Made by a program: the position numbers and the translations under genes
Origin: a virus
Lineage: Duplodnaviria > Heunggongvirae > Uroviricota > Caudoviricetes
DNA: 5,056 nucleotides
Reading direction: 5' to 3' (one strand)
Virus record (IMG/VR): IMGVR_UViG_2529293223_000003
In this document: positions 1 through 5,056 of the stretch, piece after piece
How the letters are laid out: every line of letters begins with the position of its first letter
Position numbering within the stretch: the stretch's first letter is position 1
The notes under the pieces: generated by a model
Databases searched by the model: none
What the model was told of the DNA's origin: nothing
Seen by the model: only the letters and a program-made list of their open reading frames with translations

Positions 1-7
1 AAATAGA

Positions 8-1030
8 ATGGCATCAGAAGAGCTAATAATGAGCAGAAAAACCCAACGTTACTCTAAAGAGTTCAAAGCCGAAGCTGTCAGAACGGTTCTTGAAAATCAA
101 CTTTCGATCAGTGAAGGCGCTTCCCGATTATCCCTTCCTGAAGGCACTTTAGGACAATGGGTTACCGCCGCCAGAAAAGGGCTCGGTACTCCTGGTTCCC
201 GCACGGTGGCTGAACTGGAATCTGAAATTCTGCAACTGCGTAAGGCGTTAAATGAAGCTCGCCTTGAGCGAGATATATTAAAAAAAAGCAACAGCGTATT
301 TTGCACAGGAGTCGCTGAAAAATACGCGTTAATCGAACAATGGCGACAACAATTTCCTATTGAAGCGATGTGTCAGGTATTTGGTGTATCCAGGAGCGGT
401 TATTACAACTGGGTACAGCATGAACCCTCAGACAGAAAACAAAGTGATGAGCGGCTAAAACTGGAGATTAAGGTGGCACATATCCGCACTCGCGAAACAT
501 ATGGAACCCGGCGGCTCCAGACGGAGCTGGCAGAGAATGGCATCATCGTTGGTCGTGACCGACTGGCACGTCTTCGTAAGGAGCTAAGGCTACGCTGTAA
601 GCAGGAACGCAAGTTCAGAGCGACTACGAACTCGAACCACAATCTGCCAGTTGCGCCAAATCTGCTGAACCAGACGTTCGCTCCTACAGCACCAAATCAG
701 GTCTGGGTGGCGGACCTGACGTATGTTGCCACACAGGAGGGATGGTTGTACCTCGCTGGCATCAAAGATGTTTATACGTGCGAAATTGTCGGCTACGCCA
801 TGGGAGAGCGCATGACAAAAGAGCTGACAGGTAAAGCCCTGTTTATGGCGCTCAGGAGCCAGCGCCCACCTGCCGGGCTAATCCACCACTCTGATCGAGG
901 TTCACAGTACTGCGCATACGATTACCGGGTCATACAGGAGCAGTTTGGTCTGAAAACATCAATGTCGCGTAAAGGTAACTGTTACGACAACGCTCCGATG
1001 GAAAGCTTCTGGGGAACGCTGAAAAAATGA
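8..1030 (+). CDS. IS3-family transposase, OrfA-OrfB fused in one continuous frame (340 codons); likely true start is the ATG at 29 (MSRKTQRYSKEF...); C-terminus frameshifted
   Basis: Six-frame ORF 8..1030. An A8 run at 280-287 places orfA and orfB in one frame. With one fewer A the upstream frame reads ...LKKATAYFAQESLKNTR then TAA, a typical 100-aa OrfA ending, so this ORF corresponds to the OrfAB fusion normally made by -1 ribosomal frameshifting on A AAA AAA. The ORF ends at TGA 1028-1030 immediately after an A6 run. Confidence 0.8.
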   Translation: MASEELIMSRKTQRYSKEFKAEAVRTVLENQLSISEGASRLSLPEGTLGQWVTAARKGLGTPGSRTVAELESEILQLRKALNEARLERDILKKSNSVFCTGVAEKYALIEQWRQQFPIEAMCQVFGVSRSGYYNWVQHEPSDRKQSDERLKLEIKVAHIRTRETYGTRRLQTELAENGIIVGRDRLARLRKELRLRCKQERKFRATTNSNHNLPVAPNLLNQTFAPTAPNQVWVADLTYVATQEGWLYLAGIKDVYTCEIVGYAMGERMTKELTGKALFMALRSQRPPAGLIHHSDRGSQYCAYDYRVIQEQFGLKTSMSRKGNCYDNAPMESFWGTLKK

Positions 1031-1118
1031 GAGCCTGAGCCACTATCGTTTTAATAACCGGGATGAAGCCATCTCAGTAATACGGGAATACATTGAGATT
1101 TTCTACAATCGTCAGCGT
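1026..1118 (+). pseudogene. Out-of-frame C-terminal fragment of the IS3-family orfB (NESLSHYRFNNRDEAISVIREYIEIFYNRQR), cut by the Mu insertion
   Basis: Translating the +1 frame from 1026 gives 31 codons with the conserved IS3-family C-terminal pattern (LKNE...F..R.EA...I.EYIE.FYN..R), ending exactly at the Mu terminus. The frame break is at the A6 run 1022-1027. Confidence 0.7.
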
Positions 1119-1200
1119 TGAAGCGGCGCACGAAAAACGCGAAAGCGTTTCACGATAAATGCGAAAACTTTAGCTTTCGCGCTTCAAATGAAACAGCAGT
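1119..1200. mobile_element. Phage Mu right end (attR) with MuA-binding sites R1, R2 and inverted R3; Mu terminus at 1119 (5'-TG...)
   Basis: 1119-1168 reads TGAAGCGGCGCACGAAAAACGCGAAAGCGTTTCACGATAAATGCGAAAAC, which I recognise as the canonical 50-bp Mu R-end. 1172-1198 holds an inverted copy of the MuA consensus (reverse complement TGTTTCATTTGAAGCGCGAAAG). Confidence 0.85.
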
Positions 1201-1233
1201 ATTAATTACCGCTTTTTATTCATTACATGGGGA

Positions 1234-1959
1234 TCACTTAGGGTATGGCTGAACCTTGAATAGTTTGGTATTTAGCCGCTTCCTTGCTCGCTTGTTCAGG
1301 AATCTGATGTAGCGATACTGATTAAATTTGTGCACCACGGCACGCTCCTTATTAGCTCGCAAATACTCGCCTCGTTGCCCTCCGCGCTTAATCGCGTTCA
1401 TCGTTATCTCGTGATACCACTCACCATCCAGCTCGTAGAACGTGCTTTCATGGCTGCCAATAAAATCAAAATTCGACGCCTGATACACAACGCCTGCGAG
1501 TCCGCAGCGTTCGTCAGCAAAGGACTGAACCCACTCCACTGACGGATACAGTAATCTGATAACTTTCAGCGCGTAGCTGATGGCCCGTGATTCAGAGTTG
1601 CGGGGCATGTCGTCGTGTAGCCACATGCGATTCAACTCCATATAGCCCCGGTTATCCGTTTCAAGCACGACACGACGACCTGAGTTGGGGTTAAGGGCAT
1701 ATCCCCACTGGAGAACGCCAACCAGATCACGCCCGCTGAATACTCCCAGGTGAAGGTAAGAGTTATTCACAAAACGGCGGGAATAGTGCTTTGTCTGAAT
1801 GATTGTGCGGGCCAGCCAGCAGGATATGGTTTCAACGCGCAGCTCCTTTGAACCATAGCCAACAATCTGGCCTTCATACTCAATAACGCACGGTTTCGTC
1901 AGAATGCGTGATTTCTTCTCTTTTCCCACAATGTTTCTCCGTGGGATGCTCGCAGACAT
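1234..1959 (-). CDS. mom: Mom, phage Mu DNA-modification protein (adenine N6 carbamoylmethyl/acetamido modification, anti-restriction)
   Basis: ORF 1234..1959 (241 codons from the ATG at 1959). A shorter 231-codon product from the GTG at 1929 is possible. Sits immediately downstream of com with overlapping frames, as in the Mu com-mom operon, next to the Mu right end. Confidence 0.85.
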
Positions 1960-2068
1960 TCAGCATTATGATGTGACGTTTGCAACGCGGACACCTGATT
2001 TCAATGTGATCAAAGGAATCCGCTTTAAATAACAGTTTGTTGCAGTTCTTACAGCGAATTGATTTCAT
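1880..2068 (-). CDS. com: Com, 62-aa zinc-finger translational activator of mom
   Basis: [38 protein letters not shown]... with four Cys in a CxxC...CxxC arrangement. The ATG at 2066-2068 is preceded by a strong Shine-Dalgarno (AAGGAGGT, 5 nt upstream). The ORF track's longer 2086 start lacks this. The 3' end overlaps the mom start region. Confidence 0.9.
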
Positions 2069-2086
2069 TTCACCTCCTTGCATCAA

Positions 2087-2180
2087 TTCGCCGTTATCTT
2101 AAAAAATCTCATCAGTCGGGTGTGGTTATCGGGACATAATCGATCGGTAATACAGATCGATTTAATTGATTCGATCGTCG
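2087..2180 (-). promoter_or_regulatory. com-mom promoter region: three Dam GATC sites (2142-2145, 2155-2158, 2173-2176), T6 run and -10-like TAAGAT (minus strand, about 2096-2106)
   Basis: Three GATC sites within 35 bp upstream of com, the last inside the final codons of the gin remnant. On the minus strand, GAGATTTTTTAAGATAACGG precedes com. This matches the known Dam/OxyR- and C-protein-regulated mom promoter architecture of Mu. Exact -35/-10 assignment is uncertain. Confidence 0.6.
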
Positions 2181-2359
2181 TTTTCTATATGCGTTCCTTT
2201 TTGAAGGCGCTTTAAAGCACGTTTTAATCCCGGTCGGTCTGTCCTTGTTCCGCTTAATTTATCTTCAAATATTTGTTCACATCCTGCACAAACAAGAGCG
2301 TTTCGTTGCAGGTCTGTATTCTGGTCATTTGTTGATACCCTTACATAGCCAATCAGCAC
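2162..2359 (-). pseudogene. gin: gin serine DNA invertase, internally deleted in frame: 65-codon remnant with N-terminal 55 residues and C-terminal about 9 residues
   Basis: GTG start at 2359. MLIGYVRVSTNDQNTDLQRNALVCAGCEQIFEDKLSGTRTDRPGLKRALKRLQKG matches the N-terminus of Gin/Pin/Hin/Cin-type invertases, with the catalytic Ser at residue 9. The ORF then reads T-HIENDDRIN and stops. Full-length invertases are about 185-195 aa, and the gix-to-com interval has no room for another one. Junction is around 2189-2197. Confidence 0.8.
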
Positions 2360-2413
2360 GCTGAATTCCCCGTTTAAAAGCGGAAATCATGCCATGCAGG
2401 CCAGAAACGGCCA

Positions 2414-2439
2414 TTATCTAAAACCTCGGTTTACAGGAA
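2414..2439. other. gix recombination (crossover) site, the gin-proximal boundary of the invertible G segment
   Basis: TTATCTAAAACCTCGGTTTACAGGAA is a 26-bp imperfect palindrome of the hix/gix/cix type (TT.....AAACC / GGTTT.....AA half-sites around a 2-bp core), 55 bp upstream of the gin start. The tail-fibre reading frame opens immediately inside it. Confidence 0.7.
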
Positions 2440-3384
2440 ACGGTAAATCAGGCTTCTGGCGCATTACAGAAAAACCAGAACGGCGCAGATATTCCAGGAA
2501 AAGATACCTTCACCAAAAATATTGGGGCCTGCCGCGCATATAGCGCATGGGTGGATATTGGTGGCGATAGTCAGGTCTGGACAACTGCGCAATTTATTTC
2601 GTGGCTGGAGAGTCAGGGGGCATTTAACCATCCTTACTGGATGTGCAAAGGCTCATGGGCTTATGCAAACAATAAGGTCATTACAGATACAGGTTGCGGA
2701 AATATTTGTCTTGCAGGTGCTGTGGTGGAAGTTACTGGCACTCGCGGCGCAATGACCATACGTGTTACTACACCGAGTACGTCCAGCGGTGGCGGAATTA
2801 CTAACGCTCAATTCACTTATATTAATCATGGCAATGCTTATGCTCCTGGCTGGCGACGAGACTACAACACGAAAAACCAGCAGCCTGCATTTGCTTTAGG
2901 GCAAACAGGAAATACCGTCGGAAACGACAAAGCCGTTGGCTGGAACTGGAATAGCGGTGTTTATGATGCAGATATCAGCGGTGCATCAACATTAATCCTC
3001 CACTTCAATAAGAATACGGGGAGCTGCCCTGCTGTACAGTTCCGTGTGAATTATAAGAACGGCGGTATTTTTTATCGTTCAGCGCGTGATGGTTATGGAT
3101 TTGAGGCTGGCTGGTCAGAGTTTTACACCACAACACGCAAGCCATCAGCGAGAGATGTTGGCGCATATACGCAGGCAGAATGTAACTCAAGGTTTATTAC
3201 AGGTATTCGCCTTGGTGGTCTGTCATCTGTTCGGACATGGAATGGTCCCGGCTGGTCTGACAGGTCAGGTTATGTTGTTACCGGTTCCGTTAACTCAAAC
3301 AGAGATGAACTAATTGATACAACTCAGGCAAGGCCAGTTCAGTATTGCATTAATGGGACGTGGTATAACGCGGGGAGTATTTAA
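2422..3384 (+). CDS. S': Tail-fibre variable C-terminal part, gin-proximal cassette (probably S'v, silent in this orientation); no start codon of its own
   Basis: The frame is open from the stop at 2419-2421 (inside gix) through to 3384. The track's GTG at 2551 has no Shine-Dalgarno. C-terminus ...PVQYCINGTWYNAGSI parallels the other cassette. The S' versus S label is inferred from partner sizes (U' 177 aa, U 175 aa, from memory). Confidence 0.7.
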   Translation, partial: NLGLQETVNQASGALQKNQNGADIPGKDTFTKNIGACRAYSAWVDIGGDSQVWTTAQFISWLESQGAFNHPYWMCKGSWAYANNKVITDTGCGNICLAGAVVEVTGTRGAMTIRVTTPSTSSGGGITNAQFTYINHGNAYAPGWRRDYNTKNQQPAFALGQTGNTVGNDKAVGWNWNSGVYDADISGASTLILHFNKNTGSCPAVQFRVNYKNGGIFYRSARDGYGFEAGWSEFYTTTRKPSARDVGAYTQAECNSRFITGIRLGGLSSVRTWNGPGWSDRSGYVVTGSVNSNRDELIDTTQARPVQYCINGTWYNAGSI

Positions 3385-3386
3385 CG

Positions 3387-3920
3387 ATGATGCACTTAAA
3401 AAACATTTCTGCTGGTAATCCTGAAACAAAAGAGCAATACCAGCTAACGAAGCAATTTAACATCAAATGGCTTTATACAGAGGATGGAAAAAACTGGTAT
3501 GAGGAACAAAAGAATTTCCAGTCTGATACGTTGAAAATGGTCTATGACCACAACGGCGTTATTATTTGTATTGAAAAGGATGTTTCAGCAATTAATCCGG
3601 AAGGCGCAAGCGTCGTTGAGGTTCCTGATATTACAGCAAATCGCCGGGCTGATATTTCAGGTAAATGGATGTTCAAAGATGGCGTAGTGATAAAGCGAAC
3701 TTATACCGGGGAAGAGCAGAGGCAACAGGCGGAAAATGAAAAGCAAAGCCTGCTACAGCTCGTCAGGGATAAAACCCAGCTATGGGACTCACAGCTACGG
3801 CTGGGTATCATTTCCGACGAGAATAAACAAAAATTAACCGAGTGGATGCTCTATGCGCAGAAAGTCGAATCCACAGACACCTCCAGCCTGTCAGTAACGT
3901 TTCCCGAACAACCTGAATGA
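3387..3920 (+). CDS. U': Tail-fibre assembly protein (Tfa family), 177 aa, probably U'
   Basis: ORF 3387..3920, MMHLKNISAGNPETKEQYQLTK..., starting 2 nt after the tail-fibre stop with a GGGGAG Shine-Dalgarno. N-terminal about 110 residues are paralogous to the minus-strand Tfa, the C-terminus diverges. Confidence 0.85.
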   Translation: MMHLKNISAGNPETKEQYQLTKQFNIKWLYTEDGKNWYEEQKNFQSDTLKMVYDHNGVIICIEKDVSAINPEGASVVEVPDITANRRADISGKWMFKDGVVIKRTYTGEEQRQQAENEKQSLLQLVRDKTQLWDSQLRLGIISDENKQKLTEWMLYAQKVESTDTSSLSVTFPEQPE

Positions 3921-3923
3921 GAC

Positions 3924-3950
3924 AAGGCCCGCTATCGGGCCTTAATTTTT
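3924..3950 (+). terminator. Intrinsic-terminator-like hairpin between the convergent tfa genes (stem AAGGCCCG / CGGGCCTT, loop CTAT, then AATTTTT)
   Basis: 8-bp GC-rich stem at 3924-3931 and 3936-3943 followed by a T5 run on the plus strand. The U-tract is weaker on the minus strand, so bidirectional function is uncertain. Confidence 0.5.
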
Positions 3951-4476
3951 ACTCTGGTTTTTGTGGCCATTCTGGCTTTGCCGTATCCACACGGCTGACC
4001 AGAACACTGTAGCGTTCCCATGACTCCAGTCGTGCGCGTTCCTCATCTGTTGCCATATTCAGCCTGACAGAGCGCTCCAGCGGCTGAATAACGCTTTCTG
4101 CTTCGGAAAGTAACGCAGCTTTTTGTAATTCGGCCTGTTGTTGCTGTTCGTCTGCCGTATAAATCCGTTTAACCACAGCTCCGTCCTTAAACATCCATTT
4201 ACCTGAGTCATCAGCACGTCGGTTGGCTGTTATATCGGGGATTTCAACGACGCTAAAACCTTCAGGATTAAGCGTGGAGGCATCTTTAGTGACGGCGACA
4301 ATAATATTATTTTCGTCGTAAACAATCTTTATTGTGTCCGGCTGAAAGTTCTTCACTTCCTCATACCAGTTTTTATCGTCTTCAGAGTAAAGCCAGATGA
4401 CTCCGTGTTTCTTTGTCAGCTCATACTGTTCTGGTGTTTTAGCGTTACCCGCTTTTATATTCTTCAGGTGCATCAT
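3949..4476 (-). CDS. U: Tail-fibre assembly protein (Tfa family), 175 aa, probably U
   Basis: ORF 3949..4509 trimmed to the [11 protein letters not shown]... start at 4476, which mirrors the plus-strand tfa start and lies 1 nt after the upstream tail-fibre stop (4478-4480). The 11 extra N-terminal codons in the track ORF overlap the tail-fibre gene and are unlikely to be real. Confidence 0.85.
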
Positions 4477-4477
4477 A

Positions 4478-5056
4478 TTAAATACTCGCCACATTATACC
4501 AAGTGCCATTTATATACTTTTGCACTGGCCTGTAATGAACGCCTGCAATATTATCGGCAGAGTTTTTTCCGGTATCCTGTACGTTAATCCCCGTCAGTAC
4601 ATAGCCTGACGGGCACTGGAAATTCCATGTTTGCCAGTTGTTCACTCCATAATATTGCTGTGAACCAAGCCGGACATCTTTCACATATCTGGAATCAAAA
4701 TTGCCATAGTTGCCTGGAATAACTTGCGAGCCGCAAAGCCAGTTACCGTTATTATCCATGTACGCCTGACCATCGGTGCCATTGGCTGTCCTTGAGTTAT
4801 TAATCATGTAGATGCCAAATTGCTTATTCCCCAGCCCACCAATTACGAATTTACGGTCGGTATGGTCCTGGCGAAGCAATGCCTGCGCACCATCGTTGGA
4901 TACCGCATTACGGCCCAGAATAACATTCTGGTCACGCATATGAATCCACATGCCGGTACTACTGTTAATTGCAAAACGGTTTGCAAATATATCTCCTGTA
5001 ACAACCAGACCATGCCCCATGCTTATCCGGCCAGTTCTGAGATTAAGCGTAAAGGG
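4478..5056 (-). CDS. S: Tail-fibre variable C-terminal part, distal cassette (probably Sv, the expressed one if fused to a constant part outside the window); partial, continues past the window end
   Basis: Minus-strand frame is open from the window edge (5056) to the stop at 4478-4480. C-terminus ...[16 protein letters not shown]. The ATG at 5020 is internal. Confidence 0.75.

Follow-up and report, generated by a model that had tools for sequence, protein, structure and literature searches.

The sequence analysed here contains one copy of IS600, an insertion sequence already known, and a Mu-like prophage has been inserted into this copy at IS600 nt 1152. The window, that is, the whole stretch of 5056 bases, is identical to a complete contig, AFGE01000074.1, of the draft assembly GCA_000211975.2. 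Two A runs of this copy are each one base longer than in the reference element, and these changes are genuine departures from the reference IS600 that are private to one draft contig. Together with a third one-base indel, they would join the two transposase reading frames, weaken the ribosome-binding site and cut the product short. On balance, we lean towards reading the three indels as consensus errors made in assembling a short, all-repeat contig of the 2011 Shigella boydii 5216-82 draft. Whether they are errors or the result of decay, no working constitutive transposase is encoded, and the window holds an ordinary, already disabled IS600 copy of a known kind. Nothing in it is of a new kind; IS copies with frameshifts are commonplace, and so are miscalled homopolymers.

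The deposited annotation of the contig product EGI88660.1 names the organism as Shigella boydii 5216-82, and the accession GCA_000211975.2 is assigned to the same strain in PMC8342411. Window positions 1–1118 (plus strand) correspond to nt 36–1152 of the 1264-bp IS600, a member of the IS3 family that is common in Shigella and in some E. coli. Over these 1118 nt, the nucleotide identity is 99.6% to many annotated copies, and the window shares with the IS600 of Shigella and E. coli its OrfA and OrfB proteins, the position of the slippery run and the downstream hairpin. In the transposase of the window, Pfam finds HTH_Tnp_1 (3–75), HTH_21 (140–196) and a complete rve domain (220–318); the C-terminal rve_3/rve_2 matches, present in the reference, are lost in the truncated product. 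The codons for E-S-F-W-G-T-L-K lie at 1001–1024 (plus strand), inside the rve match. From general knowledge of DDE transposases, we take the E to be the catalytic glutamate of the DDE triad and the K, seven residues further on, to be the conserved lysine. Compared with IS600, the window has three private one-base indels (G1, A8 and A6) and a private A-to-G substitution at 605 on the plus strand, which changes AAA to GAA and K to E in OrfB; the base is A in the reference and in both orthologous loci. It also lacks nt 1–35 and 1153–1264 of the element. At the left, the contig begins only after the first 35 nt; at the right, the Mu insertion splits off the last 112 nt, and the right inverted repeat lies outside the window.

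At the junction 1118/1119, IS600 sequence gives way to the right end of the Mu-like prophage. This end (attR side) occupies 1119–1233 on the minus strand, and its terminus is exactly that of phage Mu (AF083977), with no mismatch in the final 22 bases (1119–1140). The similarity continues inward: the identity is 96% over attR-mom-com, and, in the gene order of the phage, mom, com and what is left of gin are followed by the invertible G segment, which bears the tail-fibre genes. Mom, Com and the N-terminus of Resolvase are recognised by Pfam. The window differs from phage Mu in its G segment, which is ~92% identical and carries other S/S' alleles, and in an internal deletion in gin. As a consequence of the Mu insertion, the last 22 codons of the transposase are missing from this IS600 copy, and a TGA formed by the first three bases of Mu would terminate OrfB if its frame were uninterrupted.

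The same IS600::Mu junction was found in at least two other assemblies. One of these loci (L178) lies on a 3.3-Mb contig of GCA_002968245.1, with IS600 beside a shortened flgJ in the series flgJ-flgK-flgL, and its gene calls comprise a 100-aa OrfA and a 250-aa OrfB that ends at the Mu TGA. A second (L004) is a provirus fragment from IMG/VR whose first base corresponds to window position 368. Because the copy-specific base T358 is common to the window and L178, these two represent the same insertion by descent. Searches for the junction gave no match in the GTDB species representatives or the JGI metagenomes and one match in IMG/VR; none of the complete E. coli genomes or PLSDB plasmids has it.

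Run lengths were compared with those of an IS600 copy (L001) annotated by PGAP with a programmed frameshift. In the orfA frame of the reference, a zero-frame slippery heptamer of the X XXY YYZ type is present as A AAA AAA. In the reference IS600 and in the orthologous L178, whose OrfB is separate, orfA overlaps an orfB that lies in the −1 frame. The window copy departs from this layout only because A8 puts orfA and orfB in one frame. The A8 run (280–287, plus strand) contains the slippery heptamer and is one base longer than the A7 of the reference; it is the longest homopolymer of the window and its sole run of at least 7 bases. Six nucleotides after the run, at 294–327 (plus strand), the fold of the reference copy places a hairpin with a 9-bp stem (GCGUAUUUU/AAAAUACGC), and the window is identical there. 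The fold z was −1.98 for a 121-nt segment of the reference copy. Stimulatory hairpins of the IS3 family begin 4–10 nt past the slippery motif (PMC4066793), and, by this analogy, the putative frameshift-stimulating hairpin fits the usual layout of the family. The normal OrfA stop, TAA, is found just past the hairpin, at 330–332 in the A7 frame. In IS elements that use transcriptional slippage, RNA polymerase slips on a long run of A or T and mRNAs of mixed frame result; efficient runs generally have 9 or more bases, and A8 is shorter than this.

The second run, at 1022–1027 (plus strand), is A6 in place of the A5 of the reference. It starts at the conserved Lys codon, seven residues past the catalytic Glu, and creates a premature TGA at 1028–1030. 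The Mu junction and A605G had been missed in the preliminary description of this DNA, and so had a third one-base indel: alignment to the reference and to L178 places a GG-to-G deletion at position 20, in the orfA Shine-Dalgarno sequence (16–22, plus strand), which reads AAGAG here and AAGGAG in the reference. The same deletion puts an upstream ATG at 8 in frame. As written, the window therefore contains a single plus-strand ORF in which OrfA is fused to OrfB. It starts at 29 (333 aa) or at 8 (340 aa) and ends at 1030 with ...MESFWGTLKK and a stop, 30 codons short of the Mu junction and 52 short of the natural end. In this region, the deposited annotation of the contig calls only 473–1030 (EGI88660.1).

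The preliminary description had reported both A runs as single-A gains, and direct reading and the alignment to the reference IS600 (A7 to A8 and A5 to A6) bear this out. It had also held that A7 would give a standard 100-aa OrfA. Deletion of one A at 280 in silico does give such a protein, ending in ...LKKATAYFAQESLKNTR, which is an exact match to IS600 ORF1 on at least 1000 contigs. That A8 is equivalent to a −1 shift and fuses orfA to orfB agrees with the single ORF that runs to 1030. When one A is removed at 1022, NESLSHYRFNNRDEAISVIREYIEIFYNRQR is restored and the sequence is identical to the reference OrfB as far as the Mu junction. Thus, A6 indeed shifts the frame just past E...K, and the C-terminal peptide of OrfB, NESLSHY...FYNRQR, goes on in the +1 frame at 1026–1118 (plus strand); with one A less, it is that of the reference OrfB and of the 250-aa OrfB of L178.

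The label of a “constitutive OrfAB fusion”, which had been attached to these changes, is unsupported. Frame-fused OrfAB alleles of IS2 have been engineered by converting A6G to A7G in the slippery run (PMC3219604), and, as in the window, a single extra A makes OrfAB a zero-frame product. However, in the engineered IS3-family alleles the C-terminus, the ribosome-binding site and the ends are all intact. The window copy has none of the three intact and therefore cannot act as a hyperactive allele. With a weakened ribosome-binding site, truncation after the catalytic core and the loss of 22 codons and the right end through Mu, there is no active transposase and no autonomous movement. The A8 copies of E. 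coli 2014C-3655 (L002; WP_106914028.1) and of IMG/VR 2896595138_000002 resemble the window in having A8 at the same site and a contiguous ORF but, unlike it, have kept GG and A5 and are of full length (385 aa). In the IMG/VR record, two otherwise intact A8 copies (L065 at 6441 and L089 at 9275) occupy different sites of one 34.6-kb contig that also carries an A7 copy. Such intact copies may be fused-frame alleles that arose naturally and spread, or else they reflect homopolymer errors of long-read sequencing.

Among the IS600 copies of IMG/VR, the first site was A7 in 146, A8 in 3 and A6 in 5 (n = 154). The second site was A5 in 172/172, and the orfA Shine-Dalgarno had GG in all 146 copies. 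When the variants were searched for directly, A8 was found in only three IMG/VR copies, and A6 at the second site had no match in the whole IMG/VR collection. In the 5,426 complete E. coli genomes, 3 records matched the A8 sequence exactly over its full length, and A6 occurred in 1 of ~3,400 matching records. The 385-aa “fused” IS600 proteins in NCBI are unusable for counting A8 alleles, because the PGAP conceptual frameshift translation of A7 copies has the identical sequence. The orthologous L178 has GG/A7/A5, and L004, which covers only the second of the three indel sites, has A5. In the assembly of the window itself, the other IS600 copies, on AFGE01000075.1 and AFGE01000053.1, have reference run lengths at all five sites covered. 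The exact 340-aa and 333-aa products occur in no other assembly, the frameshifted products being on record from AFGE01000074.1 alone; neither of the “corrected” proteins that bear the private K-to-E change (the 250-aa OrfB and a 363-aa fusion) is on record in other datasets. Judging from these sequences, all three indels (G1, A8 and A6) appear to be private to AFGE01000074.1. Two outcomes had been named beforehand as bearing against the preliminary description: A7 and A5 in other IS copies, which is what they carry, the orthologue included, and a reference element with A8 and A6, which the reference is not.

Real mutation and homopolymer error had been named from the start as the alternatives, and they are the right pair. 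Given the observed identity of the element, the Mu junction, and the three indels with their privacy and rarity, we infer that error is somewhat more probable than mutation. The insertion of the Mu-like prophage at IS600 nt 1152 had already inactivated the copy before the indels arose. The assembly of the contig would then have introduced G2 to G1 in the ribosome-binding site, A7 to A8 in the frameshift site and A5 to A6 in the conserved Lys codon. The true DNA would have the standard layout of OrfA, −1 frameshift and OrfB, running straight into the Mu end. When the window is compared with L178, the IS part shows 3 indels and 1 substitution, whereas the 3.9-kb Mu part shows 0 indels and 14 substitutions (Fisher p = 0.005 for this split). 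Mutation-accumulation studies of E. coli give roughly 1 indel per 10 substitutions, and error is favoured because the ratio in the IS part is far from this value. It is also favoured because all three differences are one-base changes in homopolymer length, because they are absent from the orthologous L178 and rare or absent in public copies, and because they are confined to the high-copy repeat part of an all-repeat contig, one of them 20 nt from the contig end. Additionally, the draft sibling L004 has a private homopolymer change of its own and the 3.3-Mb contig L178 has none, and the restriction of the frameshifted products to this one contig points the same way. The 2011 assembly was presumably made by pyrosequencing. 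Nevertheless, some observations count against error. The correct runs in two other IS600 copies mean that the assembly did not systematically miscall these runs, and systematic miscalling was rejected on that ground. The Mu part of the contig has 17 runs of at least 5 bases and no indel, and the loss of one G from GG would be unusual as a consensus error if coverage was not very low. The private substitutions A605G and G1956A indicate some real private divergence, so real private indels could exist too. A chimeric consensus with a second Mu remnant was likewise rejected, the private base at 1956 being missing from all 14 other sequences.

It is quite possible, although less probable than error, that the three indels are real and arose by replication slippage as neutral decay of a pseudogene after Mu had killed the copy, with no functional consequence. 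The copy is certainly dead through the junction 1118/1119, and the contig has private substitutions as well. A7 runs are recognised as indel-prone (PMC4066793), the slippery run varies in both directions elsewhere (A8 in 3 copies, A6 in 5 and A5 in one further copy, L170), and the correct calls in the other IS600 copies of the assembly fit such decay too. However, 3 indels against one or two substitutions is an extreme ratio for natural mutation, except in a lineage that had for a time been deficient in mismatch repair. The neighbouring Mu remnant is equally unconstrained and has no indels, GG and A5 are no strong slippage hotspots, and no second assembly has any of the three indels. All the readings besides error and neutral decay are, even taken together, unlikely. 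One of them supposes that the indels are real and ordered: A7 to A8 would have deregulated the transposase supply to many IS600 copies, and the ribosome-binding site lesion and A6 would have been selected as suppressors. An extra A in the slippery run does give a frame-fused, high-level transposase in IS2 (PMC3219604), A8 is found in intact copies elsewhere, including two on one contig at different sites, and each of the three lesions affects either the expression or the integrity of a single ORF, with none in the neighbouring Mu DNA. Even so, such a history is very improbable: the orthologous locus shows that Mu was inserted before the indels arose, so any A8 product of the window copy would already have been without its last 22 residues and may not have been active; the order of events is not recoverable from sequence, and errors in a repeat region would give the same pattern. 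It is just as doubtful that A8 is real and one case of recurrent, natural, hard-coded OrfAB alleles of IS600, which a few assemblies of E. coli and Shigella have in intact form, silenced here by the ribosome-binding site lesion and the truncating frameshift. That A8 and A6 could be the natural state of IS600, with a reference element encoding a contiguous transposase, has a negligible probability. Nothing beyond the window sequence itself speaks for it, the reference copies with a PGAP programmed frameshift and the vast majority of copies carry A7 and A5, and with A6 the ORF is truncated rather than contiguous. The reference alignment, the IMG/VR counts and the E. coli genome counts refute it.

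If the indels are errors, as we favour, then the homopolymer miscalls in short, repeat-only contigs of early drafts look like recoding or pseudogenisation, and too much should not be read into the IS frameshift sites of such contigs. If the indels are real, the window adds one more decayed IS copy to the hundreds in Shigella genomes. If A8 were real and then silenced, the copy would preserve, in an IS-expanded Shigella genome, natural evidence that a transposase was first deregulated and then suppressed. The A5, A6 and A8 variants of the IS600 A7 slippery run in other assemblies are a point of modest biological interest.

Other IS600 copies showed changes of their own. The copies on AFGE01000075.1 (L188, at 3541) and AFGE01000053.1 (L189, at 3163) have in common a nonsense change, GGA to TGA, right after ...MESFW, as well as T667C. 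A transposase-defective IS600 variant has therefore been copied to at least two sites, and it was presumably mobilised in trans. On L188, at 437–1710, a more diverged IS600-like copy of the same assembly is interrupted by 8 extra base pairs precisely where the slippery run lies (ATATTAAAAAAGTAAGCGCCCCATCAGCG). The A5 at the slippery site of L170 (~3646, CP066809.1) belongs to an IS600 copy beside a dpiA-linked Mu remnant and without the standard context of the second site, so that run length varies in complete-genome assemblies too.

The Mu part of the window has several features that can be described separately. The substitution G1956A is private and changes Ala to Val in Com and also Pro to Ser in a long Mom ORF; G is present in 14/14 other copies of this Mu end. 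The variant Com protein is on record nowhere else, and no closer relative of the strain was recruited through it. The gin remnant (2162–2359, minus strand) has lost ~380 bp internally relative to phage Mu, with the breakpoint near 2196–2200, and encodes a 65-aa product that is indexed, in its exact form, in 613 blocks of the assembly collection. The deleted gin is found in Mu remnants at two chromosomal sites, one by dpiA and citrate lyase and the other in IS600 near flgJ, and the mom-com-gin DNA of both is 99.7–99.9% identical. The G segment (2414–5020) is in the opposite orientation in several related assemblies (L171–L175 and L179) with the resident gin deleted, which suggests either another invertase acting in trans or old, fixed orientations. 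At window positions 3488–3493, L004 (position 3120) has a private A5 where the window and L178 have A6, and U' is frameshifted there. A cluster of substitutions relative to L178 and L004 lies at 3308–3449, at the S'/U' boundary; its flanks are almost identical, and it looks like the outcome of recombination between G-segment alleles rather than of point mutation.

Follow-up and report, generated by a model that had tools for sequence, protein, structure and literature searches.

A Mu-type right end joined to the interior of an IS600 copy in Shigella boydii

Phage Mu (AF083977 / NC_000929), D108, SfMu and the prophages of E. coli W share a genome plan, in which the right arm reads attR-mom-com-gin-G, with S, U, U' and S' in the G segment. 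A functional Gin invertase beside G is a typical, although not essential, feature of the group, and the recombinational enhancer lies inside gin. Mu prefers targets of the form N-Y-(G/C)-R-N, and simple lysogenic integration is the commoner event for this phage. The second partner considered here, IS600, is an element of Shigella and E. coli belonging to the IS3 family, with orfA, orfB and an A7G site of programmed frameshifting; matches to it were found in 3,506 of 5,426 complete E. coli genomes. Shigella genomes are rich in such insertion sequences, and much rearranged.

The locus described here joins members of both families. The window, meaning the whole stretch of DNA that was analysed, is 5,056 bp long and is identical in sequence to the complete contig AFGE01000074.1 of assembly GCA_000211975.2, which the methods table of one publication lists as Shigella boydii 5216-82 (PMC8342411). 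Its features are as follows.

1-1118, + strand: IS600 (IS3 family), with orfA and with orfB minus its last 22 codons (megablast; alignment to L001; Pfam HTH_21/rve)
1114-1118, + strand: AGCGT, the target bases beside the Mu end (IS600 1148-1152) and the predicted duplication copy (read from the sequence)
1119-1233, - strand: Mu-type right end (attR), ...CCGCTTCA-3', which is TGAAGCGG on the + strand, extending to the mom stop (AF083977 alignment)
1234-1929, - strand: mom, DNA-modification gene, 231 aa (Pfam Mom; aligned to Mu_53)
1880-2068, - strand: com, translational activator of mom, 62 aa (Zn_ribbon_Com in collinear loci; aligned to Mu_52)
2162-2359, - strand: gin remnant, 65 aa (DNA alignment to Mu; BLASTP to Mu Gin)
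2414-2454, no strand: gin-proximal boundary and inverted repeat of the invertible G segment (strand switch of BLAST matches)
2551-3384, + strand: Sv', the alternative C-terminal part of the tail fibre inside G, 277 aa as listed (collinearity with Mu S'; faint gp37_C)
3387-3920, + strand: U', tail-fibre assembly chaperone, 177 aa (Pfam Caudo_TAP; Mu U' feature)
3949-4476, - strand: U, tail-fibre assembly chaperone, 175 aa (Pfam Caudo_TAP; Mu_50)
4478-5056, - strand: 3' (variable) part of the tail-fibre gene S, which runs off the contig (510-aa S gene in L013; AF083977 arrangement)

Of the bases from 1119 to 5056, 95% aligned to phage Mu (AF083977), with an identity of 92% that rose to 96% between the right end and the gin remnant (1119-2200). 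When the AF083977 annotation was mapped onto the window, the right arm followed the order attR-mom-com-gin-G with S/U and S'/U', and the called genes carried the Pfam domains Mom, Zn_ribbon_Com, Resolvase and Caudo_TAP. Two differences from Mu stand out: gin has suffered an in-frame 384-bp deletion, and the G segment is approximately 92% identical. In addition, the lineage's MuA differs at its N-terminus, and shares 93% identity with P0080, the representative of the large E. coli MuA cluster. The phage is therefore a relative of Mu, not the laboratory phage itself. The E. coli W-type prophages showed approximately 96% identity over the right-end 1.5 kb and approximately 98% to the early region of the lineage, with a span of approximately 36.5 kb, while the G region of SfMu matched at 95.6%. 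However, the E. coli W-type, D108 and SfMu relatives retain an intact gin (annotated 'recombinase family protein'), such that the match splits in two around the deletion, and they occupy other chromosomal sites.

The joint and its chromosomal setting

A sequence-only reading of this DNA had placed the end of an IS3-family transposase frame, ...EYIEIFYNRQR, at 1118 and the beginning of a Mu right end at 1119, and alignment upheld both positions. On the phage side, base 1119 is the terminal Mu nucleotide (the reverse complement of AF083977 position 36717); the first 78 bases of the tip were all identical to those of Mu (78/78), as were 112 of the 115 in the non-coding end up to mom. The tip closes with the terminal CA characteristic of Mu-type right ends. 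The MuA-binding region, with sites R1-R3, lies within 1119-1233 and is conserved.

On the other side, the suggestion that the element was IS600 or a relative was also borne out. The reference was a complete IS600 (L001 566-1829, 1264 bp, annotated 'IS3-like element IS600 family transposase, programmed frameshift'), to which window 1-1118 aligned as positions 36-1152 at 99.6% identity, with orfA, orfB and the -1 frameshift site all recognisable. IS600 continues beyond the base corresponding to 1118, where it has no natural end. Past 1152, complete copies read CGTCACTCTCG... / CGTCACTCTCGTCTGGGG..., coding for RHSRLGNISPAAFREKYHQMAA*, which includes the R-H-S continuation that the sequence-only reading had expected after YNRQR and had noticed to be missing. 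Equally absent from the window, as that reading had also stated, is the right inverted repeat, ...GTACACCTCA, which closes the reference; L013 has the left inverted repeat, just outside the window's start. The element is thus not a complete, mobile copy with both terminal repeats. The missing portion (1153-1264) comprises the last 22 codons of orfB and the right inverted repeat; at 112 bp of the 1264-bp reference, it is longer than the 70-80 bp originally estimated. In the window, the OrfB frame stops at 1118, and its TGA stop codon consists of the first three Mu bases (window 1116-1121). When window 1-1300 was compared with the 5,426 complete E. coli genomes by megablast, thousands of IS600 matches were returned at identities of up to 99.6%, and every one of those listed ended exactly at base 1118.

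The window differs from complete IS600 in three run lengths: a G is missing near 19(-20), A8 replaces A7 at 280-287, and A6 replaces A5 at 1022-1027. PSSR01000001.1, which has the same IS600 copy, shows none of the three differences, and they are most likely homopolymer sequencing errors of the 454 type rather than biology. The A8 run falls on the programmed-frameshift site, where it mimics a -1 frameshift and generates an apparent fused orfAB reading frame (8-1030), before the A6 run breaks orfB. This fused 340-aa frame was rejected as a real transposase, as it needs the extra A that PSSR01000001.1 lacks, and a protein look-up found no record of its product.

The same base-exact joint, ...CAATCGTCAGCGT meeting TGAAGCGGCGCACG..., is shared by AFGE01000074.1, by PSSR01000001.1 (L013/L072/L148), and by L023, a 3.4-kb IMG/VR viral contig from IMG genome 2529293223. 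The entire window aligns collinearly to PSSR01000001.1, a 3.27-Mb contig of assembly GCA_002968245.1, at 99.64% identity, with 15 substitutions in addition to the three run-length differences. Two Illumina-type contigs from the same lineage (L014 and L015) end no more than two bases from the Mu tip, as would be expected of a place where unique phage DNA meets a repeat.

In PSSR01000001.1, the order is rne-flgL-flgK-flgJ'-IS600(1-1152)-attR-mom-com-G segment-S (510 aa)-gp48-baseplate J-gp46-gp45, followed by a gpP-like gene and genes for a DNA circularisation protein, tape measure, gp41, tail tube and sheath. The last Mu base is at 2,645,994, the IS600 fragment occupies 2,645,995-2,647,146, and the truncated OrfB is 250 aa, a product recorded on three contigs only. 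The left inverted repeat of IS600 adjoins flgJ sequence (FVQMMLKSMRDAL...), with flgJ interrupted at about codon 43/44 and lacking its first ~43 codons. Therefore a resident IS600 interrupts flgJ, and the phage would in turn interrupt IS600. Neither the joint nor flgJ::IS600, including the empty site without phage, was found among the 5,426 complete E. coli genomes. Of the 26 blocks with identical Mom in contigs longer than 1 Mb, only that in PSSR01000001.1 has the IS600-type joint. This insertion marks a small S. boydii lineage.

The gin-deleted right arm and its sister copy in dpiA

The deletion in gin joins window positions 2195 and 2196, removing residues 56-183 of Mu Gin and leaving residues 1-55 and 184-193 in a 65-aa product (alignment; BLASTP). 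Hence G is not flanked by a functional invertase gene in the window. The identical 65-aa product was recorded in 613 collection blocks, and the deletion is therefore both old and widespread in Shigella. The identical Mom protein was recorded more often still, in 1,484 blocks, whereas the U and U' variants of the window were on only 8-10 contigs. The 5' 165 bp of the gin remnant may still hold the recombinational enhancer.

The boundary of the G segment was located where matches to L015/L010 flip strand, with a 41-bp overlap at 2414-2454, and the boundary annotated in Mu maps to approximately 2426. The window carries G in the G(+) orientation, as does the Mu reference AF083977. Among near-identical gin-deleted copies (99.5% identity in G), the window, L013 and L014 have the G(+) orientation, and L015/L150 and L010 have G(-). 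As opposite orientations occur in copies that all carry the deletion, inversion has taken place with no functional gin in cis, presumably through the trans action of a resident invertase; pinB has been reported in S. boydii.

The same module also occurs elsewhere. In nearly every large contig, the right end with the gin-deleted module is joined not to IS600 but to dpiA, beside the cit operon, and the source names recorded for the linked repressor suggest that the host is Shigella flexneri. The dpiA copy retains both Mu ends, with ...GCCCCAG preceding TGTATTGATT... at the left, and ...CCGCTTCA preceding CCCAGCCG... at the right, flanked by a 5-bp duplication, CCCAG. The duplication and the presence of both ends in dpiA imply that the lineage integrates in the manner of Mu. 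What remains in dpiA (L003-L012, L031, L039, L063-L071) is a remnant of 6-9 kb, sharing its gin-deleted module and Mom with the window; it comprises the left end, a repressor (169 aa), ner, an A gene cut off at residue 544 by the complete IS600 that follows it, part of G, and then the gin remnant, com, mom and the right end, with extra IS1 insertions in some copies. The result is a natural 'mini-Mu' in dpiA (L003, L005, L031, L039, L041 and L063-L071), variable in its IS1 insertions and deletions. In L004, L064, L066 and L070, the left side has been swapped for a different region, containing gal/mod genes and a phage integrase.

The right-end modules of the S. boydii and dpiA copies are 99.8-99.9% identical over window 1119-2412. 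Their G segments are only approximately 94% identical, and their repressors and the N-termini of their A proteins differ. On these comparisons, the two are mosaic relatives sharing a gin-deleted right arm. The fall in identity from 99.8-99.9% to approximately 94% coincides with the G boundary (window versus L003-L009), and the pattern suggests that G-segment cassettes may have been exchanged between related prophages.

The occurrence of one module at different Mu-type sites, in IS600 and in dpiA, together with both orientations of G, raises the tentative possibility, which we hold to be some way short of likely, of a gin-less Mu-like phage that is or was transposition-competent in Shigella, and that switches its tail fibres through a resident invertase in trans, such as one of the pin family. 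The widespread gin deletion, alongside a G segment that is nevertheless found both ways round, is the only part of this work that might merit a small experiment.

Origin of the joint

It is probable that the joint arose through the integration of a Mu-like phage into a resident IS600 by MuA transposition, with a stagger of AGCGT. The Mu terminus is complete down to its final base and the IS is cut internally; the joint therefore arose at the phage end, through MuA-type strand transfer into the target. The sequence-only reading had likewise proposed that a Mu-type phage transposed into the IS. The transposition itself finds support in the Mu-end chemistry, the internal cut in IS600 (1152/1264) and the late genes, at least 12.8 kb of which lie behind the joint in PSSR01000001.1; it is the identity of the phage that requires amendment, from Mu itself to a relative (~92-96% identity, with gin deleted). 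The converse order of events, in which IS600 inserted beside Mu, was rejected, as it would have put an IS terminus, rather than an internal IS position, at the joint.

The proposed history would have proceeded in two steps. Firstly, a copy of IS600 would already have been resident, at about codon 43/44 of flgJ in the related PSSR01000001.1. Secondly, the phage would have entered this copy through MuA-catalysed transposition, with each Mu end attacking the target through the 3'-OH of its terminal CA, with a 5-bp stagger at IS600 1148-1152 (AGCGT). This would have split orfB 22 codons before its stop, leaving a truncated OrfB ending at the TGA from the first Mu bases, and would have placed a whole prophage (~36 kb in complete relatives) between the left portion of IS600 and the remaining 112 bp with the right inverted repeat, such that this IS600 copy could no longer transpose as a unit. 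The far side would then consist of the left Mu end, a second AGCGT, IS600 1153-1264 and the 5' end of flgJ. In PSSR01000001.1, the expected reading is flgI, flgJ codons 1-43, the reverse complement of IS600 1264-1153, ACGCT, and TGTATTGATTCACTTGAAGTACG... We infer both the nesting of the whole prophage in IS600 and the duplication of AGCGT. Whichever strand is read, this pentamer agrees with N-Y-(G/C)-R-N at only two of the three positions that carry information, and so counts little for or against.

Two alternative histories carry equal and low probability. In the first, an intramolecular (replicative) Mu event started from a resident prophage, joining the right end to IS600 with deletion or inversion of the intervening DNA, and the left end kept its older flank, with no bracketing AGCGT. 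The identical gin-deleted right-end module at a second site, dpiA in S. flexneri, is what this history would draw upon; however, the copies in dpiA belong to another Shigella lineage, and differ in the repressor, in the N-terminus of MuA and in a G segment that is only 94% identical. The 454 contig, moreover, reads unbroken from attR into 1.1 kb of IS600, as for a single flank, and simple lysogenic integration is commoner, leaving an intramolecular event improbable. In the second, Mu inserted into IS600 as in the preferred history, but homologous recombination between IS600 copies followed, such that the flgJ context or the far-side DNA is not original. In its favour, the megablast of complete E. 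coli genomes placed IS600 at up to 43 sites per genome, and the sister Mu remnants contain deletions associated with IS600 and IS1. Yet the locus bears no direct sign of rearrangement, with rne-flgL-flgK-flgJ' synteny intact up to the left end of IS600 in PSSR01000001.1, and we regard later recombination of this kind as similarly unlikely.

An assembly chimera at a repeat, or a variant IS600 ending naturally at 1118, can be dismissed: although the window, a short contig of the 454 era, is flanked by repeats and has three homopolymer-length errors in its IS600 part, the base-exact joint recurs in the 3.27-Mb contig and in L023, and hence in two independent assemblies, such artefacts arise at repeat edges rather than 112 bp inside an IS, and complete IS600 copies all run on for those 112 bp.

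With integration of a Mu-like phage into IS600 as the preferred history, the joint is an ordinary case of nested mobile elements, both from well-known families. With so many IS copies in a Shigella genome, it is to be expected that a phage integrating near-randomly should land in one of them, and the understanding of Mu and of IS3-family elements is unchanged by the joint. A literature search found no paper describing this particular insertion. Its value is for annotation, as it explains a truncated-looking IS600, a contig break and the site of a prophage of approximately 36 kb (flgJ::IS600), in a small S. boydii lineage.

Extent of the prophage

The sequence-only reading had put the prophage at about 37 kb if complete, a reasonable figure given that complete relatives (E. 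coli W and FDAARGOS_1058) are approximately 36-36.5 kb long between their two ends. Full-length MuA (665 aa), MuB and Gam are encoded on L086, from IMG genome 2529293223, which also has the joint; another contig of this genome, L052, carries tail genes and is 99.45% identical to PSSR01000001.1. The exact L086 MuA was recorded on 42 contigs, the longest of which, at 3,275,068 bp, is the same size as PSSR01000001.1; one source gives its species as S. boydii. We infer the link between this MuA and the present prophage copy from co-occurrence on one contig or genome, rather than from continuous sequence. The prophage very probably reaches the early region.

Searches for the far junction as ATCAATACA-N5-CGTCACTCTCGTCTGGGGAATATC returned no instances in genome_contigs, metagenome_contigs or viral_contigs, collections in which the near-junction control returned none, none and one 3.4-kb contig (L023), respectively. 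The 23-mer of the Mu left end was present at 17 loci in IMG/VR, none flanked by the IS600 tail and none from the junction-bearing genome. Homology searches with the repressor and truncated A of the dpiA remnant, and with full-length A, yielded no representative identical to the proteins of the PSSR01000001.1 prophage; the closest MuA representative examined, P0082, is at an unrelated host site. From the junction-bearing genome, following the tape-measure and MuA proteins through IMG/VR yielded only contigs that were small or trimmed at genes (L052 and L086). Both L086 and L090, IMG/VR contigs from different genomes, start exactly at the MuA start codon, which looks like the trimming of proviruses at a gene boundary rather than a biological end. 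Such trimming would hide the left end in IMG/VR.

At the opposite extreme of the window, the contig end at 5056 does not fall at the G inverted repeat. Judged from L013, it lies inside the variable part of S, approximately 445 bp before the far boundary of the G segment, and the contig likely stops there because of similarity to other tail-fibre genes in the genome.

Follow-up and report, generated by a model that had tools for sequence, protein, structure and literature searches.

The presence of mom-like and com-like frames next to an insertion sequence raises the question of whether this locus holds a complete DNA-modification operon of the phage Mu type, and whether such an operon could still be switched on where it now lies. 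The window, by which we mean the whole stretch of 5,056 nucleotides analysed here (IMG/VR record IMGVR_UViG_2529293223_000003), had been interpreted in a sequence-only reading as carrying a com-mom operon of the Mu type with its regulatory signals intact. The operon itself was confirmed, since every listed feature is found on the minus strand and the published control elements stand in the Mu arrangement. As to the signals, all of the elements are present, but the Com target bears a private C to U change at 1956. Our analysis indicates that the region is very probably the com-mom late operon at the right end of a Mu-like transposable prophage, in the allele of S. flexneri and S. boydii, and that it would work as in Mu. 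The support that we collected for this consists of sequence identity, open frames, conserved residues, a conserved promoter grammar and covarying RNA hairpins. Judged from its sequence, the operon is structurally intact, with genes and control signals complete except for the 1956 base in the Com-target hairpin. The module is an already well-understood Mu-type system, and the allele is present in many public Shigella-type genomes.

The right end of a Mu-like prophage occupies the minus strand of 1119–2412, where the Mu terminus (from 1119) is followed by mom, com and the mom promoter and then by what remains of gin (Table 1). The annotation of phage Mu (NC_000929) is collinear with the window through the Mu end, mom, com, the mom promoter, gin and the invertible S'/U'/U/S tail-fibre segment. 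Over 1119-2200 the window matches the final 1,083 bases of Mu at 96.0% identity, and over 2196-4519 it matches the Mu G segment at 91.9%. The canonical terminal sequence, which reads 5'-TGAAGCGGCGCACGAAAAACGCGAAAGCG on the plus strand, stands at 1119 directly after internal IS600 sequence, and the flanks differ at other loci. The IS600 part is 99.6% identical to plasmid features annotated 'IS3-like element IS600 family transposase' and matches the NCBIfam model transpos_IS3 (E=2.6e-106). In one related locus, L002, the IS600 continues beyond the point where the window switches to Mu sequence. The element in the window thus ends at an internal IS position exactly where Mu terminal TGAAGCGGCGCAC... 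starts, as is characteristic of a Mu-type element inserted in an IS. The same IS600 junction occurs independently in locus L023, which is collinear with window 368-3429 at 99.6% identity. An exact-protein look-up of the fused IS600 frame returned no record in the public gene collection, and an exact-junction scan of species-representative genomes gave no match for either the IS600/Mu-end junction or the gin-deletion junction.

Table 1. Positions of the features of the right-end block and its flanks in the window
Feature	Position	Strand	Remarks
IS600 (IS3 family)	1..1118	+	broken at internal position by Mu-type end
Prophage right end (attR side)	1119..1233	-	alignment with last bases of NC_000929 starts exactly at 1119
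mom	1234..1929	-	231 codons from GUG 1929; stop TGA 1236-1234
com	1880..2068	-	62 codons; CCCC zinc-ribbon translational activator of mom
Translation-inhibition stem-loop	1925..1945	-	CCCAC-GGAGAAACAUU-GUGGG; holds mom Shine-Dalgarno GGAG and GUG start
Com-target hairpin	1946..1959	-	5'-AUGU-CUGCGA-GCAU-3'
Com-target 19-mers			native GAAUGCCUGCGAGCAUCCC; U-variant GAAUGUCUGCGAGCAUCCC
Upstream in-frame ATG (241-codon annotation)	1957..1959	-	5' arm of Com-target hairpin
Pmom core	2089..2139	-	from Mu Pmom alignment; inferred +1 ~2089
Pmom -10	2096-2101	-	TAAGAT
Pmom T6 run	2101-2106	-	
Pmom -35	2121-2126	-	ACCACA; 19-bp spacer to -10
C-activator site	2126-2139	-	TTAT-GTCCCG-ATAA; half-sites TTAT-N6-ATAA, overlapping -35
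Dam/OxyR control region	2142..2188	-	GATC 2142-2145, 2155-2158, 2173-2176; about -53 to -87
gin' (G-segment invertase remnant)	2162..2359	-	65 codons; Gin residues 56-183 lost in frame; junction 2196-2200
Invertible G segment	2413..5056		Sv' 2551-3384 (+), U' 3387-3920 (+), U 4476-3949 (-), S variable part 4478 onward (-)

The upstream flank has an in-frame deletion of 128 codons, equivalent to about 380-384 bp of Mu and lying entirely inside gin, after which the remaining frame matches only the N-terminal part of the Pfam Resolvase family. Next comes the G segment, whose orientation relative to mom is the opposite one in L002-L011 and whose variable S part runs off the window. A lesion in the S tail-fibre frame near 5020 was considered and ruled out, the frame being open to the window end.

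The promoter retains the Mu architecture, with three GATC sites upstream and a C site over a poor -35, followed by a 19-bp spacer, a T6 run and a poor -10; the mom +1 was placed from the primer position given in PMC3378877. A cluster of three GATC sites and a T6-run promoter with a weak -10 had both been proposed from the letters of the sequence, and both are found, at 2142-2176 and at 2101-2106 (with the -10 TAAGAT), respectively. The pattern GATC-N7-16-GATC-N7-16-GATC occurs once in the window, which has eight GATC in total, against 0.01 expected from 200 shuffles, so the cluster is non-random. The full grammar, GATC-14-GATC-9-GATC-GA-TTAT-N6-ATAA-N19-T6-AAGAT, has the same layout in 42 related sequences, and all 42 promoters that fit it keep the three GATC sites with their 14-nt and 9-nt gaps. 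Between the second GATC and the -10, the window and its relatives differ by 13 substitutions from Mu, D108, PhiR68_1, SfMu and E. coli prophages; every defined promoter element and spacing is preserved in this allele, and the substitutions might affect the binding of C or Fis. The spacer of the C site, GTCCCG in the window, varies naturally (GCCCCA, GTCTCA, GCCCTA, GTCCTG), and the window-type -35/-10 spacer is seen exclusively in copies that have the gin deletion (15/15). A C-independent promoter such as that of tin7 (TTTGTT) was also considered and ruled out by the intact T6 run. Since the T6 run is intact and a scan of the window found no sigma-70 consensus promoter, the window Pmom is expected to depend on C.

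The gin deletion approaches this control region: counted from the inferred mom +1, its junction falls at about -107 to -111. Fis sites have been mapped in Pmom at -123, -98, -49, -38 and +3, and repression is affected by the last three only (PMC3378877). The deletion therefore costs only the dispensable -123 site, and all three GATC and the C site are retained despite it.

For the genes and their RNA we compared the window with 91 com-mom operons that share the com/mom arrangement, taken from Mu, D108, PhiR68_1, SfMu, E. coli prophages, Shigella loci and IMG/VR contigs with 72-100% Mom identity, so that the set comprises 92 sequences. The com frame is preceded by the Shine-Dalgarno sequence AAGGAGGTGA (2079-2070) and encodes the zinc ligands Cys6, Cys9, Cys26 and Cys29 of an N-terminal CCCC zinc ribbon, a module described for Com (PMC6483171). 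The product matches Pfam Zn_ribbon_Com (PF10122, E=2e-9) and differs from Mu Com at two of its 62 residues (A38V, K52E). The strong Shine-Dalgarno and the four-Cys zinc finger that had been ascribed to com are thus both real features of the sequence, as is the overlap of mom with the 3' end of com, which measures 50 nt if mom starts at the GTG at 1929 and 80 nt if it starts at the ATG at 1959.

Folding of the com 3'/mom 5' RNA, which had been suggested as a check, gives two adjacent hairpins in register, with the Com target (1959-1946) directly 5' of an inhibitory stem (1945-1925) in which the GUG start is predicted to be sequestered, and this fold matches the published com/mom RNA model (PMC6483171). 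The inhibitory stem-loop appears in both the MFE and the centroid folds and is conserved in 92/92 relatives. The Com hairpin is further supported by covariation, with both sides changing in three of the four pairs and with pairing in 94.6% of cells; no shuffle attained the observed covariation score, and the closing pair is C-G in 13 of 14 haplotypes. The proposal that the mom start is sequestered and needs Com is supported, the predicted stem hiding the Shine-Dalgarno and GUG in the manner described in PMC6483171; the Com target on which the unlocking would depend bears the C to U change. The start codon had been left ambiguous between the ATG at 1959 (241 codons) and the GTG at 1929 (231 codons). 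All 92 related operons carry the GUG within the 3' arm of the inhibitory stem; at the position of the upstream codon 56 have ATG, eight have GTG and 28 have GCG or GCA. The same location of the GUG, inside the stem that inhibits translation, is given in the published model (PMC6483171). From these counts the mom start is resolved to GUG 1929, giving 231 codons. ATG 1959 is probably not the physiological start, and the 241-codon Mom annotated in NC_000929 is an over-extension.

The mom frame had been called intact, and its alignment with Mu contains no frameshift or stop. At the codon level there are 18 synonymous and three non-synonymous differences, the latter producing P2S, R154L and V198E (3 of 241 residues). 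The protein matches the Pfam family Mom (PF25680) over profile positions 1-202 of 202 (E=6.8e-75), which places it in that family, and the crystal structure 8bv8 over residues 11-241 (E=6e-157); setting aside the engineered S124A of the crystal, it differs from 8bv8 only at L154 and E198. Mom is a GNAT-fold enzyme that moves glycine from Gly-tRNA(Gly) to the adenine N6 in duplex DNA, after which the product rearranges on the base; W48, H58, Y59, R111, S124, D149, R151, Y159 and W181 are reported as important, and an enzyme lacking the first 10 residues (Delta-10) is still active (PMC13219725, 2026). All nine residues are present in the window Mom, including R111, S124, D149 and R151, which are required for activity, together with the HTH-like insertion (~175-209), in which V198E lies. 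In an alignment of 115 Mom family representatives, H58, Y59, R111, S124, D149, R151 and Y159 are invariant or nearly so, and W48 and W181 are conserved in about two-thirds. Glutamate is the commonest residue in column 198. Column 154 is variable (R 68, G 24, K 10, C 10, A 2) and is also polymorphic within the lineage, with R154 in locus L009; leucine was found at this position, three residues from the essential R151, in none of the 115. With the required residues present, glutamate common in column 198 and column 154 variable, nothing here argues for a dead Mom; L154 is the one feature that may bear on its competence. An exact-protein look-up found no record of the window's 241-aa Mom in the public gene collection.

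If the elements act as they do in Mu, expression would proceed as follows. Transcription would start from the weak Pmom, with its poor -35 and -10, 19-bp spacer and T6 tract. OxyR would repress this promoter whenever the three upstream GATC sites lack Dam methylation, and the phage late activator C would be required, binding TTAT-N6-ATAA over the -35. From the resulting bicistronic mRNA, com would be translated from its strong Shine-Dalgarno, and Com, as a Cys4 zinc ribbon, would bind the hairpin at 1959-1946 and open the stem-loop at 1945-1925 that hides the mom Shine-Dalgarno and GUG 1929. Mom would then transfer glycine from Gly-tRNA(Gly) to the adenine N6, where the glycyl group would rearrange to N6-carbamoylmethyl-adenine, a modification that would block many restriction enzymes. 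The target consensus of Mom is 5'-(C/G)A(G/C)N(C/T)-3'. We infer that the module would still be expressible, hinging on a C gene beyond the window and on the binding of Com to a target with U at 1956.

That base is the one place where the window departs from an otherwise constant signal. The change, C to U in the mRNA, is the only difference between the window and loci L006-L008 over 1119-2412 (1,294 bp). All ten close relatives and Mu have C at 1956, as do 91/91 of the other sequences in the comparison. This base contributes the 5' side of the loop-closing pair and is also the initial C of the CC(N)3GAG Com motif; apart from C6 to U, the target in the window equals the native 19-mer GAAUGCCUGCGAGCAUCCC (PMC6483171). 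The window's U.G closing pair and UC(N)3GAG motif are unique among the 92 sequences, the other 91 having C-G. In SELEX the closing pair of the Com target was 'invariably C-G', and with U1956 the predicted energy of the hairpin weakens from -2.4 to -0.7 kcal/mol. Given the altered closing pair and the weaker hairpin, Com-dependent translation of mom may be weakened. The GA and the first loop C of the target, whose SHAPE reactivity is reduced on Com binding, are unchanged in the window. The same substitution also produces A38V in Com, and an exact-protein look-up found no record of Com(V38) elsewhere in the public gene collection.

The block is widespread in related genomes. Chromosomes of S. 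flexneri and S. boydii and other E. coli/Shigella-type assemblies match 1119–2412 at 99.6–99.9% identity. In the public gene collection, 613 blocks list the 65-aa Gin', and com and mom follow it in each of the places shown. Carriers include S. flexneri 3a FDAARGOS_713 (CP054892; PMC9455713), S. boydii 600080 (CP049606; PMC7545283) and Shigella strain 888048 (CP066809; PMC8549364). The gin deletion is absent from all complete E. coli RefSeq genomes in the searched set, and among viral contigs a scan found the gin' junction in only four short contigs and in no full prophage. At twelve loci the Mu end adjoins the dpiA/cit region; the IS600 junction is found only in the window and L023. Two distinct right-end junctions of one deletion allele imply that the gin-deleted phage could still transpose or that the block was moved later. 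The frames are kept open in a great many genomes, at no fewer than two sites of insertion.

The form that these copies take bears on whether the operon is a silent relic, stranded whole in a decaying IS-associated remnant without its cognate C, in which the 1956 change would also block unlocking by Com and no Mom would be made. We consider this quite possible, if short of probable. The element survives in most carriers as a remnant of some 5 kb, and no late activator lies near it. L002-L008, L010 and L011 and the IMG contigs L102, L104 and L105 are such remnants, located between IS600 and dcuC/dpiA-cit and without early or middle genes; copies of the L002 type have IS600 on the other side. In Mu, C lies about 26 kb from mom, and a homology search with Mu C yielded 21 relatives; the closest full-length one was traced to an unrelated contig, which gave no link to a gin'-carrying genome. 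A decaying element would also agree with the destruction of the neighbouring gin, with a private change in the one hairpin pair that otherwise never varies, with a Com(V38) that is found nowhere else in the public gene collection, and with the restriction of L154 to remnant copies, R154 being found in L009, where the block is attached to a tail module. Several observations weigh on the other side. Both the com and mom frames are open, U.G still pairs, the SHAPE-responsive GA and loop C are unaltered, and the window retains more of the G segment than do the L002-type remnants. The L009 copy of the block continues into a whole Mu-type tail module, and its contig breaks off precisely at the Mu end, which is what a following repeat such as IS600 would produce. 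Further, the genome that shares the window's junction has a second Mu-like com-mom operon (L049), which might supply C and Com in trans.

The private base might also be a base-call or assembly error and no real mutation, in which case the operon would be identical to the common Shigella allele. We think this unlikely, although an isolated difference from L006-L008 in 1,294 bp is what an error would leave, the resulting Com and 241-aa Mom are both without any record, and the same window has three homopolymer-length differences from other IS600 copies (G/GG at 20, A8/A7 at 280-287, A6/A5 at 1022-1027), of the type made by error-prone reads. The change at 1956 is a substitution and not a homopolymer indel, and the window also departs from L023 by ordinary substitutions, 10 within the G segment (2496-3386) and one at 605 in IS600. 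The window therefore comes from a distinct strain, in which private SNPs are to be expected. The closing pair of the Com target being otherwise invariant, a single-base variant that occurs there naturally could serve as a ready-made test of the model of Com recognition.

A further reading, that gin'-com-mom is a module retained in Shigella that the C and Com of a co-resident Mu-like prophage could activate in trans, with the C to U change as a natural down- or up-mutation, seems to us distinctly improbable. That the DNA is laboratory phage Mu (a Mu cts or mini-Mu insertion) and not a natural prophage can be dismissed as next to impossible, for although the layout is identical to the Mu right end and the laboratory strains S17-1 and ST18 are among the E. 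coli matches, it is refuted by the identity figures, with only 96.0% identity to Mu over mom-com against 99.6-99.9% to the S. flexneri/S. boydii chromosomes and other E. coli/Shigella-type assemblies, and by the distinct promoter allele and the gin deletion, neither of which is present in Mu, D108, SfMu or any complete E. coli RefSeq genome searched.

Under the reading that we prefer, of a com-mom late operon at a Mu-like right end, the block is best labelled in annotation as the right end of a gin-deleted Mu-like prophage with com and mom, the latter starting from GUG 1929. Should mom be expressed, as might happen when a co-resident Mu-like phage is induced, N6-carbamoylmethyl-adenine would appear in host DNA and would affect both restriction and long-read base-calling.

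Among the closest known systems is the gin'-com-mom block of S. flexneri (CP054892), S. boydii (CP049606) and the IMG/VR contigs L022-L025, which shares the gin junction and the promoter allele with the window. Every Shigella-type copy of the block has Mom E198 and all but L009 have L154; at 1956 they have C throughout, whereas the window has U. The com-mom operon of Mu itself (NC_000929, Mup54/Mup55) resembles the window in gene order, in the overlap of the two genes and in its position at the right end, as well as in the Pmom layout, the Com zinc ligands, the inhibitory stem-loop and the GUG start. It differs by the 13 substitutions from the second GATC to the -10 and by changes around +1, the window having a leader shorter by 1 nt, the C to U change in the Com target and a gin deletion through which the DNA beyond about -107 is lost together with the Fis site at -123. 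SfMu (NC_027382) and D108 also have gin-com-mom at the right end and are about 96% identical to the window over mom-com, and the SfMu Gin end (...KRTHIENDDRIN...) shares THIENDDRIN with the C-terminus of the window's gin remnant. Unlike the window, both have a full-length gin and a Mu-type Pmom spacer, and the Mom of SfMu has R154 and V198.

Two distinct right-end junctions of the gin-deleted element were found when the window was compared with L023, an IMG/VR contig sharing its IS600 junction, and with the close relatives L002-L011. In the window and L023 the right end lies inside IS600, while at 12 loci it adjoins the dpiA/cit region. The two sites imply either that transposition of the phage followed the gin deletion or that the block was relocated later. 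The invertible G segment of the window and L023 is in the opposite orientation to that of L002-L011. The truncated invertase Gin', judged from its sequence, should be inactive, and inversion of G either predates the gin deletion or was carried out in trans by another Din-family invertase. PMC3378877 places the Fis-dependent enhancer in the 5' part of gin, roughly 550 bp before the start of mom, and by this position it probably falls inside the retained part of the gene. The G segment has only 92-97% identity to any relative found, compared with 99.9% for the neighbouring mom block, and L002-type loci contain an additional piece within it. This divergence, together with the additional piece, points to a mosaic or multi-site inversion history of the tail-fibre region.

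Features of the window compared with related loci
Feature	Coordinates	Strand	Observation
IS600 homopolymer	20		G; GG in other copies
IS600 programmed -1 frameshift site	280-287		A8; A7 in other copies
IS600 homopolymer	1022-1027		A6; A5 in other copies
Fused orfA/orfB frame	8-1030		340 codons; stop at 1028-1030
Right-end junction	1118/1119
Terminator-like hairpins	1138-1213	minus	three, with T tails
Mom codon 154	1499		L
Gin'	2162-2412 region		residues 56-183 absent
G segment	2413-5056
Site of additional piece in L002-type loci	between 4713 and 4721		768 bp

The window's IS600 differs from other copies in the length of three homopolymers. The A8 run fuses orfA and orfB into a single frame, and with the A6 run this frame then ends at the stop listed. 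In L023, which represents this locus in a different genome, the run corresponding to A6 is A5. The three length differences represent genuine mutations or, alternatively, base-call errors in homopolymers. The three hairpins listed, which lie past the mom stop and before the Mu end, are among five terminator-like hairpins found in total across 1100-2450, where 1.2 were expected; they sit in right-end sequence, where Mu has its transposase-binding repeats.

The IMG genome of L023 and L103, which has the window's IS600 junction, also holds a second, different com-mom operon (L049, IMGVR_UViG_2529293223_000015). Its Mom is 96% identical and its Com hairpin reads GUGC-CCGGGA-GCAU, and this operon could be a source of C and Com in trans. 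Mom codon 154 is polymorphic within the gin' lineage: the copy joined to a complete tail module (L009) encodes R, like Mu, while the short remnants share the residue of the window. More distant Mom homologues, 77-78% identical, were found in L091, L093, L094 and L095. In the sequence that precedes the Mom match at 1501, all four are without a com-type hairpin or an inhibitory stem, and a GATC-rich stretch lies immediately 5' of the Mom start. These loci may represent a com-less mom arrangement under a different control scheme.

Follow-up and report, generated by a model that had tools for sequence, protein, structure and literature searches.

Probable natural null allele of the invertase gene gin in a Mu/SfMu-like prophage lineage of Shigella

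The gin gene at the right end of a Mu/SfMu-like transposable prophage of Shigella has been reduced to a short in-frame remnant, which is very probably a natural null allele of the invertase gene. The event is one of ordinary prophage gene loss, and its carriers are many isolates of S. flexneri and S. boydii. The analysis started from a stretch of 5,056 bp, hereafter referred to as the window, which makes up the whole of contig AFGE01000074.1 of assembly GCA_000211975.2; the tail-fibre proteins of this contig are named Shigella boydii in public records. It is proposed that a single illegitimate-recombination event would have removed 384 bp (codons 56-183) of gin, and that the module formed by the truncated gene (gin'), com and mom would later have spread with phages still capable of movement or recombination. 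The invertible G segment would then stay in the orientation that it held at the time of the loss, here with S and U expressed, unless a Gin- or Pin-type invertase acts in trans. Decay has gone further in S. flexneri, where a remnant of about 4.7 kb is left of the element.

Gene and prophage are both of a known kind, and the value of the observation lies in an annotation correction, a lineage marker and a modest piece of phage natural history. The 65-aa 'recombinase family protein' that is annotated in hundreds of Shigella genomes would be a dead gin and not a small recombinase. The gin' allele can further serve as a convenient marker of a Mu/SfMu-like prophage lineage, which is common to S. 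flexneri and S. boydii and is found at two insertion sites. In addition, Mu-like phages that are gin-null and carry a fixed tail-fibre cassette seem to persist in nature, possibly dependent on the invertase of a neighbour; if inversion in trans by a co-resident prophage proves true, it would be a small, neat case of prophage cross-talk. The known biology of Gin, Fis and mom regulation is left unchallenged, and no new mechanism is indicated.

Organisation of the prophage right end

The window covers the right end of a transposable prophage of the Mu/SfMu type, which is set into an IS600. An IS600-like element of the IS3 family occupies positions 1-1118 on the plus strand, shares 99.3% identity with the IS in locus L003 and has its 3' part broken by the Mu-type insertion. 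Its ORF (8-1030) matches the Pfam families HTH_21 and rve. Comparison of the IS part with locus L017 revealed three indels at 19, 280 and 1022, each of which lies within a homopolymer run, and the fused transposase ORF of 340 aa (8-1030) is probably a sequencing artefact of the draft contig. The terminal sequence of the Mu-type right end, TGAAGCGGCGCACGAAAAACGCG, begins at 1119 and interrupts the IS600; from this position on, the attR region (1119-1233, minus strand) aligns with the final bases of the Mu genome record.

The genes that follow are all encoded on the minus strand up to the end of gin. The intact mom gene (1234-1929) encodes a Mom protein (PF25680) of 231 aa from its called start, with the ORF reaching 1959, and the exact window protein is present on 877 contigs. 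The com gene (1880-2068, with its ATG at 2068), which encodes 62 aa, is likewise intact, and the Zn_ribbon_Com domain (PF10122) is found in homologous loci. The mom promoter and control region, assigned by homology to Mu, spans 2069-2195 and is followed by the 5' part of the gin remnant up to 2359. Beyond gin lies the gin-proximal gix (2414-2447), an intact 34-bp inverted repeat, and from 2448 to the end of the window at 5056 about 2.6 kb of the G segment, which is partial and stands in the Mu reference orientation with S and U expressed. Its genes are the variable part of S' (to 3384) and U' (3387-3920) on the plus strand, and U (3949-4476) and the variable part of S (from 4478 to the window end) on the minus strand. 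The order of Mu-type terminus, mom, com, gin and G is collinear with the right end of Mu, and the tail and baseplate genes expected upstream are found in loci L017, L018 and L010. An Rfam scan of the window gave no match.

Anatomy of the gin deletion

The remnant ORF (2162-2359, minus strand) starts with GTG and encodes 65 aa (MLIGYVRVSTNDQ...LQKGTHIENDDRIN). Inspection of the window by a model without database searches, here called the sequence-only reading, had described it as a 65-codon in-frame remnant that keeps both ends of the gene, and the ORF list and the alignments bear this out. Gin references from Mu, a D108-type phage, SfMu and an E. coli prophage were aligned at the DNA and protein levels; all of them are 193-197 aa long. 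In the alignment, Gin residues 1-55 are directly joined to THIENDDRIN, which corresponds to residues 184-193, and residue T56 of the remnant derives from the C-terminal side, as in ...KRTHIEN of SfMu and D108-type Gin. The 55 N-terminal residues had thus been counted correctly, whereas the C-terminal residues, given before as about nine, number ten when T56 is included. The loss of roughly 128 codons could be made precise by alignment to Mu gin: exactly 384 nt (codons 56-183) are missing, and the reading frame is kept.

At the junction, which lies between window positions 2195 and 2196, AAAAAGG is joined to AACGCAT. Perfect microhomology amounts to at most 1 bp and AAAGG/AAACG provides an imperfect match; neither foreign sequence nor a restriction-site scar was found at the junction. 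The 5' remnant (2196-2359) of 164 nt runs from codon 1 through codon 54, includes two bases of codon 55 and is identical to Mu gin at 163 of the 164 positions. The 3' remnant (2162-2195) consists of 34 nt, made up of the final base of codon 182 together with codons 184-193 and the stop codon, and differs from Mu gin at a single position.

The catalytic serine motif YVRVSTNDQ (YxRVSTxxQ, with Ser9) is retained at residues 5-13 and equals that of Mu Gin. The Pfam Resolvase profile, however, matches the remnant only over profile positions 2-63 of 145, compared to 2-144 for Mu and D108-type Gin, and a search of the remnant for HTH_7, which full-length Gin has at residues 138-181, gave no Pfam match, in agreement with the earlier statement that most of the catalytic domain and the helix-turn-helix are absent. 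Since most of the catalytic domain and the entire HTH are missing, the product is not expected to be an active invertase; with the E-helix, the HTH and the bulk of the catalytic fold gone, it is predicted to be unable to bind or recombine gix.

Distribution and authenticity of the allele

The exact 65-aa remnant is present on 623 public contigs, where it is named 'recombinase family protein [Shigella flexneri]', and these include three complete S. flexneri chromosomes. An identical junction string was found in 18 of 18 other carrier loci that were fetched, including four IMG/VR contigs. The occurrence of the junction in these loci and of the protein on the 623 contigs shows that the deletion is neither a chance observation nor a misassembly. 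The entire window, IS included, is collinear at 99.5-99.8% identity with loci L017, L018 and L025, the first of which lies within a 3.27-Mb contig beside flgJ-flgK. No match to the deletion junction was obtained among the GTDB species representatives, and the deleted allele was not found in 5,426 complete E. coli genomes or 50,697 phage records; the best matches in both of these collections consist of two pieces 384 bp apart and represent the full gene. Because Mu, D108, SfMu and the E. coli and phage matches all have the two pieces at this distance, the deleted allele is the derived state, and it is confined to Shigella as far as the searched collections show.

A chimeric contig, in which the gin' flank would have been joined to the G segment of another prophage, was suspected when the first ten carrier loci turned out to hold G in inverted orientation and with no more than 94-97% identity. 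This candidate was rejected by the collinear loci L017, L018 and L025.

Three other explanations of the remnant were weighed against a natural null allele. Since the window is a draft contig of 5 kb with homopolymer indels in its IS part, an error of assembly or sequencing could be suspected. The same junction, however, occurs in three complete S. flexneri chromosomes, in the 3.27-Mb contig and in many independent drafts, and the gin' interval does not differ at all between the window and L017, so that an artefact has practically no probability left. The same reading had offered either an engineered or a natural deletion. A laboratory Mu derivative would be in keeping with a clean, in-frame deletion that keeps both gene ends, but the allele sits at natural chromosomal sites (two insertion sites) in hundreds of clinical Shigella isolate assemblies and in complete genomes, its junction is free of a restriction-site scar and of foreign sequence, the Mu-carrying laboratory strains S17-1 and ST18 have full-length gin, and the flanks are only about 96% identical to Mu. 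Engineering can thus be dismissed with near certainty, and the distribution across Shigella assemblies supports the natural deletion. It is also very improbable that the 65-aa product has acquired a new function, for instance as a regulator or inhibitor of related invertases. Such a function might be read from the in-frame ORF with its native start and from its identity on 623 contigs; however, identity is expected without selection in a clonal pathogen lineage (mom is likewise identical on 877 contigs), an in-frame result has a prior of one in three, and the fragment is devoid of the dimerisation helix and the DNA-binding domain.

Recombinational enhancer and mom control region

[quoted passage not shown] The positions of the enhancer sites and of the OxyR footprint were taken in part from PMC3378877. 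A scan of the gin remnant with the Fis consensus, which the earlier reading had proposed, yielded one strict match at 2275-2289; the five matches in the whole window compare to 4.4 expected, which is chance level and on its own no evidence for Fis binding. Two 15-mers at 2324-2338 and 2275-2289 (gin nt 22-36 and 71-85) are presumably the paired Fis sites, with positions that we assume from the hin enhancer.

The mom transcription start is placed at about position 2089, as judged from the Mu -10 element and the T run. The -10 element TAAGAT lies at 2096-2101 with the T run (T6) upstream, and TTAT...ATAA is conserved with Mu. GATC sites are present at 2142, 2155 and 2173, the last of which lies within the final gin codons, as had been remarked before; with three clustered GATC sites, the TAAGAT -10 element and the T run, the features of the Mu mom control region are present. 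The gin 3' end (2162-2195) lies within this region (2069-2195), an overlap that the sequence-only reading had stated for Mu. The first base that is kept beyond the deletion (2195) corresponds to -106 of Pmom and marks the upstream limit of the surviving control region. Each of the three GATC sites is kept, as is the Fis footprint from -107 to -84, and the Fis site from -133 to -115 (-123) is lost. The claim that the deletion spares both embedded cis elements thus stands for the enhancer region, with its 163 of 164 positions identical to Mu, and for the GATC cluster, but not for the upstream Fis site of Pmom.

Whether the sparing of these elements calls for selection was considered by random-placement arithmetic, in which a 384-bp deletion was placed inside gin with the mapped bounds of the enhancer and of the mom control region. 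Both cis elements are spared at about 55 of 199 positions (28%), and the prior of an in-frame outcome is one in three. Because of these two values and of the continued decay in S. flexneri, selection for the cis elements is not established; a deletion internal to the gene adequately explains their survival, and a need for the mom control region, which the sequence-only reading had offered as a reason, does not have to be assumed. The deletion endpoint falls within 1 bp of the edge of a mapped Fis footprint on Pmom (-107), and this coincidence would not be explained by neutral loss alone.

A further difference was noticed in the mom operator (2140-2164), in which the 8-bp inverted repeats AATCGATC and GATCGATT enclose a 9-bp spacer between the GATC sites at 2142 and 2155. 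The spacer is flipped in every gin-deleted locus (window, CTGTATTACCG; L003, CTATATTACCG) compared to Mu (CGGTAATACAG), SfMu (CGGTAATATAG), locus L014 and an E. coli prophage, and an A/G polymorphism within the spacer is seen in both orientation classes. The flipped spacer represents a tiny inversion within the Dam/OxyR target.

Fate of the G segment

The gin-proximal gix of the window differs from that of Mu by 1 nt (TTATCT vs TTATCC). Its partner falls outside the window; in L017 and L018, which are collinear with the window, it lies about 3.07 kb away and is intact, and L010 likewise has both gix sites intact. In four independent assemblies (window, L017, L018 and L025), the same allele of G stands in the same orientation beside the deleted gin. 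Four assemblies that span gix in one orientation lead us to lean towards a frozen G, and the segment of the window-type prophage seems to be fixed with S and U expressed. The 3.27-Mb contig that carries L017 (PSSR01000001.1), however, also holds a second Mu-like prophage, L014, whose Gin of 197 aa has both domains and is identical to phage D108 Gin. The sequence-only reading had suggested a search of the same genome for a second invertase that could act in trans, and one was thus located, in the genome of L017 and not in the window's own assembly. Inversion of G in trans by a co-resident Gin is possible, as this enzyme, two intact gix sites and the enhancer region are all at hand.

The authors of the SfMu report suspected that inversion of G is impaired in SfMu and that the defect is a 1-bp change in one gix, and they suggested that the C-to-G change possibly impairs inversion (PMC4406740). 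The distal gix of L014 (12912-12945) and that of L013, which is SfMu (1367-1400), have this C-to-G change beside the crossover centre (AAAACGTCGG); the gix pair of the gin-deleted prophages is free of it. A contig of 3,088 bp, L020 (GCA_001907465.1), begins and ends inside two gix sites and represents the G segment alone, which could reflect either a culture that is heterogeneous for inversion or the presence of two near-identical copies of G.

In the helper reading, gix, the enhancer and the mom control region were all kept because they still function, the Gin of a co-resident Mu-like prophage or another enzyme of the Pin family inverts G, and selection would have acted on the deletion endpoints, with the enhancer as the constraint on one side and the mom control region on the other. 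This is considered unlikely, although several observations speak for it. Both gix sites are intact in L017, L018 and L010, but the S. flexneri copies have lost half of one gix site and part of G, which argues against a sustained constraint there. The D108-identical Gin is encoded by a second prophage on the same 3.27-Mb contig, and a co-resident Gin is known from this one related genome and not from the assembly of the window. G is found in either orientation among the carriers (window, L017, L018 and L025 vs L010); however, G of L010 is a different allele, with 96-97% identity next to a flank of 99.7%, and module exchange by homologous recombination explains its orientation equally well. L020 is bounded exactly by two gix sites, yet the four resolved window-type assemblies all show one orientation. 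The enhancer region is nearly identical to that of Mu, and -106, where the deletion stops, lies just beyond the edge of the Fis footprint from -107 to -84; chance alone is expected to spare both elements about 28% of the time. Simple gene loss, with G frozen unless an invertase happens to be supplied, remains the preferred reading.

Comparison with known systems

As in the Gin systems of Mu and D108, gin lies between gix and com-mom at the right end of the phage. The first 55 residues equal Mu Gin, and the 34-bp gix, the layout of S/U and S'/U' and the com-mom operon match those of Mu. Unlike gin of Mu and D108, the window gene is devoid of codons 56-183 and thereby of the complete catalytic domain and the HTH; the window further differs from Mu in its flipped mom operator spacer and in sequence, with about 96% identity across mom-gin and about 92% across G. 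Loss of gin gives a viable phage whose G orientation and host range are fixed, and related invertases can restore inversion in trans. Laboratory gin-negative Mu mutants with frozen G were reportedly used to obtain pure G(+) or G(-) lysates, for example by van de Putte and colleagues in 1980; these were induced or constructed mutations in Mu, whereas the allele described here is a natural one that occurs across Shigella lineages.

The Gin-homologous pin systems of Shigella offer another parallel. In 1991, Tominaga and colleagues reportedly described pinB of S. boydii, which is accompanied by an invertible G-like segment (the B segment), and the invertase gene pinF of S. flexneri, which is defective. 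The latter gene is reportedly e14-related and not a remnant of a Mu-type gin.

The Mu-like S. flexneri phage SfMu (KP010268) shares the organisation of the right end. In contrast to the window, it has a full Gin of 197 aa and G in the opposite orientation, with S' and U' expressed, and its gin-mom region is about 96% identical. Most S. flexneri strains hold SfMu-like prophage remnants (PMC4406740). The 'slightly smaller 3.5-kb EcoRV band' of the SfMu paper was considered as a possible trace of the deletion, but the EcoRV fragment with gin is a phage-host junction fragment and is therefore uninformative.

Spread and further decay of the lineage

The gin'-com-mom module shares 99.6-100% identity among the carriers and has the same junction in all of them. 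As junction and module are this uniform across different contexts, the deletion seems to have had one origin. The carriers nevertheless fall into at least two contexts. In the S. flexneri carriers, the Mu end adjoins dpiA, beside the cit operon, whereas in those of the window type (window, L017, L018 and L025) it lies inside an IS600 near flgJ. Window-type contigs of about 30 kb or more have intact tail modules, both gix sites and the entire G segment. The module occupies two or more insertion sites and has mosaic surroundings, which indicates that it travelled with mobile or recombining phages. The deletion is therefore older than at least one event of transposition or lysogenisation and than part of the modular recombination, and phages with the deletion must have stayed mobile for a time; gin is dispensable for the growth of Mu, which agrees with this mobility.

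In the S. flexneri copies L003-L009, L011 and L012, 11 bp (TTTTAGATAAT) are absent, which form the outer half of the gin-proximal gix; the loss lies at about 9946 in L003, which is equivalent to window 2413-2424. In these copies, an IS600 also cuts G short. The partial loss of gix and the IS600 cut are second and third lesions of the inversion system in this species.

Between L010 and L017, the tail genes are 98.3% and the G segments 96.3% identical, and G of L010 has the opposite orientation. Across the carriers, the part that corresponds to window 1119-2412 is 99.6-100% identical, compared to 94-97% for the adjoining G (2448-5056) and about 98% for the tail genes. This abrupt mosaic boundary at gix suggests that fibre modules have been exchanged among Mu-like prophages.

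Follow-up and report, generated by a model that had tools for sequence, protein, structure and literature searches.

Invertible tail-fibre segments are known from several close relatives of the DNA analysed here, a stretch of 5,056 nucleotides (the window). As the mechanism is proposed for this locus, a 3.1-kb G segment with the convergent cassettes Sv–U and S′v–U′ between inverted 26-bp gix sites would act as a host-range switch: the variable part facing the constant 5′ part of S, which lies outside the segment, would be fused to that constant part and made from the late transcript. Escherichia phage Mu (NC_000929) has the same gene order (mom, com, gin, gixR, S′v, U′, U, Sv, gixL, Sc) and the same 26-bp site (25/26) with its TC core. 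The constant 5′ part of S falls outside the window and is 99% identical to Mu in sibling loci; U′, S′v and U are 96.6%, 94.7% and 90.9% identical. Mu differs in that the window's gin is without codons 56–183 and its Sv is a mosaic.

The closest phage is SfMu (NC_027382; Jakhetia and Verma 2015, PMC4406740), with 95.6% identity in G at the DNA level and, at the protein level, 99.4% in S′v and 95.3% in the part of Sv that is present. SfMu, however, has an intact 197-aa Gin, was deposited with S′/U′ joined to the constant part, the orientation opposite to that of the window, and carries a C-to-G change beside the core of the Sc-side gix that is absent in the window's lineage. No change in its host range was observed by its authors, who suspected that the segment inverts poorly (PMC4406740).

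Three other systems are instructive. In laboratory gin-minus Mu supplied with Pin of e14, no invertase accompanies the intact sites, and only the related trans enzyme is described as bringing about inversion; PinE of e14 is reported to invert Mu G and to complement gin in references cited in PMC12529663. The allele in the window, in contrast, is a natural one, for which complementation is presumed. The Shigella B segment with pinB was reportedly found by Tominaga et al. in 1991 to be closely like G in size and organisation, with a functional pinB and a constant region outside B unlike that of Mu. Its bixR site is the exact reverse complement of the window's gixR, with the same core dinucleotide (site table of PMC3241671). 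The C segment of P1/P7, with cin, has homologous S, U, U′ and S′ cassettes (87–90% DNA identity) but a different constant part, replicon and segment size; P1 S′ is directed at the O antigen of Shigella flexneri, according to the literature.

The window is identical over the whole contig to AFGE01000074.1 (GCA_000211975.2), whose proteins are named Shigella boydii. Judged by its sequence, it comes from a transposable S. boydii prophage of the SfMu type (genus Muvirus), of which it forms the right end and which is inserted into a copy of IS600; the remainder of the prophage is presumably present in the same genome. From left to right the order is IS600 fragment, Mu right end, mom, com, gin remnant, gixR, S′v–U′ (plus strand) and U–Sv (minus strand), and every feature of the first-pass annotation was found where it had been placed. 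The stretch from mom to S follows the Mu reference record colinearly, in the G(+) layout, and the earlier call of G(+), with S/U facing the constant part, is thereby upheld. The IS600-like piece is context outside the switch; it matches IS copies in loci L003 and L005 at about 99% and is colinear with locus L013, three homopolymer-length indels apart. For mom, gene callers also take a 231-aa form (1234–1929), and Pfam Mom is assigned to genes homologous to it.

Table. Features of the window, numbered from its first base.
Feature	Position	Strand	Remarks
IS600-like (IS3 family) element, left 1118 nt	1..1118	+	orfB interrupted by prophage end
Mu-type right end (TGAAGCGGCGCACGAAAAACGCG...)	1119..1233		Mu match begins at 1119, corresponding to the final base of the Mu record
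mom	1234..1959	-	long ORF, 241 aa; 98.8% aa identity to Mu Mom
com, 62 aa	1880..2068	-	96.8% aa identity to Mu Com
gin remnant, 65 aa	2162..2359	-	codons 56–183 (384 nt) deleted in frame; junction about 2195/2196
Retained 5′ part of gin, presumed Fis-dependent recombinational enhancer site	2196..2359		near-identity to Mu
gixR, recombination site beside gin	2414..2439		TC crossover dinucleotide at 2426–2427
28-nt perfect arm of inverted repeat shared with distal gix	2420..2447		both ends compared in L013
S′v, variable part of alternative fibre, silent	2422..3384	+	94.7% aa identity to Mu S′v, 99.4% to SfMu gp49
U′, tail-fibre assembly protein, 177 aa	3387..3920	+	96.6% to Mu U′; Pfam Caudo_TAP; silent in present orientation
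GC-rich hairpin, then T run	3924..3943	+	between convergent U′ and U
U, tail-fibre assembly protein, 175 aa	3949..4476	-	90.9% to Mu U; expressed orientation
Sv, C-terminal 192 codons	4478..5056	-	frame open through last window base

The two cassettes are convergent, each consisting of a variable part without a start of its own and an assembly protein, and they are 91–97% identical to Mu except at the Sv tip. The cassette beside gin had been described as silent for want of a start codon, and the reading frame agrees: S′v is open throughout, the first ATG, GTG or TTG is the GTG at 2551, and no sigma-70-like site was found on the plus strand of this cassette. The labels S/U and S′/U′ had been assigned tentatively from remembered protein lengths. 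Those lengths agree with the Mu reference annotation (U, 528 nt and 175 aa; U′, 534 nt and 177 aa), and alignment to Mu identifies the proximal cassette as the S′/U′ orthologue and the distal one as the S/U orthologue; the reverse assignment was not seen, distal U being the orthologue of Mu U. Among solved structures the best match to U is 5YVQ chain B, Mu protein U. The distal cassette, predicted to continue into the constant tail-fibre part, does so in loci L013 and L014, where it crosses gixL to join the constant part of S, with baseplate genes beyond.

The segment is bounded by two inverted 26-bp sites, one in the window and the second in the sibling loci. The site gixR, TTATCTAAAACCTCGGTTTACAGGAA at 2414–2439, is identical to Mu gix at 25 of 26 positions, and no other gix is present in the window at three or fewer mismatches (0 expected in 200 shuffles). 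Extension past position 5056 in L013 and L014, which are near-identical to the window, places an intact distal gix about 433 nt beyond its end, followed by the constant S region, so that G spans 3101 bp between the outer gix edges. This second site, gixL, is intact in L013, L014, L015 and L010. With one mismatch allowed, the inverted repeat extends for 34 nt from 2414 (33/34 matched). A base in the outer half-site marks each gix, T on the gin side and C on the Sc side, and keeps its flank in both orientations of G, as would be expected for exchange inside the repeat.

The first-pass annotation was right that gin is inactivated. Residues 1–55 of the remnant are 100% identical to residues 1–55 of Mu Gin and residues 57–65 match Mu Gin 185–193; the product covers only positions 2–63 of the 145 in the Pfam Resolvase profile, and the HTH_7 domain is absent. 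On these grounds the cis invertase is dead, and no functional serine invertase gene lies beside the segment. The 65-aa gin is a natural in-frame deletion allele, found in hundreds of Shigella-type assemblies (the exact allele is on 623 contigs). The deletion junction is common to L013, L014 and L015, with the 65-aa gene called in L014 and L015. A 33-mer across the junction had no exact match in GTDB species representatives or in JGI metagenomes, and among the best matches listed for 5426 complete E. coli genomes the full-length matches to the gin region were all about 755 nt (intact gin), the deletion appearing in none.

The first 164 nt of gin are kept, almost identical to Mu, and Fis sites mapped in Mu lie, by the approximate distance given in the literature, roughly 550 bp upstream from the start of mom, a position within this stretch. 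A working Fis enhancer may be retained, to the extent that this approximate published distance holds.

The first-pass annotation considered the segment probably locked in the orientation seen. Comparison with sibling loci contradicts this. L013 and L014 are 99.64% identical to the window; L013 is colinear with it over the full 5056 nt, including the IS600 junction, and carries a full tail module with both gix sites intact. In both loci the distal frame is fused to the constant part in an intact 510-aa S. In L015, which has the same 65-aa gin allele and 100% identity in the right arm and in the interior of G, the segment is nonetheless inverted and the fusion is an intact 488-aa S′. Across L013, L014 and L015 there are 0 mismatches in 1305 positions of the right arm and 0 in 3073 of the G interior; L015 alone is inverted. 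Prophages that are identical in sequence thus carry G in both orientations, and the shared deletion with no mismatches implies at least one flip after gin was deleted. L010 also combines the gin deletion and both gix sites with the inverted orientation.

A single orientation among deletion descendants, as expected of a locked segment, is confined to the remnants found at cit in S. flexneri, which have also lost the outer half of gixR; elsewhere the same junction occurs with both orientations. Ten loci had been considered as independent cases of the opposite orientation, and this was rejected: nine of the ten are such remnants and, having lost that half-site, are uninformative on invertibility. 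In the window the silent cassette keeps its frames fully open, whereas these remnants are in decay. A contig consisting of G only (L017), whose two ends fall at the base from which the flanks diverge, was likewise set aside as proof of a mixed population, because a short-k-mer assembler or a paralogous copy could give the same result.

The locus is probably a Mu-type switch in which the cis gin has been destroyed, which can still be inverted by a serine invertase acting in trans, and which has flipped at least once since the deletion. It is also possible, though we consider it unlikely, that the segment is truly locked in a strain without a compatible invertase, where G(+) would be a frozen record of the fibre of the infecting virion and the flips in L015 and L010 would have taken place outside this strain, for instance in a host carrying an enzyme of the Pin type or during mixed infection with a gin+ phage. 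Such a reading accords with the dead cis gin and with the continuity of the window contig through gixR, likewise seen in L013 to L015; a gin+ relative, L021, which has the closest intact SfMu-type Gin, is instead a small palindromic contig in which G has gin on either side. It accords also with the orientation census, in which three of the four readable assemblies of the exact lineage are G(+) and one is inverted, a count held to four because the orientation-specific silent ORFs (277 and 328 aa) are absent from the protein collection searched. Yet a flip after the deletion is still required somewhere, so that the element as such is not locked even under this reading; neither gix site is damaged, no decay is seen in the silent cassette, and invertases of the Pin family abound in Escherichia and Shigella (6885 proteins, counted as cluster representatives, at E ≤ 1e-40).

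Inversion in L015 might have been achieved with no site-specific invertase, by RecA-dependent homologous recombination between the 34-bp inverted repeats. The match between the repeats (28 perfect, 33/34 overall) would permit this, and the outer-half polymorphism fits any exchange inside the repeat equally. RecA recombines efficiently only above a certain length, and repeats of about 34 bp lie close to that minimum, so that such events should occur very seldom; L015, however, has not diverged at all from L013 and L014 in 4.4 kb. Moreover, the gix sites are perfect substrates of a known, interchangeable enzyme family. We regard the RecA route as very improbable. That misassembly of the window or of L015 produced the difference in orientation is scarcely credible: inverted repeats can mislead assemblers, as the G-only L017 and the palindromic L021 illustrate, but this repeat is only 34 nt, below the length of any read type, L013, L014 and L015 have unique sequence flanking both gix sites on both sides, and both fused frames (510 and 488 aa) are intact.

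The DNA substrate for inversion in trans is still whole: gixR lies in the window, gixL is present in the siblings, and the presumed Fis-enhancer piece is kept. In the window's assembly the S/U cassette faces the constant part, the Mu G(+) arrangement. A dead gin together with a whole substrate would make the segment stable in the short term and still invertible in trans. The flip was probably brought about by a Pin-family invertase acting in trans, and the data point in the direction of the earlier caveat, that the orientation was fixed unless such an enzyme is present. Candidate enzymes would be of the Pin, PinB or Cin type, from another prophage or a plasmid, or could come from a gin+ helper phage. 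Because the window contig, L013, L014 and L015 are unbroken through the gix sites, one orientation must be dominant in each culture, unlike in a typical gin+ lysogen, so that flipping must be rare or may be confined to other hosts. The flip in L015 may have occurred during passage of the phage rather than in a lysogen like that of the window. At least two insertion sites carry the same allele, one at cit/dpiA and one in a copy of IS600 next to flgJ, which suggests that the phage lineage was mobile after the deletion. More tentatively, the gin-deletion allele could make the SfMu-like switch flip only in cells with a compatible Pin-family invertase, with the choice of fibre set by the resident prophages and plasmids of the host.

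An E. coli K-12-type host range had been attributed to the expressed cassette, and this attribution fails. The portion of Sv inside the window has 66% identity to Mu S, compared with 95% (95.3%) to SfMu gp52 and 83% to a P2-like fibre. Identity to Mu S is 43%, with 6 gap columns, over the final 60 residues of Sv and 39% over its residues 244–318. A Mu-like receptor-binding tip, as would go with recognition of the K-12 LPS core, is not found. Because Sv is a mosaic with respect to Mu S, the receptor specificity of Mu G(+) is not transferable. From its sequence, the fibre to be displayed is of the SfMu gp52 type, and the K-12 LPS core is not to be assumed as its receptor. No host is known for this type of fibre (PMC4406740).

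The locus represents ordinary biology, a modestly new variant of the Mu-type switch. The main value of the analysis is that two wrong annotations, a frozen segment and a K-12 range, are averted: a dead adjoining invertase is no proof that an invertible segment is frozen, and the Mu label G(+) confers no K-12 host range on a fibre with a different tip. The 65-aa gin allele provides a simple marker for tracing SfMu-type prophages and their remnants, and the gin deletion may explain the failure of gin–mom PCR on otherwise complete SfMu-like prophages in PMC4406740. If confirmed, the locus would be a natural Shigella case of trans-dependence, in which a phage switches host range by means of another element's recombinase.

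By its sequence the segment is a G segment of the Mu type, carried by a prophage resembling SfMu, and it has the structural features of such a segment, the Fis enhancer being a presumed one, save a working adjacent invertase. The features described in the first-pass annotation lie where it had placed them, as judged from the ORF map and from the gix site, which is the sole match in the window at three or fewer mismatches (0 expected by chance). Looking up the 175-aa protein by exact sequence retrieved the whole contig AFGE01000074.1 of GCA_000211975.2 (L016), 100% identical to the window over 5056 nt; its U and U' proteins (EGI88665 and EGI88664) bear the name Shigella boydii at NCBI. The Mu-type right end sits within orfB of the IS600 copy (junction 1118/1119). 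A 340-aa "fused" transposase ORF at 8-1030 results from three homopolymer-length differences between the window and its near-identical sibling locus L013 (G1 versus G2 near 21, A8 versus A7 near 281-288, A6 versus A5 near 1022-1027), which look like sequencing errors of the older assembly or slippage at a programmed frameshift site. The start of mom is overlapped by com, as in Mu; mom has an open frame of 241 codons, which is called as a 231-aa form in some assemblies and as a 241-aa form in others.

Features of the window, mapped from the ORF list and the sequence and set against phage records
Feature	Coordinates	Strand	Remarks
IS600-like element, left part	1-1118		
Mu-type right end	1119-1233		match to Mu starts exactly at last base of Mu
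mom	1234-1959	minus	
com	1880-2068	minus	
gin remnant	2162-2359	minus	65 aa
gix site	2414-2439		
Variable fibre part (S'v)	2422-3384	plus	no start codon ahead of GTG at 2551
Assembly protein (U')	3387-3920	plus	177 aa
GC-rich hairpin and T run	3924-3943		
Assembly protein (U)	3949-4476	minus	175 aa
Fibre frame (Sv)	4478-5056	minus	open up to final base of window

The cassette labels, S/U distal and S'/U' proximal, had been given tentatively from protein lengths. Since the Mu annotation has U at 175 aa and U' at 177 aa, those lengths were right, and the assignment stands on firmer evidence. Protein identity of the proximal S'v is 94.7% with Mu S'v and 99.4% with SfMu gp49; U' and Mu U' share 96.6%, and the distal U and Mu U share 90.9%. 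The window is also colinear with the reference Mu record, annotated as G(+), through mom, gin, S'v, U', and U and into S. No sigma-70-like site was found upstream of the proximal cassette on the plus strand of the window, which fits with that cassette being silent.

The constant fibre part and the distal gix, both expected past position 5056, are present in the siblings. The entire window is colinear at 99.64%, the IS600/Mu junction included, with L013, a contig of 3.27 Mb from GCA_002968245.1; on the IS side L013 runs on to flgJ, flgK, and flgL. Its distal frame extends into a 510-aa S, preceded by baseplate and tail genes, and its distal gix (TTATCCAAAACCTCGGTTTACAGGAA) is inverted and undamaged. 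A second sibling, L014, likewise has the constant part and an intact inverted site. The G segment spans 3101 bp in both, outer edge to outer edge, and the L013 span places the distal gix at window-equivalent 5489-5514. We infer that the constant part and distal gix also occur in the window's own genome. All 13 differences in G between the window and the sibling loci L013, L014, and L015 fall in S'v and the start of U' (2496-3449), and at most of these sites the window has the base of SfMu, of the more distant relative L010, and of the remnants at the cit locus; the clustering suggests a recombination patch in the sibling group.

Inactivation of the adjacent gin is borne out. The remnant consists of Gin residues 1-55 (100% identical to Mu), a Thr, and the final nine residues, so that codons 56-183 are lost in frame. 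Of the 145 positions in the Resolvase profile the remnant covers only 2-63, and it lacks the HTH_7 DNA-binding domain of intact SfMu Gin; a protein so predicted cannot be active. The exact 65-aa allele occurs on 623 contigs named Shigella flexneri. None of the matches listed from 5426 complete E. coli genomes has the deletion, all carrying an intact gin, and it is absent from species-representative genomes and JGI metagenomes. The same junction is seen at two insertion sites, the cit/dpiA locus (as in L003) and IS600 beside flgJ (L013 and the window), with right arms about 1.2% different. The phage either remained mobile once gin was lost, or the allele spread through recombination. In PMC4406740, the 1.5-kb gin-mom PCR product was missing from six S. 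flexneri strains whose SfMu-like prophage seemed complete; it may be speculated that a similar deletion was responsible, if a primer lay within the missing 384 nt.

The first-pass annotation had taken G to be probably locked by the loss of gin, unless an invertase acted in trans, and the idea of a locked segment does not survive comparison within the lineage in which both gix sites are intact (L013, L014, and L015; also L010). The three siblings share the deletion junction and are mutually identical over the right arm (1305/1305 positions) and the G interior (3073/3073). L013 and L014 have G as in the window, whereas in L015 it is inverted, and fusion with the constant part there gives an intact S' of 488 aa. 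L010 has the same gin allele, intact sites, and an inverted G. Descendants of the deletion thus do not keep to the single orientation of a locked segment. Because the molecule on which a deletion arises has a single orientation, and both orientations are found, at least one inversion must have followed it, recently enough that no substitution has accumulated. In both orientations the T and the C that distinguish the outer half-sites remain on their own flanks, as would be expected for exchange within the repeat.

In each of the ten loci initially retrieved by way of the gin remnant, G is opposite to the window. Nine (L003-L009, L011, and L012) are degraded remnants adjoining dpiA and the citrate-lyase genes, in which an 11-bp deletion takes the outer half of gixR, the site beside gin (e.g., L003 about 9917-9950). 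In L003 and L005, S'v is truncated by IS600 and Sv has a 768-bp insertion, presumably IS1, flanked by a 9-bp repeat. L004 has lost G entirely. These remnants are truly frozen and are uninformative on the invertibility of the window.

The substrate for inversion appears complete: neither gix site is damaged, and gin keeps its first 164 nt. Fis sites have been mapped within the coding sequence of gin, about 550 bp upstream from where mom starts (PMC3378877), a position that, measured on the Mu record, lands inside the retained piece; enhancers of this invertase family are about 65 bp long and able to act at a distance (PMC3798978). SfMu has a C-to-G change beside the core of its Sc-side gix (L002 3001-3026, TTATCCAAAACGTCGG...), as its authors reported (PMC4406740); at that position the S. 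boydii lineage, unlike SfMu, keeps the sequence of Mu without the mutation. Invertases of the family are interchangeable, e14 PinE being cited in PMC12529663 as inverting Mu G and complementing gin. When reverse-complemented, the window gixR matches bixR, a site of the Shigella PinB system, exactly (PMC3241671), and the core dinucleotide is the same. Given a complete substrate, interchangeable enzymes, and this identity of sites, the best explanation would be that a Pin-type invertase acting in trans, or a gin+ helper phage, inverts G. The flip seen in L015 may have occurred in another host.

Frequent flipping is another matter. The window contig and all three siblings traverse gix sites without a break, which speaks against it. 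L021 (WSKO01000058.1, 4744 nt), which is SfMu-like and gin+, is a palindromic contig with com and intact gin at both ends of G, an assembly product such as a culture of mixed orientation would be expected to give. L017 (LSGD01000114.1, 3088 nt) consists of the G segment and nothing else, matches L013 with 0 mismatches, and stops on both sides just short of the base at which the gin-side and Sc-side flanks begin to differ; its ends could reflect both orientations among the reads or merely a short k-mer.

The E. coli K-12-type host range proposed for the displayed fibre is not upheld. For the 192 Sv residues in the window, identity is 66% with Mu S, 62-63% with P1 S, and 83% with a P2-like fibre, as against 95% with SfMu gp52. 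Along the L013 S protein, identity to Mu S is 99% in the constant part (residues 1-171), 96% in the first part of Sv (172-243), 39% over 244-318, 77% over 319-450, and 43%, with 6 gap columns, at the tip (451-510). According to PMC4406740, SfMu binds the S. flexneri O antigen through its S'-type fibre; the opposite SfMu orientation yielded no host, and Mu itself forms no plaques on S. flexneri. Since Sv is of the gp52 type and that SfMu orientation has no host found, no receptor can be assigned to the displayed fibre.

The rescue of gin-minus phages by Pin is textbook biology. The deletion allele itself goes without mention in the SfMu paper (PMC4406740). A fair summary is that the G segment is stable in culture, though not locked across the history of the lineage.
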